This document shows, in pieces, positions 1 to 64,000 of a DNA stretch of 64,000 nucleotides (positions are counted from its first letter, which is position 1; each line of letters opens with the position of its first letter). The stretch lies in NCBI GenBank assembly GCA_944320495.1, contig CALUHR010000013.1:192001-256000 (forward strand), read 5' to 3'. The position numbers and the translations under genes are program-made. Origin of the DNA: Candidatus Methanomethylophilaceae archaeon. Lineage in GTDB: Archaea > Thermoplasmatota > Thermoplasmata > Methanomassiliicoccales > Methanomethylophilaceae. Below the pieces are notes generated by a model. The model worked only from the letters and a program-made list of their open reading frames with translations. It searched no databases and was not told where the DNA came from.

Positions 1-342
1 CTGCTCCTTCCACAGCCGCCTCGCCGTGATGTTTCCGTAGAGCCACAGCACGAACATCGCGAACACCATCAGGAATCCCGGGAGCGAATCCACACGGACC
101 CCCATGGAACCGGGCTCGCTGTATCCGTACAGCGCTACCACGAGGACCAGGAGTATGACGCTCGGTATGAACACCTTCAGACCGCGGTCCCTGTCGCCAA
201 GGTACACGAGGCCCATTCCCGGAAGGACCAGTGACAGTATCATCGCGACCACCTCGCTCTTGCCGCCGTCGACCCAGGTCCCGCATGACGGGCAACGGTG
301 CAGATTGCTGGGTATCTCGGCTCCGCATTCCCTGCAATACAT
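1..342 (-). CDS. Zinc-ribbon domain membrane protein (partial, runs off window start)
   Basis: Not in ORF track. Manual translation from ATG at 342: MYCRECGAEIPSNLHRCPSCG (two CxxC), then hydrophobic segments (ILSLVLPGMGLVYLG, VILLVLVVALYG). Open to base 1. Confidence 0.75.
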   Translation of the reverse strand, partial: MYCRECGAEIPSNLHRCPSCGTWVDGGKSEVVAMILSLVLPGMGLVYLGDRDRGLKVFIPSVILLVLVVALYGYSEPGSMGVRVDSLPGFLMVFAMFVLWLYGNITARRLWKEQ

Positions 343-654
343 CGCATCCCCATCTACGTATGGTTGCCGGGGGAATTAAATACATATGGGGGGCCAGATG
401 TCCTGTCCCCCGATATGGACGGGGCGGCCTATGTGTTGGTGCCTGGTCCAAACGGAACAGGTCGTGCATCCTGTTCCGGACATGATGCCATCGTGTGTAT
501 CCTCACAGGGATGATGCGCAGATGACTTCCGTACATCCGGAATTGATACGATGGGTGCAAAAACGCCCGAATCCTATTCTCATGAACGTTCGGACACAGC
601 GCCGTGGAAGCGTTTGGGACCGCGAGGGGTGCAGACCCCCTCGCAGGTCCAGGA

Positions 655-1584
655 TCAGTTGACGTAGTACAGCCAGGACTCGTACTGGGGGTCCTTGCCG
701 GTGGCGATGTCGCGGAACTTGTTGTGGATCCTGGTGGCGACCTCGCCGATCTTGCCCTCGCCGACGGGCTTGCCGTCGATCATGGTGACGGGGGCGATCT
801 CCGCGGCGGTTCCAGTCATCCAGACCTCCTCGGAGGACATCAGCATGAACCTGGAGACGGGGCACTCGTCGACCTCGTAGCCCATGTCCCTGGCGACCTT
901 GATGATGGAGTCCCTGGTTATGCCCTCGAGGATGCTCTCGGCGACGGACGGGGTGATGATCTTCCCGTGGCGGTACATGAAGATGTTCTCCCCGGTGCAC
1001 TCCGCGACGTGTCCGACGGAGTTGAGCATGACGGCCTCGTTGGCACCCTGCCTGACGGCCTCCCTCTTGGCGAGGGTGGAGGCGACGTAGGACCCGTTGA
1101 CCTTGGCCCCGGCGGGTCCGCACAGGTTGTCGGGCCTCTGCCACGAGGAGGTGATGAGCTTGGCTCCGGCGGAGGTGGACGGTCCGAGGTAGTCCCCCAT
1201 GTGGATGCAGGTGATCGCGAAGGACGCGGGGACGCCGACTGGGTTGAGGCCGACCTCCTCTCCGCTGAGGAAGACGCAGGGCTTGACGTAGTCGACGGTG
1301 TCGCCGTTGGCGCGGACGGCATCGCGGATGGCGTCCATGACGTCCTGGAGCCCGTACTCCTTGCCGTCGAAGACGAGGTCGATGCCCATGATCCTGCATC
1401 CGTCGAGGAGCCTCTGGGCGTGCTCCTTGAGCCTGAAGATGGCCATGCCCTTGGGGGTGTGGTAGACCCTGATCCCCTCGAACACGCCGGTCCCGTAGTT
1501 GAGGGCGTGTGCGAGGACGTGGACCTTGGCGTCCTCCCAGTTGACGAGCTTGCCGTTCAGCCAGATCTTCTCGGTCTTGTCCAT
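655..1584 (-). CDS. ilvE: Branched-chain amino acid aminotransferase (class IV PLP)
   Basis: 309 aa; HALNYGTGVFEGIRVY, AKVNGSY, ECTGENIF, ILEGITRDS, GTAAEIAP motifs. Confidence 0.95.
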   Translation of the reverse strand: MDKTEKIWLNGKLVNWEDAKVHVLAHALNYGTGVFEGIRVYHTPKGMAIFRLKEHAQRLLDGCRIMGIDLVFDGKEYGLQDVMDAIRDAVRANGDTVDYVKPCVFLSGEEVGLNPVGVPASFAITCIHMGDYLGPSTSAGAKLITSSWQRPDNLCGPAGAKVNGSYVASTLAKREAVRQGANEAVMLNSVGHVAECTGENIFMYRHGKIITPSVAESILEGITRDSIIKVARDMGYEVDECPVSRFMLMSSEEVWMTGTAAEIAPVTMIDGKPVGEGKIGEVATRIHNKFRDIATGKDPQYESWLYYVN

Positions 1585-1634
1585 GGAAAATCACCGTTCG
1601 AAGCGCGTTCGGCGCCTTTAGTGTTCACACGCGC

Positions 1635-1662
1635 ACGCGAATCGGTGTATATACACGTTTTC
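1635..1662 (-). promoter_or_regulatory. Probable BRE/TATA promoter of ilvE
   Basis: Minus strand GAAAACGTGTATATACAC, about 60 nt upstream of the ilvE ATG. Confidence 0.55.
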
Positions 1663-1668
1663 GGAGCT

Positions 1669-2700
1669 TCGCTCGCGGAGAATCGCGTCCACCGCATCGG
1701 AGAACGGGACATCCCCGCCGACGCGGAATGTGCGGCACCCCAGACGGCGACCGAACTCCATGTCGGAGTCGCTGTCGCCGACCATCCACGACCTGGACGG
1801 GTCTATGCCGTACCTGGCCATGGCGGCGAGCCCCATGCCTATCTCCGGCTTGCGGCACGAGCAGTTCTCGTCCGGCCGGTGGGGGCAGTAGAAGATGTCG
1901 TCGATGCGCCCGCCCCCGGCCTCGACGGTGCGCCGGAGCTTGGAGTGGATGGCATCGAGGGTCGCGAGGTCGAAGTAGCCGCGGTTGAGCCCGGACTGGT
2001 TGGTTATCACTATGACCAGGTATCCTGCGCGGTTGAGCCTGGCGATCGCCTCCGGGACGTCGGGGTAGACCTCGAACTTGTCCGGGTCGTCGCAGTAGGG
2101 GACGTTCCTGGCGACGGTGTCGTCCCTGTCGATGAATACGGCTCGGCTGCCGAAGAGCTCCCTCTCGACGATGCCGGCCACGATGTGGCAGGCGCAGAGG
2201 TAGCCCTCCTGGACGTGGGGGGTCTCGGTGGTGGGGATGACGACCGCGTGGTCCGCGATCTCCCTCATCTTCCCGCAGTCGCCGGTGAAGGCGATGGTCA
2301 CGCCTCCGCGGGCCTTGGCCTCCTCCATCGCGAGGATCACGTTCTTGGAGTTGCCGGATGTGGAGAGCCCGACGAGGACGTCCCCCTTCCTGCAGATCCC
2401 CTCGACCTGCCTCTTGAACACGATGTCGTAGCTGTAGTCGTTCCCGATGGCGGTCACGGGGGCGATGTTGGACAGGCACACGCCGGGGAGCGCGGGACGC
2501 TCCATCATGTACCTGCCGGAGAACTCGGCGGCGATGTGCTGCGCGTCTGCGGACGAACCGCCGTTGCCGCAGAATATGACCTGATTGCCGTTGCGGAACG
2601 CATCCCTGATGATGTCCGCAGCTTTCCTGATCTGGGCGGGATCGATCGCGGAGATCGCCGCAGCCGCCTTCCCAAGCTCCGCCGTAATCGCGTCAGTCAT
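1669..2700 (-). CDS. gmhA: Phosphoheptose isomerase (GmhA/SIS) plus heptose-bisphosphate phosphatase (GmhB/HAD-IIIA) in one frame; internal CGA at codon 186, proposed CGA stop at 1669-1671
   Basis: CGNGGSSADAQHIAAE, GLSTSGNSKNV, HVQE (GmhA); FIDRDDT, ITNQSG, YCPH..CSCRKP, VGDSDSD (GmhB). The standard-code ORF extends to 1618 through the ilvE promoter. Confidence 0.9.
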
Positions 2701-3709
2701 TTGGATATCTCCAGGATGTCACGCCCTGGGGCTCGAACATGAAGTCGGTGACCTTCGCGCCCATCTTCCCGAGCTCCTGCGCGACATTGTACTTGCGGTC
2801 GTATTCGCATATGAAGTACATGAACCCGCCACCTCCGGCGCCGGTGACCTTGCCACCTATCGCGCCGGCCGACCGCGCGGCGGAGTACATCGCATCTATC
2901 TGCGGATTGGTGATCTTGTTGGAGAACTGCTTCTTGTAGGTCCAGGCCTCGTCGAGGATCTCCCCGGCGGTCCTGATGTCGCCCCTCTCCATGGCCACGT
3001 TCATGGCCTTCGCCAGCCCCTTGGTCCTGTCCAGGGCCTCCTCGTTCTGACCCTTGTTGAACTTGGAGACCTGGCTCTCGATGATGGAGGCGGACTCGCG
3101 GGTGTGGCCGATGTAGCACAGGAGCGAGCAGTACTGGAGTTCATTGACGGTGTCCGGGTCGATCCTGACGCGGTTGACGTTGACGCCGCTGCTGTTGAAG
3201 AGCATGTAGTTGAAACCGCCAAACACTGCCGCGTACTGGTCCTGCTTGCCTCCCTTGAGACCTATGTCCTCCCTCTCCAGCTTGTAGGCCAGGCTGGCCA
3301 TCTCGTGGCCGGTGAGCCTGATGTTCTGCCACTCGCACATGGCAGCGATGATGGAAACGATGACCGTCGACGAACCCCCGAGGCCGGATCCGGGAGGGGC
3401 CTCGGACTGCAGGAACATCTTGAATCCGTCCGTGACCTCGAAGTGGTTGGTCACGGCCTTGATGAGGTCCATGTTGCCGTCGAGCTTGAGCGGTCCGCCG
3501 TCGAGGGACGCCTCGTACTTCCCGTAGTCGGTGGAGTGGACAGACATGGAGTGGTCGTCGGTCGGGGTTATCGTGCAGTATGCATAGCGGTTGATGGTCG
3601 TGTTGAAGACCGCTCCGCCCTTCTTCGACGCGTACGGGTCGACGTCGGTGCCACCTCCCGCGAGGCCTATCCTCAGTGGCGCCCTAGCCCTGTAGTGCGT
3701 ACCATGCAT
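2693..3709 (-). CDS. hddA: GHMP kinase, D-glycero-alpha-D-manno-heptose-7-phosphate kinase-like
   Basis: RAPLRIGLAGGGTDV, PPGSGLGGSS, GGKQDQYAAVFGG, GKVTGAGGGG; adjacent to gmhA/B. Confidence 0.85.
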   Translation of the reverse strand: MHGTHYRARAPLRIGLAGGGTDVDPYASKKGGAVFNTTINRYAYCTITPTDDHSMSVHSTDYGKYEASLDGGPLKLDGNMDLIKAVTNHFEVTDGFKMFLQSEAPPGSGLGGSSTVIVSIIAAMCEWQNIRLTGHEMASLAYKLEREDIGLKGGKQDQYAAVFGGFNYMLFNSSGVNVNRVRIDPDTVNELQYCSLLCYIGHTRESASIIESQVSKFNKGQNEEALDRTKGLAKAMNVAMERGDIRTAGEILDEAWTYKKQFSNKITNPQIDAMYSAARSAGAIGGKVTGAGGGGFMYFICEYDRKYNVAQELGKMGAKVTDFMFEPQGVTSWRYPND

Positions 3710-3881
3710 CCCATTTACCCCTAGAGACGCCCCGATGTAGACAGGGTGTCTGATTTCGCAATTCTATGGGTAATATATAACAATGAGCGTCGAACCCTGC
3801 GATTTCCACGTGCTGGCACATTATGCGGTAGCGCGAAAGGCCAGTCCTCGCATTTATAACATGGAAGACGATTGCCGACCG

Positions 3882-5030
3882 ATGCGGATCGCGATGATGA
3901 CCGACAGCTGGTACCCCACGAGGGACGGCGTCGTCACTTCTGTCACCATAATCAAGGAGTCCCTGGAAGCACTGGGGCACGAGGTGTTCATCATAGCCCC
4001 GGAGCCCGAGGAGGAGTTCAGGCAGGACGGGGTCTACTACTTCCCGTCCGTGCGCTTCAAGTCGTACGATGGGTACTACGTGCCGATCTACCCCTCCCAC
4101 AAGAAGAGGATCCTGAAAGAGATCGACCCCGACGTCATCCACATACACGGCGTGGCCACCATGGCCATAAGGGGCCTGATCAGCGGCCACGAGCTGGGGA
4201 TCCCCACGGTCATGACGTTCCACACCATGGTGGACGACGCCGCCCGCTACTATTCCCCGATCAAGATGTCCCCGCAGACCATGGAGAGGCTCATCTGGAT
4301 CTACCTCAGGCAGATCCTGAAGCGCGCCGACGTCGTCGTCACGCCCACGTCGTGCATCGGCAGGGAGCTCGCATCCCACGGCGCCGAGTGCAGGAACCTG
4401 GTGACCATCCCCACGGGGACGGACGTCGCGAAGTTCCACCCCGGGATCGAATCCGGGTACGTCAGGGATAGGTACGGCCTCGAGGGCAGGAGGGTCGTCA
4501 TCCACGTCGGCCGCATATCCTACGAGAAGGATCTGGACATGGTCGTCCGCGCCATGACGAAGGTCGACGCGGTGCTCCTCGTGGCCGGGAAGGGCCCGGC
4601 AAAAGAGGACATCGAACACCTCGTGGACGAGCTGGGCCTCCGGGAGAAGGTCGTTTTCGCCGGCTTCGTCCCCGACGAGGAGCTGCCGGCGTTCTACAAC
4701 GCGGCGGACATAGCCGTCTCCGCGTCCAAGTTCGAGACTCAGGGACTGTCCATCCTGGAGGCCATGGCTTCCGGGAAGCCGGTCGCCTGCAGGAACGGCC
4801 GCGCATTCGCGGAGATCGTGAGGGACGGCGAGAACGGGTACCTCTTCGACGACGTCGATGGGTGCGCCGCCGCCATGGAGAGGGCGTTCGACGCGCCGGC
4901 GGAGGTCCGCGAGGCCTCGTACCGCACCGCACTGGAGAACTCCCGCGAGAGGAGCGCCGAGCTCTACGTCGGGGCGTACGAGCTGGCGAAGAGGACGAGG
5001 GCGGAGAGGATCGGCCATGGGACTGAGTGA
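3882..5030 (+). CDS. GT4 family glycosyltransferase
   Basis: MRIAMMTDSWYP..DGV, HVGRISYEKD, ETQGLSILEAMASG. TATA-like TTTATAAC at 3853-3860 supports the 3882 start; an in-frame CGA sits at 3876. Confidence 0.9.
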   Translation: MRIAMMTDSWYPTRDGVVTSVTIIKESLEALGHEVFIIAPEPEEEFRQDGVYYFPSVRFKSYDGYYVPIYPSHKKRILKEIDPDVIHIHGVATMAIRGLISGHELGIPTVMTFHTMVDDAARYYSPIKMSPQTMERLIWIYLRQILKRADVVVTPTSCIGRELASHGAECRNLVTIPTGTDVAKFHPGIESGYVRDRYGLEGRRVVIHVGRISYEKDLDMVVRAMTKVDAVLLVAGKGPAKEDIEHLVDELGLREKVVFAGFVPDEELPAFYNAADIAVSASKFETQGLSILEAMASGKPVACRNGRAFAEIVRDGENGYLFDDVDGCAAAMERAFDAPAEVREASYRTALENSRERSAELYVGAYELAKRTRAERIGHGTE

Positions 5031-5604
5031 GTGGCTGTTCGGGCTGTTCTCCGGCATGGGGGACCCTGGGATCGTCCTGTGCGTTTTCCTGCTCTTCCTG
5101 ATCGACGCCCTGTTCTTCCCCACCTTGCCGGAGCTGTTCATGGTCCTCGGCTTCGGGGCCAACCCCACATTGGAGTTCGCGGTCGTCCTGCTCGGGGTGG
5201 CGATAGTCGCCGAGCTCGTCGGCGTGTTCACGCTGTACTTCGTGGTATCGAGGATCAAGGTGCCGGAGCGCATATCGCGCATCGCGAAGAAATACATCGG
5301 ATTCCTGGTGGTCAGCGACGAGAAGATAATCCTGGTCAACCGCGTGGCGCCCATGATCCCCTTCCTCGGTGCGTTCATCGCCATGATAGACACGTGGGAC
5401 AGGCGCAAGTGCGCGCTGTACATCGTGATCGGCTGCGTGCTGAAGTACGGGGTCATCCTCGCCGCCAGCGGGTTCTTCCTCAACTATCTGGGAAGCGACA
5501 CGGCCCAGAGCGTCACGCTCGTCTTCATATTCGCAGTGCTCATAGTGAGCTTCGTCGCCTCCTTCTACAAGAAGAGGAAGGAGGGCCTGGAGGGATCCGA
5601 ATGA
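5017..5604 (+). CDS. DedA/SNARE-associated-like membrane protein
   Basis: Several hydrophobic helices, LIDALFFPTLPE and NRVAPMIPF motifs; overlaps both flanking GT4 genes (ATGA overlap with the downstream one). Confidence 0.7.
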   Translation: MGLSEWLFGLFSGMGDPGIVLCVFLLFLIDALFFPTLPELFMVLGFGANPTLEFAVVLLGVAIVAELVGVFTLYFVVSRIKVPERISRIAKKYIGFLVVSDEKIILVNRVAPMIPFLGAFIAMIDTWDRRKCALYIVIGCVLKYGVILAASGFFLNYLGSDTAQSVTLVFIFAVLIVSFVASFYKKRKEGLEGSE

Positions 5605-6677
5605 GATTCGTGGACGTCAACCCGTTCTTCTATCCGCATCACGGCGGCATCGAGACCCGTATGCACGACACCGCCAGACTGCTGGCCGCCAGAGGGCACG
5701 ACGTCACCATCCTCACCGGAAGGCTCCCGGACACGCCCGAGGAGGAGAGGACCGAGTACGGATACAGGGTCGTCCGCCTGCCCTCGAGGCTCATCAACGT
5801 ATACAACCCCCCGTTCATCTCGTCCAAGGGGGTGTTCGAGACCCTCGAGTCCATGGACGCCGACGTCGTGAACTACAACTACCGCTGGGCCCCGTCCTAC
5901 AACAAGGACCTGAAGAGGTACGACGGCAGGAAGGTGTTCACCTACCACAACATGTGGGGCGAGGGCATAGGCGTGCAGGCGAGGCTGTCGGAGATCAACG
6001 ACAACGGCTTCCGCTCCACCCTGGACACATTCGACCACATCGTCTGCGTCAGCGATTACGTGAAGGGGGACCTGATCCGCAGGGGGATCCCCGCGGAGAG
6101 ACTGACCACCATCCCCACCTGCATGGACATGCCCCCTCTGAGGAACGTCCCCGAAGGCGATTACATCCTCTCGCTCGGAAGGCTCGTGGCCACCAAGGGA
6201 TTGAGCTACCTCATCGATGCGATGGAGGAGATCGACTGTCGGCTGGTTCTCTGCGGCAAGGGCCCGGAGGAGAAGGAGATACGCCGCAGGATCGAGAGGC
6301 TCGGGCTGCAGGACAGGGTCGACATGCGCGGATACGTCCCCGAGGAGGAGAAGGACTCACTGATCGACGGTTGCAGACTGTTCGTCATGCCGTCGCTCTT
6401 CGAATCGTTCGGACTGGCCGCGCTGGAGGTCATGTCGCATGGCAAGCCCCTTGTCTGCACGGACGTCAACGGCCTGCCGGACACCGTCCGCGACGGCGGC
6501 GTCCTGGTGCCGCCGAGGGACTCCCGCGCCATAGCGTCCGCGGTGAACTCGCTGCTTGCGGACGATGGTGGGAGAAAAGAGAAGGGGATGCGGGCCAGGG
6601 CGGTCGCGGAGACCTACACCTGGGACCGCTGGATCCCCGTGTACGAGAAGGTCCTTGCCGACGTCACAGCGCGTTGA
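5601..6677 (+). CDS. GT4 family glycosyltransferase
   Basis: MRFVDVNPFFYPHHGGIE, SLGRLVATKG, ESFGLAALEVMSHG. Confidence 0.9.
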   Translation: MRFVDVNPFFYPHHGGIETRMHDTARLLAARGHDVTILTGRLPDTPEEERTEYGYRVVRLPSRLINVYNPPFISSKGVFETLESMDADVVNYNYRWAPSYNKDLKRYDGRKVFTYHNMWGEGIGVQARLSEINDNGFRSTLDTFDHIVCVSDYVKGDLIRRGIPAERLTTIPTCMDMPPLRNVPEGDYILSLGRLVATKGLSYLIDAMEEIDCRLVLCGKGPEEKEIRRRIERLGLQDRVDMRGYVPEEEKDSLIDGCRLFVMPSLFESFGLAALEVMSHGKPLVCTDVNGLPDTVRDGGVLVPPRDSRAIASAVNSLLADDGGRKEKGMRARAVAETYTWDRWIPVYEKVLADVTAR

Positions 6678-7026
6678 GCGCCTTGACGTAGTGGTCGGGC
6701 TTCATGCGGTCGATGACCTCCTCGACCTCGTCCGACCCTCCGACCAGACCGACGTTGCCGTTGCTGGTCGAGATGAGCGCGTAGGCGGACTGCCCCGACT
6801 CGGGGATGAGCTCCGCCTCGTAGACGTCCTGGAGCTTCTGGAGCCTTCCGATGGCGGTCTGCGCGGCATCGTGGCCGACGACGGACAGGACCATCCTGGA
6901 CTTGCCGGGGAGCTCGCACTTTCCGACGACGATGGTCTCGACGTTGATCTTGTTGCGGGTGAACTCCCCCATGACCCTCTGCATGACCCCGAACTCGTTC
7001 TTGACGATTAGAGAGATGACGTGCAT
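6664..7026 (-). CDS. ACT-domain protein resembling the acetolactate synthase small subunit
   Basis: MHVISLIVKNEFGVMQRVMGEFTRNKINVETIVVG matches the IlvH/IlvN ACT fold; 120 aa. Confidence 0.7.
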   Translation of the reverse strand: MHVISLIVKNEFGVMQRVMGEFTRNKINVETIVVGKCELPGKSRMVLSVVGHDAAQTAIGRLQKLQDVYEAELIPESGQSAYALISTSNGNVGLVGGSDEVEEVIDRMKPDHYVKALNAL

Positions 7027-7085
7027 GTTTCCACCGTGGCCGCGAAGGGAATACAGATATATTTGGCTGTGCTGGGCGACACCGA

Positions 7086-8012
7086 ATGTCTGACGGGAGC
7101 ATGGACGGGAAGGGGTCCGCCGACCCCATTGGTATCTCCATCGGCATCTGCGCCTACAACGAGGAGGGCATCATCGAGAGGTCAATCCGCTCGATATACG
7201 ACCAGAGGCTCGACGGCATAGAGGTCAGGGAGGTGCTGGTCGTCTCCAGCGGGAGCACCGACCGCACCGACGAGATCGTCCGCTCCCTCATGACCGAGTT
7301 CGACAACATCGTGTTCCTTCCCCAGGAGAGGCGCGAGGGCAAGAACTCGGCGATCAACCTCTACCTGGACAACATGACCTCGGACATCGCCGTCATGCTG
7401 AACGCCGACAACCTCTTCGCCTGCGAGGACTCTCTCCAGCGCCTGGTCGAGCCGTTCAGGGACCCGGAGGTCGGGATGGTTGGCGGGCATCCCATACCAA
7501 CCAACGACCCGTCCGACAAGGTGGGATTCGCATCCCGGATGCTGTGGGCGATGCACCACAACGTCGCCATGATCTCCCCCAAGATCGGCGAGCTCGTGGC
7601 ATTCCGTGACATCGGCACCAGGCTCAGGACCGACCTCCAGTCGGACGAGGACATCATCCGTATGAACCTGGAGAAGGCCGGATACAGGATCGTCTACGCC
7701 CCGGATGCCACCATCTACAACCGCGGCCCCGAGACCGAGGAGGACTTCCTCAAGCAGAGGGTCCGCGTGAACATCGGCGAGATCACGATGAGGAAGATCT
7801 ACGGCGACGACTACCGGGTGTCCTCGTGGGACAACAAGGTCCTCGTCAGGGCCTACGTCCAGACGATGCGCGACCTGGGCTTCCATCCGCTGAAGATGCT
7901 CTACATGACCCGCCTGGAGCTGAAGGCCCGCAGGATGGCCAAGGAGCACGTCGCCCGCGGTGACGACAACATGAGCTGCTGGGACCCCGTCACCAGCACC
8001 AAGCGCCTCTGA
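7086..8012 (+). CDS. GT2 family glycosyltransferase
   Basis: IGICAYNEE, VVSSGSTDRTDEIV, GKNSAIN, LNAD, SDED, QRVR motifs. Confidence 0.9.
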   Translation: MSDGSMDGKGSADPIGISIGICAYNEEGIIERSIRSIYDQRLDGIEVREVLVVSSGSTDRTDEIVRSLMTEFDNIVFLPQERREGKNSAINLYLDNMTSDIAVMLNADNLFACEDSLQRLVEPFRDPEVGMVGGHPIPTNDPSDKVGFASRMLWAMHHNVAMISPKIGELVAFRDIGTRLRTDLQSDEDIIRMNLEKAGYRIVYAPDATIYNRGPETEEDFLKQRVRVNIGEITMRKIYGDDYRVSSWDNKVLVRAYVQTMRDLGFHPLKMLYMTRLELKARRMAKEHVARGDDNMSCWDPVTSTKRL

Positions 8013-8049
8013 GAAGGAGATGAAAGCGGTTTCTCGGGACGGACCCGGG

Positions 8050-9072
8050 TCAGACGCTGCGGCCCTCGTCGAGGACCTCCCCAGCCTTCACGACGGTCCC
8101 GTCCGCCAGGACCGAGTTGGACACCTTCGCGCCCTTCCCTATCCTGCATCCCTCCCCGAGGATCGAGTTGACGATCTCGGCGCCGTGCACCTCGCAGCCG
8201 CTCATCACGAGCGCCCTGTCGAGAGTGGAGTTCCTGACGGATGCTGAATCCAGGATCACCGTGTCGGTGAGCCTGCTCCCGTGGGCGGAGGCCCCGTGCC
8301 CGAGATAGAACGGCCCCTCGATGGCGCAACCGGGCGCCTTCCAGTCCCTGTCGCCGTACTCCGCCTCGGCGATGGCGAGGTTCGCCCTCAGCAGGTCCCT
8401 CGGGCGGCCGACGTCCATCCAGATGCCGTCGACGGTGTGACCCTGGATCCTGCGGCCCTCGGACATCAGCTTCGGGACGAGGTCCTTCGAGAAGTCGTAG
8501 AACGTGTGCTCGGGGACCTCGGAGAGCACGTCCTTCTGCAGGACGTACACTCCGGCATTGATGAGGTTGGAGAACACCTCCTCCGGCTTCGGCTTCTCCT
8601 TGAACTCGCTGATCCTGTTGTCGTCGTCCACGCGGGCGATCCCGAACTCGCACGGGTTGTCCACGGGGGTGAGGGCGATCGTCACGGCGGCGCCGGTCTC
8701 CTGATGGGTGCGGATCTCCGCGGACACGTCCATGGAGACGAACACGTCGCCGTTGGCCGCCACGAACGTGTCGTCCAGACGGTCCTCCACCAGCTTCATC
8801 GCCCCGCCGGTGCCCATGGGCTCGTCCTCATAGGAGTACTGGATGTCGATGCCCAGGTCCGAGCCGTCGCCGATCGTGCGGCGCATGAGCTCGGACTTGT
8901 ACCCGCACGCGAGAATGACCTCCTCTATGCCACCGTAGGCCAGCGACCTGAGCAGGTACCAGAGGCACGGCCTGTCCGCCACGGGCAGTATGATCTTCGG
9001 TCTCGTCTCCGTCAGAGGGAGGAGCCTGGTGCCCTTGCCCCCGACCATCACGACCGCCTGTCTCACCTTCAT
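8050..9072 (-). CDS. Sugar-phosphate nucleotidyltransferase (mannose-1-P guanylyltransferase-like, C-terminal beta-helix)
   Basis: VMVGGKGTRLLPLTETRPK, EPMGTGGA, ANGD, EKP, INAGVY, WMDVGRP. ATG at 9072 overlaps the upstream stop. Confidence 0.9.
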   Translation of the reverse strand: MKVRQAVVMVGGKGTRLLPLTETRPKIILPVADRPCLWYLLRSLAYGGIEEVILACGYKSELMRRTIGDGSDLGIDIQYSYEDEPMGTGGAMKLVEDRLDDTFVAANGDVFVSMDVSAEIRTHQETGAAVTIALTPVDNPCEFGIARVDDDNRISEFKEKPKPEEVFSNLINAGVYVLQKDVLSEVPEHTFYDFSKDLVPKLMSEGRRIQGHTVDGIWMDVGRPRDLLRANLAIAEAEYGDRDWKAPGCAIEGPFYLGHGASAHGSRLTDTVILDSASVRNSTLDRALVMSGCEVHGAEIVNSILGEGCRIGKGAKVSNSVLADGTVVKAGEVLDEGRSV

Positions 9073-9953
9073 CTGGATCCCTCCGGCATGACGACCTTCA
9101 CCACGTTTATGTTCTGCGGGACCCCGAGCGCCCTTGCCACCGGGGCGCACTTGGAGCGCAGGATGTGCACGACCGGGACTGGGATGCTCCTGCCGGAGGT
9201 GGCCTCGAAGTTGGCCATGCCCTTGGCGATGATGAGCCCGCATCCATCGATCTCCTCCTGGAGGTCCTGGGGGACGTCGTCCCAATCGATGCCGACGTAG
9301 AACTTCCCGGTGCTGAGCAGCCTGTCGGCGACCCTGTCGATGCCCACGCGCTTCGCGTCCTCCATGGTGACGTCGTTGAGGATCGGCGCTCCGCGGACCA
9401 CGCCGACGACGCGCTTGCCCATTTCCCTGAGCAGCCTCATGAGGACCATGTCCAGGCGGCTCTCGCCGCAGTTGTCGAACATGTAGACCACGCCGGGGAC
9501 CTCGGACAGCAGGTCCTCGAGCATGCCGACGTCGTCCAGGCCCAGGCCCTGCGCGACGATGTCGTCGTAGACCTCGGAGAAGAGGTCGGGATCGTCGATG
9601 GTCGCGCCGGACCCGAAATCCATGACGTTGCCCGCGACGGCTCCCATGATGGCCGTCCTGAGGGGCTCGTCCGATGCCTCGACCATCTCCTCCAGCTGGC
9701 GCTCGAACGGCTCAGCGACGGCGTCCGCCCTGCACTTGAGCTCGAAGTAGGGGTCCTCGGACCTGATCGCGCGGTAGGAGCGCCAGTGGACCTCCGATGA
9801 TATCTTGACGGAATCCACCTCGGGGTCCATCCTGCTGCCGAGGACCTCCGCGGCCGCCTTGACGGCGTCGAACTCCAGGCCGTTGCCGACCAGGCGGGAT
9901 TGGAAGAGGACCCGGCGCATGAGACAGGGTCCGCAGTCTGCGGTGAACTTCAT
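9069..9953 (-). CDS. ARMT1-like/DUF89 damage-control phosphatase
   Basis: DCGPC, DPYFELK, AGNVMDFG, FDNCGE, AKGMANFE. Confidence 0.88.
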   Translation of the reverse strand: MKFTADCGPCLMRRVLFQSRLVGNGLEFDAVKAAAEVLGSRMDPEVDSVKISSEVHWRSYRAIRSEDPYFELKCRADAVAEPFERQLEEMVEASDEPLRTAIMGAVAGNVMDFGSGATIDDPDLFSEVYDDIVAQGLGLDDVGMLEDLLSEVPGVVYMFDNCGESRLDMVLMRLLREMGKRVVGVVRGAPILNDVTMEDAKRVGIDRVADRLLSTGKFYVGIDWDDVPQDLQEEIDGCGLIIAKGMANFEATSGRSIPVPVVHILRSKCAPVARALGVPQNINVVKVVMPEGSR

Positions 9954-10015
9954 GGAAAAACACGCTCCTATCGGAGAAAAGGTTGTGATGCGGGGTCTCC
10001 CCCGCGTTTACGGTC

Positions 10016-10285
10016 TCAGACGACCGTGTTGGAGACGCACTCGACGTTCTCGATCCCGGGGATGGAGCGGAGCCCGGCCTCGAGCTTTCCGCCGACCTCC
10101 TCGTCGGAGTCGTCGATGAGGAACCCGGCGTAGACCTTCATGAGTCCGAACGCGACGGGCTTGACCTCGGTCTCGAGGACCTTGACACCCTCGGGGACCA
10201 CGTTGTTGAGCTGAGCGATGACCTCATCGAGGTTGACCTCGGTGCTCTCGGGCATGAGGTCGTAAGCTGCGGCGATCTGTCCCAT
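10016..10285 (-). CDS. ef1b: Translation elongation factor 1-beta
   Basis: LMPESTEVNLDE, KPVAFGL, GIENVE; 89 aa. Confidence 0.93.
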   Translation of the reverse strand: MGQIAAAYDLMPESTEVNLDEVIAQLNNVVPEGVKVLETEVKPVAFGLMKVYAGFLIDDSDEEVGGKLEAGLRSIPGIENVECVSNTVV

Positions 10286-10294
10286 GTACAGTCC

Positions 10295-10462
10295 TCACGG
10301 GCCGATGAATCCGCATTTCTTGCACTCGTAGGGGACACTCTGGTCGCGGCACTGGGCGCACCTTCCGATCTCGTACTCCCCGCACTTGGGGCACTTGAAG
10401 AAGGTGTTTCCGCGGCCAATCAGCCTCTTCCCGCAGGAAGAGCATATTTTGTCGGCTGCCAT
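10295..10462 (-). CDS. Small zinc-finger protein (DUF1610/HVO_2753-like)
   Basis: Missed by the track. 55 aa MAADKICSSCG..FKCPKCGEYEIGRCAQCRDQSVPYECKKCGFIGP with four CxxC, directly upstream of ef1b as is usual in archaea. Confidence 0.9.
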   Translation of the reverse strand: MAADKICSSCGKRLIGRGNTFFKCPKCGEYEIGRCAQCRDQSVPYECKKCGFIGP

Positions 10463-10528
10463 GCGCACGCGATAATTCTTCTTATATTTAAAGAGGCACG
10501 AACTCGGATTATAGAACTGGAGGTCGCC

Positions 10529-12055
10529 TCACCGCATCTCCTCGCGCATGCTGCTGGACAGCTTCTTGGGATCCAGAGCATCCTTGAAGAAGGCCGCGTC
10601 CGAACGGGTGAACTCCCTGAACAGCGCGCTCAGTCCGAAGTGCATCGCCAGACAGAACAGCGAGACAGCGACCAGCGGAAGGAACCCGGAGATGCCCAGG
10701 CAGTGGTCGATGACCAGCAGGACGACCGCATCTATCGCGGCCACGACAAGATGCCTCCACAGGCGCCCGTAGAAGCTGATGCCGGCGTATCTGCGGACGG
10801 AGAGGACCAGCATGATCGCCTGGAACAGGTATCCGACGGACATGGCCAGACCGGCTCCCACCGCACCCAGGCCGCACGCGTATGTCGGGATGAACAGGAG
10901 GAATCCCGCCAGGACGACCGCGATGTACATGGCGGAACAGCGGCCGTATACCTTGGCATTGTTCGTCGAATAGAGGACCTGGGTCATGAGTGCGTTGATG
11001 ACCACGGAGTAGAGCACCATGCACTGTACCGACATGACGTCCCCCGACCTCTCGTATCCGGCTCCGAAGAGCACCACGGCGATCTCGCGTCCGAAGATCA
11101 GCATGACGACCATGACGGGGAAGATCAGCAGTGCCAGGTACCTCTCCGTCTTCCAGATCATGCCCTGCATCTCGGCCCGACCGGTTTCGCTCCCGCGATA
11201 CTCCGACAACTTGGGCAGGATTACGGTGTTCAGGGACTTCCCCAGGTTGGAGAACGTCCATATCACGCCCGCGGATGCCGTGTAGTATCCGACCTCCCTC
11301 CCGTCGAAGCTGAACCCGATTATGACCTTGTCCAGATACTCCACGGCAGTGACCAGCAGCAGTGACACCGCGATAGGGGCCGTGAATGCCAGATAGTCTC
11401 TGAGATAGTCCGGACGGCACAGTCTCAGGTGGGAGTGCCTGAAGATCAGGACGCATGAGATCGACGAGGCCGCTATGCCGACGACGTATCCCAATGCCAG
11501 CACCGGGGCCGACACCTGCATGAAGGCAAGCACCGTGAGCGTGACGGCACGCGCCAGGAACTCGACCATCAGGATGAGCGACGACTTGCCGTTCTCCCCC
11601 TTCCCGTCGAAGGTGTAGGTCATCGACGTCTGCAGGTCCCAGACCAGATAGTAGACGACGAACACCAGGACGACCAGGAACGCCTCGTCGTCCATCGAAT
11701 GGGTGAGGACGTAGCTGACATAGGCCGACAGCAGGGAGAGCGCGGCCATGCCCGCACCCATGACGATCTTGATGGTCAGGAACGTCGAGAAGCACCTGTC
11801 GGGATCCCTGCCCTCGGACACGAACTTGACATTGGTCAGGTTGAAACCCATGTCGGTGACCGCGTTGAACACCGCGACGAACGCCCACGCCCACATCATC
11901 ACGCCGTACTGGTCGCTGACGTAACGCGTCATCACCATGAGAGAGATGAACGAGACGAGCGATGCGAAGACGTTGGAGCCCATCTTCATTACGTACTTGT
12001 GGGCGAGCACGGGACTGCGAGGCGTACCACCAATATGTTTTTGTTCCCAAGACAA
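10529..12055 (-). CDS. Oligosaccharide flippase (Wzx/MOP family)
   Basis: About 12-14 TM helices, TDMGF, YLDKVIIG..VGYYTAS. Exact start uncertain. Confidence 0.85.
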   Translation of the reverse strand: MSWEQKHIGGTPRSPVLAHKYVMKMGSNVFASLVSFISLMVMTRYVSDQYGVMMWAWAFVAVFNAVTDMGFNLTNVKFVSEGRDPDRCFSTFLTIKIVMGAGMAALSLLSAYVSYVLTHSMDDEAFLVVLVFVVYYLVWDLQTSMTYTFDGKGENGKSSLILMVEFLARAVTLTVLAFMQVSAPVLALGYVVGIAASSISCVLIFRHSHLRLCRPDYLRDYLAFTAPIAVSLLLVTAVEYLDKVIIGFSFDGREVGYYTASAGVIWTFSNLGKSLNTVILPKLSEYRGSETGRAEMQGMIWKTERYLALLIFPVMVVMLIFGREIAVVLFGAGYERSGDVMSVQCMVLYSVVINALMTQVLYSTNNAKVYGRCSAMYIAVVLAGFLLFIPTYACGLGAVGAGLAMSVGYLFQAIMLVLSVRRYAGISFYGRLWRHLVVAAIDAVVLLVIDHCLGISGFLPLVAVSLFCLAMHFGLSALFREFTRSDAAFFKDALDPKKLSSSMREEMR

Positions 12056-12126
12056 CCAGATAGATACAAAGCGTTCCCTCGCTGGTGTTCACACCTAGAA
12101 ATATAGAGGCGACCCATGCACATGGC

Positions 12127-13242
12127 ATGGAATGCAGGAGCGGCTTCCGCAGGGACTACCTCGACTACAGGAACACGCTGACGGCGAGATTCCTGATGAT
12201 TGCATCCATCTTCATATTTCACGCAGGACTGTTCTTCGGGTTCTCGGTCCCTAACAACGGCCACACGTGCGTCGCAGTATTCTTCTTCCTGTCCGGATAC
12301 GGACTGGAATACAGTCTCTCCAACAAAACCGGATACATGAGGACATTCCTCCAAAAAAGAGCCCTCGGCCTGTTGATCCAATACTGGCTCATCATGATGC
12401 TCTGCGCGGCTCTAACCGGTGTGGCTTATCTGTCATTCCAGTCCTTCATGCAGGACGCGGACAAGTACCTGTTCGAATACGTCAACTGGTACATCCTGGA
12501 GCTCCTGGTGTTCTACGTCATTTTCTTCATATCCGCCATGTTCCATGAGGTCAGATGGAGGTACCTGTTCGTCCTAGTCACCACGATTGCCTCCATGTAC
12601 ATCCTAGCAGAGAACTTCGACACCAACCTGTATCTGAAGTCGGGACTGGTTTTCATCGTAGGAATGGCATGGTACAGGTACAAGGACCGCATCGATGCCT
12701 TCCTCACTAAGTACTACCCTCTGATCATTATCCCCTTAACAGTGCTGCTCCTGATTCCCGAGAGGAGCGATGTGTTCGCCATCGACATGGTCTACACCGG
12801 CATCACGGCGATACTGCTTGTCATCGTCGGATGCATGGTCCTGATGGCGGACCTCAGGAAGAGATGGTACATCCCCCTTCTGGCGCTAATCGTCGGCGGA
12901 GCGGTCATGTTCAACGGATTGGGCACTGCCCAGAACATTGAGGGGGCATCAATGCTGTTCCTCGCAGGACTATCCTGCGTGATCTATCAGATTCCATCGC
13001 TCTGCAAGGCAATGGTTCCCCTCGGCTCCATGTCGCTAGAACTGTTCCTGCTCCACTACATCACGTTCAAGTGGACCTCTTACTACATCGACGATCTGCT
13101 TGTGATAATGATCCTCTCCACGATCATCACCCTGGTCATCTCGTACGCTGCGTATATCGGGGTCGGCCGCATCATGAAAGCGTACAACAGAGGCGTTGAC
13201 ATACTCTGCACGGAGCAGAGGCCCCCCGAGACGACATCATGA
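12127..13242 (+). CDS. Acyltransferase family 3 (OafA-like) membrane protein
   Basis: IFIFH, VAVFFFLSGYGL, WYILELLVFY, LGSMSLELFLLH; visibly more AT-rich than its neighbours. Confidence 0.8.
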   Translation: MECRSGFRRDYLDYRNTLTARFLMIASIFIFHAGLFFGFSVPNNGHTCVAVFFFLSGYGLEYSLSNKTGYMRTFLQKRALGLLIQYWLIMMLCAALTGVAYLSFQSFMQDADKYLFEYVNWYILELLVFYVIFFISAMFHEVRWRYLFVLVTTIASMYILAENFDTNLYLKSGLVFIVGMAWYRYKDRIDAFLTKYYPLIIIPLTVLLLIPERSDVFAIDMVYTGITAILLVIVGCMVLMADLRKRWYIPLLALIVGGAVMFNGLGTAQNIEGASMLFLAGLSCVIYQIPSLCKAMVPLGSMSLELFLLHYITFKWTSYYIDDLLVIMILSTIITLVISYAAYIGVGRIMKAYNRGVDILCTEQRPPETTS

Positions 13243-13306
13243 CCCTCCAACACAACACCTATCATGACAGATGTGATTCCCGGAACCTGACTCGGAGGAA
13301 GACGAT

Positions 13307-14659
13307 ATGAGGATGTTCGGAACCAACGGCGTGCGCGGGATAGCGAACGACAGCCTCAGCTGCGAACTGGCACTGCGCATGGGGAAGAGCATCGGGACCG
13401 TGCTCGGCCCGACGATAGCTCTCGCCTATGACACACGGACGTCGTCCCGTATGATCAGGGATGCGGTCCGTTCCGGACTCGTCTCCGTGGGCACGGACGT
13501 CATCGACCTCGGAATGGTCCCTACGCCCGCGCTCCAGCATTATGTGAAGATGCGTCCCGGGATCACCGGGGGGGTCATGATCACCGCCTCCCACAATCCT
13601 CCAGAGTACAACGGCATCAAATGCATCTCCGGCGACGGGACGGAATGCTCCCACGAGGAGGAGCAGAGGATAGAGGATGCGTATGACGGCGACATCCGGT
13701 GCGTAGGATGGGAGTCCATCGGTACAGTCCGCCACGTCCTGGATGCGGCCGAGGAGTATGTGGACTCCATCGTGTCGAAGGTCGACCGCGAATCGATCAG
13801 AGCGGCCCGCCTCACCGTCTGCGTGGACTGCGCCAACGGCGCCTCCGTGGAGACGGCGCCGATGCTCATGAGCAGACTGGGAGTCCGTGCGATCACGATC
13901 AACGGCAACCCGCAGGGCGAGTTCCCCGGCCATCCGAGCGAGCCCACGGAGGAGAACCTGGAGGACCTGAAGAGACTGGTGGTGGACACCGGTGCGGACC
14001 TCGGGATAGCCCATGACGGGGACGCGGACAGATGCGTCTTCGTGACGTCCGATGGACGGTTCGTCAGCGGGGACCTCTCCCTGGCCCTCCTGGCGAGGAA
14101 CGAGCTCTCCAGAAACGGCGGGGGCAGGGTAATGGTTACCGTCGCCACGTCCAAGGTCGTGGAGGACACCGTCGAATCGAACGGCGGAGAGACGGTGTAC
14201 ACGGCGGTCGGGTCCCCCATAGTCGCCCGCGAGATGATCTCAGGGGGAGGGGTCTTCGGCGGGGAGGAGAACGGCGGACTGATCTTCGCCGACCACCAGT
14301 ACTGCCGCGACGGCGGCATGGGAGCCGCGAGGATGCTGGAGTCCATCGCCAGGAACGGCCCCCTGTCCGAACAGGTGGACTCCCTGCCGAGATATCGCAC
14401 CATCAAGAAGGCAGTGAGATGCCCGGACTGCCTCAAGACCGAGGTCATCGAGACCGTGTGCAGGATGCACGAAGACGGCAGGATAGACCGCAGGGACGGG
14501 CTTCGCATCGATTTCGATGACGGCTGGGTCCTGATACGTCCGTCCGGAACGGAACCTAAGTTCAGGATCTACTCCGAATCCAAGGATGATGCGGTCGCCG
14601 AAGCACGCTCCGAATCGTTCGTGAGGGAGATCGAGGACATCATCGGAGAGAGAGCCCGA
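13307..14659 (+). CDS. Phosphomannomutase/phosphoglucomutase (proposed CGA stop 14657-14659; standard TAA at 14683)
   Basis: FGTNGVRG, TASHNPPEYNGIK, DGDADR, GEENGG, IRPSGTEPKFRIYSE. Confidence 0.92.
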
Positions 14660-15664
14660 TCGCTCCCTGACGACCTTCCCTAACTTCGCCTTGAGCTGCA
14701 TCACCGGCTTCACCTCGGCTGGGTCTATGCCGCGATGCTCCGCCATGTACAATGACATGTAGTCTCCGAGGATGATCGCCCGGAACATGTTCTCGAGCGC
14801 GGACTTCCCTCCGAGCCTGATGACCTTCACCGGTGCGCCGCTGACCTCGAGCTCCTCGGCGACGCCCTCCAACACCCCGGTCCCGCGGCACAGACCGTCG
14901 TCCGCACCGATCAGGAGGATGAACAGGTAGTCCTGACGATCGGTACCGGCCCAGCGGGACACCTCTGGGCATCCCAGCTCCGGAAGCGACTCGCAGAAGG
15001 CCACGAACTTGGAGTTCTCGTTGACCTGGGTCTTCCATCTGAACGCCACCGACTGCATGCTCACATCCGAGCATACGACAGGCACCTTCCCGACCAGGGC
15101 ATCCACCAGCTCATGGGCCAGCGATCCCTCCGCGAGGGCGGCATCGTCCCGGTAGTCGCGGAGCGAGGGGATGAACGCCCTGATCCTCCCGGACAGGTCC
15201 GGTCCACCTGCCGAGCGTATGACGGCCAGCGTGTAACCGATCATGTATCCGATCGCATGCCTGGGATGCATGTCCTTCGGGAGGGGGATGACCTTGTCGC
15301 CTCCGGACTCGGCGGCCTCCCTGAGCAGACCTCCCGACGTCAGCACCACGACCCTGCAGCCGCACGCCTTCGCCTGATGGTACATGTTCATCGTCTCGGC
15401 CGTGTTGCCGGAGTAGCTGGACACTATCGCGAGAGTCCGCGGGCCGACCCAGCTGGGCAGTTCCGGGTACTTCATCAGGCACAGGTACTTGGATGACTCC
15501 GCATAACAGCAATCTGCCGCGAAATCACCGCTGACGGCGGAACCACCGACTCCGCAAAGCAGGATGCTGTCGCAATCGAAGACCTCCCCGGGATCGTATG
15601 ACAATGACTTCTCGAGATCGTCGACGAAATGGTACAGCTGCTCCTTCACGGTGAGACCGGCCAT
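14660..15664 (-). CDS. Bifunctional phosphoglucose/phosphomannose isomerase family, paralog A (proposed CGA stop 14660-14662)
   Basis: CGVGGSAVSGD, SSYSGNTAET, HPR, WKTQVNENSK. 334 aa with the CGA stop; otherwise runs 444 nt antisense into the mutase gene. Confidence 0.85.
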
Positions 15665-16620
15665 CAGTACGCCTCCTCCAGAGCTTCGGCAACCATCAGT
15701 GCGAGTGCCATCGCCCTGATGTTCTTGGTCATGGAGTCGCCTGAGCCCAGGTCCGCGACGATCGCATGCCTCCCGTTCTCCTCCAGGACCTCCAACATGC
15801 ACCGCAGTATCTCCGTGACCAGGCCGCTCCTGACCTCCCCTCTGATGACCAGCAGCCTGAGCTCCGGCGCATGGACGTTCGGATCGGACCAGCCTACCAG
15901 CTCATTGTGGTCGAACTCCGGCAGCTCGCCGAAGAACGATATGTCGGACCTCGCGGATCCGATAATCCGCCTCCAGTAGCGGGAGGATGCGCGGATGTCC
16001 GATGTGCTGTATGCGGCGACTACACCGCCGGACAGCTCGTTGGCCACATCCGCGACCTGTCCCTCGAGATCGTCCCTGGATGCCTCGGCGGACCTCAGGG
16101 CGTCCCTGAGCATGAGAGACGCATCGAACAGACCGGAGGACTGCACCATCGCCGACAGCAGCCCCATGACGAACCATGGGGCCTCGGCCTCATCCACATC
16201 GGACGGTATGGGGAAGACGACACCTCCCGCATCACGACATGAGGCTGTGATCCTCCCCTCCGAGGAGATGCACACGACCTCGCAACCGCGAGACAACAGG
16301 TCATTCAGGATGCGGAGCATGGTCTCGTCGTCGCCGTCATACGATACCAGAACGGCCCTCACGCCTGGGACCACCCATCCGGGGACGCGGTTGTCACAGA
16401 TGTGTGGGACGTATACGGAAGCGGATTCGTTGGCGGCGTCCGAGATCACGTCAGCCGCGACTCCGCAGAAATCGTTGCAGAATACGCACATGCGAGCCGA
16501 TGTCCCCATGTCGACCTGCGTCTCGGCGGCCGCCTTGGCACGGTCGATGAATCCGGACGGCCAGGATGCCCTCGGCATCCCTGTGGCTGAGACTCCCCCA
16601 GCCAGGCTGTTCGTGCGCAT
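15664..16620 (-). CDS. PGI/PMI family paralog B (degenerate N-terminal SIS domain, intact ELPEFDHNE)
   Basis: GELPEFDHNELVGW C-domain motif; TGATG coupling to paralog A. Start uncertain. Confidence 0.75.
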   Translation of the reverse strand: MRTNSLAGGVSATGMPRASWPSGFIDRAKAAAETQVDMGTSARMCVFCNDFCGVAADVISDAANESASVYVPHICDNRVPGWVVPGVRAVLVSYDGDDETMLRILNDLLSRGCEVVCISSEGRITASCRDAGGVVFPIPSDVDEAEAPWFVMGLLSAMVQSSGLFDASLMLRDALRSAEASRDDLEGQVADVANELSGGVVAAYSTSDIRASSRYWRRIIGSARSDISFFGELPEFDHNELVGWSDPNVHAPELRLLVIRGEVRSGLVTEILRCMLEVLEENGRHAIVADLGSGDSMTKNIRAMALALMVAEALEEAY

Positions 16621-16705
16621 CCCATCCACTGAATCACCTGAATGATTCAGCATACTCTTTAGTTATTTATTCGAAACGCGTCTTCCTTTGACATCGGTTG
16701 AAACC

Positions 16706-17731
16706 ATGAGTGCAACGGACCCCACCCTGCAGCATCTCCCCCTCGATGAGTTGAAAGGCAAGAGGATAGCCATCCTCGGAAGCACTGGATTGATCGCATC
16801 CACCCTCGTGGAGAAGCTATGCGGCCTGGATGATGCGCTGGGTCTAGGCTTGGAACTGATCATCACATACCGCGACAGAGCGAAGGTCGAGAGGAGGTTC
16901 TCCGAACTGCGCACGGGATGCGCCATCGAATACCTGAGGTACGATGTCACGGAACCTTTCCCGGATGTTGATGTGGATTTCATCGTCCATTCCGCCAGCC
17001 CGGCGCATCCGAAGGCGTTTGTCGAGAATCCTGTGGGGGTCATGAAGGCCAACATCGACGGCGTCACCAACGTCCTCGAGCATGCCCGCGCCCATCCGGA
17101 GACCCGTGTGCTGTACGTCTCATCTGGAGAGGTGTACGGGTCGAAGACCGAGAACCGCCCCTACGCCGAGACCGACACCGGCCTCCTGGACCCGCTCAAC
17201 TTCCGCGCGTGCTATCCCGAGAGCAAACGCGCCGCGGAGACGTTGTGCAGATGCTATCTGCACCAGTACGGTGTCGATTCGGTGATCGTCCGCCCCGGGC
17301 ACGTGTACGGCCCCGCCCTGATGTCCGAGAGCACCAGGGTCGATGTCCAGTTCATGAGGAACGCCCTCGCAGGGGAGGACATACTCATGAAGAGCCTTGG
17401 ACTGCAGAGACGCTCGTACATCCATGTGGATGACGTCGTCTCGGGCATGCTATTCGCGATGCTGAAGGGGGGCTCCGGAGAGGCCTACAACATCTCCAAC
17501 CGCCACTCCGACATCACGATCCGCGAGTATGCCGAGATCCTCGCCGGGATAGCGGGTGTTTCGGTGCGCATGGAGGTCGATGCGGCCTCATGCACGGGAT
17601 CGTCCCAGGTGCAGGATTCCACGCTGGACTCGTCCAAGCTCGAGGGGCTGGGGTGGGTCCCGCGCATCCGCATGGAGGGGGGGCTCAGGGGGACTCTCGA
17701 TACCCTGCGCTCCCGCGACCGGGTGCTTTGA
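16706..17731 (+). CDS. NAD-dependent epimerase/dehydratase (extended SDR)
   Basis: ILGSTGLIAS, HSASPAHP, YVSSGEVYG, YPESKRAAE (YxxxK), RPGHVYGP. Confidence 0.88.
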   Translation: MSATDPTLQHLPLDELKGKRIAILGSTGLIASTLVEKLCGLDDALGLGLELIITYRDRAKVERRFSELRTGCAIEYLRYDVTEPFPDVDVDFIVHSASPAHPKAFVENPVGVMKANIDGVTNVLEHARAHPETRVLYVSSGEVYGSKTENRPYAETDTGLLDPLNFRACYPESKRAAETLCRCYLHQYGVDSVIVRPGHVYGPALMSESTRVDVQFMRNALAGEDILMKSLGLQRRSYIHVDDVVSGMLFAMLKGGSGEAYNISNRHSDITIREYAEILAGIAGVSVRMEVDAASCTGSSQVQDSTLDSSKLEGLGWVPRIRMEGGLRGTLDTLRSRDRVL

Positions 17732-17765
17732 AAACTATATATCGCTAACCGCGGGTTGACGGCCG

Positions 17766-18521
17766 ATGAGCACGGATGAGAAGCTGGTGAAGGTCCGCAA
17801 GACGTCGGACTACGAGTACGGATCGTCCAAGTACATCTACACGCCTCTCAGCAGGCTTTTCACCCGCATCCTGCTGAAGACGCCAGCCACCCCCAACCAG
17901 ATCACGATCTTCTGGGGGCTCCTGATGATCCTGTGCTCGATCGCGTTCGCCTTCGGCGATCTCCTGCTCGGGGTCCTCGGAGGCATCGGCTGGGTCATCT
18001 CCTACGCCCTCGACTACACCGACGGGGACATAGCCCGCTACAAGGACATGAAGTCCAAGCGCGGCCCGTTCCAGGACCTCGTGAACCACAGGGCGACCTA
18101 CCCCCTGCTCATGTTCTGCATCGGATTCGGGGCCTACAAGATTGGAAGGACCGAGTTCTTCGGCATCGCCTTCGACCCCATGTGGTACATCGTACTCGGA
18201 TTCCTGGCCGGCATAGCCATGGTCATCATCATGGACCTCGGCGACGCCTACAACAAGGTGTATCCCGAGGGAAGCATCGACAGCGACCGCGGAAGCGCCG
18301 CCGTGGAGGGGGGTAACGTGGGGAACCGCAGGCTGTTCAAGGCCGTCATGAACTTCAACCCCCTCGTGTTCACGAACATGATGCTCCTGACGCCCGTCTT
18401 CGCCCTGATCGGTCTCACGGACGTGTTCATCATCTTCTACGGTATCTTCTATCCCCTGGCCGCGTTCGGGAGGTACGTCATACTGTATCGCAGACTGCCC
18501 GGCGTATCGAAATCGCAGTGA
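17766..18521 (+). CDS. CDP-alcohol phosphotransferase family protein
   Basis: TPNQIT and DYTDGDIARYKDMKSKRGPFQDLVNH; the last Asp of the consensus is replaced by His. Confidence 0.85.
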   Translation: MSTDEKLVKVRKTSDYEYGSSKYIYTPLSRLFTRILLKTPATPNQITIFWGLLMILCSIAFAFGDLLLGVLGGIGWVISYALDYTDGDIARYKDMKSKRGPFQDLVNHRATYPLLMFCIGFGAYKIGRTEFFGIAFDPMWYIVLGFLAGIAMVIIMDLGDAYNKVYPEGSIDSDRGSAAVEGGNVGNRRLFKAVMNFNPLVFTNMMLLTPVFALIGLTDVFIIFYGIFYPLAAFGRYVILYRRLPGVSKSQ

Positions 18522-19532
18522 TCGGAGGACGATGCATTCCCCGTACACGGCGCGGGCGGAGCCCACGTACCCGTAGATGCGGAGGTTGTCTCCCGAGAAG
18601 TCGAACACGCCACTGGGGGCATCGTAGGTGTGCCCCTGCTGATAGTCGACTATCGTCGATGTGTAGTCTAGACCGGATGCTATCGTCTGGGCCACGAAAT
18701 GGACCGTGTGGGACTGGTACTCGACGGTCATGCCGAAGTTCATGACCATGCCGTCGTAGGCGCGGTAGATGAGCGCGCAGGCATACCCATCGCTGGACTC
18801 GTTCCCGACAGAGAAGTACTCGCCTATGCCCTCGTACCTTATACCGTAGGAGTACTCATTGAACTGTATGCCCAGGGAATCCTGGACGAGGTCGTTCTGG
18901 ATGTAATCCGTACGGAGGGTGTGTCTGACGTCGTTGAAGCTGGAGTCGTCCATCCCCTCGATGCCCGTGAACAGCTCGGCATACCCCTGGATCTGCTCGA
19001 TGTCATCATCGTCTGGACCGTGGGACACGTACTTGCCCAGGCATCCGGACATGTTCATCACGGTGCCGCCGGACCTCAGCCATTCGACGAGCACGCACGA
19101 GGACGTGCCGTCGTACAGCACGTCCGAGACCGCCCCTGCGGCGATCAGGACGGCGACCGAGGAACGATCGGCATCCGGAAGGGCTTCCGCCAGTTCCTGC
19201 GAGTCGCAGAACACCATTCCCGGCCCCGAACGTATCTCGAGCTGCTCCCCCAGGCCGATGAGCATCGTCTCCTGGAGCTCCCAGTCGTTCATCGCCGCAT
19301 ATTCCGTGTCGAAATACACCAGGATCGTATCGAAATCATATCCCGCGCTGCTCTCGATGAGCGTCGTGTGGGTCTCCATGCCGTAGTTCGACGAGTACGT
19401 GTAATGGATCCCGTCCTCATCTCCCCAGGCGTCCAGGTCGCATCTGTATATGTTCGGACCGTAGGACAGGACCATGCCGACGAGCATGACGGCGACGACT
19501 GCTACAATCACTATGACATCGATGCGCTTCAT
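18522..19532 (-). CDS. Membrane-anchored extracellular protein, paralog 1 (proposed CGA stop 18522-18524)
   Basis: N-terminal hydrophobic anchor and acidic ectodomain; shares LVYxD, GAxSxxLYDG..C.L..W.R.GGTV motifs with 24447-25469; 336 aa. Confidence 0.75.
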
Positions 19533-20772
19533 TCGAAAACCTCGGTTTCAGCAGGATGTACGCCGTGGCGATCGCCACCAGTGCGCCGGTTATCGACTTC
19601 AGGAATTCGTATGACAGCGAGTGGCCCTCGAATACTTCCAGAACATCCGCGATGCCATCGATTATGCCTGCCCCGGGCAGCCCGGAATCCACATAGATCA
19701 AACTGCAGAGGTTGATGACCACCAGCAGCGACATCACTGCGAGCAGGCTCATCGACACGTAGGGGATGTACATCTCCTTGGTGAACGCGAAGACCATGAA
19801 CGGGAGCAGGAACAGATAGTACTGCACATTGCCCGGAAGGATGAACATTATCGCCACCGGTAACAGCATGAGGAGCGATAGCGTCCGGAAGTCCTGCACC
19901 CCGTCACGAGCGACCTTGAATCCCATCACGACCGTCAGCAGTACGATCAGCGGCGTCAGGATGATGGAGAGATTGAATGCGGACGTGGATACCCCTGCAT
20001 CCACCCTGCTCGTGAGCCAGTGCATGGACGTCTCGAGGTCGCCGTTGAGGATGACCGGTGCCATCAGGATCAGTGCGGACACGACTGCACCGGCCACACA
20101 TTTGAGCGAGTACCTGATGTCACGGGTCTGCGCATACGAGTACCCCAGCAGGATTATCGCGGCGAAGATGCCGAACTGCTTGGAAAGGAAACATGCTCCC
20201 ATGAGGAGTCCGGCCGGGAACGGCTTCCTGTCCATCAGCATCAGCACAGATGCCAGCAGGAAGAAGATCTCCACGTTCTCGAACATCAGTCTGATGGATG
20301 AGATCGCTATCGTCAGCGGACACAGGAACCATATGGCCGCCATGATGACCGCCTTCCTCTCGTCTCCGCCGGTGACCCTGCATCCGATGCGAAAGATCAG
20401 ATGCGCCACGAGGATGTCGAAGATTATCAGCACGGCGAGGACCATCAGGCTGTACTCGATCGACGGGACGATGACGTCGCAATCCTTGATCGCGGTCCCG
20501 ATATCGTCGTAGTAATGCCCGTAGGGGATCCCCAGGAAATTGGCGAGAGCGGTCATCGCCGCCAGGAAGTATCCCCACACCGGCAGGTAGTAGTACCCGG
20601 GCACGCCGTAGAGGCCCTCCCCGGCCGTCAGGTTCGTTGAGCCCAGTATCCAGTAGTTGTCCTCTATCGGATACGTGTAGAAGAGCCCCAGGACGATCCT
20701 GAGCACCAGGCCGGTCACCAGCACGAGTATTGCCAGACGGCGGGTGCTGAGCGAACCGAACCAGGAGATCAA
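19519..20772 (-). CDS. GT-C-like (GT87/PIG-M-like) polytopic glycosyltransferase (proposed CGA stop 19519-19521)
   Basis: TTG start; EDNYW, GLYGVPGYYYLPVWGY, multiple TM helices; paralog of 23072-24454. Confidence 0.7.
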
Positions 20773-20781
20773 ACGGACCCC

Positions 20782-21483
20782 TCACTCGTCAGCGGTGTTG
20801 TTCAGAAGGCCCCTGAACAGACATACATCCATGGGCGTCGTTATCTTGATGTTCTCGGGATTGCCCTCCACGGTGTGCAGGGCGCATCCATGACTCGTCA
20901 CTATCGTAGCGGAATCGATGCATGACGTCTGGCCGTTGGCTATGCATATCTCATAGTGCGATATTATCTCCCCGAGACGGAAGGTCTGGGGCGCACGGGC
21001 CATCTGGCACATGTTACGGTCCAGCACCTGCGTACCATCCCCGGATGCCAGGATCACCGTCTCCGTGCACGGGGACACCGTGATGGCGTTACCGAACTCT
21101 GCCGCCACCTGGAGATTCCTGCGGATCGTCTCCCTGCTGACCAGCGGTCTGACACCGTCATGGATCATGACAAGGGACTTCGGATCCAGTCCGGCATCCC
21201 TCATGGAGACCAGACCGTTGTAGATGGACATCTGCCCGGTCTCCCCGCCGGGGACTATGCTGATGACCTTGCGTATGCCGTGATCCGCGATCTGCTTCCT
21301 GAGCTCGTCGATCCAATCGGCGAGACAGACGACCTGGATGCCATCGATCTCGTCCATGCCGTCGAACAGCTCGAGCGTGTGGATGATGATGGACTTCCCA
21401 TTGACCTCTATGAACTGCTTCGGAACCGCCGAACTGTTCATGCGGACCCCGTGTCCGCCGGCGAATATGAGCACGTAATTCAG
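20782..21483 (-). CDS. IspD/TarI-like cytidylyltransferase (probable CTG start)
   Basis: NYVLIFAGGHGVRM, PKQF, GGETGQ.SIYNGL, IHDGVRPL, APQTF, NIKITTP.D. Confidence 0.88.
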   Translation of the reverse strand: MNYVLIFAGGHGVRMNSSAVPKQFIEVNGKSIIIHTLELFDGMDEIDGIQVVCLADWIDELRKQIADHGIRKVISIVPGGETGQMSIYNGLVSMRDAGLDPKSLVMIHDGVRPLVSRETIRRNLQVAAEFGNAITVSPCTETVILASGDGTQVLDRNMCQMARAPQTFRLGEIISHYEICIANGQTSCIDSATIVTSHGCALHTVEGNPENIKITTPMDVCLFRGLLNNTADE

Positions 21484-21629
21484 GTCATCACCCTCGCATC
21501 CAGGCCTGATGTCTATATCGGTCTGCGAGGAGCACGTTTACGTATCTATATAAAATACAATCGCACCGATAATCGGCGTTCTCGGAATCAAAAATATTGC
21601 AGGGGGGTGGCCCCCTGCGGTTTGTCAGC

Positions 21630-22988
21630 TCACTGGAGGGCGGAGCTGCAGTCCGGGATGTAGCCGTCCTTCATCATCTGGGCGGTGAGGTTCCTGGACC
21701 TGTTGATCATGAACTCGGCCCTGTCGAAGAGCTCCTGCCTGCTCAGCTTGAGCCTGGCGACTCCCTGCTCCTGGGCCTTCATGGCGACGGCGACGGCCTC
21801 CCTCGGGAAGACCTCGGCCTCGGCCATGGTCGGGATGATGTAGTCCTCGCTGATTCCCTTCTCCTCCGCGCAGGCGGCGAGCTCGCGGGCGGCGGCGATG
21901 CACATCTCGTCGGTGATGGTCTTGGCCCTCACGTCGAGCACTCCCCTGAAGATGGCGGGGAAGCCCATGGAGTTGTTGACCTGGTTGGGGAAGTCGGACC
22001 TGCCGGTGGCGAACACCTTGCATCCGTTCTCCTTGGCCTCCCAGGGCCACATCTCCGGGATCGGGTTGGCGGTGGCGAAGACGACCGGGTCGTCCGCCAT
22101 GAGCTTGACGTACTCGGCGGGGATGGTGCCGGGTCCGGGCTTGGATGCGGCGATGACGATGTCCGCGCCCTCCATGGCCTCCTTGATGCCTCCGGACTTT
22201 CCGGCCCCGTTGGTCTTCTCGCAGATCTCCCACTTCTGCCTGAAGCTGTCCTTGACGTCCTCCCTGGCGAGGTTCAGGATTCCCTTGGAGTCGCACATGC
22301 ACATGTGCTTGGGGCTGAATCCGGTGGCGAGGAGGAGCCTGGCGATGGCGATGGAGGCCGCTCCGGCGCCGATGACGGCGATCTGGGCGTCCTCGAGCTT
22401 CTTGCCGACGAGCTTCATGGCGTTGATGGCACCCGCGACCTCGACGGTGGCGGTTCCCTGCTGGTCATCATGCCAGACGGGGATCTTGCAGTCCCTCCTA
22501 AGCTCGTCGAGGATGTCGAAGCACTTGGGGTTCGAGATGTCCTCGAGGTTTATTCCTCCGAAGGAGGGGGCCAGGAGCCTGACGGTCTCGATGATCTTGT
22601 CGGGGTCCTTGGTGTCCAGGCAGATCGGGACGCAGTCCACGCCTCCGAGGTACTTGAACAGCATGGCCTTGCCCTCCATGACGGGCATGGCGGCCTCCGG
22701 CCCTATGTCACCGAGTCCGAGTACACGGGTACCATCGGACACGACGGCGACGGTGTTCCACTTGCAGGTGTGCTCGTACACCATGTCGGGGTTGGCGGCG
22801 ATGTCCTTGCAGGGCTCGGCGACTCCCGGGGAGTACCAGATGGCGAAGTCGTCGAACGACCTGACGCATGCCTTGGGCACGGTCTCGATCTTTCCGTGGT
22901 AGAACTTGTGCAGGACCATCGCGTCCTGTCCGGGCTTCTTCGCCTTCTCAAGGCGCTCCTCGACTGTCATGTTCATGTCGTATGCCAT
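21630..22988 (-). CDS. NAD(P)-dependent malic enzyme
   Basis: WYSPGVAEPC, DGTRVLGLGDIG, VMEGKAMLFK, INLEDI, WHDDQQGTA, GAGAA, ATGRSDFPNQVNN. Confidence 0.95.
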   Translation of the reverse strand: MAYDMNMTVEERLEKAKKPGQDAMVLHKFYHGKIETVPKACVRSFDDFAIWYSPGVAEPCKDIAANPDMVYEHTCKWNTVAVVSDGTRVLGLGDIGPEAAMPVMEGKAMLFKYLGGVDCVPICLDTKDPDKIIETVRLLAPSFGGINLEDISNPKCFDILDELRRDCKIPVWHDDQQGTATVEVAGAINAMKLVGKKLEDAQIAVIGAGAASIAIARLLLATGFSPKHMCMCDSKGILNLAREDVKDSFRQKWEICEKTNGAGKSGGIKEAMEGADIVIAASKPGPGTIPAEYVKLMADDPVVFATANPIPEMWPWEAKENGCKVFATGRSDFPNQVNNSMGFPAIFRGVLDVRAKTITDEMCIAAARELAACAEEKGISEDYIIPTMAEAEVFPREAVAVAMKAQEQGVARLKLSRQELFDRAEFMINRSRNLTAQMMKDGYIPDCSSALQ

Positions 22989-23011
22989 TTCTTGACCTCC
23001 ATAAACTCTGG

Positions 23012-23032
23012 AATCTACGAATTTCGTAGATT
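23012..23032. promoter_or_regulatory. Perfect 10-bp inverted repeat upstream of malic enzyme (operator or hairpin)
   Basis: AATCTACGAA-T-TTCGTAGATT, between the TATA-like element near 23070 and the ATG at 22988. Confidence 0.55.
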
Positions 23033-23071
23033 GACTGCGAAATCTAAGACGCACGATTGGCGTGCCCGTAT

Positions 23072-24454
23072 TTAATCGTTGACGGGAGCCCGACTATTCG
23101 AATCATCGCCTGGACGGCGCGAACGGATGGCGCGGAGAAGGTCGTCCCCGTGCATCTGCCACAGCACCATCACGATTCCGAGACACTGGAGAATCGAACC
23201 GAGCCCGAACTGGATGTTCCTCGGCGACAGACCGAGCAGGACCGGATCGTTCCACATGGTGAAGAACGACACCAGGGAGTCGACGTCGAACCATCCCTCC
23301 CAGACGCCCAGCGGGGTGAGGGTGGATGCATTGGACCCGAACACGCATATCACGGCGCCGACGGCCATGATTTTCCAGGACAGTATGAACCTGCGCTCCT
23401 CCGCCGCGATCCAGTATGCCAGGAACGGCACGAGGACGACCATGTACTGCGTGGTCGGCGGATAAACGAGGACCAGCGCCGAGATCAGGAGGCACGACTT
23501 CATCAGCACCCTCGTCGGATCGCCGTCCCTGTTGCGGTACATCACCACGGCCGCATACGCGGATATCACTAGAACGATCGCATAGACGATGATCCTGGAG
23601 AACCCTATGACCGTGTCGAGGAGGGAGCTGTCCACTCCGGACCCGGTGCGGTCGCTGAGGAACTGGAAGCATTCCTCTATGTTGCCCGCCAGGATCTGAG
23701 GCGCGAAGATGATCGCGGCCATCGCCCCGGCACCCACGGCCGCGAGGACCACGTGGGAGACGGCGCGCCTGCGGTCGTCCCTGTTGCGGACGAGGATGTA
23801 CGCGACCAGCACGAATATGAGGAACGCCGGGAAGAACTTGGTCAGGACCGCCAGAGAGAAGGTCATGCCGGCGATGAGCGGGTGGTCCTTCCTGAGCAGG
23901 ATGACCGTGAGCACGGCGAACATCGCCGATATCGTGTCGGGCATGGCGATGATGCCCGTGGACGCCAGGAGAACCGGCGAGAGGAATGCCAGTGCGAATC
24001 CGAGGACCGCCTTGCGGTCGTCTCCGGTGACGTCCCTCACCAGATACCATACGGCGAAGGCCAGCGCCGCGTCGAAGACGTAGAGCGGCACCTTCACCGA
24101 GTACAGGAACGCGACGGACGGGATCGTGGAGCTGAAGTACTGGCCCATCCCCTCGATCGGGATAATCTCCGCGACCTTCACGGCGACCTCGCCGAGATTG
24201 AGCAGCGCATCCTGCAGCACAGCCACCAGCCCCAGGATGTACCCCCACACCGGCGTGTAGTAGTAGCCCTCCACCCCGTAGAGGCCCTGGCCGATCTCGA
24301 TGTTCCTTATGACGAGGGCCCAGTACTCCGAGTCGTAGACTATGGACAGAGGGGCGATGGCGATCCTGATCAGGATCCCAACTACGAGGATCAGAAGCAA
24401 CGGATGCCTGACGTTGGCGATGCGGTCGCACACCTTTGAGAGGACCTCGGACAC
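23072..24454 (-). CDS. GT-C-like (GT87/PIG-M-like) polytopic glycosyltransferase
   Basis: GTG start; YDSEYW, GLYGVEGYYYTPVWGY, KVPLYVFD, AMPDTI, TKFFP. Confidence 0.72.
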   Translation of the reverse strand: MSEVLSKVCDRIANVRHPLLLILVVGILIRIAIAPLSIVYDSEYWALVIRNIEIGQGLYGVEGYYYTPVWGYILGLVAVLQDALLNLGEVAVKVAEIIPIEGMGQYFSSTIPSVAFLYSVKVPLYVFDAALAFAVWYLVRDVTGDDRKAVLGFALAFLSPVLLASTGIIAMPDTISAMFAVLTVILLRKDHPLIAGMTFSLAVLTKFFPAFLIFVLVAYILVRNRDDRRRAVSHVVLAAVGAGAMAAIIFAPQILAGNIEECFQFLSDRTGSGVDSSLLDTVIGFSRIIVYAIVLVISAYAAVVMYRNRDGDPTRVLMKSCLLISALVLVYPPTTQYMVVLVPFLAYWIAAEERRFILSWKIMAVGAVICVFGSNASTLTPLGVWEGWFDVDSLVSFFTMWNDPVLLGLSPRNIQFGLGSILQCLGIVMVLWQMHGDDLLRAIRSRRPGDDSNSRAPVND

Positions 24455-25469
24455 GGAACGCGCCCCCGTACTTGGCGAACGTGCCGCCGATGTAGATGTA
24501 CAGCGTCAGATCGGTCGCGTCGCCCTCGAACCCGACGGATCCGGAGACCGTGCCGCGAACCACATCGCCCTCCGAATGCGACACTATCTCGGACGAGACC
24601 GTGATTCCGGATGCGATTATCTGGGTCAGATCGTCCACGCTGTCGAAGTTCTTCGGTCCGGAGACCACGAACATGGACCCCTCGCCGAACGGTATCCCCG
24701 AGACGGAGGCGTACTCCCCATCGGTGAATCCCATCTCGATGGACCCCTCGATCGATGACACGTCCGCGGCGAAACGGATGTTACCGTCCTTGAGGGTCAG
24801 CGCGTCCAGGAAGCCGTTGTCGATCTCGGAGTCCGCATACTCGGGACCGTCGCGGTTGAGGCACTCGGACCCGAAGAGCAGGACCTGGTTGTCCTCCACC
24901 TCGAAGAGCGTCTCCCCGTCTGTGTGGAACCTTCCGGCCTCGGCGGCCGTCCAGTAGACCGTCCCGCCTGCCCTGACCCATTGCAGGAGGAGACAGTCTG
25001 AGGTCCCGTCGTAGACGGATGACGGGAGCGCATAGGACGAGACCACCAGTCCGATTCCGACCGGATCGGCAATAGTCTCCCTGAGTGCGTCCTCCAATTC
25101 GGATGTCCCGCATTCGGAGACGTCGTGGAAGGAACGGACGGCGAGGGCCTCGACGACCTCGTGCGCGTACGGGGACTGCGAGCAGTAATCCACATTGCTC
25201 ATCCGATACGCCTCCCCGTACAGGTCGTCGTACGTCTCATCGACATAGACGAGGACCGAGGACACCGGCGTACGGCCGCCGTTGTCGATGAGAACCGCAT
25301 CATAAACATCCGACCCGGAGGAGCTGACTTCGTAATCCACCTCTCCGTCGGACCATTCGGCGTCGGCGCCGTAGCTGTGCACATCCGCATAGGTAAGCAC
25401 CTCTCCGGCGACGACGACAGCGCAGAGAAGGACTGCGACGATGGCGACGGCATCGGTGCGAATCCTCAT
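24447..25469 (-). CDS. Membrane-anchored extracellular protein, paralog 2 (proposed CGA stop 24447-24449)
   Basis: MRIRTDAVAIVAVLLCAVVV anchor; 340 aa with the CGA stop (paralog 1 is 336 aa); otherwise reads 1.3 kb out of frame through the GT-C gene. Confidence 0.75.
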
Positions 25470-25638
25470 CGTCCCTCGTAGGGGGTTCTCGTATATAGGC
25501 GACCCTACAACACGCCCCGCCCCCTCTCCGATGATAGCCTGGCGCGCCAAGCGATGGGACGTGTCGGACGGACAATCCGCTGAAGTTGGCGGGAGCTGCA
25601 TCTTCCTTTTTATGTACCATAAGAGGATGACCGTCCAT

Positions 25639-26115
25639 ATGACGGGATGGGTAACACGGATGATGCGCGACCATCGCGAGGCGATGCTGTACATCATCAC
25701 CGGCGGATTCACCACCCTCGTCAACTACGCCGCCTACGGCGCCTTCGTCTGGTGCAACATCGACCCGACCATCAGCAACGTTCTCTCGTGGTTCGTCAGC
25801 GTATCGTTCGCCTTCGTCGTGAACAAATGGATCGTCTTCGAGAGCAGGTCCCTGGAGGGCCGCAAGGTGACGGCCGAACTGGTCGAGTTCTTCGGCGCGA
25901 GGGTGCTGACCCTCGTAGTGTCGGCAATACTGTTCGCGGTCCTCTTCGACCATCTCGGTTCGGAGATGGGCGTCCACATCCTGACCGACGAGCTCTTCGG
26001 CATCCGCGGATCGGAAGGATACGTCACCAAGCTCATCACCAGCTTCATCGAGATCGTCCTCAACTGGGTGCTCAGCAAGTACTGGGTCTTCAGGAAGGCG
26101 AAGTCCGAGGCCTGA
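25639..26115 (+). CDS. GtrA family lipid-linked sugar translocase
   Basis: YIITGGFTTLVNY, FAFVVNKWIVF, LNWVLSKYWVF. Confidence 0.88.
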   Translation: MTGWVTRMMRDHREAMLYIITGGFTTLVNYAAYGAFVWCNIDPTISNVLSWFVSVSFAFVVNKWIVFESRSLEGRKVTAELVEFFGARVLTLVVSAILFAVLFDHLGSEMGVHILTDELFGIRGSEGYVTKLITSFIEIVLNWVLSKYWVFRKAKSEA

Positions 26116-26157
26116 GGCCCGGCATCACATTTTAAGGACCGGACCAATCCCCCGACC

Positions 26158-27783
26158 ATGGGCAGAGAGATCTCCATCCTCCTCATCGACGGATACATCG
26201 ACGACCCGGCCGCGCTCGGCGTGCCGCCGTACATCTCGCCGATGTCCCGCGCCATAGCCGGCGCAGCGCTCGATGCCGGTGCGGACAGGGTGGAGTACCT
26301 CACGATAGACATGGTCCGCAGGGGTGCCAGGATACCCGACGCCGCGGTGAGCGTGGTGCTCTCGGGGAACACCGTCCCGGGGAAGTACCTGCGCTCGATG
26401 CCCATGTCCCAGAAGGAGCTCGTCGCCCTGCTCCCCAGGCTGAAGGGATGGAGGATGGTCGGGGGCTCCGCCGCCGCGTCCCCCGCGGCCGAGGGCTTCG
26501 ATTTCATAGTGAAGCGCGACCTCGCCGCGTCCCTGTACGACGGGATGGTCGGCAAGGAGGTGGGCGAGAGGCTCCGCACCCTCGACGAGTGGAACAGGTG
26601 GATGCTCCTCGGAGCGGACATCGTCACGTCCCATCAGGACTTCCCCGAGCCCCTCGTGGCCGAGGTGGAGTCCTACCGCGGATGCCACCGCTGGGCATCC
26701 GGAGGGTGCTCGTACTGCATCGAGCCCACCAAGGGCAGGCCCCTGATGCGCTCGCCCTCGGACATCATCGCCGAGGCCTCCAGGCTCAGGGAGCTCGGCG
26801 TCAGGAACCTCAGGGTGGGAGGACAGACGTGCATCGTGTCCTACGGCGCCGACCCCGACTCTCCGGTGCCCACCCCGGACCCGGAGGCGATCGGGGAGCT
26901 GTTCGAGGGATTGGCCGCGCTGGATTTCGACGTCCTCCACGTGGACAACGCCAACGCCGCGGTCATCGCGTCCCATCCCGAGGAGGCCGAGAGGGTTCTG
27001 GAGACGCTCGCGTCCAGATGCACCGACGGCAACGTGCTGGCACTCGGCATGGAGTCCGCCGACCCGCGCGTCGTGATGGAGAACAACCTGAACAGCACCG
27101 CCGAGCAGGTGCTCGATGCTGTCCGCATGATCAACCGCATAGGCGGCTCCCGCGGCCCCCGCGGCATGCCGAGGATGCTCCCCGGGATCAACATCGTCTG
27201 CGGGCTGGACGGCGAGACCACCGAGACCTACGACATGGACATGGAGCTGCTCGGGAGGATCCGCGATGAAGGCCTGATGGTCAGGAGGATCAACATCCGC
27301 CAGGTGCTCCCGATACGCAGGGAGTTCTCCGTCAGGGTGGACCAGCGCAGGTTCAAGCGCTTCAAGGAGGATGTCCGCGAGGACGTCGACCGCGTGATGC
27401 TGGAGAGGGTCGCCCCATACGGGACGGTCCTCCGCGACGTGTACATGGAGCTGCAGGACGGGAACACCACCTTTGGAAGGCAGATCGGCTCGTACCCCCT
27501 GCTGGTCGGCGTCCCGTACAAGGTCGATACCGAGCAGTTCCGTGACATCTTCGTCACCGACTGGGGCTTCCGCTCGATCACGGGCGTGACCTATCCGTTC
27601 GACATCAACTCCATGCCCATGTCGGCGCTGGAGGCGCTCCCCGGGATCGGTAAGAAGAGGGCGCAGAGGCTTGCCGCTGAGAGGCCGTTCGAGGGTTTCG
27701 ACGACCTGCTGAGGGTCCTGGAAGACCCGCACGTGGTCGACGGGCTCAGGGACCTGGTGGTGTTCGGGGAGCAGAATGTCCGA
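26158..27783 (+). CDS. Radical SAM protein with C-terminal helix-hairpin-helix (COG1031-like; proposed CGA stop 27781-27783)
   Basis: IDGYIDDPAALGVPPY, RGCHRWASGGCSYC (CX7CX2C), LPGIGKKRA HhH. Confidence 0.85.
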
Positions 27784-28039
27784 CGTCCGTTTTGCGGTTC
27801 CTTGAGGACCGACCGGACATCGACGCGGCGGCCTCCCGACCGCACGTAATGTCGGCGACGACCCACCATCCATGAGCCTTCATGGCCCCCGATCCCCAGC
27901 GTCTCGGCCGAGAGATCCGCGACGCTGTCGCAGATGTGGCCGCCCCGGATGTTCCCGGGACGGACAGAAGGCATACCAGGCCTGATGCGAACACGGGGCG
28001 ACGCAGTTATCTATCGGGACAGTCCTCGATTCCGACGCC

Positions 28040-29131
28040 ATGGACTCAGAGCTCATCGCCAAGTTCCCGTTCCTCGAGGAGGCCCGCCAGTTCGTCGACG
28101 ACAGCGGGGCGGACATAGCGGAGCTCATAACGTCTCCGTCCTACGAGCCGGCGCGCGCCCGCGGGGTCCAGCGCATCACCGACGCCCTCGCCCACTCCGA
28201 GGTGTCCTACGTGCCGATGGTCAGGGCCAGCGAGTACGACCGCCTCATGGAGGTGCTCTCCTACCCCTATGCGAGGATGATCGTCTCCGCCGTCGGGGAC
28301 AGGTTCCTCACCAAGCGCTACGCCCTGGCCGAGGCCGTGAGGATGAACCGGATCCTCGTGGGCGAGGGGAGGGAGAACACCATCGAGGTGTCCGAGCAGC
28401 TCAACGCGCCCTCCACGGCGGACGCCGACGGCATAATGCGCATCCGCTTCACCGACTACCTCCGCCTGGCTAACCGCATGAAGAGCGTGGACTGGAAGCT
28501 GATCAACAGCGACATCCACTCCGGCCTGGTGTACCTGCCCCAGGAGAAGTTCAGCCGTCTGATGCAGAACGCCCTCCAGGACCGCATCGAGTCGGAGCTG
28601 CCCCTCATGACCCCCGACGAGTTCAAGCCCTATCTGAGGGGGGACATCAACAAGGTGGAGATGGCCCTCGCCGAGACGAAGGCGAGGTTCAGCCCCACCG
28701 GTGGCGAGGGCATGAAGATTGAGTTCTGCCCGCCGTGCATCAACCACCTGCTGGAGATGTCCAGGCAGGGAGTGAACCTGCCCCACAGCGCCAGGTTCGC
28801 CCTGGTGACGTTCCTGAGCGCCCTCGGGCTCAGCTACGACCAGATCATCACGATATTCTCGGAGTCCCCGGACTTCGACGAATCCATCGCCGGATATCAG
28901 ATCAAGCACATCACCGGCGAGCTCAGCGGCGGGGAGGCGTACACGCCGCCGGAGTGCGCCACCATGAAGACCAACGGCATCTGCTACAACCCGGACAAGA
29001 TCTGCGAGCAGGAGTGGATGACGCATCCGCTGAAGTACTACAGGTTCAAGTCGAAGCCGAGGAGGGACGGCCAGCCGTCGAGGGATGCCGGCGGGAAGAG
29101 TCCGACGGATGCACGGAAAAAGGGCGCCTGA
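28040..29131 (+). CDS. priL: DNA primase large subunit
   Basis: KFPFL, PPCINHL, LPHSARFALVTFL, YQIKHI, YTPPECATM, C..PD..C..HPLKYY. Confidence 0.93.
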   Translation: MDSELIAKFPFLEEARQFVDDSGADIAELITSPSYEPARARGVQRITDALAHSEVSYVPMVRASEYDRLMEVLSYPYARMIVSAVGDRFLTKRYALAEAVRMNRILVGEGRENTIEVSEQLNAPSTADADGIMRIRFTDYLRLANRMKSVDWKLINSDIHSGLVYLPQEKFSRLMQNALQDRIESELPLMTPDEFKPYLRGDINKVEMALAETKARFSPTGGEGMKIEFCPPCINHLLEMSRQGVNLPHSARFALVTFLSALGLSYDQIITIFSESPDFDESIAGYQIKHITGELSGGEAYTPPECATMKTNGICYNPDKICEQEWMTHPLKYYRFKSKPRRDGQPSRDAGGKSPTDARKKGA

Positions 29132-29199
29132 TTTTTTTGGCACGGAAAAAGAGTACATCCTGAATCGGGCACTCATTTTCCGTGTATCCGTACAAACGG

Positions 29200-29877
29200 T
29201 CACTCCGACTTCCCCTCGGGCGGATACATCCTCCCGAGGTTCCTCCAGGTGATGATGGCCCTCTGGATGGCCGTGAGGTTGCCGACGACGGCGAACCACA
29301 GCATCATTATCCCGAGCCAGGTGAGCTCGAATCCGAATATGTCGAACGAGGCGTACTGCCCGTCCGCGACGCAGAGCATCACGAACTGGATGAGCGGGAA
29401 CAGCGTCGACAGCACCACGCGATCGGCCCTCCCGAGCAGACCGGCGTAGAGCCTCGGGGCCCCGATGGCCTGGGCCTGGGTGCCCATGTACGAGGTGAGC
29501 AGCACGCCCACCAGAGCCAGCATGCCCAGGTACGGGTCGCACCACCTCACACAGAACGCGACGCCGCCGATCATGAAGACGTCGGCGTACCTGTCGAAGA
29601 CGTGGTCCAAGTAGTCCCCCTTGGGCCCGGCCTTACCGGAGAGCTTGGCGACCTTGCCGTCCAGGGCGTCGAAGTACCCGGAGACGATGACCATCACCGC
29701 CCCGAGGACGAGCATCCACTCGTTGCCCTCCTCACCGCTGAACCAGAACACCACGCCGCAGAGGAGCGCCAGGATCAGCCCGACCCATGAGATCGTGTTG
29801 GGGTTGACGTTTATCAGCTTCCGCGCGACGGGTGCCAGCGCGAAGTCCACGGTCGATCTCTTGCTGTCTAGAACCAT
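29200..29877 (-). CDS. CDP-alcohol phosphatidyltransferase (archaetidyl-transferase, PgsA-like)
   Basis: NPNTIS, FDALDGKVAK..GDYLDHVFDRYAD, LGRADR. The MVLD start overlaps the kinase stop. Confidence 0.9.
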   Translation of the reverse strand: MVLDSKRSTVDFALAPVARKLINVNPNTISWVGLILALLCGVVFWFSGEEGNEWMLVLGAVMVIVSGYFDALDGKVAKLSGKAGPKGDYLDHVFDRYADVFMIGGVAFCVRWCDPYLGMLALVGVLLTSYMGTQAQAIGAPRLYAGLLGRADRVVLSTLFPLIQFVMLCVADGQYASFDIFGFELTWLGIMMLWFAVVGNLTAIQRAIITWRNLGRMYPPEGKSE

Positions 29878-30401
29878 GCGTCCATCTCCGGCGTCCAATC
29901 GGTGCCGCCGGGAGGGTAATCCGAAGCGCCACCACTTATGATTTTCTCCGCGATGTCCGCAGCCTCGCTAACAGTCACGGACGTGCAGTCAATCTCCCCC
30001 ACGGGGATGTCCGTCTCCGCAGCCTCGCAGAGAATCTCGTCGAGTATCTCGGCCTGGACGTTCTCCCTAACCTTGTCCTCGGAGTAGCCGCGAGCGCGGA
30101 GGCGCTCCGCCAGGACCGACGGGGCACAGCGAAGGACCACGATCCCGCTGGAATCCATGAAGTGCGACAGGTGGCTGTCCAAGATGTGGACGTCCGGGTC
30201 CTCCCTGAGCGGCTCCAGCGCGTCGTTGAGGGCGTCTAGATCGACCTCGTAGGTGTCGCGCTCCGCGTCGTACTCCCCCAGCAACCCGTTCTCGCGGATG
30301 AACGCCTTCCCGTCGATCACGTCGTGTCCGCGGGACCTCAGCTCGGCGGAGAGCGTGGACTTCCCGGTCCCGGGGGTTCCCGTGAGTGCGAAGAGGACCA
30401 T
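29868..30401 (-). CDS. Adenylate kinase, AK6/Fap7 type
   Basis: TGTPGTGKST, DSHLSH, LRARGYSEDKVRENVQAE. The only TAG-terminated gene noticed. Confidence 0.9.
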   Translation of the reverse strand: MVLFALTGTPGTGKSTLSAELRSRGHDVIDGKAFIRENGLLGEYDAERDTYEVDLDALNDALEPLREDPDVHILDSHLSHFMDSSGIVVLRCAPSVLAERLRARGYSEDKVRENVQAEILDEILCEAAETDIPVGEIDCTSVTVSEAADIAEKIISGGASDYPPGGTDWTPEMDAWF

Positions 30402-30450
30402 GCCCTCCGGAACGCTCCTGCCCGTATTAACCGTGTCGAGTCTTCGCCGG

Positions 30451-31818
30451 TCGGTGGTCCACCGGCACTCCCCGATCCACCAGGACCACGTCCCGCTCGG
30501 ACATCACCCTCTCGTCGAAGCCCGACACGGAGAACAGCCCGAGGGTCACGTCGTAGCCCTCCAGCTCCGGGATGGATGCGACCTTGCGCCTGAGGTGGTT
30601 CAGCACGTGGTTGTCGACGGGATTCCCCTTGTGGTACTTGCATTCGGCCGCGAAGGCCCTCCTCTCCGAATCGTTTATCGCGAGGACGTCCACCTCGACG
30701 ACCCTGGACCAGTACGACCCCACCCTCTCGGGCGTGAATCCGATGATCCCCGACATGGAGCGGGTCTGCTCCCTGCAGATGTCCTCGAAGACGAAGGCCG
30801 CATGGTCCTCCACGAAATGGGCGTCGAACCGGGACATCGCCCACTCGGTGTGCCCCAGCTCCAGCTCCGACATGTACGGGCGGACGAAGCGGAACCAGAA
30901 GGCCGTGTAGTTGTCGGCCACCGAGTACAGACCGCTCCTGCTCCTCTCCGGATTCCTCTCCGTGGCGGGGACCGTCCTCCTCAGGACGCGGATGTCGATC
31001 AGCCTCGAAAGATACGACGTCAGCGTCGTGGCGGGGACCTGGATCGCGGACGCGATGTCGGAGATCCTCCTACTGCCGCCGGCGACGGCCGCCACCACGG
31101 ACATGTACGTGGCGACGTTCTTCACCTCCTCGCCCAGGAGGACCTTCGGATCGTCGAACATCATCGCCAAACGATCCATGACGTTGTCCAGGACGTTCTC
31201 CCTCAGTGAGCGCCCGTCGAAGAGCTCCATATATCTCGGCACACCTCCGAGGACGGCGTATCTCTCCACCGCTTCGGTGAACTCTCCTCCAGTGCTCGCA
31301 TACACGGTGGCGAACGGCAGAGGGTTCACCACGATGTGCCTCGAGAACCTCCCGTAGAGGGGGCTGTCCCTGTCCTTGTCGAGGCTTTCCATCACGGTCA
31401 TGTGCGACCCGCACAGGATCACTGTGGTCGAGCTCTTGGAGAGCACCTCGTCCCAGACCTCCTGGAACATCGAGAGGAATCCCCCCTCTGTGCCGATCAT
31501 GTTCGGGAACTCGTCGATGACCAGGATCTTCCTCCCGTCCGAGGATTCGGCGAACGCCCTGAACGCATCCCTCCAGCGCACGAACTCCCCGTACGTCCTG
31601 CCAGTATGCCTCGAGAGCGCGGCGGAGAAGTCCCTCAGCATCATCGGACCGTTCATCTCCTGGGCGAAGTAGTACATCGCGCCCCTTCCGTCGATGAACT
31701 CCTTGATGAGCCTCGTCTTTCCAACGCGGCGACGTCCGGTCACCAGTATCAGGGAGCTCTCCCTCGCGAGCTCCCCCTTTAGGAGACCCAGCTCCTTCTC
31801 CCTGCCTATGAACTCCAT
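30451..31818 (-). CDS. Archaeal ATPase with C-terminal DUF234 (PD-(D/E)XK-like) domain (proposed CGA stop 30451-30453)
   Basis: FIGREKEL, GRRRVGKT, IDEFP, LCGS, GGVPRY, EVDVLA..AECKY. Confidence 0.88.
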
Positions 31819-31924
31819 GATGTCTACCGTTATATTATCCAGATAATTATTATTTGGATAATAATGTTTTGAAAAATACTATGACCGAATGAAGACCTCA
31901 CGGCCGAGATGGATTGAGGGAGGG

Positions 31925-32839
31925 TCAGTGGACCTCTCCGAAGTAGGGCTCGGCCCTCTCCAGCGCCTGCTCCCAGGTCGGGACGTTGTTCAGGGCACCG
32001 ACCTCCTCCACCGCGAAGGAGGCGACGGACGAGGCGATCACAAGGGCCTCTGGCACATCGTAGCCGCGATACAGCGCGGCGTAGAACCCTGCGCGGTAGT
32101 TGTCACCCGCACCCGTCACGTCGACGGCGCGCCTGGCCTTCACCAGCGGTATGCGGACAGTCTCGTCCCCGACCCTGGCGGTGCTCCCCGAGTCCCCGTC
32201 CGTGCGGACCACGAGCGACGGTCCGGCGTCGAGCACGTCCCCGATGCCGAGATACCTCTGGATGGTGGCGGCCTCCAGCTCGTTGCAGAACAGGGCGTCG
32301 GACATGGGCAGCGCCTCCCTGACGAGCCCCTCGTTCCAGACCCTGTGGACCTCCTGGGCGGGATCCAGCGAGATCGCCGGTCCTCCGCGCAGCTCACGCA
32401 TCAGGGAGACGTAGTACGACGGCTGCCCGGTGCAGAAGTGGACGTGCCTGGACCTGGAGGCCATCCCGGTCAGACGGATCCCCAGGGAATCGGCGTTGCC
32501 CTGAGGCCCCTGGTAGAAGAACACCCTGGTCACTAGGTCCTTGTCGTTGATGATCACGCAGGACGACGTCTCCTGCCCCACGGTGACGACCTCGTCCATG
32601 ATCAGCCCCGAATCCCTCATGAGGTCTAGGTACGCGGCGGGCATGTCCGGCCCGATGAAGGCGCAAAGCGCCGTGGGGCAGCCGAGCCTGGCGGCCGCCA
32701 CGGCTATGTTGGGCCCGGTGCCGCCGAGCGCGGTCTTCTTGGAGAGCGCGTCGGCGGTGATTCCGGGCGGGAGGAACGTGTCGATGCCGAAGATCGTATC
32801 GATCGTGACGTGCCCGTACACCGACACGAAGGGGTCCAT
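31925..32839 (-). CDS. PfkB family carbohydrate/nucleoside kinase
   Basis: GHVTID, GGTGPNIA, DPAQ, NELE, DVTGAGDNYRAGF; coupled to ahcY. Confidence 0.88.
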   Translation of the reverse strand: MDPFVSVYGHVTIDTIFGIDTFLPPGITADALSKKTALGGTGPNIAVAAARLGCPTALCAFIGPDMPAAYLDLMRDSGLIMDEVVTVGQETSSCVIINDKDLVTRVFFYQGPQGNADSLGIRLTGMASRSRHVHFCTGQPSYYVSLMRELRGGPAISLDPAQEVHRVWNEGLVREALPMSDALFCNELEAATIQRYLGIGDVLDAGPSLVVRTDGDSGSTARVGDETVRIPLVKARRAVDVTGAGDNYRAGFYAALYRGYDVPEALVIASSVASFAVEEVGALNNVPTWEQALERAEPYFGEVH

Positions 32840-34077
32840 CAGGTCCCCTCCTCCCATCCTCCGATGTAGGAGAGCTGCTCCTCCGTGAGGGCGTCGATCT
32901 CGACGCCCATGGACTCCAGCTTGATCCTGGCTATCTCCTGGTCGATGGCCTCCGGGACGTTGTGGACGCCCTTGGCGAGACCTTTGTAGTTCTTGACCAT
33001 GTGGATGAGGCCCAGGGCCTGGGTGGAGAAGCTCATGTCCATGATCTCGGCGGGGTGTCCCTGGCCGGCGGCCAGGTTCATGAGCCTGCCCTCGGCGATG
33101 AGGTACAGCCTCCTGCCGTCGGCCATGCGGTACTCCTCCACGAAGTCCCTGACGCGCTCCTTGGAGACGCTCATGGCCTCCAGGGCGGTCTTGCTGATCT
33201 CGTTGTCGAAGTGGCCCACGTTGCCCATGACGCATCCGTCCTTGGCTACCTTGAGGGCCTCGGCGGAGACGACGTCCTTGCATCCGGTGACCGTGATGAT
33301 GATGTCCGCCACGGCCGCGGCCTTCACCATGGGCATGACCTCGAACCCGTCCATCTTGGCCTCGATCGCCTTGATGGGGTCGACCTCGGTGACGATGACC
33401 GACGCCCCGAGACCCTTGGCGCGCATGGCGACGCCCTTGCCGCACCAACCGTATCCGGCGACGACGAGCCTCTTCCCCGCGACGATCAGGTTGGTGGCGT
33501 TCATCCATCCGTCGAAGGCGGACTGGCCGGTCCCGTAGCGGTTGTCGAACATGAACTTCATCTTCGCGTCGTTCACGTCCAGCACGGGGAACTCGAGGAC
33601 ACCGTCGTTGGCCATGGCCCTGAGCCTCTGGACGCCGGTGGTGGTCTCCTCGTTCGCCGCCTTCACGTTGGGCAGCGCGTCCCTCCTGGAGGTGTGGACC
33701 ATCGAGATGAGGTCCGCCCCGTCGTCGATGATGAAGTCCGGATGCATATCCAGTACGGTGTTGAGGTTGGCGTAGTACTCCTCCTGGGTCTCCCACTTCT
33801 TGGCGTAGACGTTGAGGCCGTACTCCTCCCTCAGCGCCATGGCGACGGAGTCGTCGGTCGAGAGGGGGTTGCAGCTCGCGAGCCTGACCTCGGCCCCGGC
33901 GTCCGCCAGGGTGACGGCGAGCATTCCGGTCTTCGCCTCGGTGTGGAGGGCCATGCCGACCTTGATGCCGGCCAGGGGCTTCTCCTCGATGAAGCGCTTC
34001 CTGATCGCCATGAGCACGGGCATGTGGTCCGCGGCCCAGTGGAGCCTCAGGGATCCGATCTTCGTGAGGTCGTCCAT
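32839..34077 (-). CDS. ahcY: S-adenosylhomocysteine hydrolase
   Basis: LHTEAKT, CNPLST, DDGADL, EETTTG, FDNRYGTGQS, GYGWCGKG, GHFDNEI, GHPAEIMDMSF. Confidence 0.97.
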   Translation of the reverse strand: MDDLTKIGSLRLHWAADHMPVLMAIRKRFIEEKPLAGIKVGMALHTEAKTGMLAVTLADAGAEVRLASCNPLSTDDSVAMALREEYGLNVYAKKWETQEEYYANLNTVLDMHPDFIIDDGADLISMVHTSRRDALPNVKAANEETTTGVQRLRAMANDGVLEFPVLDVNDAKMKFMFDNRYGTGQSAFDGWMNATNLIVAGKRLVVAGYGWCGKGVAMRAKGLGASVIVTEVDPIKAIEAKMDGFEVMPMVKAAAVADIIITVTGCKDVVSAEALKVAKDGCVMGNVGHFDNEISKTALEAMSVSKERVRDFVEEYRMADGRRLYLIAEGRLMNLAAGQGHPAEIMDMSFSTQALGLIHMVKNYKGLAKGVHNVPEAIDQEIARIKLESMGVEIDALTEEQLSYIGGWEEGT

Positions 34078-34081
34078 GATA

Positions 34082-34828
34082 TCACTCGAACTCGGCCTTC
34101 AGGGAGCCGCAGATGGAGTCCACGGTCGCCTTGAGGCATTCGCGGTTGGAGAAACCATCCAACATCTTTAGTCTTGCCGAGCGGTCGTCCCTCATCTCCT
34201 CCACGAAGCGCAGGATGTTGGCTGTCGCGCGGGAGATCTCGTCGCAGATCGGCACGGTGGCGACCCTCGACGTGCGGGACAGGGGGTTGATGTCGATGGA
34301 GATGACCTTCTTCCCCATGGCGATGAGCGCCTGGGCGCGGTCGCCGTCCTCGATCGGCACGAGGATGACGTCGCTGGACCATATGCCCTCCCTGGTGCAC
34401 AGGGCGCGGTCGTGGTCCAGGCCGGGGATCCTCTCCTCGGGGATCCTGCCGAGGACCTCCCTGGCACCATCGGCCTCGAGGAGGGAGATCACGGCCTCCA
34501 TCCTCTCGGGGGTGCGGTGGAACAGGTTCACCTCCACCTTGGCCGGCACCGCCTCGGCGATGGCGATGAGACCCTTCGGATCCAGCGCGGCGGCGTTGCC
34601 GTTGACGCAGATGACGGGGTTCTCGGCCTCGAGGAGCATCGCCGCGGCCGCGCGCTCCGCCTCCTCGGCGGGTCCGATGGTCCTCTCGCCCATCAGGTAG
34701 TCGAACGCCTCCCCGCGCCCGTGGGAGATCAGCCCTGTGGGCGTCACAACGCCCTGCGAGACCATGTCGACCAGGTGCTCCCTGGTCATGAGCGACTTGT
34801 ATCTGGGATGGCTCTTGGGAATCTGCAC
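34082..34828 (-). CDS. Phosphopantothenate synthetase (archaeal Pps, DUF137)
   Basis: GTG start QIPKSHPRYKSL, HGRGEAFDYL, VNGN, VPIEDGDR, IDINPLSRT. Two in-frame CGA lie just upstream of the start. Confidence 0.9.
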   Translation of the reverse strand: MQIPKSHPRYKSLMTREHLVDMVSQGVVTPTGLISHGRGEAFDYLMGERTIGPAEEAERAAAAMLLEAENPVICVNGNAAALDPKGLIAIAEAVPAKVEVNLFHRTPERMEAVISLLEADGAREVLGRIPEERIPGLDHDRALCTREGIWSSDVILVPIEDGDRAQALIAMGKKVISIDINPLSRTSRVATVPICDEISRATANILRFVEEMRDDRSARLKMLDGFSNRECLKATVDSICGSLKAEFE

Positions 34829-34899
34829 GCCCGCTCGATGTCGGTCACCCGTATATGGGTTCCCGTCAAGCGTTAATATCAAACGGCGATGCGAGACGC

Positions 34900-35619
34900 A
34901 TGGCAGATTTCAGGATCGTCCTCGTGGGACCGAAGTTCCCGGGTAACATAGGCGCTGTGGCCCGCTCGATGGCCAACTTCGGACTCAGGGACCTGGTCCT
35001 GGTCAACCCCGCCTGCGACCTCGACGACGACGCGTACCGCAGGGCGAAGCACGGGTCCTTCATCCTCGACGGAGCGAGGGTCGTGTCCACCTTCGACGAG
35101 GCCCTGGAGGACTGCTTCCTGGTCGCCGGCACCAGCGGCGTCACCACCAAGGGCGAGAGCAACTACACCCGCATCCCGGTTCCCGTCAGGGAGTTCGCCG
35201 AGGGCACCCGCGGATACCGCGAGAAGATCGCCCTCGTGTTCGGAAGGGAGGACATCGGCCTCCTGCAGGAGGAGCTGGAGATGTGCGACGTGCTCGTCTG
35301 GATCCCGACCGGCGACGAGTTCCCGATCCTCAACCTGTCCCACGCCGCGACCATCGCCATGTACGAGATGTACCAGGCGGAGCACGTGCCGCCCAAGACC
35401 CACCCCGCCAACAGGGAGCAGAAGGAGCGCCTGTTCAACACCTTCGACGACCTGATGGAGGAGGTCCGCTATCCGGAGAACCGCAGGAACGGGACCAGAG
35501 TCATGTTCAGGCGCATGATGGGGCGCTCCATCCCCTCGGAGTACGAGTTCCGCACCATCATGGGCGTCCTCGGCGACGCCGTGAGGATCATCAGGAACGG
35601 GAAGCCCTGGGAGAAGTGA
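34900..35619 (+). CDS. SPOUT RNA methyltransferase, TrmJ/LasT group
   Basis: PKFPGNIGAVARSMANFG, LVFGREDIGL, IPTGDEFPILNLSHA. Confidence 0.9.
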   Translation: MADFRIVLVGPKFPGNIGAVARSMANFGLRDLVLVNPACDLDDDAYRRAKHGSFILDGARVVSTFDEALEDCFLVAGTSGVTTKGESNYTRIPVPVREFAEGTRGYREKIALVFGREDIGLLQEELEMCDVLVWIPTGDEFPILNLSHAATIAMYEMYQAEHVPPKTHPANREQKERLFNTFDDLMEEVRYPENRRNGTRVMFRRMMGRSIPSEYEFRTIMGVLGDAVRIIRNGKPWEK

Positions 35620-36400
35620 GACGGACCGGCAGGAAGACGAGGACCTTCGTGTCCTCCCTGTCGTCCCTTTTGACGATATCCGGGATTATCCCGGTGTTGC
35701 TCACCACCGTATGGAATATCTGCTCGAGCTGGGCGGTGCCGAAGCCCGAGCTCACGGTGACGATGAGCTTGCCGTAGGCCGGATCGGTGGGGAAGACCGT
35801 CGCGCCCATCGCGCGCTGGACCGCCTCCGCCGGATCGATGTCGTTGACGTAGGAGAAGGTGTAGGCAGGCTCCGGGAATGTGCTGAAGAACGGCCCGTCC
35901 ACAATCGCCGCCAGATTGTCCATGGACAGGGATATCGTGTGTCCTATGACGCGGAGGCCCGAATCGATCTTCACACCGCCGTTGATCTTCTCGAACATCC
36001 CCATGTCCATCAGGAAGATGCGATCGGCGGTGCCACGTATCGAATCCAAGGTCCCGATCGCCTTTCCACGGCGTTCCTTCTCGATCGGATGAGGAAGTCC
36101 GGCGACGGCAATGACCCTGCAACCGGACCGCCTGGCACATTCAGCCACATGAAGCAGCATCGCCGATCCCGACTCGCCTCCGAGCATCGCATAGACGAAC
36201 GCGACCCTGACGCCCGAGAGGGCGTTCCTTATGGCGTACTCCTCGCCGCGAGACATCGGCGTGCGGAAGTCCGGATTGCCGGCGGCGGCCTCGCGGGGAT
36301 TTATGCGGTACGTCGGTATGCGATCGAACCCCGTGCTCGCGATGATGCGGCATGCGGCACCCCCGCACGCGAAGAGGACCGCATCGTCCAAGTCTCTCAC
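35591..36400 (-). CDS. Highly divergent FtsZ/tubulin-like protein
   Basis: FACGGAACRI, MLGGESGSA (degenerate GGGTGTG), VAGLPHPIE, TADRIFLMD match the spacing of the FtsZ GTPase domain. Confidence 0.6.
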   Translation of the reverse strand: MRDLDDAVLFACGGAACRIIASTGFDRIPTYRINPREAAAGNPDFRTPMSRGEEYAIRNALSGVRVAFVYAMLGGESGSAMLLHVAECARRSGCRVIAVAGLPHPIEKERRGKAIGTLDSIRGTADRIFLMDMGMFEKINGGVKIDSGLRVIGHTISLSMDNLAAIVDGPFFSTFPEPAYTFSYVNDIDPAEAVQRAMGATVFPTDPAYGKLIVTVSSGFGTAQLEQIFHTVVSNTGIIPDIVKRDDREDTKVLVFLPVRLTSPRASRS

Positions 36401-36674
36401 CGACGCCCATCCTCTGGCTCAGGTACCTGTCGGCGGCGGCGCGGACCATGTCGTCCAGACTCCTGCCGTCCGGTGTCAGGTCGGAGATGTCGAGGACCTC
36501 CTGGACGTCGTACTCCGGGACCACGCCCTCGGTGATGCGCCCGTCGGCGTAGGAATCGAGGACCGAGCGTACCGCATCGTTGATGGAGCGGAACTCCCCG
36601 CGGGAGACGAGCGCCCTGTAGACGGCGACGGTGTCGGGGGAAAGCCTCAGAACGATCCTCTCGTCATCAGACAT
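36384..36674 (-). CDS. Ribbon-helix-helix protein, CdrS-like (proposed CGA stop 36384-36386)
   Basis: RIVLRL..FRSINDAVRS..SLDDMVRAAADRY; directly upstream of the ftsZ-like gene. Confidence 0.65.
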
Positions 36675-36738
36675 CGCGGCGCCTCGTTGAAGAAATGAAG
36701 GTAAAGGGTTTGAGGTGGGGTCCGGAATCGAACCCCGA

Positions 36739-37053
36739 TCATCCGAAGAGAGCGGAGAGACCGGCGGCGGCCTCTTCCTCGCTGACAGCCTCTTCCTCGG
36801 GCTCGGCCTCTTTGGCGGGAGCCTCGGCGGCCGCGGCGGCGGCAGCGGGGGCGGCGGCAGCGGCGGCAGGCGCAGCGACGGCTGCGCTGGCGATGGCCTC
36901 CTTGATGTCGACTCCGTCCAGAGACGCGACGAGCGCCTTGATCTTGGCTGCGTCAGGCTCGACTCCGGCGGCGGTCAGGATGGCCTGGATGGCATCCTCG
37001 GTGATGTCCTTGCCGGCAGAGTAGAGCACCATAGCGCTGTAGATATACTCCAT
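36739..37053 (-). CDS. rpl12: 50S ribosomal protein P1/L12
   Basis: [11 protein letters not shown], Ala-rich hinge, [13 protein letters not shown]. Confidence 0.97.
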
Positions 37054-37077
37054 ATCAAATCAACTCCTATTGATTGT

Positions 37078-38082
37078 TTAACCGAATAGTGCACTGAGAC
37101 CAGCGGCGGCTTCCTCCTCGCTGACCTCCTCTTCTTCTTCCTCGACCTTCTCCTCGACCGGAGCCTCGGCAGCGGCGCTCGCAACAGGTGCGGCGGCTGC
37201 GGCGGAGCTGAGCCTGGCGGCGATCTCGTCGCTGGTGTATCCGGATGCGGAGGCGAGCGCCAGCATCTGGGCGTCAGCCTTCGCGAGGAGTCTGTCGATG
37301 TTCTCCTTGGTCGGTATCGCGGCCTCAATGGAGAGTCCCATGGACTCCCTGAACGCCTTCGCGATGAGCGGAACGATCGTCTCCTTGGTCGGGAACGCGA
37401 TCGAGACACCCAGAGCAAGGGCGTTGTGAGCGGCCGTAGCGAACATTGTAGCGTAGTAATCCTCGGGGATGTCAAGGACGTCCCTTCCGTAGATGACCCC
37501 GTCCTCGTAGGCGGCCCTGAGGTCCATTCCCACAACCATGGGAAGGATCTCGAGCTTGGGGAGCATCGCGGCCACGGGTCCGGGGATGGGCTCGCCCTCC
37601 TTGACCAGCGTGGTGTCCTTCTTGATTACTATCTTTCCCGCATCGATAGCTGCGGGAAGGCCTATCTTCTGAAGTTCCCCGATGATGGGGCCGGGTCCGA
37701 AGGGTGTGGGTCCCTTGGGGACGACGATGTCGTAGGGCGCGAGCTGACCCTCCTTAGCGGGGGCCGCGGTCATCGTGGCCTCAAGCTTCTTGAAAAGCTT
37801 GAAGGGATCGATGTCCGTAGTGACGATCGCGCACTGTCCGTGCACCGAGTCCTTGAGTCCCAGGATTCCGGGCTTCTCCTTCGCCGCCTCCTCGATGGCC
37901 AGAAGCATGAGCTTGTTCTTGGTCATCTTGAGCTTGGCGTGGGCCCTGAGTCCCGCCCTCATGGACTGGACCTGCTGTCCGGGAATCCCGTGCATGTCGA
38001 CGACGGCGACGACGGGATACTCGCGCATGTCCTGTACCAGCTCCTCGACGAGGTCCTTCTTCCAAGTTGCGACGTGTGCCAT
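37078..38082 (-). CDS. rplP0: 50S ribosomal protein L10/P0
   Basis: HVATWKK, APYDIVVPKGPTPFGPGP, C-terminal AGLSALFG. Confidence 0.97.
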   Translation of the reverse strand: MAHVATWKKDLVEELVQDMREYPVVAVVDMHGIPGQQVQSMRAGLRAHAKLKMTKNKLMLLAIEEAAKEKPGILGLKDSVHGQCAIVTTDIDPFKLFKKLEATMTAAPAKEGQLAPYDIVVPKGPTPFGPGPIIGELQKIGLPAAIDAGKIVIKKDTTLVKEGEPIPGPVAAMLPKLEILPMVVGMDLRAAYEDGVIYGRDVLDIPEDYYATMFATAAHNALALGVSIAFPTKETIVPLIAKAFRESMGLSIEAAIPTKENIDRLLAKADAQMLALASASGYTSDEIAARLSSAAAAAPVASAAAEAPVEEKVEEEEEEVSEEEAAAGLSALFG

Positions 38083-38094
38083 CTTCATGCCTCC

Positions 38095-38733
38095 TTAGAG
38101 GACCCTCTCCGAGGGACCCATGGTGGTCTTGACGTAGGCGGAAGCGATGTTGTGCCTTCCCTTCTCCAGGTGGGACTCGACACGCTTCAGGATGAGATCG
38201 ACGTTCTCGGCGATCTCCTCCGCGGGCATGTCAACGGTTCCGACGGGAGCGTGGAAGGTCTTCCTGTCCTTCGTCCTGATGGTCACAGACTTGCGGAGAC
38301 CCGCGATCATCGCGGCCGGATCGGCTCCGGGGGCGATGGGCTTGGGCATCTTTCCGCGAGGACCGAGAACGGTACCGAGCCTCTTACCGACGACGGCCAT
38401 CAGGGGCGCCTCGGCGATGAAGTAGTCGGTGTTGTTCGCGATCTTCTTGGCCTGCTTCTTGTCGTCCGCGATCGCTCCGAGTTCCTCGGGGGTGATCACG
38501 GAATCGGCCACGTCCTTGGCTTTCAAGGCAAGTTCGCCACCACCAATCACGCAGATCTTGACTTCCTTGCCGCGGCCGTACGGGAGGATGATATCCTCGG
38601 TGATACGGTTCTTCGGCACGGTGAGGTCGACATCTTTGAGATTGATGGCCAACTCAACCGTCTCGGTGAAATTGCGCTTCTTCGCACTCTCCAGTGCCTT
38701 CTGCACAGCCATCACGGTTGGTTTTTCTGCCAA
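38095..38733 (-). CDS. rpl1: 50S ribosomal protein L1
   Basis: TTG start; KRNFTETVELAINLKD, LGPRGKMP, YVKTTMGP. Confidence 0.97.
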   Translation of the reverse strand: MAEKPTVMAVQKALESAKKRNFTETVELAINLKDVDLTVPKNRITEDIILPYGRGKEVKICVIGGGELALKAKDVADSVITPEELGAIADDKKQAKKIANNTDYFIAEAPLMAVVGKRLGTVLGPRGKMPKPIAPGADPAAMIAGLRKSVTIRTKDRKTFHAPVGTVDMPAEEIAENVDLILKRVESHLEKGRHNIASAYVKTTMGPSERVL

Positions 38734-38747
38734 TACAATTCCTCCTC

Positions 38748-38781
38748 GTAGTGCGTACGAGCCCTTTAGGGGCTCTCCTAC
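38748..38781 (-). promoter_or_regulatory. Putative L1-binding autoregulatory RNA element in the rpl1 leader
   Basis: GUAG-GA-GAGCCC-loop-GGGCUC-GUACGCA-CUAC, i.e. helix, asymmetric loop, helix, abutting the GAGGAGG SD. Confidence 0.55.
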
Positions 38782-38870
38782 AAGTGATTGGGGCTATAGG
38801 CATGCCCTATTTAAAGGTAACACCCGGGCCCCCGCGCAACCGATATCTTTGTGCAGACGCATGCGGGGAC

Positions 38871-40184
38871 GTGGTTCAGTACAGGACCCTCGTGGTCGTA
38901 TCCCTGGCGTTGGCCGTCGCCCTGGCGGTCATATCGTTCCTCGCTACGGACTGGATGTGGTTCTGCATCAACATCCTGTGCGCGATGCTCCTCTTCCTGC
39001 CCCGCTGGAAGAAGTTAGGCTACTACTACGACAGGAGGGTCGTCACACTCACAATGGTGGCCCCCGCCCTGATGGTGGTCCTGTTCATTGTAGCGATGTT
39101 CCTGCCCATCAGGGACGTCTATGTCCTGGAGGTGTCGGTGTACACGTACGTCACCGCCATGATACAGACCATCCAGTCCTACACCGCGGGTCTGATGTTC
39201 GCCCTCATCCTCAACAGGTCCGGCGTCGTGCACATGACCACTTCGTGGGTGGCCATCTTCGCCATGGTCTTCTCCATGGCCGTGTCCGCCCTCGACCTGC
39301 TCTTCACGTTCGGGGACATGTACAGCAAGGGCTATCCCGTGTTCAACAAGGACTTCACCGAGGGGGAGGCCATCCTCACCAACAGGATCATGATGTCCTC
39401 ACCCGTGGCCGCGACCTTCGTGTCCCTGGCCCTCACGATAGGGATCTACATCAAGGACGGCGGGAAGGACGCCATGGAATACATCGTCGAGGGAGAGTGC
39501 GCCAAGCCGCAAGCGATCGACACCACGACGGAGTCAGCCGAGGCCTACGAGCCGAAGAGGTTCTGGGCCGATCTGATGAACCTCCTCTCGGTCATCGTCG
39601 CGGTCGCCCTGATGATCGGCGCGCTGACGTCCGAAAAGGGCAACGTCTCCGTGACCACCGTGTTCTGCTGCATCGTCTGCCTCGTGTCTCCGATACTGGG
39701 ATACCTCAGGCTCGTGAGGATACCGCCCGCCCTCACGCTCCTCATCTTCCTGGCCGCGGGGCTCCACGCCTACGGCCTCCTCGCCGAGATCTACGGGTTC
39801 ACCGGAAGCTACGATGTCCTGACCCATACCCTGTCCTCCACGACCATCGGCATCTGCGTGTTCTACACCCTGATGTGCTTCCAGGTCTATTCGGGCGGGA
39901 TGCTGGGGTTCACAGGCAACGGGCTGGCCCTCTTCACGGGTATAATCACTCTCGCGTTCAGCACGTACTGGGAGGTCATCGAATTCTTCTCCGACCTTAT
40001 CACCGGCGCCCATGCGCAATACAGCCCGTACGACACCCTCACGGACATGGTCTGCGACATGTCCGGCATGTTCATCGCATCCTTCGCCGTCGGGATCGCC
40101 CTGAAGAAGCTCACGGTCCCCCAGCTGGTGGCCTCGTTCCGGCTCGACGACCGTCTCAAGTCCAAGCTGGCCAAGAAGGACTGA
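38871..40184 (+). CDS. Polytopic membrane protein with two similar halves (DUF2238-like HxxxS/WE..E/DTxxD motifs)
   Basis: About 12 TM; YDVLTHTLSS, WEVIEF, YDTLTDM. GTG start follows an in-frame CGA at 38841. Confidence 0.65.
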   Translation: MVQYRTLVVVSLALAVALAVISFLATDWMWFCINILCAMLLFLPRWKKLGYYYDRRVVTLTMVAPALMVVLFIVAMFLPIRDVYVLEVSVYTYVTAMIQTIQSYTAGLMFALILNRSGVVHMTTSWVAIFAMVFSMAVSALDLLFTFGDMYSKGYPVFNKDFTEGEAILTNRIMMSSPVAATFVSLALTIGIYIKDGGKDAMEYIVEGECAKPQAIDTTTESAEAYEPKRFWADLMNLLSVIVAVALMIGALTSEKGNVSVTTVFCCIVCLVSPILGYLRLVRIPPALTLLIFLAAGLHAYGLLAEIYGFTGSYDVLTHTLSSTTIGICVFYTLMCFQVYSGGMLGFTGNGLALFTGIITLAFSTYWEVIEFFSDLITGAHAQYSPYDTLTDMVCDMSGMFIASFAVGIALKKLTVPQLVASFRLDDRLKSKLAKKD

Positions 40185-40329
40185 GCCCGGTCGGCCCCTC
40201 CCATATTCTGGGCTTCGGCCCTCCATTATTATACGGCTATCGAAATCGTATTGCCCGTCCGCTTCAATTGGTATGCATCCGACATTTGACAGCATGATCA
40301 CCGTTGCAGTATCCTTGATGGTCGCAGGT

Positions 40330-40680
40330 GAAATCCTTATCGATAAAAATCTGGGGAATACTACAGCCCTCATAGCAAGTTGGGCAGGATCGCCGAAGCT
40401 GGATGGGAGATCACCGGGCCCATGCGCAATCTCTACGGGACCGATGCGAACGCCCCGTCGTACCTCGTGGCCAAGGACCACTGCGGACCCTCGTGCATCT
40501 CCTCCGAGTACGCCCTGATGAGACGCAAAGGTCTTCAGGACCCCTCTGGACATGAGGGCCCTCGATATCCTGGATCCGGAGAGCGCCGAGGGTGATGCGG
40601 GAGGCTTCCCCTTCGACGACTAGTGCCTGGGCCCCTGGTGCCCGCATTACCCCAAGATCCCACCGTGGAGATCGTAGCAG
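40330..40680 (+). pseudogene. Decayed AbiEi-like (type IV TA antitoxin) remnant
   Basis: EYYSPHSKLGRIAEAGWEITGPMRNLYGTD.NAPSYLVA..CGPSCISSEYAL resembles my recollection of the AbiEi N-terminus; no clear start, and the similarity is lost through frameshifts. Confidence 0.45.
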
Positions 40681-40724
40681 AATGATGACGGGGTGGGGGA
40701 AGCCCACCCCCTGAATGTTTTGAA

Positions 40725-41201
40725 TCACTCGACCAGGAGAGTGTCGTACTCTCCGGCCCTGACGGCGGCCTGGAAGGATTTGGCATCCTTGCCGTCGATG
40801 GTGACGCCCATGGGGATGCAGCTTCCGGCGATCTCCATGGCCTTGGCCTTCATGGTGGCTCCCAAGAGGTCGTCACCCTTCATGCCAACGAGCTTCTTCA
40901 TCTGGTCGATGGTGAGGTTCCCGACCTTCTCCGTCTTGGAGTTGTGGGCACCGATCTCGATTCCGAGCTCTCCCTTGATGAGGGCGGAGATCGGAGGGGT
41001 TCCGACCTTGATGTCGAAGGTCTTGTCGTCGTTGATGAGGATCTTGACAGGGACCTTCATGCCGTCGTAGGCTTTCGTCTTCTCGTTGATTTTCGCAATG
41101 ACCTGGCCGATGTTCACGCCCTTGGGTCCCAGAGCGGGGCCGAGGGGCGGACCTGCGGAGGCCCTGCCCCCGTCAACCAATGCCTCAACAGTGTCTACCA
41201 T
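40725..41201 (-). CDS. rpl11: 50S ribosomal protein L11
   Basis: GGRASAGPPLGPALGP, GMKVPVKI, GSCIPMGVTIDG. Confidence 0.97.
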   Translation of the reverse strand: MVDTVEALVDGGRASAGPPLGPALGPKGVNIGQVIAKINEKTKAYDGMKVPVKILINDDKTFDIKVGTPPISALIKGELGIEIGAHNSKTEKVGNLTIDQMKKLVGMKGDDLLGATMKAKAMEIAGSCIPMGVTIDGKDAKSFQAAVRAGEYDTLLVE

Positions 41202-41204
41202 TGT

Positions 41205-42008
41205 TCATCTCTCCTTTTCAAGAACCCTGACGCTGTCTCCTTTGACAGTGACGGGTATGGGGACCATGGCCTCGATGAGCTCGACCGTGATCTCCTCCTT
41301 CTCAGAGTCTATCTTCTGGACTCTGGCCTTCTCGCCCTTGAACGGTCCGTTCACGAGCTCGACTATGTCTCCGTCCACGATGCCGACGACGGCGGACACC
41401 GGCGTGAGGTAGGGACTGATCTCTTCGATGCTTGTCTCACCGTCGATGAAGTTCCTTGCCTTCTTGATGTCGCGCGTCTTCTCGTGGAGACGGTCCGTGT
41501 TCATGCCTTCGACGAACACGTATCCCCTGAGCCCGGCGGGGCTGAGGATGGCATAGATGTCCTTCTCTCCCAGGTTGGCCTTGGAGGCGAGGGCGTCTGC
41601 GACGACCTTCTCCTGGTCGATCTGGGTCTTAAGGATCATGATTGATTGGGTGGCGACGGCCTTGAACGAGATCGAGTTCGGCATCCCGTCGTCCGCGGTA
41701 ACCGTGACCTCGACCGTGTCACCGTATCTGGCTCCCTTGGGGCAGATGACCCCGAGGAACAGCTGCTTCTGACCCTTTCCGGGGGTCTCGACCGTGATCT
41801 CAGTGGCATTGCGGTAGTTGCTCCAGAGCTCCTCGTGCGCCGCATCGTAGAGGACGACGTCCCAGTCGGGAGCGCTCTCGTCGGGCCCGGTCGTGATGGA
41901 GAACGCGATCTTCACGTTGGGTCCGTCCGTCGATACGGTGAAGGGCCACTCCGCGGAGCTTCCCGCGTGGACCTTCTGGATTGCACCGTCTCCTGAAACT
42001 GATGCCAT
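41205..42008 (-). CDS. spt5: Transcription elongation factor Spt5/NusG with about 120-aa N-terminal extra domain
   Basis: C-terminal NGN (KTQIDQE, LRGYVFVE) and KOW (GDIVELVNGPFKGEKARV, EAMVPIPVTV); lies between secE and rpl11. Confidence 0.92.
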   Translation of the reverse strand: MASVSGDGAIQKVHAGSSAEWPFTVSTDGPNVKIAFSITTGPDESAPDWDVVLYDAAHEELWSNYRNATEITVETPGKGQKQLFLGVICPKGARYGDTVEVTVTADDGMPNSISFKAVATQSIMILKTQIDQEKVVADALASKANLGEKDIYAILSPAGLRGYVFVEGMNTDRLHEKTRDIKKARNFIDGETSIEEISPYLTPVSAVVGIVDGDIVELVNGPFKGEKARVQKIDSEKEEITVELIEAMVPIPVTVKGDSVRVLEKER

Positions 42009-42018
42009 TGTGACCAAC

Positions 42019-42243
42019 TCAGAAAGACTCGGGGAGAATGGTCATGAGCCACCAGATGGCGAAACCGATCGCTCCGATGAGTATGATCCCCACTGCAGTG
42101 ATGGTCAGAGTCTTGGCGTACTCATCCCTGGAGGGCGTGTGCGCCATCTTCAGGATCCTGCCGTACTTGCCCTTTCCGAAACCTTTGGCCTTGGACTCGA
42201 ACTCGTCCTGGAGCTCGTATGCCATGGACTCTTCTTCTGCCAT
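42019..42243 (-). CDS. secE: Protein translocase SecE/Sec61-gamma
   Basis: YGRILKMAHTPSRDEY followed by one TM helix. Confidence 0.9.
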   Translation of the reverse strand: MAEEESMAYELQDEFESKAKGFGKGKYGRILKMAHTPSRDEYAKTLTITAVGIILIGAIGFAIWWLMTILPESF

Positions 42244-42490
42244 TTTATCGTTCTCCCCCGCTGCGCGGGCCTTCCTCGTTACCACTGAAGGATAACGGGT
42301 CAAGGTTGCCCTTTATTAAGGAGTCTATTAAAAATCTTTCGTCGGAGGGAACACCTGGCCGCAATCGGCCCGACGACTCGTCCCATTCCCTCCTTATAAT
42401 GATTCAAATATCTAACGGGCCCGCCGATGACTGGTTCATTTTTATATGAGATTCGGGTACGGGCAGTTAATACCCCAGGGGGAACACTTA

Positions 42491-42658
42491 ATGGAAGAAG
42501 AAGTGCTTTGCAACGTTGAACTCGTCAAAGACAACAATGATTTCGTCATCAAGATCCAGAGCGACCTCGGCGGAGTCAGGGAATACAGGTCATCCAACTT
42601 CGAGGAAGTCCTCGAGCAGCTGATGCAGGACCTGCAGGAAGAGTTCGAGTCCCTCTGA
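42491..42658 (+). CDS. Small acidic hypothetical protein (55 aa)
   Basis: Native codon style; co-oriented with the UPF0147 gene. Confidence 0.7.
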   Translation: MEEEVLCNVELVKDNNDFVIKIQSDLGGVREYRSSNFEEVLEQLMQDLQEEFESL

Positions 42659-42675
42659 ATACATGGAGTGATTTC

Positions 42676-42936
42676 ATGGCTGCAGATAAGATCAAACAGG
42701 TCACCGACGTCCTCGACATGCTCGCCGAGGACACTTCCATCCCCAGGAACATCAGGAAGGGTGCCACCGACGCCAAGGCCCGCCTTCTCGACACCAAGGA
42801 GTCCATGGATGTCCGCGCCACCGGCGCCATCGTCATCCTCGACGACCTCGCCAACGACCCCAACATACCTCTGCACGGCAGGACCATCATCTGGAACGTC
42901 ATCAGCCAGCTCGAGGTCCTGAGCCAGCAGAACTGA
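42676..42936 (+). CDS. UPF0147 family protein
   Basis: EDTSIPRNIR, LDDLANDPNIPLHGRTIIW. Confidence 0.9.
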   Translation: MAADKIKQVTDVLDMLAEDTSIPRNIRKGATDAKARLLDTKESMDVRATGAIVILDDLANDPNIPLHGRTIIWNVISQLEVLSQQN

Positions 42937-42968
42937 TCCCCTTCTAACCCCGTCGTGCCGGGCGGCGC

Positions 42969-43544
42969 TCAGCGGCGCCGCTCGGCCACGATGTCCAGGA
43001 AGTTCTGGAATATCTCCGGGCCGTGCTCGGTGTTCTCGACCTCCGGATGGAACTGCACGCCGTAGATCGGCCTGTCGATGCATCTGACCGCCTCGTGCGG
43101 GCACGTGTCGGATGATGCGGTTATCTCGAACCCCTCCGGGATCCTCTTGACCTCGTCGTTGTGGGACGCCCACACCTGGAACGTGTCCGGAAGACCCTTG
43201 AAGAGGTCGTCGTGGGACCTGACCCTCAGACCGACCGGGCCGAACTCCGGGACGGACCCTGGGCCCAGCTCCCCGCCGAAGTGCTCGCAGAGGAACTGCA
43301 TGCCGGCGCAGATGCCCAGAATGGGGAAGTCCGCCCTGTCGAGGTACTCGCCGTTGTTGCCCATGCGGGCGGCGTCGCTGGCGACGTTGGGGGCCCCTCC
43401 GGAGAGGATGAGCCCGTCCACGTCGGCGATCTCCTCGAACGGCGTGGTGTTGGGGACGATCTTGGTCTCCACCTTCAGGTATCTGAGGACGCGCCACTCG
43501 CGGTGGGTCCACTGCCCACCGTTGTCGACGACGTAGACTTTCAT
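42969..43544 (-). CDS. guaAA: GMP synthase subunit A (glutamine amidotransferase)
   Basis: VVDNGGQWTHR, LGICAG, WASHNDEV, VQFHPEV. Confidence 0.93.
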   Translation of the reverse strand: MKVYVVDNGGQWTHREWRVLRYLKVETKIVPNTTPFEEIADVDGLILSGGAPNVASDAARMGNNGEYLDRADFPILGICAGMQFLCEHFGGELGPGSVPEFGPVGLRVRSHDDLFKGLPDTFQVWASHNDEVKRIPEGFEITASSDTCPHEAVRCIDRPIYGVQFHPEVENTEHGPEIFQNFLDIVAERRR

Positions 43545-43625
43545 GCTCTGCCGTAGAAAAACAGCGTATAAGTTTGTGATGCCCGGGTCGCCCCGGGCTT
43601 AAGGTCGGGCGGATGCCCGTTCGCC

Positions 43626-45116
43626 TCACGGATAGAATCCCGTGGGGGCCTCCTTGAGGTCTATGACTATGTTCTTGGTCTGGGTGTAGGCGTTCATGAT
43701 CATCTTGTGGGTCTCGCGACCGATGCCCGACTCCTTGTATCCGCCGAACGGCATGCCCGCGGGGAGCTGGTTGTAGCAGTTCACCCACATGCGACCGGTC
43801 TCCACACCCCTCGCGACGCGGATGGCCCTGTTGATGTCCTTCGTCCAGACGGCACCGCCGAGTCCGTAGACGGAGTCGTTGGCCATGGCGATGACCTCCT
43901 CCTCGGAGTGGAACTTGATGACCACGGCCACGGGCCCGAAGATCTCCTCCTGGGCAACGCGCATGTTGTTGGTGACGTCCACGAGCAGGGTCGGCTCCAT
44001 GAAGCATCCGTCCGCGCAGGCGCCCTTGGTGCAGCGCTTGCCGCCGACGGCGACCTTGGCGCCCTCGGCCTTGCCGATCTCGATGTAGTCCAGCACCCTC
44101 TGGACCTGCCCCTCGTTGATGCAGGCGCCCATCTGGGTGGCGGGATCCATCGGGTCCCCGACCTTGACCTTCTTGAACGCCTTGACGGCGTCCTTCACGA
44201 ACCTGTCGTAGATCGTGTCCTGCACGAACACGCGGGACCCGGCGCAGCACACCTGACCCTGGTTGAACAGGATGCCCATCTGGAGACCGTCGATGGCCTT
44301 GTCCCACTGGCAGTCCTCGAAGTAGATGTTGGCGCTCTTTCCTCCGAGCTCCAGGGTCGCCGGTATGAGCTTCTCGGCCGCGGCCTTGCTGACGCTCAGC
44401 CCGACCTCGGTGGATCCGGTGAAGGCGAGCTTCCTGAATCCGGGGTGGTCGAGCATGTACTGCCCGGACTTGGACCCCTTGCCGGAGATTATGTTCACGA
44501 CGCCGGGAGGCAGCAGGTCCCCGATCACATCCATCAGGACGTAGGCGCTGAGCGGCGTTGTGGACGACGATTTCAGCACGATGCAGTCCCCCGCGGCGAG
44601 AGCGGGTGCGAGCTTCCATGCGACCATCAGGAACGGGAAGTTCCATGGGACGATCATCCCGACCACACCTATGGGCTCCCTGAGGATAAGGCTGACGAGG
44701 TCCCCGTCGAGGACGCTGGCCGATCCCTCCTCCGACCTGATGACGCCGGCGAAGTACCGGAAGTGGTCCACCGCCAGCGGGACGTCGACGCCCTTGGTCT
44801 CCCTGATGGGTTTGCCGTTGTCGAGCGTCTCCACCTCCGCCAGGAGGTCCGCGTTGGCCTCGATGCGGTCCGCTATGTCCAGGAGGATCTTCGACCTGAC
44901 CGACGGGTCGACCCTCTTCCAGGAATCGAATGCCTTCCACGCGGCCTTCACGGCCTTGTCCACGTCCTTCTTCGTCGCTTCGGCGCAGTCGGCGAGCTTC
45001 TCGCCATTCGCGGGATTGTGCGTCTCGAACGTGCCCTTGTCCGATGCCGCCACCCACTTGCCGTTGATGTACAATCCGTAGCTTTCCTTGAGTTTGGGTT
45101 TGGATGCTTTTGCCAA
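43626..45116 (-). CDS. Aldehyde dehydrogenase
   Basis: TTG start after AGGAGG; PWNFP, FTGSTEVG, LELGGKS, NQGQVCCAG, EEIFGP, PFGGYKESGIGRE. Confidence 0.95.
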   Translation of the reverse strand: MAKASKPKLKESYGLYINGKWVAASDKGTFETHNPANGEKLADCAEATKKDVDKAVKAAWKAFDSWKRVDPSVRSKILLDIADRIEANADLLAEVETLDNGKPIRETKGVDVPLAVDHFRYFAGVIRSEEGSASVLDGDLVSLILREPIGVVGMIVPWNFPFLMVAWKLAPALAAGDCIVLKSSSTTPLSAYVLMDVIGDLLPPGVVNIISGKGSKSGQYMLDHPGFRKLAFTGSTEVGLSVSKAAAEKLIPATLELGGKSANIYFEDCQWDKAIDGLQMGILFNQGQVCCAGSRVFVQDTIYDRFVKDAVKAFKKVKVGDPMDPATQMGACINEGQVQRVLDYIEIGKAEGAKVAVGGKRCTKGACADGCFMEPTLLVDVTNNMRVAQEEIFGPVAVVIKFHSEEEVIAMANDSVYGLGGAVWTKDINRAIRVARGVETGRMWVNCYNQLPAGMPFGGYKESGIGRETHKMIMNAYTQTKNIVIDLKEAPTGFYP

Positions 45117-45246
45117 GGTGTACCCTCCTGTTTTGTAATCGCGGCGTACGGGCTTAAAAGGAACCGTGGTTGGATGGGTGGGGGCACCCCGCCCAGGCAC
45201 ATGCGCGTCATATTTGAATCGGAGACGCCATTCGTCATGCATGCCG

Positions 45247-45621
45247 ATGACATTCGAGAACAAGGAGTACCTCAAGCTGAAGGAGACGAAGGATGACGAG
45301 TTCTCCGACCTCATAGGGGGCATCCTGGTGAGCGGCGAGACCATCGTCCATACCTACAGGAGCGTCCGCGACGGGATCGTCTTCACCAACAAGAGGCTGA
45401 TCGCGATCGACATCCAGGGGATCACTGGCAAGAAGAAGAACATCACGATACTGCCCTTCGACCGCATCCAGGCGTTCAGCGTGCAGACCGCGGGCGTGAT
45501 CGACATCGACAGCGAGCTGTACCTCTGGTTCGCCGGCATGGGCGAGGTGAAGTTCGAGTTCACCGCCAGGACCGACGTGTCCAGGATCTGCCGCTGCATC
45601 AGCGAGTGCATCCTGGACTGA
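45247..45621 (+). CDS. Bacterial PH-domain protein (bPH_1/YvbH-like)
   Basis: RDGIVFTNKRLIAIDIQGITGKK..FSVQTAG.ID.DSEL. Confidence 0.85.
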   Translation: MTFENKEYLKLKETKDDEFSDLIGGILVSGETIVHTYRSVRDGIVFTNKRLIAIDIQGITGKKKNITILPFDRIQAFSVQTAGVIDIDSELYLWFAGMGEVKFEFTARTDVSRICRCISECILD

Positions 45622-45636
45622 AACGATGATTTAGAA

Positions 45637-45657
45637 GGCGGGGCCTCGGGCCCCGCC
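45637..45657. terminator. GC hairpin between convergent genes
   Basis: GGCGGGGC-CTCGG-GCCCCGCC. Confidence 0.55.
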
Positions 45658-45669
45658 GTTTATCGGCCG

Positions 45670-46623
45670 TCACTCCCACTCGATGGTTCCCGGGGGCTTG
45701 GCCGTCACATCGTAGACGACGCGGTTTATGCCGGGGACCTCCGCGGTGATGCGGGCCGCGATCCTCTTCAGGAGGGGGTACGGGATCTCCTCCACCTCGG
45801 CAGTCATGGCGTCGGTGGTGTTGACCGCGCGAATGATGACCGGGCGCTCGAAGGTGCGGTTGCCGTCGCGTACGCCCACGGACCTGAAGTCAGGGACGAC
45901 GGTGAAGTACTGCCACACCTTGCCCTCGAGACCGTTCGCGGCGAACTCCTCGCGGAGGATGGCGTCGGACTCCCTGACCATCTCGAGCCTGTCCCTGGTG
46001 ATCGCGCCTAGGCAGCGGACGCCGAGGCCGGGTCCGGGGAAGGGCTGGCGGTAGACCATGGAGTCGGGGAGGCCGAGGGTCTTCCCGACCACGCGGACCT
46101 CGTCCTTGAACAGGAACTTCACGGGCTCGACCAGCTTGAACTTCAGGTCCTCGGGGAGGCCGCCGACGTTGTGGTGGGCCTTCACGGTGCCGCTCTCGAG
46201 GATGTCGGGGTAGATCGTCCCCTGTGCCAGGAACTCGACGCCCTCCTGCTTGCGGGCCTCCTCCTCGAACACGCGGATGAACTCCGCTCCGATGATCTTC
46301 CTCTTCTGCTCGGGCTCGGATACCCCGGCCAGCTTGTCTAGGAAGCGGTCGACGGCGTCGACGTAGACGAGGTTGGCGTCCATCTGGTTGCGGAACACCT
46401 CCACGACCTGCTCCGGCTCCCCCTTCCTGAGGAGGCCGTGGTTCACGTGAACGCACACAAGGTTCTTCCCGATGGCGCGGATGAGGAGGGCGGCCACGAC
46501 GGAGGAGTCGACCCCTCCGCTTAGGGCGAGCAGGACCTTGCCGTCCCCTACCTGGGCCTTGATCTCGGCGATCTTCTCGGCGATGAACGCCTCGGCCAGT
46601 TCGGGCGTCGTGATTCTCTGCAT
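45670..46623 (-). CDS. guaAB: GMP synthase ATP-PPase subunit B, copy 2 (bacterial-like)
   Basis: [46 protein letters not shown]. Confidence 0.92.
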
Positions 46624-46680
46624 GTCGTCCGGACGTTTGTTGCAGTCCATGTTATCGGACCGGCAAAGCCGTACGGATGT

Positions 46681-46705
46681 AAAAAGGGGGCGGAGGACCG
46701 CCCCC
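46681..46705 (-). terminator. Hairpin plus T-tract downstream of guaAB copy 1
   Basis: On the minus strand GGGGGCGG-TCCT-CCGCCCCC followed by TTTTT. Confidence 0.55.
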
Positions 46706-46717
46706 GCGGAAGGCGTT

Positions 46718-47665
46718 TCACTCCCACTCGATGGTCGCGGGAGGCTTGTTCGTGATGTCGTAGACGACACGGTTGACGGAATCCTTCATCGTGTTCGTGA
46801 TGCGGACCGAGATGGCGTCGAGCACGTCCAGCGGGATGCGGGCATAGGTGGCGGTCATGCCGTCGACGGAGGCGACGGCGCGGACGGCGATGGTCCTTCC
46901 GTACGCCCTCCTGTCGCCCTGCACGCCGACGGACCTGGACGGGAGGAGGACAGCGAAGTACTGCCACGGCATCTCCATCTTGCCGGCCTCGGCGGCCTTG
47001 CGGATCTCGTCCTCGACGATGTGGCAGGCCTCGCGGACGATCGCGATGCCCTCGGGTGTGACCTCACCGAGGCACCTGACTGCCAGTGCGGGGCCGGGGA
47101 AGGGCTGCCTCTCGGACGCCTTGACGCCGAGCAGTCTGGCAACATCCCTGACCTCGTCCTTGTAGAGGTCCCTGAGGGGCTCGACCAGCGTCATGCCCAT
47201 GTCCTTGGGGAGCCCGCCGACGTTGTGGTGGGACTTGATGGTGTCCCTGACACCGTCGCCGCTCTCGATCCAGTCGGGGGCGATGGTCCCCTGGACGAGG
47301 TACTCCGCGCCGAAGTCCCTGGCCTCCCTCTCGAAGACCCTGATGAACTTCTCGCCGATGATCTTCCTCTTCCTCTCGGGGTCGGAGACGCCCTTCAGGG
47401 CGTCGAAGAACTCCTGGCCGGAGGAGGCGATCCTGTAGTTGATGCCCATGTCCCTGAGCATCCCCTCGACCTCCTCGGTCTCCCCCTTCCTCATGAGGCC
47501 GTTGTCCACGTAGACGGCGAGCAGCCTGTCGCCGATGGCCTTGCTGGCCAGAGTGGCGGCGACCATGCTGTCGACGCCGCCGGAGCAGGCGATGATGGCC
47601 CTGCCCTGTATCCTGGACCTGAGGTCCTCGACGGTCTCCTCGATGAAGTCCTCGGCACCCAGCAT
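46718..47665 (-). CDS. guaAB: GMP synthase subunit B, copy 1 (archaeal type)
   Basis: [40 protein letters not shown]. Confidence 0.94.
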
Positions 47666-48131
47666 CCTGAACCACCTTCTCGGAATCGGCGACGACCTTG
47701 TCCGCCTGCTCCCTCCTGTACGCGACCAGCGCGTCCCTGACGGCCGCGTCGTTCACGGCGATGATCTCGCAGGCGAGGATCGCCGCGTTGTCGCCGCGGT
47801 CGAGGCCGACACAGGCGACCGGGATGCCCGGGGGCATCTGGACGATCGAGAGGATCGCGTCCAGGTTCATGGCCCCGCTGACGGGGACGCCGATGACGGG
47901 CTTGACTGTGAACGATGCTACGACTCCGGGGAGGGCCGCCGAGAGGCCCGCGATGGCGACGAAGGCGTCGGCGTCGCTGCCCTTGACGAGCTCCTCTACC
48001 CTGGCGGGGGTCCTGTGGGCGGATGCAACCGCGATGTCGAAGGCGACGCCCAGCTTCTTCAGGACGTTGATCGCCTTCTCCGCCACGGGCATGTCGCTCT
48101 TGCTACCCAGGATGATGGAGACCTTTGACAT
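47652..48131 (-). CDS. purE: N5-CAIR mutase (proposed CGA stop 47652-47654)
   Basis: [35 protein letters not shown]. 159 aa with the CGA stop versus a 600-nt out-of-frame overlap without it. Confidence 0.93.
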
Positions 48132-48236
48132 TGTGTCTGCCATCCCCTCATCGATTAAAATCTATTGTAAAGACGGAAAAGCGAACGGGTGCAGAAGGGT
48201 GAAGGATGTTTTGGTAAGGGGTTTCTCCGAGTCCGA

Positions 48237-48545
48237 TCAGCTCTTGAGAACGACGACCAGGAAGATGCCGACGGCGATGAGGGCTCCGATCAGGATTCCG
48301 ATGAGGTCGATGATCGCGGTGTAGATGAGATCGAACGCATCGACTTCGTCGAAGACGGAGATGCTGCCATCAGCAAGCAGGTAGGCCCAGATGATTCCGA
48401 TGACGAGACCGAGGACGGCCATGCACGCGCCTGCGGACCTGCTCTTACCAGATCCGAAGTACGCGGAGAAGATACCCGCCACCAGCATGACCAAGGCGAA
48501 TGCGAAAACCACCAGGGTCAGGAAGGCCATAAGGGTGAATTCCAT
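48237..48545 (-). CDS. Three-TM hypothetical membrane protein
   Basis: 102 aa; GIFSAYFGSGKSR and three hydrophobic helices. Confidence 0.75.
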   Translation of the reverse strand: MEFTLMAFLTLVVFAFALVMLVAGIFSAYFGSGKSRSAGACMAVLGLVIGIIWAYLLADGSISVFDEVDAFDLIYTAIIDLIGILIGALIAVGIFLVVVLKS

Positions 48546-48844
48546 GTCTTAAACCTCCGATTTGGCCCGCAGAGCGGGCTCCGTTAGGTGCGCAACACAA
48601 TCGTTATTATAAAAATAATTGGACAGGGGAACAGTCTGGCTCCCTGATGCACCATCCGGTCCATTCGGATATTACGTACGTATCCTGGATATACTGTGGC
48701 TGACCCATCCAAGAATCACAACAGTTAAAGTCGCAACGATCGACTTTTCGCTCAAAGTATAATAAATAAAGCCAAAGTTTTAAATAAAATACCAATATTC
48801 CTCTTATAACATTGTTGTCGTTCGAACTGGACTGCGTGATTCCG

Positions 48845-49105
48845 ATGGATATTCTGGGTGTTGTCGAGGAAACGACCTGCGATGGCAGGATCATCATCCG
48901 CTGCGACGCCCTGCCAGACATCGGAGACTCGGTGTTCGCCAAGGGTGGGAGGCTGGGCACCGTCGGCAGGGTGTTCGGACCGGTCGACAGCCCATACGCA
49001 TCCGTGAACCCCGTCGGGGGCGCCACGGCCGCGAAGGGCACAAGGACGTCTTTCAAGGGGAGAAAGCACGATGCCAAAAGTAAGAGAGGAAACAGAAGAG
49101 ATCGA
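48845..49105 (+). CDS. gar1: H/ACA RNP protein Gar1/Naf1 (proposed CGA stop 49103-49105)
   Basis: [26 protein letters not shown]; upstream of tfb as is usual in Euryarchaeota. Confidence 0.85.
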
Positions 49106-50003
49106 AGTCTGTCCCGAGTGCGGAAGCCACCACCTCATCCGTGATTACGAGCGCGGAGAGCTGCTGTGCGAGGACTGCGGACTGGTCCTCGACGACCAGT
49201 TCATCGATCAGGGACCCGAGTGGAGGGCCTTCGATGTCGAGCAGGGCGAAAAGCGCGCACGCACCGGAGCCCCGATGACGTACACCATCCACGACAAGGG
49301 TCTGTCCACCGAGATCTCCTGGAAGAACAAGGACAGCTACGGCAAGAGCATCCCCACCAGGAACAGGGCCCAGCTGTACAGGCTGAGGAAGTGGCAGAGG
49401 AGGATCCGTGTCTCCAACGCCACCGAGAGGAACCTCGCGTTCGCCCTGTCCGAGCTGGACAGGATGGCATCCGCCATGGGACTCCCCAGGAACGTCAGGG
49501 AGACGGCCGCCATGATCTACAGGAAGGCCGTCAACAAGAACCTGATCAGAGGAAGGTCCATCGAAGGCGTCGTGGCCGCGTCGCTCTACGCCGCCTGCAG
49601 GCAGTGCGGTGTCCCGAGGACGCTCGACGAGGTCGCCAACTCCAGCCGTGTCGGCAGGAAGGAGATCGGCAGGACCTACAGGTTCATGACCCGCGAGCTG
49701 AAGCTCAAGCTGATGCCCACCAAGCCCCAGGACTACGTCCAGAGGTTCTGCTCCGAGCTCAAGCTGAGCGGGGAGGTCCAGAGCAAGGCCGCCGAGATCC
49801 TCAAGGACGCCTCCGAGAAGGAGCTCACCTCCGGCAGGGGACCCACCGGCGTCGCCGCCGCGGCCATCTACATCTCCTCCATCCTGTGCAACGAGCGCAG
49901 GACCCAGAGGGAGGTGGCCGACGTCGCGGGAGTGACCGAGGTCACCATCAGGAACCGCTACAAGGAGCTCACCGAGAAGCTGGGCATCGAGATCCAGCTC
50001 TGA
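49071..50003 (+). CDS. tfb: Transcription initiation factor IIB
   Basis: CPECG..CEDCGLV Zn ribbon, [32 protein letters not shown]. Confidence 0.98.
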
Positions 50004-50083
50004 GCGCCAGAGGCGCAAACACTCACGCCTGTCCGTCGCCCCCAGACGGACAGGTTTAATTTTGGTATGCCTTAACATCCTGC

Positions 50084-50422
50084 ATGGAACAGCAGGACCA
50101 GAGACCCAGCAGACATGTCTGCCTCACACGCAGGGCGCCGCTCGGCATATCGTCGGACCCGGAGCTGGACATGCTCCAGGCCCTGGCCGACCCGGACGTG
50201 CTGACGATGGTACGCGGGCTGGCGAGAGAGGAGGCCAGGTCCCCGTTCCCCGACGGACTGTTCGGACTGGACTCGCCGAGGACCAACGCCGCGATCAGGA
50301 GGATGAGGGATGCGGGACTGATCTCCTCGCGCAGGGACGGCAACGATCACGTCTACTTCCTCAACGCCCCCAGGTTCCGCGACTTGGAGCACTTCATATC
50401 GGGACTGATCGCGAAGGACCGA
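50084..50422 (+). CDS. ArsR-like winged-helix regulator (proposed CGA stop 50420-50422)
   Basis: LQALADP, MRDAGLISSRRDGNDHVYFL. 112 aa with the CGA stop, otherwise 1.1 kb antisense through endA. Confidence 0.75.
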
Positions 50423-51478
50423 TCACGGCTTGAACCAGCGGAACTCGAGGTACTCGACCCTGTTCCTCCTGACCAAACCGAAGAGGATCTCCTTCTTCAC
50501 GCCGCCCGAGAGACGCACGGTCCTGGATATCTCCGGCCACATCCTGAGGCCGTCCTCCGTCACGGCGTGCACCAGGTAGCGCGCATGGGAGTCGTCGGGG
50601 GACGTCTGGTACACCCTGAAGTGAGTGCCGTACTTGAACCCGGTCTTGACCACGAGGCCCCTCTCACGGAGGTCGGAGTAGACCAGGTACCTGATCCTGA
50701 ACTCGTCCTGGATCCTCTCGCCGAACTCCATGAGGTCGTCGAAGGTCACAGGATTGTCGTCCTGGTCCAGGACGGTGAGCCTGCCCTTTCCCATGAGGTG
50801 TACGCTCTCGATCAGCGACAGTTGCAGGGCCTCGCTCATCGACTTGCCGTAGTAGCCGTAGTCCCTGAGGGCCTCCGAATGCCCGCGGTCGAACACGAAC
50901 ACCCTGTCCCTGACCAGACGTCCGACAGGCTTGGCGGACATGGGTTCGGGATACACCCTCCCGGACGGGTCGCGGAGATCAAGGGTGTAGTAGGTCAGGT
51001 CGCCCTCCTCGTCCACGACGCCGTAGAGCAGCTTCTTCCTCCTCTCGGAGACGTCGGAGACCTGCCTGACGAGGCCGGCGATGCCGACCGCGTTCCTCTC
51101 GGACACGGCACGGACCATGAACTCCGGACGGGAGTTGCTCATCGTCTTGCCGCGGGGGAAGACGGAGATGTCGTAGTCCCCCGACTCGATCTTGACGACG
51201 AATCCGCGGTTCCTCAGGTCGCGGTAGACCATGTACTTGATGTCGAAGCCCTCGAACTCGGCCGCGGCGCGGCAGAGAAGCTCCTCGAAATGGACGGGCT
51301 CGCCCTCGGGGGTGACCACCTCGAGCCTGCGGCACTCGGTGAGGTAGACGGCCTCCACGAGGTCAAGGTCGACCCCTCCGCCACTGCGGGGGTACCCGAA
51401 ATTACCCCTGGTGTAGAGCCTGCTGCCCTCGCTCTGCTCCCTGACCTCGACACGGTCCGCAAGAAGAATGCCCGCCAT
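50423..51478 (-). CDS. endA: tRNA-intron endonuclease (two-unit, homodimeric type)
   Basis: Two repeats with LDLVEAVYL / LSLIESVHL, VYRDLRNRG / VYSDLRERG, KTGFKYGTHFRVY..H. Confidence 0.93.
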   Translation of the reverse strand: MAGILLADRVEVREQSEGSRLYTRGNFGYPRSGGGVDLDLVEAVYLTECRRLEVVTPEGEPVHFEELLCRAAAEFEGFDIKYMVYRDLRNRGFVVKIESGDYDISVFPRGKTMSNSRPEFMVRAVSERNAVGIAGLVRQVSDVSERRKKLLYGVVDEEGDLTYYTLDLRDPSGRVYPEPMSAKPVGRLVRDRVFVFDRGHSEALRDYGYYGKSMSEALQLSLIESVHLMGKGRLTVLDQDDNPVTFDDLMEFGERIQDEFRIRYLVYSDLRERGLVVKTGFKYGTHFRVYQTSPDDSHARYLVHAVTEDGLRMWPEISRTVRLSGGVKKEILFGLVRRNRVEYLEFRWFKP

Positions 51479-51601
51479 CGGCGGGTCCACGCCATCGCCG
51501 TATATAAGGGAAAAGGGGTCTGGGATGGAATTTAAATTACACAATGTAATTAAATAAGCCCGTGACCATGTCCCTGCGTCCGCAAGGACGGATGATGTCA
51601 T

Positions 51602-52342
51602 ATGGTGAAGCAGACCGCTGGAAGGGATTCGCTCGGGGATTTCGCACCGAAGTTCGCCGAGCTGAACGACGATGTGCTGTTCGGGGAGGTGTGGTCCAGG
51701 GAGAACGGGCTGTCGCTGCGCGACAGGTCGCTGGTGACGGTCGTATCCCTGATGTCCCAGGGACTCACGGACTCGTCGTTCAGGTACCATCTGGAATCAG
51801 CGAGGAGGAACGGGATCACCAGGACGGAGATCGCCGAGATCCTCACGCATGCGGCGTTCTACGCCGGCTGGCCGAAGGCCTGGGCCGCGTTCAACATGGC
51901 CAAGGAGGTCTGGGCCGAGGAGCCGGCGGACGATGCCAGGGCAAGGCACCAGACAGAGATGGTCTTCCCGATCGGGGAGCTCAACGATTCGTATGCGCGG
52001 TACTTCACCGGAAGGAGCTACCTGGCGCCCGTGTCCACGTCCCAGATCGGGGTGTTCAACGTGACCTTCGAGCCGGGCTGCAGGAACAACTGGCACATAC
52101 ACCACGCGGAGACCGGCGGAGGGCAGATACTCATCTGCGTCGCGGGGAGGGGGCGCTACCAGGAATGGGGCGGCGAGATCCGCGAGCTGAATCCCGGGGA
52201 CGTCGTCAACATCCCCGCCAACGTGAAGCACTGGCACGGGGCGGCGCCGGACAGCTGGTTCTCCCATCTTGCGATAGAGGTCCCCGGAACGGGGACGTCG
52301 AACGAATGGTGCGAGCCCGTGGACGACTCGCAGTACCGCCGA
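51602..52342 (+). CDS. Carboxymuconolactone decarboxylase-family domain fused to a cupin (proposed CGA stop 52340-52342; TGA at 52351)
   Basis: LFGEVWSRE.LSLRDRSLVT, HAAFYAGWP, FEPGCRNNWHIH, KHWHGA. Confidence 0.88.
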
Positions 52343-52470
52343 CCGCGATGAACGGGCCTCAGACGATCGCCCGTGCTGGACGAAGCTCCGTTCAGACCGC
52401 TTAAATACAGAACGACAGAAGTCGGATTGGGCCGGACGAAGGAATTCTTCCGGACCCAGGGCGTGGAATC

Positions 52471-53139
52471 ATGGATGAGATCGACATGATGGAGGCGATC
52501 AGGGAGAGACACTCCGTCAGGAGGTACACGAACAGGAGGATCGAGGATCCCGAGAGGAGCCGGCTCCAGGAGGTTGTAGAAGCCTGCAACGCGCAGGGCG
52601 GCCTCAGGTTCCAGCTGTTCACCGACTCTCCGGGCGCCTTCGACGGCATCCTCTCCGGGGGGTTCAGGAACGTCGTGAACTACGTCGCCCTCGTCAAGAA
52701 GATCTCCGAGCCCGACGAGAAGGTCGGGTACTACGGAGAGGAGGTGGCACTCCGCGCACAGCAGCTGGGTCTGAGGACCTGCTGGGTCGGGCTCTCCTAC
52801 AGCAAGAGGAGGTGCAGGGCGGAGATCGCCGACGACGAGAAGCTGGTATGCTTGCTGGCCGTCGGGTACGGAGAGAACGATGGGACGGCCCACAGGAGCA
52901 GGCCCGCGGACCAGATCGGAAGATGCGAGGGGGATGCCCCGGAATGGTTCTCAAAGGGCATCGAGGCCGTGATGCTGGCGCCCTCGGCCATGAACAGGCA
53001 GAGGTTCAGATTCGTCCTCCAGGGGGACGGGCGCGTAAGAGCGGAGACCTCTGGGGGCGCCTACTCCGAGGTGGACCGGGGCATAGCGAAGCTGCACTTC
53101 GAGATCGGCGCCGGGACCGACAACTTCGAGTGGGCCCGA
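52471..53139 (+). CDS. Nitroreductase family protein (tandem CGA CGA stop at 53137-53142)
   Basis: ERHSVRRY, LRTCWVG, LAPSAMNRQ, GIAKLHFEIGAG..NFEWA; 222 aa. Confidence 0.88.
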
Positions 53140-53160
53140 CGACGGGATCGGGGTTTGAAG

Positions 53161-53186
53161 GGCCCCGCCCTGAATCGGGCGGGGCC
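53161..53186. terminator. Bidirectional GC hairpin between nitroreductase and trpB2
   Basis: GGCCCCGCCC-TGAATC-GGGCGGGGCC, 19 nt after the CGA CGA. Confidence 0.65.
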
Positions 53187-53193
53187 GTCTGAT

Positions 53194-54519
53194 TCAGTCG
53201 TCGATCGACGAGGACTGCATGGTGCCCTCGAGATACTGGTCGTAGCCGTAGAGGTCGAGGAACCCGTGGCCGGAGAGGCAGAACACGATGGTCTTCTCCT
53301 CGCCGGTGGCCTTGCACTCCAGGGCCTTGTCGATGGCCGCCTTGATCGCATGGCAGGACTCTGGCGCTGCCACGATGCCCTCGGTCTTCGCGAAGAGAAC
53401 GCCGGCCTCGAACGTCTCGGTCTGGTCGTACGCCACCGCCGTCAGGAGGTTCTGGTCGTACGCGGCGGACACGAGCGGGGACATGCCGTGGTATCTGAGG
53501 CCTCCGGCGTGGATACTCTTGGGGATGAACTCGGACCCGAGGGTGTACATCATCAGAAGGGGCGTGACGCCGGCGGTGTCGCCGTAGTCGTACCTGAACT
53601 CCCCCTCGGTGAGCGAGGGCGCGGCCTTGGGCTCGACGGCGATGATCTCGGTCTCGCTCCTGCCCTTGATCTTCTCGTGCATCATGGGGAAGGTGAATCC
53701 GGCGAAGTTCGAACCGCCGCCGACACAGGCGATCATGTAGTCCGGGGTAATCTCGGCCTTCTGCATCTGCAGCATGGCCTCCTCCCCGATGACGGTCTGA
53801 TGCAGCATCACATGGTTCAGGACGCTGCCGAGGGCGTAGCACGTGCCCTCGTCCTTCATTGCGAGCTCGCAGGCCTCGGAGATTGCGATGCCCAGGGACC
53901 CTGTGGTGTCCGGATGCTCCTTGAGGATCTTCTTCCCGAACTCGGTGTACTCGGACGGGGAAGCGTAGACCTCGGCACCGTACATGTGCATCAGGGTCTT
54001 CCTGAAGGGCTTCTGGTTGTAGCTGCCCTTGACCATGAACACCGTGGTGTCTATGTCGAAGAGATTGGACACCATGGCGAGGGCTGTGCCCCACTGACCG
54101 GCGCCGGTCTCGGTGGTGAGTGTGTGGATGCCCGACTCCGCGTTGTAGTACGCCTGTGCGAGGGCTGTGTTGCCCTTGTGGCTGCCCAGGGGGCTCATGT
54201 CCTCCCTCTTGAAGTAGATCTTCGCGGGGGTCTTGAGGTACCTCTCGAGGCGGTAGGCCCTCTGGAGGGGCGACGGCCTGTTGAGGGCGACAAGGTTGTC
54301 CCTGACCTCCTCGGGAATGTCGATGTACCTCTCGGTGGAGGCCTCCTGCTGGATGATGGGCTTGCAGAAGATCGCCTCGAAGTCCTGCGGCTTGGCGGGC
54401 TCCTTCGTGACGGGATTGAGCGGGGGCTTGATCTCCGGGAGGTCCGCGGCGAGGTTGTACCAGCGCTTGGGGATCTCCTCGGGATCGAGTGTGATGCGAA
54501 CGTCCTTCGGTATTGCCAT
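53194..54519 (-). CDS. trpB2: TrpB-like PLP enzyme (TrpB2)
   Basis: IPKRWYN, GSHKGNTA, TETGAGQWG, LGSVLNHV, CVGGGSNFAG, HAGGLRYHGM, LSGHG.LD. Confidence 0.95.
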   Translation of the reverse strand: MAIPKDVRITLDPEEIPKRWYNLAADLPEIKPPLNPVTKEPAKPQDFEAIFCKPIIQQEASTERYIDIPEEVRDNLVALNRPSPLQRAYRLERYLKTPAKIYFKREDMSPLGSHKGNTALAQAYYNAESGIHTLTTETGAGQWGTALAMVSNLFDIDTTVFMVKGSYNQKPFRKTLMHMYGAEVYASPSEYTEFGKKILKEHPDTTGSLGIAISEACELAMKDEGTCYALGSVLNHVMLHQTVIGEEAMLQMQKAEITPDYMIACVGGGSNFAGFTFPMMHEKIKGRSETEIIAVEPKAAPSLTEGEFRYDYGDTAGVTPLLMMYTLGSEFIPKSIHAGGLRYHGMSPLVSAAYDQNLLTAVAYDQTETFEAGVLFAKTEGIVAAPESCHAIKAAIDKALECKATGEEKTIVFCLSGHGFLDLYGYDQYLEGTMQSSSIDD

Positions 54520-55237
54520 GAGAGGATGATGGCCATCGCTGATATTTGTATATAATGGTATGTTGGTGTATAATATTATTCAATATTTGACTTGTTAATG
54601 ATTAAATGTCTGATGACCATATACCAATGAACGTGGATGTCATGAGACCACCTTTTCGGGATGAACAATCGTAGCGTGCGCGGGCGATCGCCTCGAAGAA
54701 TGGGGACGGCAGCCGCCTGAGGATCATCCAGAGCCAATGCTCGGACGTCTCGTACGGGAATCGGCGGCGAGGCGCGAATGCGACCTCGGGGAAGGCATTC
54801 GTGGATCCGATGGGGGCGGGATCGGCATCATCCTGCAGATTCGAGGCTCCTAACGGCGCGATCCTCGTGAGGCATGTCGCAGGCCGCTGCCTCCACCTCG
54901 TCCATGGTCCTTCCCCAGCCGACCGCCTTTCCATCCCGGCGACCGGGTCGCATCCCATCCCAGCTCCGGGAATCCCACAGGCCAGGCGATGTGGCACATA
55001 GCGTACCCGTATTAAAGGCAATTCGCCTAACATGAACGAATAAAATATGTGATGTAGCTCAATATAATGGTCTGTCGGAATTGTCTGGCACTGTCCGAGA
55101 CCGAGGGATCCCTCATGGGTCAATCATCTCGCGGATGCCAGGTCGGACCCATCGGCCATCGCGGCGTTCGCGTCGCGGGCGGGCGCGCCTTTTAGATTAA
55201 ATATTTAATCAAAGCACCCATCGCACCGCCGATTAGC

Positions 55238-56782
55238 ATGCACTGGGCAGACGTTATTGCCAAGGATGTCGTGGACAACTGCGACCATCCGCTCATCGCG
55301 ACCGGGATCAGCCCGACGGGTATCCTGCATGTGGGCAGCCTCAGGGAGGCCATCACCGGCGAGTCCATCCGCAGCGCCGTCGAGGCCATGGGGAAGGAAG
55401 TCAGACTCATCTACCTCATCGACGACTTCGACCCCCTGAGGAAACGCTACCCGTTCCTCCCCGAGGAGTATGAGCAGTACGTCGGGATGCCCATCTGCCG
55501 CATCCCCTGCCCCTGCGGGAAGCACCAGAACTACGCCCACCACTTCATCCAGCCGTTCCTCGACACCATCGAGACCCTGGGCATGCACTGCGAGGTGGTC
55601 TGGACCCACGAGCTCTACGAGAAGGGCGAGTTCGCCGAGTGCATCGACAAGGCCCTGACCAAGAGGGACGAGGTGATCGAGATCCTCCACGAGGTCACCG
55701 GCAAGGCGGCGGACCCCAACTACGCCCCTTACAACCCCATCTGCAGCAAGTGCGGGCGCTTCTGCCACCCCAAGTTCGACACCTACAAGTTCCCCCACCT
55801 GGAGTACGAGTGCACCTGCGGGAACAAGGGCGTCGCCAACGTCTCCAAGGGCGAGGGGAAGCTGACCTGGAGGCTCGAGTGGCCCGCCAAGTGGTCCATC
55901 TTCGGCACCTCCGCGGAGCCCTTCGGCAAGGACCACGCCGCGGCCGGCGGATCCTACGAGTCCGGCAAGATCATCATGGAGAGGATCTACGGCGGCAAGG
56001 CACCGTTCCCCATACCCTACGAGTTCGTCCAGCTCAAGGGGATCGGGCAGATGCACAAGTCCCTGGGGAGCCCCGTCACCGGCCTCGACGCCATCAATAT
56101 GATGCCCCCGGAGGTCCTGAACTACCTGTTCCTCAGGGTCAACCCCCCGAAGAGCATCGACTTCGACCCCGGGCTCGGAGTCCTGGACATGATCGACGAG
56201 TACGACAGGATGGAGAGGCTCTACTTCGGCGGCGAGTGGTCCGAGTCCGAGGAGAACTCCGTCGCGGCGTACAAGATCGCCCAGCACAACCGCATCCCCT
56301 CCAAGCTTCCCCTGCAGATCCCCTGCAGGCACCTGATCAACGTCATCCAGATGGCCAACTCCTTCGACGAGGTCGTCGAGATCCTGAAGAGGACCATCGA
56401 CCTGTCCCAGGCCACCATGGAGGACATGGACAGGCTCAGGACCAGGGTCGACTGCCTCAGGTACTGGCTCAACGGATTCGCACCCGACATGGTGAAGTTC
56501 AGCATCCGCCAGACCATCCCGACCTCCGTCGAGCTGACCATGAACGACAAGACGTTCTACCAGGCCCTCGTCCAGAGGTTCAACGACATCAACTGGGACG
56601 TCGACTCGATCAACACGGCCTTCAACGAGGTCGCCAAGACCATGCCCGTCGGATCCAAGGGCGCCTACAAGGCGATGTACAAGATCCTCATCGCCAAGGA
56701 GGCGGGACCCAGGCTCGCGCTCTTCCTTGCCAGCATGGACAAGAAGTTCGTCATCAACAGGCTCATCCAGGCCTGCCAGTGA
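55238..56782 (+). CDS. lysS: Lysyl-tRNA synthetase class I
   Basis: MHWAD, GISPTGILHVG (HIGH), EPFGKDHAAAGGSY, MHKSLG (KMSKS-like), GPRL. Confidence 0.96.
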   Translation: MHWADVIAKDVVDNCDHPLIATGISPTGILHVGSLREAITGESIRSAVEAMGKEVRLIYLIDDFDPLRKRYPFLPEEYEQYVGMPICRIPCPCGKHQNYAHHFIQPFLDTIETLGMHCEVVWTHELYEKGEFAECIDKALTKRDEVIEILHEVTGKAADPNYAPYNPICSKCGRFCHPKFDTYKFPHLEYECTCGNKGVANVSKGEGKLTWRLEWPAKWSIFGTSAEPFGKDHAAAGGSYESGKIIMERIYGGKAPFPIPYEFVQLKGIGQMHKSLGSPVTGLDAINMMPPEVLNYLFLRVNPPKSIDFDPGLGVLDMIDEYDRMERLYFGGEWSESEENSVAAYKIAQHNRIPSKLPLQIPCRHLINVIQMANSFDEVVEILKRTIDLSQATMEDMDRLRTRVDCLRYWLNGFAPDMVKFSIRQTIPTSVELTMNDKTFYQALVQRFNDINWDVDSINTAFNEVAKTMPVGSKGAYKAMYKILIAKEAGPRLALFLASMDKKFVINRLIQACQ

Positions 56783-56866
56783 AACACGTTCCAGGAGGGG
56801 TGGATATGCCCCTCCGCAACCCTTCTCCGTCGATACCATTACAATGGTGACCCCGATACGGCGGTC

Positions 56867-57340
56867 ATGGAACTGACCCCCAAGAGATTCTTCATCACGC
56901 ACAGCTCGGCCACCAGCGAGGTCTCCGACCTCAACGCGTTCGACAGGGCGCTGATCAAGGCAGGCATAGGGGAGCAGAACCTCGTGTCAGTGTCGTCGGT
57001 CATCCCCATCGACGCTGAGCGCGTCGAGATCTGCGAGATGCCCATGGGGGCTGTCACGCACTGCGTGCTCGCGCAGATGAGAGGGACCGAGGGGGAGATG
57101 ATCGCAGCCGGGATCGCCTACGCCTTCAGAAAGGACGGCAAGGGCGGATACGTGGCCGAGGGACACATCCACGGATCGGCGGAGTCCCTGAGGGAGAACC
57201 TCGCCTGGAAGATGAGGGAGATGTCCAACATCAGGGGAGTGGAATTCGGGGAGGTCCAGTTCGCCCTGGAGGAGCTCCGCATCCCCAAGGACATGTACGG
57301 GTGCTGCGTGGCGGCGCTGGTGTTCACCGAGTACAGGTGA
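56867..57340 (+). CDS. pdaD: Pyruvoyl-dependent arginine decarboxylase
   Basis: LNAFDRALIKAGIGEQNLVSVSSVIP (Ser-Ser cleavage site). Confidence 0.9.
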   Translation: MELTPKRFFITHSSATSEVSDLNAFDRALIKAGIGEQNLVSVSSVIPIDAERVEICEMPMGAVTHCVLAQMRGTEGEMIAAGIAYAFRKDGKGGYVAEGHIHGSAESLRENLAWKMREMSNIRGVEFGEVQFALEELRIPKDMYGCCVAALVFTEYR

Positions 57341-57391
57341 ACAGAGAGGTCCATATTTCGATGGCACGGGCAATAGACTGGGGATTCCACT

Positions 57392-58987
57392 TCGTTCGAC
57401 CCTAGCTACAACATCGAAATCGTCACTAACGCCCAGAGCCTCGAACAGCCTTGGCACTCTCCTGTCCCGCGACCCTCTGATCAATCCATTGACCGTAATC
57501 GTCGCCTTGTATGTCGAGGCCATGAGGAACGCCCTGGAGACGTCGACATCCTTCATACCGGCGGCGTCGAGAGTCCTCTGTATCTCCGAGTAGATCGTTA
57601 TCGCGATGAACTCGATGAACAGATGCGGTTCTGTGCGGACGCCCTTGCAGATATAACGCTTCAGCTGCCTGGAGCCACCATTGAACTGGGCTATCGCCCT
57701 GGAGATCGCGGTCCTCGCCACGCGCCCGGACACCACGTCATCCCATTCAGCCGAGCGCAGGACGACAAACGTCTTCCCCGCATCGGTCCTGAACTCAGAA
57801 ATCCTGCCGCGCCTTCTGATGAGACTCATGGTCCCATCCTCATCGATGACGTAGCGTAGGAACCGCTCGAACCGCCCTGCGACCTTCTCGAAGGCCTCCG
57901 CCGGATACTCGAACACCTTCCCCTCCAGACGGAATTCTATGTCAGAGAGGGCATCCCTCAGGGCCACGACCTCCTCCGCCCTCATACGCGGGTCGTAACA
58001 GAGGAACGATATGAGGCCCATAACCGCATCCCCGAACCTGGGATCTGTCTGTGGCACCAAGATCTGCCCTCCCGTGCCCTGCAAAAGCCCGACGACCCCC
58101 TCCTGAAGATAATACTCCCTCCCGGAATGCTCCTTCCTGAAGCATGGGGATTCCACGTCCCGGTAATCGGACTGCACCGCCCGGAACTGATCGGAATCTG
58201 CGGCGTACGGTATCGCGAAGTCCACATCGCCATCTATCAAGCCCGTGAGATCCAGAGTGGGACTGATCGCCGTGTCCGCGATGAACACACAGTCCGAGGT
58301 CTTGCGAATCGACTGCATGACCTCCACCAGCTCCGACGTATCACGGGAAATGTCACCCACGGGGCTGAACGCTATAGGCATCCCGTCCTCGGTCATTATG
58401 ATCAGGATGGAGACCTCGGTCGCGGGGTCCCTCCTCTCCCGGGCCTGTATGATGTCGTCAGAATCGATCGTCTGATGCGCATATGCGTAGAGCTTCCCGG
58501 AATGCATGGACCATCTGCGTCTGAAGAATGCGAACATCCTGTCAAGGTCGATGGAATTTACAATCCCGCGCACATCCGCGCTCCCGATGCGAGCATCGAG
58601 ACCCAGCAGGTATGGGATGCACGAAGAGTTGAGCACCAGATCGATCGAATCCGATGGTGTCGGCCTGATAGCCTGCGCCAGCGCCAGGGCGAGTATCCTG
58701 TCCGCATCCTTCCCGAACACTCCCTCAAGGTCCTCGCGAATGCCCAGGCGCTCGGCCACGGTAAACGCCAGAAGGGCATCCCCATAGTTGACCATCCTGG
58801 CCCCGTCCGGGGGCAGCTCGCGTGGAGGTACACGGGCGACCTTCTCATGTATCTCCCCCGTCTCCGGATCGACCACGCCCAGATACCGCTTGACCGAGAC
58901 GGGGTTCTTCCTCCCCGGCACGCGTTTGGACGTGGACGTGTATGCGTATGTCTTGCCGTTGCGGTTCTCGTACCTTATGGACGACAT
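57392..58987 (-). mobile_element. IS1634-like transposase homolog with degenerate DDE (proposed CGA stop 57392-57394)
   Basis: N-terminus KTYAYTSTS..VPGRKNP..YLGVVDPETGEI, YGDALL, C-terminal FIEFIAITI. No terminal inverted repeats recognised. Confidence 0.7.
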
Positions 58988-59015
58988 GGCGACCATCCAT
59001 CCTCGGTCTGTGCGA

Positions 59016-59201
59016 TCGGTCCCTGTCGGACAGGAGCCTTCCCGCGGTCGCGATGCTCTCGCGCGGCAGCTCGTGGAACAACACTGTGATGGCCTGCTCG
59101 GGGATGCCAGATATCCTGGAGAACTCCGTCGTGATGACGGTGGCCGCCTCCCTCTTCTTCTCCACCGTGAGCTGCGACGATTCGATGGTTATTACCGGCA
59201 T
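59016..59201 (-). CDS. 4-oxalocrotonate tautomerase family protein (proposed CGA stop 59016-59018)
   Basis: Catalytic N-terminal Pro (MPVITIE), GRLLSDR; 61 aa, the typical family length. Confidence 0.9.
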
Positions 59202-59244
59202 GCGCAGTGCATGGAGCTACGCGCAAATCAATATTTTGTCGGTT

Positions 59245-60984
59245 TCATCTGCGACGGCCCTTACCGCCCCTGCCGTTCCCCTTCGGCTTGGACCTCTTCT
59301 CGTAGCCGTCATCGACGAAGATCGACTCGAACACGGCGGTCTCGCCCAGCTGCTCGAACCTGGAACGGAGGAACTCCTTCGCCGCCGCGTCCTCGCAGAC
59401 CTTGGACAGCCACTTCACGGACGGGAGCGACCTGTCGCCGTACATCGCCATGTACAGCTTGGCGGACTCCAGCTCCTCACCGATGTCGTGCAGGATGTAG
59501 ACCAGCTGCTTGGAGTTGTGCTCGCCGGACCTGGCCATGGTGACCAGTTCATGCCTGCACTCGTCCATGCCCTTGAGACAGCCCCTCTTGAGCCAGTCGA
59601 GGCCCCTGGACCCGCCCATGAGCCTCGCCACCTCGACGGTCCTGTTCCCATCGAGGCCGCAGTACCTGTCCAGATGTTCGGCGTCCTCCCCGTCGTAGCA
59701 TCCGACCAGCCCGGCGGCGTCCCCGCGGGCCAGGTACATGGATGCGAGCCCTTTCCTGACGTCCTTCCTGTTCTTGACGGGCATCAGCTCGGCGACAGCG
59801 TCGTCGGAGCCGGCGACGGCCGCGTTGATCATGGGCTGTATCCAGTCCCCTCCCTGGGCCTGGACCTTCTTGGCGGAGAGGAACCTGCCGAACGGCGTGT
59901 CGGAGATGCCGAGCTCGGCGGACATGGAGACGATGATGCGGGAGAAGTCCTGCATGCCGCCCCTCAGGTACGCCTCTCTGTCCTCAGAATCGAGGTATCC
60001 CAGGAGGAATCCCGCATCCGGGAACGTTGAGGACAGGTCGGCGAGACGCCTCCTGGCGGATGCGTCGCCCTTCATGGCCTTGATGAACGCCGGGCTTATG
60101 GACTGGCGCTCCTTGGCCCTCCTGTCCATCGCCTTGAGATGGTTCTCGGCCTTCCTGGAATCCTTCTTCCTGACCAGGAGCTTCAGGCCGTCGCGGACCA
60201 TGGCCTCGTCATCGTCTGCATGGGATGCGAGAACATCGATGCGGGGGTCGTCACCCCCGATGCGCCCGAGGCGGATCAGGCTGTAGACGGCGAGAGGATC
60301 GCCCTCGGACGACCTGGACTCGAGGAACGAGCCGTCGTAGTCCGGATCGAGGGTGGAGCAGATGTAGTCGAAGGCCACGAGGACCTCCTCGGGGGAGTCC
60401 TTGGCGGCCCTTCCCCTGGCCGTGGCGAACTCGTCCCTTCCCATCTCGTGGAGCATGCGGGCGGCGTTGCTCTCGCATCCGCCGCTGAGCTTGGCTGCGC
60501 CGTGGAGGTACAGCCTGAGGGCCAGGTCCTTCCTGCCGTTGACCTCGCAGTCGATGCCTTTGAAGAGGATCTTCTCCGGGGTGGACGGGATGGTGAGCCT
60601 GACCTCCGTCTGCTCCCTCGGCCTCTGCTCCTCCTTCCCGCGCGGAGCGCGGTCGTCGCGCCTATGCTCGCGCCTCTGCCCGTGCTGATTGTCGCGCCTC
60701 CCGTCGTACCGGCGGTCGCGTCCCTGGGGCCTGTCGCCCTTCGGGCGGTCCCCCTTGCCCTTGTCATCATGGTTCCTGGGGCGGGCATCGCGCCTCTGCC
60801 CGTCCCTGCGATCCTGACCGTGTCCCTGCCCATCGCGGCGTCCGTCCCTGCGGCTGTCGCAGGGAGCGCCCCTGTAGTCCCTCTTCGGGCCCTTTCCGCG
60901 GTCGCCCCTTGCATCATCGCGTCTGCGGTCTCCGCGGTAGCCGCTCTTTCCGGAGGTTCTCCTGTCAGCATCGTCCTGGCTCAT
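59245..60984 (-). CDS. Hypothetical protein with R/D/G-rich disordered N-terminus and helical (Sel1/TPR-like) core
   Basis: About 95 aa of RRD/DRRD/GDRP repeats, then helical repeats, then a basic tail. Confidence 0.75.
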   Translation of the reverse strand: MSQDDADRRTSGKSGYRGDRRRDDARGDRGKGPKRDYRGAPCDSRRDGRRDGQGHGQDRRDGQRRDARPRNHDDKGKGDRPKGDRPQGRDRRYDGRRDNQHGQRREHRRDDRAPRGKEEQRPREQTEVRLTIPSTPEKILFKGIDCEVNGRKDLALRLYLHGAAKLSGGCESNAARMLHEMGRDEFATARGRAAKDSPEEVLVAFDYICSTLDPDYDGSFLESRSSEGDPLAVYSLIRLGRIGGDDPRIDVLASHADDDEAMVRDGLKLLVRKKDSRKAENHLKAMDRRAKERQSISPAFIKAMKGDASARRRLADLSSTFPDAGFLLGYLDSEDREAYLRGGMQDFSRIIVSMSAELGISDTPFGRFLSAKKVQAQGGDWIQPMINAAVAGSDDAVAELMPVKNRKDVRKGLASMYLARGDAAGLVGCYDGEDAEHLDRYCGLDGNRTVEVARLMGGSRGLDWLKRGCLKGMDECRHELVTMARSGEHNSKQLVYILHDIGEELESAKLYMAMYGDRSLPSVKWLSKVCEDAAAKEFLRSRFEQLGETAVFESIFVDDGYEKRSKPKGNGRGGKGRRR

Positions 60985-61129
60985 GGGAAGTCTGAGCGAC
61001 GACAAGCGGAGCCCCTTTTATTATTATGGGAAAGGAGGGGGCCCTCGCCGACCCCATAAACAAAGTTTTTTATAGAAGTTCTTGCATATACAGAGGTTGT
61101 GAACTGAAGGTTAACAACCTAGAGGTGAG

Positions 61130-63804
<2,675 letters not shown>

Positions 63805-63872
63805 GCCTGGGGCCGCATGAAACCCCTTACCCTCCCCCGGGAGGGTCAAACATACTGAATGAGGTGAGAAGG

Positions 63873-64000
63873 ATGAGTGGAACAGACGACATTTGGAACG
63901 ACCTCTTCGGAGGCTTCGACAGCCTGAACAGGAGGATCGAGGACATGTTCTCCAGGATGGACATGTCCGGGCCCGACGTGAAGACCTACGGGTACACGAT
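63873..64000 (+). CDS. Archaeal Hsp20-type small heat shock protein (partial)
   Basis: SD GAGGTGA; MSGTDDIWNDLFGGFDSLNRRIEDMF..KTYGY; follows cdc48. Confidence 0.65.
   Translation, partial: MSGTDDIWNDLFGGFDSLNRRIEDMFSRMDMSGPDVKTYGYT

Follow-up and report, generated by a model that had tools for sequence, protein, structure and literature searches.

Programmed readthrough of a stop codon makes two isoforms from one reading frame in retroviral gag-pol, at a UAG, and in the tobamovirus replicase. The short product arises by termination at an in-frame standard stop codon on a domain boundary, and the long product arises when a near-cognate tRNA wins over the release factor; the region past the stop is conserved and lacks its own start. 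Bacterial RF2 is autoregulated through an in-frame UGA in its own gene, a codon that its own product reads and that is passed by a +1 frameshift. In Methanomassiliicoccales and Methanosarcina, UAG both terminates and has a dedicated tRNA, for pyrrolysine, as the result of a stop-to-sense expansion. Sense-to-stop changes are known from organelles (NCBI tables 2, 22, and 23; AGA/AGG, UCA, and UUA, respectively), in which a former sense codon ends genes that have standard stops in relatives; these genomes are tiny, and the cognate tRNA has been lost. Ambiguous stops that specify an amino acid inside genes and a stop at their ends have been described for Condylostoma, other ciliates, and Blastocrithidia (PMC4967479). 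In these organisms, standard stops gained sense, and termination is thought to be tied to nearness to the mRNA 3' end. Work cited in PMC13092985 reports a tRNA with a 4-bp anticodon stem, an altered stem geometry that accompanies the code change. Yeast eRF1 mis-decodes CGA, and even one CGA at the end of a gene is read as stop to a detectable extent; this is a minor rescue function at a slowly decoded codon and not how genes normally end there (PMC7379694). A search of the published literature for CGA as a stop in the family studied here returned nothing; one preprint merely speculates on CGA in two unrelated hydrothermal-vent archaea (10.64898/2026.04.02.715157).

The site described here is a CGA codon inside a fused GmhA-GmhB gene of a gut methanogen, an archaeon of the family Methanomethylophilaceae. 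Positions refer to the window, that is, the whole 64,000-nucleotide stretch of DNA that was analyzed, unless a contig is named. TCG on the forward strand at 2143-2145, read directly from the sequence, is CGA on the minus strand, and it is codon 186 of a table 11 ORF of 360 aa (1618-2700, minus strand; ELFGS-R-AVFIDRDDT). The earlier note had placed this CGA between a complete GmhA and the HAD domain of GmhB, and the sequence and the profile boundaries agree with it. GmhA/SIS profiles stop at residue 185 (PRK13936 spans residues 21-185), and GmhB/HAD-IIIA profiles (PRK08942 and TIGR01662) start at residue 186. Its statement that no ATG, GTG, or TTG precedes the DxD motif is likewise correct: only four codons, GCC GTA TTC ATC, stand between the CGA and the motif's first Asp. 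It had also called this the only internal CGA, which holds within the window, where the other CGAs in ORFs lie upstream of the real start or among the last few codons ahead of the standard stop.

Profile searches assigned both parts of the protein to families (Table 1). SIS_2 matched residues 17-140 of the GmhA part with 94.7 bits (cut-off 27), as expected of a SIS fold, and the best family was TIGR00441 (gmhA), with 176 bits, under its equivalog cut-off of 209. The GmhB part has HAD motif I (DxDxT), as DRDDT at residues 191-195, and matched the HAD-IIIA profiles TIGR01662 with 122.5 bits (cut-off 44.6) and TIGR01656 with 138.9 bits (cut-off 84); against PRK08942 it scored 158 bits, with the equivalog cut-off at 178. 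Operon context with HddA and GmhA supports a GmhB role for this HAD domain. The adjoining hddA-like product matched the HddA profile NF049969 with 294 bits, under the curated cut-off, and also matched GHMP_kinases_N/C. Glycosyltransferase genes flank the heptose cluster.

Both ends of the putative products have counterparts in relatives. If translation ends at the junction, the GmhA part would be the product set free, and its last codon, 185, falls in the same end column as the stand-alone GmhA of another genus and the split-form GmhA of this genus. The GmhB part ends with AVDAILRE-CGA; in relatives, a TGA or TAA follows the conserved AVDxIL after two to five codons, and six other loci of the genus have CGA at the GmhB end as well. 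In g7, another genus of the family (e.g., G046, G086, and G095), GmhA is a stand-alone protein of 191 aa, and the GmhB domain lies within a protein of 500-600 aa with a different fusion partner.

Table 1. Features of the gmhAB locus, in window coordinates
Feature	Position	Strand	Remarks
hddA-like D-glycero-D-manno-heptose 7-phosphate kinase (GHMP kinase)	2693..3709	-	Stop overlaps gmhA start
GmhA part, codons 1-185, sedoheptulose-7-phosphate isomerase, SIS fold	2146..2700	-	Profiles
Junction CGA, codon 186, proposed leaky stop	2143..2145	-	Context AGC-CGA-GCC
HAD motif I Asp-Arg-Asp, codons 191-193	2122..2130	-	Begins five codons past junction
GmhB part, codons 187-343, HAD-IIIA heptose-bisphosphate phosphatase	1672..2142	-	TIGR01662, TIGR01656, dN/dS
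Terminal CGA, codon 344, real end of GmhB	1669..1671	-	Relatives: TGA/TAA within 2-5 codons
Non-conserved tail of table 11 ORF	1618..1668	-	CGA codon 353 (1642-1644); backup stop TAA (1618-1620)

The use of CGA was analyzed across the 1.77-Mb assembly, in which 1259 ORFs were called with an iterative codon model. Codon counts from naive longest ORFs were dropped because antisense shadow ORFs contaminate them. Two such ORFs lie antisense to real genes in the window, at 604-2742 (+; 712 aa) and 3684-5483 (-; 599 aa), and the 599-aa one had zero Pfam matches in a profile search; long ORFs of this kind skew naive codon statistics. Counted by ORF decile (n = 1259), CGA occurs 350, 135, 28, 17, 5, 8, 16, 28, 71, and 274 times, and the remaining rare A-ending codons are distributed about evenly along ORFs. 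Coding periodicity is lost past the first late CGA in 211 of the 1259 ORFs, and CGA ends about 17% of ORFs. GC at codon positions 1, 2, and 3 of these 211 ORFs is.60/.44/.89 just before the late CGA and.70/.57/.63 after it. With ten control codons, GC3 stays at.80-.87, and the loss of periodicity is confined to CGA. Because periodicity ends at late CGAs in so many ORFs, CGA behaves as a stop on these sequence statistics and would terminate translation in this organism. Depletion alone is weak evidence, since CGA is scarce in the outgroup genera too (about 0-1 per 1000 codons). The code status of single relatives was tried on samples of 5-40 kb, which held too few genes and in which core CGA depletion was non-discriminating, and mapping the CGAs of G011, G020, G016, and G012 onto the orthologues of this genome was swamped by shadow-frame matches. 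Public gene calls give the gmhAB ORF as one protein of 360 aa with two CGAs read through, so table 11 would mis-state many protein ends in these genomes.

Terminal CGAs have a characteristic context. U is the +4 base at 52% of them, compared with 29% of TGA stops in this genome (Fisher p = 3e-10), and C is the -1 base at 51%. The next in-frame standard stop lies a median of 13 codons past a terminal CGA and 24 codons past a TGA (p = 2e-7). When the coding part was restricted to at least 300 codons, which limits ascertainment bias in the comparison of backup stops, the distances were 19 and 30 codons (p = 6e-4). The shorter distance after CGA is a sign that termination there is leaky in general.

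Internal CGAs were sought over the whole genome by scoring the coding signal on both sides of every CGA with at least 50 codons on either side. The junction CGA ranks first genome-wide for two-sided coding signal (1.07 and 1.16; core mean, 0.89). Only one other CGA, in second place, compares with it: aRF1 codon 88, which encodes the conserved Arg of the AARLKTYK motif; lower-ranked candidates were weak or consisted of two genes in one frame. At G000:C1:9080-10573 (-), two same-frame FMN-reductase genes are separated only by a CGA and then a nearby ATG, and table 11 turns them into one 497-aa ORF. In an ankyrin-repeat ORF at G000:C8:97745-99463 (-), codon 417 of 572 is a CGA; it lies past the final Ank repeat, has a fair signal on both sides, and may mark a third site of readthrough or the boundary of two genes. 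At the junction the +4 base is G (C-CGA-G), and at aRF1 codon 88 it is C (U-CGA-C). G is also the +4 base at 23% of terminal CGAs, so context alone has no power to separate the two classes. RNA structure predicted downstream of the junction gave no signal (z = -0.3 and -1.0).

The fused GmhA-GmhB frame is present in 16 of 19 sampled genera of the family. The junction column of 23 inspected outgroup loci holds Lys in 21 (AAG/AAA), AGA in one, and GCC in one, which makes the fusion ancestral and the CGA derived. The 32 in-frame loci of the genus have CGA (25), TAG (3), AGA (2), AAG (1), and another codon (1), and a fourth genome with TAG at the junction was found beyond this set; the column thus keeps a putative in-frame terminator, CGA or TAG, through most of the genus. 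The earlier note had named a sense codon in relatives, together with full readthrough of the site, as the outcome that would make CGA termination context-dependent; a sense codon was found outside the genus, where it is Lys, and not inside, where CGA or TAG is kept. Recurrence of the same codon at the same column in 25 of the 32 loci disposes of a sequencing error, also raised in the earlier note, as do the 50 public cluster members, all of 360 aa. Two genomes deviate in the placement of CGA. G020 has AAG at the junction and CGA as the Arg codon of the DRD motif, six codons downstream; G011 has one CGA a codon before the junction column and another in DRD, and with two CGAs near the boundary the loss of GmhB would be multiplied unless readthrough is efficient. 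The AGA lineages comprise two genus genomes that are viable with a plain sense codon, so a stop at the junction is dispensable.

In five further genomes, the junction reads CAG/GAA-TAA[G/A], with one extra base that puts GmhB in the +1 frame. An ATG, GTG, or TTG has been made two or three codons before the Lys, and these are true split genes. The three TAG loci formed one clade in the first gmhAB tree (support 98/94), and in the extended tree a single clade (SH-aLRT 92) took in the four TAG forms together with four of the five split forms. The split genome G024 falls inside the TAG group in both the gmhAB and the aRF1 trees, and one of the AGA genomes falls among those with CGA. The TAG clade appears to be the source of the split genes, and with the moderate support for deep branches in these trees, the most parsimonious series would be Lys to CGA to TAG to TAAG (split), with AGA as a reversion. 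At G007:C11:12000-15200, a split-type gmhB returns to the gmhA frame 16 codons past the junction, which is either a broken gene or an assembly error.

Both parts of the fusion are under purifying selection. Over the 25 CGA-junction loci of the genus (293 pairs), median dN/dS was 0.167 for GmhA and 0.208 for GmhB, at dS of about 0.9-1.1, and GmhB of the TAG clade had a dN/dS of 0.146 at dS 1.2. These values rule out that GmhB is a pseudogene and refute a strict stop with a silent GmhB, one of the options first put forward for the site. A search of this genome with the fused protein gave only this one GmhB match. No start codon (ATG, GTG, or TTG) is conserved between the junction and DxD among the 32 in-frame genus loci. 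Since GmhB is constrained and has no conserved start, it would have to be reached by reading through CGA or TAG; a downstream frame under purifying selection that lacks its own start is the pattern of programmed readthrough.

The codon itself is also conserved. Fourteen other conserved Arg columns in the same alignment are a mixture of AGG, CGC, CGT, and AGA, and CGA makes up only 2 of about 430 codons in them, one in G011 and one in G020, each at column 192. Among the 32 in-frame loci, no AGG, CGC, or CGT stands in the junction column. The absence of drift at dS of about 1 argues that the codon is selected as such; to judge from the alignment, the genome's most avoided codon is held in place at the junction.

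The components that could decode CGA are encoded in the genome. A tRNA-Arg(UCG) was found outside the window, at G000:C13:413317-413390 (+), by ARAGORN. DNA matching and ARAGORN gave copies in 20 genus genomes, and a pattern search added 4 more; BLAST-type searching missed the copies found by pattern, so the blanks in 19 genomes are no evidence of loss. The tRNA loss that goes with organelle-type sense-to-stop changes was thus not seen here. Four of the five pairs of the anticodon stem are held by compensatory changes. The fifth, 31·39, is mismatched in every tRNA-Arg(UCG) of the genus (A·A in this genome, C·A or U·C in congeners), and the listed outgroup-genus copies all have a C-G, U-A, or U·G pair at this position; the mismatch, specific to the genus, may be a molecular correlate of the change in code. 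The sole aRF1 gene (G000:C2:85933-87195, minus strand) has CGA for Arg88 in 30 of 30 genus genomes, always with a rare GCT or TCT before it and CTN after it, and five outgroup genera have CGT, CGG, or CGC there, which suggests autoregulation of the release factor. The NIKS and YxCxxxF motifs of aRF1 are the same in the genus and the outgroups, with no obvious release-factor change. PylS is encoded in all four TAG-junction genomes, and TAG at the junction would be readable as pyrrolysine. Arg as the residue inserted at CGA would fit the AGA reversions, the Lys/Arg ancestry of the column, and the conserved Arg88 of aRF1. Taken from sequence, CGA has the marks of a codon with two meanings: a sense reading at aRF1 Arg88 and at the junction, a stop at 211 ORF ends, and a tRNA that is present.

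We compared the readings on offer for codon 186. The earlier note had listed a strict stop, an unusual start, a plain Arg codon, RNA editing, and a leaky stop or programmed readthrough; only the last is favored, by dN/dS, codon conservation, and the TAG swap. A strict stop is excluded by a constrained GmhB without its own start. A plain Arg codon, as a counter-example to CGA termination, is disfavored by the stop behavior of CGA genome-wide, by the conservation of this codon beside drifting Arg columns, and by its replacement with TAG in one clade. Our preferred reading, to which we give a probability of roughly 0.6, is that codon 186 is a dual-meaning leaky stop that would yield free GmhA where ribosomes terminate and the GmhA-GmhB fusion where Arg is inserted. 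Ribosomes at CGA in this genus would usually terminate, with aRF1 presumed to read CGA as a near-UGA codon, and termination at codon 186 would release the complete GmhA of 185 aa. Some ribosomes would instead take the retained tRNA-Arg(UCG), add an Arg, and go on in the same frame, and the readthrough product would be the ancestral 343-aa GmhA-GmhB fusion, ending at CGA codon 344. We infer the making of both products, the role of aRF1 as terminating factor, and the GmhA-to-fusion ratio as a selected trait; the termination share at codon 186 could be near zero. Tentatively, the junction may be an evolved regulatory device in which aRF1 competes with a tRNA-Arg(UCG) that has been deliberately weakened, and this contest sets the GmhA:fusion ratio; the site would then record the intermediates of a gene fission.

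The alternative that survives best, though we consider it unlikely, is that CGA 186 is a sense codon protected by its context, read nearly always as Arg to give only the fusion, with slow decoding that aids the folding of GmhA. Retention of the cognate tRNA-Arg(UCG) is in keeping with this, as are the need of aRF1, in all genomes of the genus, for Arg to be inserted at its own CGA, the lack at the junction of the +4 U favored at terminal CGAs, the viability of the AGA lineages, and the likelihood that TAG decoded by tRNA-Pyl would also be slow. Zero termination is nonetheless improbable for a codon that ends about 17% of ORFs and whose terminal copies share the +4 G of the junction in 23% of cases, and the onward evolution to TAA and separate genes shows that free GmhA is acceptable or favored. 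We know of no archaeal precedent for a pause codon conserved in this manner.

There is little chance that the CGA is a neutral relic, tolerated because truncation leaves a working GmhA and a little readthrough is enough, with the ratio unselected. The only in-frame CGAs of the gene, including those at column 192 in G011 and G020, do lie no more than six codons from the boundary, where truncation does least harm. Against this, a neutral CGA at dS of about 1 should often drift to CGN or AGR, and two AGA and no CGN were seen; the outgroup Lys, moreover, indicates that CGA arose in or near the genus and is not an old leftover.

Re-initiation has a marginally slimmer chance still. Here the stop would be strict, and GmhB would be made by termination-coupled restart at GUA, GUC, or AUC. 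The Val codon two positions past the junction is GTG in 14 of the 32 loci, and split relatives translate GmhB separately from overlapping starts. This genome and 17 other loci have GTA, GTC, or GTT there, with no other start before DxD (GTG 14, GTC 10, GTA 4, and GTT 4 in all), and the codons that follow vary too, which leaves the unusual start at GTA or ATC once proposed for this genome unsupported. Split forms gained a new ATG, GTG, or TTG in the +1 frame, implying that the in-frame forms have no usable start, and a restart past the first strand residues would cost part of the HAD core strand. RNA editing of CGA to UGA at gene ends (perhaps at C-CGA-U) and not at the junction or in aRF1 is the least probable reading, and a very improbable one: it needs only a single C-to-U change and would suit the distinct terminal context (-1 C at 51%, +4 U at 52%) and the two internal CGAs without +4 U, but close to half of the terminal CGAs have another base at +4, editing would leave the TAG swap, the shorter distance to backup stops, and the tRNA change specific to the genus unexplained, and we know of no mRNA C-to-U editing system in archaea.

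Read as a leaky stop, the junction resembles viral readthrough in having a putative in-frame terminator at a domain boundary, a short product by termination and a long one by a tRNA out-competing the release factor, and a conserved downstream part without its own start. It differs in that the terminator would be an ex-sense codon with its own cognate tRNA, in its archaeal host, and in giving no signal of downstream RNA structure. Like UAG in pyrrolysine-using archaea, CGA would both terminate and have a dedicated tRNA, and the TAG clade of the genus, which encodes PylS, uses TAG at the same column; here, in contrast, a sense codon would have gained a stop meaning with its tRNA kept. A triplet with two meanings and an altered anticodon-stem geometry in the decoding tRNA are shared with ciliates and Blastocrithidia, whereas CGA here has been purged from nearly all internal sites, with only two kept. 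Organelle codes share the ending of genes by a former sense codon, but this is a cellular genome with a tRNA that is kept and constrained. Compared with yeast, CGA would be a normal gene ending here. The sister case at aRF1 codon 88 recalls RF2 in that a release-factor gene carries a codon its own product would read, and it differs in that the CGA would be passed in frame, with Arg inserted. Programmed readthrough is a known kind, as are dual-meaning codons; what would be new is a cellular genome that puts a reassigned sense codon to such use and, in the case of the junction, the interchange of that codon with TAG/Pyl and the path from there to gene fission.

Should the junction be a regulatory device of the kind outlined above, it would be the first case in a cellular organism of programmed readthrough at a reassigned sense codon, and it would act as an inbuilt reporter of a new genetic code in archaea. 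Provided that CGA is a stop in the genus, the junction and aRF1 codon 88 are the two places that still need it to be read as Arg, and they would show reassignment as a competition between release factor and tRNA and not as a clean switch. The junction would be the easiest place to measure that competition, with one mRNA, two products of very different size, and many species, and with natural controls in the AGA sense variants, the TAG variants, and the split genes. The passage from a Lys fusion through CGA and TAG to TAA with one extra base and two genes suggests gene fission via a leaky-stop stage, a plausible route by which a fused gene may come apart without ever losing either activity.

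Follow-up and report, generated by a model that had tools for sequence, protein, structure and literature searches.

Why should two genes that run towards each other meet at the palindrome CGATCG, with an in-frame CGA, normally an arginine codon, at the end of each? We examined this question in a 64,000-nt window (positions 192,001 to 256,000 of contig CALUHR010000013.1) of the 1.77 Mb, 62% GC, 14-contig genome of a gut methanogen of the Methanomethylophilaceae (Methanomassiliicoccales). An earlier note had proposed that the hexamer consists of the back-to-back CGA stops of two convergent genes, with the same geometry as a TGA/TCA junction, and that otherwise the isomerase frame would read 444 nt antisense into the mutase. 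Inspection of the sequence confirmed the hexamer, both reading frames and the 444-nt overlap that translation table 11 would create (Table 1). Our results support the interpretation that CGA is used here, and apparently in the genus, as a fourth stop codon, although this rests on sequence evidence and peptide release at CGA is not shown.

Table 1. Features of the junction and related loci. Positions are those of the window unless a contig is given; C2 and C13 are contigs of the same genome, and C13 carries the window.
Position	Strand	Feature	Details
13307-14683	+	Table-11 ORF of the mutase	CGA is codon 451
13307-14659	+	Phosphoglucosamine mutase (archaeal GlmM type) gene	450 codons plus a CGA terminator
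14657-14659	+	CGA acting as the stop of GlmM	Next base is T
14681-14683	+	First canonical stop (TAA) in the GlmM frame	8 codons after the CGA; could serve as a back-up stop
15802-14240	-	Table-11 ORF of the isomerase	CGA is codon 381
14660-15664	-	SIS-domain phosphoglucose/phosphomannose isomerase (PGI/PMI) gene	334 codons plus a CGA terminator; likely ATG at 15664 shares one base with the TGA of the upstream paralogue
14660-14662	-	CGA acting as the stop of the PGI/PMI gene	Codon 335 counted from the ATG
14615-14617	-	Second in-frame CGA in the PGI/PMI frame	15 codons after the first
14240-14242	-	First canonical stop (TGA) in the PGI/PMI frame	140 codons after the CGA, antisense to GlmM
14240-14683		Overlap of the two table-11 ORFs	444 nt
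15664-16578	-	Second, distant SIS-type isomerase paralogue	About 25% identity; directly upstream
18519-18524		Second abutting convergent junction, TGATCG	TGA of the + gene 17766-18521 against CGA of the - gene 18522-19532
50420-50425		Third abutting convergent junction, CGATCA	CGA of the + gene 50084-50422 against TGA of a - gene
1621-2700	-	Phosphoheptose-isomerase-like SIS domain and HAD phosphatase domain in one frame	Residues 17-140 and 199-329
2143-2145	-	Single CGA separating these two domains	Context AGC CGA GCC
C2:85936-87165	-	aRF1 gene	Only aRF1 gene of the genome
C2:86932-86934		In-frame CGA of the aRF1 gene	Codon 78, followed by C
C13:413317-413390		tRNA-Arg(UCG) gene	A-A mismatch at 31-39

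To establish where the two proteins end, we searched their translations against family profiles. The mutase has four PGM_PMM Pfam domains and matches TIGR03990, the archaeal phosphoglucosamine mutase model, over residues 1-441 (444-position profile) at 543 bits against a cut-off of 439, so that it is better named archaeal GlmM than PMM, the name used in the earlier note. Its only in-frame CGA is the proposed terminator. In the isomerase, PF10432 (bact-PGI_C) passes at 110.7 bits against 24.5, whereas TIGR02128 and NF006425 align end to end but score below their curated cut-offs (184 bits against 213.9, and 195 against 471), and we therefore regard it as a member of the SIS-domain PGI/PMI family with its exact activity unassigned. 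The profiles end at residues 374-379 of the long ORF, just before the CGA, and the remaining 140 codons have no family match. Inside the two homology-supported cores there are 0 in-frame CGA codons, compared to 40 and 26 out-of-frame CGA triplets.

We next compared the orthologous junctions, the test that the earlier note had named, using relatives drawn from 40 genomes of the order and from GTDB representative genomes. Their records are titled Methanomassiliicoccales archaeon and Methanomassiliicoccaceae archaeon UBA71, and several public assemblies carrying the locus are titled as bacteria (Bifidobacteriaceae, Bacteroides ovatus, Prevotella hominis and others), which look like mislabelled bins. 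The same convergent gene pair occurs across the genus. The junction is TGATCA with zero spacer in 8 loci (5 distinct sequences) and CGATCG with zero spacer in 2 further species (genomes G013 and G010), with flanks that differ from those in our window; mixed forms also occur, and the rest have TGA or CGA stops a few bases apart or overlapping. In one tight group of loci, two (L024 and L026) have TGA exactly where two others (L025 and L032) have CGA, at the same isomerase stop position. Mutase orthologues stop at positions 450-454 and isomerase orthologues at 334-335, with one at 342, and no orthologue conserves either extension. A maximum-likelihood tree of the two proteins, built without their last eight residues, requires at least 5 TGA/CGA changes for the isomerase stop and 3 for the mutase stop. 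An exact pattern search of metagenome contigs, allowing Y/R at the two variable bases, returned 0 hits. These results indicate that the junction descends from, or is interchangeable with, the TGATCA form of sister species; TGA to CGA is one transition and is silent under this code, and the mixed forms TGATCG and CGATCA are also stop against stop.

To assess whether the pattern extends to the whole genome, we examined long table-11 ORFs, which have no CGA over hundreds of codons and then reach a first CGA after which CGA, CGG and CGT become dense and the frame looks non-coding. When CGA was treated as a stop, 339 of 1,367 ORFs with strong GC3>GC1>GC2 signal ended in CGA, 953 in TGA, 45 in TAA and 30 in TAG. 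The next 60 codons in the same frame looked coding in 6.5% of cases after CGA, comparable to 6.7% after TGA, but in 60% after TAG. Only 7 candidate internal CGAs were found genome-wide, no more than the background seen after TGA. A simple gene caller gave 1,683 genes at 87% coding density, with 1,201 TGA, 427 CGA and 55 TAA stops; these gene-level counts depend on our own caller and on GC3-GC2 as the coding signal. Gene bodies hold 45,144 out-of-frame CGA triplets, 1,001 CGG and 1,722 CGT codons; in-frame CGA is zero there by construction of the caller, and it is the independent ORF tests that show its real scarcity. In addition, 51 CGA stops overlap the next ATG as CGATG, the usual arrangement for translational coupling inside operons. 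Within the window, 20 of 69 genes end in CGA, and for two more of these genes full-length domain models (PurE and the TM1586 nitroreductase family) end just before a CGA that is followed by empty tails of 195 and 471 codons. TAG, in contrast, behaves mostly as a sense codon, with 33 in-frame TAGs in our gene set. ARAGORN found no tRNA with a CTA anticodon.

Three other families of the order have CGA scattered through long ORFs, so they use it as a sense codon. A first survey had raised the possibility that the family represented by genome G025 shares the trait; this is rejected, as CGA is scattered through its long ORFs. Within the genus, the CGA share of stops in the stretches sampled varies from about 4% (genome G015) and 7% (G004) to 14% (G013) and 25% here.

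The abutting geometry is more than chance. Of 249 convergent pairs, 126 lie within +/-40 nt and 28 abut exactly, which is the commonest spacing (next highest, 10 and 7) and compares with about 1.6 expected per spacing (binomial p about 1e-26). These 28 junctions are 12 CGATCG, 15 TGATCG or CGATCA, and 1 TGATCA. CGA accounts for 39 of the 56 stops (70%) compared to 25% overall (odds ratio 7.3, p = 2e-12), an excess that codon bias does not explain, since 14.6 would be expected. Zero spacing is also seen in G013, G004 and G015, and sister species with fewer CGA stops show it mostly as TGATCA. We infer that zero spacing is an older, favoured arrangement, the tightest packing without overlap, and that its TGA stops have been converted to CGA more completely than others. 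Context explains part of this excess, since the CGA share among non-abutting stops followed by TCG is 46%. A HIP1-like repeat was rejected, as CGATCG occurs 692 times against 958 expected, and so was avoidance of TGATCA (614 against 584 expected). CGA stops are followed by T in 55% of cases overall, and in 43% compared to 28% for TGA at stops 15 nt or more from the next gene (p = 7e-5). This preference is also seen in G013 (64%, n = 28), but not in G004 (33%, n = 15) or in a pooled, noisier sample of relatives (31%). The CGA share also tracks the following dinucleotide (TG 52%, AA 1%), so local composition may explain part of the preference, and we do not claim a termination context.

Other comparisons suggest that CGA is a weaker stop. 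The CGA share falls from 41% in the lowest quintile of codon bias to 6% in the highest, where TGA reaches 92% (Mann-Whitney p = 2e-31), and both genes of the junction lie in the lowest quintile. A canonical stop follows CGA immediately in 6.3% of cases, compared to 2.6% after TGA (p = 7e-4). What is new here, besides the junction comparison, is this codon-bias gradient, the excess of tandem stops and the enrichment of CGA at abutting junctions.

We then examined the decoding machinery. The single in-frame CGA of the aRF1 gene, in the context GCT CGA CTN, is kept in 22 of 23 genus loci, while outgroups have CGC, CGT, CGG or AGA there and 2-4 CGA elsewhere in the gene; in genome G023, two contigs end exactly at this codon. 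Genus-specific fixed residues flank the NIKS motif of aRF1 (Q53 for Y/F/L, A56 for S, T63 for G/S/R and M65 for R/Q), and this species and genome G018 alone have GRSTELIS where all others have GRGTELIS. Whether these residues change codon recognition is inference. Among 45 tRNA genes detected, a tRNA-Arg(UCG) gene is present, and it was found in 11 of the 24 relatives of the genus searched; a BLAST search with its 74 nt found none in G008 and G015, where a pattern search gave only spurious hits. All 12 genus copies have a mismatched 31-39 pair, giving a 4-bp anticodon stem, and this species and G018 have U32/C38 where relatives have C32/A38. With this gene present and conserved in the genus, CGA can in principle still be read as Arg. 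Moreover, the first stop base would be C, and no eRF1/aRF1 accepting this base appears to be known.

Together, these results make it likely, in our view, that ribosomes on both mRNAs end at the two abutting CGA codons, and that in this genus CGA has been removed from coding sequence and serves as a terminator alongside TGA and TAA. We infer that release is carried out by the single aRF1, and that CGA is probably a weaker or tunable stop, because a tRNA-Arg(UCG) gene is retained and the aRF1 gene itself keeps one in-frame CGA. A further and more tentative possibility is that CGA is a context-tuned stop read by an altered aRF1, the residues flanking NIKS and the Gly-to-Ser change in the GRGTELIS loop being the candidate changes. 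CGA would then terminate well in some contexts, including the CGA-U created automatically at abutting junctions, and would be read through by a weakened tRNA-Arg(UCG) at CGA-C in the aRF1 mRNA, giving a feedback loop that sets the strength of the new stop. The frame that joins the SIS and HAD phosphatase domains across a single CGA, with no start codon at the beginning of the second part, is likewise a candidate for programmed CGA readthrough or a fused enzyme.

Alternatively, CGA could be an effectively unassigned, "hungry" codon at which ribosomes stall and chains are freed by a rescue or splitting pathway, so that the hexamer would mark two stall sites rather than true stop codons. The mismatched anticodon stem, the rarity of CGA in strongly codon-biased genes and the canonical stop that follows CGA immediately 2.5 times more often than it follows TGA are compatible with this view. 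However, a quarter of all genes, including the 51 operon-internal CGATG overlaps, would depend on rescue, TGA and CGA swap freely at the same orthologous position, and the conserved in-frame CGA in aRF1 makes most sense if aRF1 itself acts on CGA. We thus consider this explanation unlikely. It is very doubtful that CGA is ordinary arginine here, with eight extra residues on GlmM (ending ...GERARSLPDDLP) and a 140-residue antisense-encoded tail on PGI/PMI (...VVRERSGSLSDD...). Table 11 does give open frames and the tRNA-Arg(UCG) gene exists, but orthologues stop with TGA at the same positions, no family profile covers the tails, sequence after CGA is non-coding-like genome-wide, and in-frame CGA is missing from cores while the other rare Arg codons CGG and CGT are used. 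Equally improbable is that C-to-U editing, or a DNA-level or base-calling artefact, turns CGA into TGA, since, although the two differ by one transition and the RNA contigs near the locus cover only 13344-13586, 13972-14181 and 14128-14375 and not the hexamer, the process must know the reading frame to spare the out-of-frame CGA triplets, the same pattern occurs in many independently assembled genomes of the genus, and a DNA contig from another study spans 14285-15237 with only 6 differences, none of those inspected lying at the hexamer.

We found no published case of a CGA stop in a free-living organism, and no description of one in Methanomassiliicoccales. A preprint raises the possibility of a CGA stop in two hydrothermal-vent archaeal assemblies in which CGA is absent from recognisable domains (bioRxiv 10.64898/2026.04.02.715157), but states that its method cannot infer stops; those assemblies have about 50% GC, CGG read as Trp and no tRNA(UCG), whereas here CGG is still used, tRNA(UCG) is present and termination is supported by orthologue ends. 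Sense-to-stop codes appear to occur in organelles (NCBI tables 2, 22 and 23: AGA/AGG in vertebrate mitochondria, UCA in Scenedesmus, UUA in Thraustochytrium mitochondria), where a sense codon is likewise lost from coding sequence and found at gene ends. Here, however, the change lies in a cellular chromosome with roughly 1,700 genes, the codon starts with C, a cognate tRNA gene is kept and the codon ends a quarter of all genes. The in-frame CGA of aRF1 resembles the case of bacterial RF2, whose gene prfB probably carries an in-frame UGA, but it would need readthrough by tRNA-Arg(UCG) rather than a +1 frameshift. The reading of TAG as pyrrolysine, which probably occurs in the same order, is a change from stop to sense, the reverse of that proposed here.

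In practical terms, standard table-11 annotation of this genus gives about a quarter of its proteins false C-terminal tails, as for the isomerase here, and invents long gene overlaps. The CGATCG/TGATCA junction is a compact natural test case, with one locus, two genes and both codon states present among sister species. If CGA terminates translation here, it is a sense-to-stop change of the genetic code in a free-living cell, with a stop codon that begins with C, which bears on how release factors read the first base and on how codes evolve through ambiguous intermediates.
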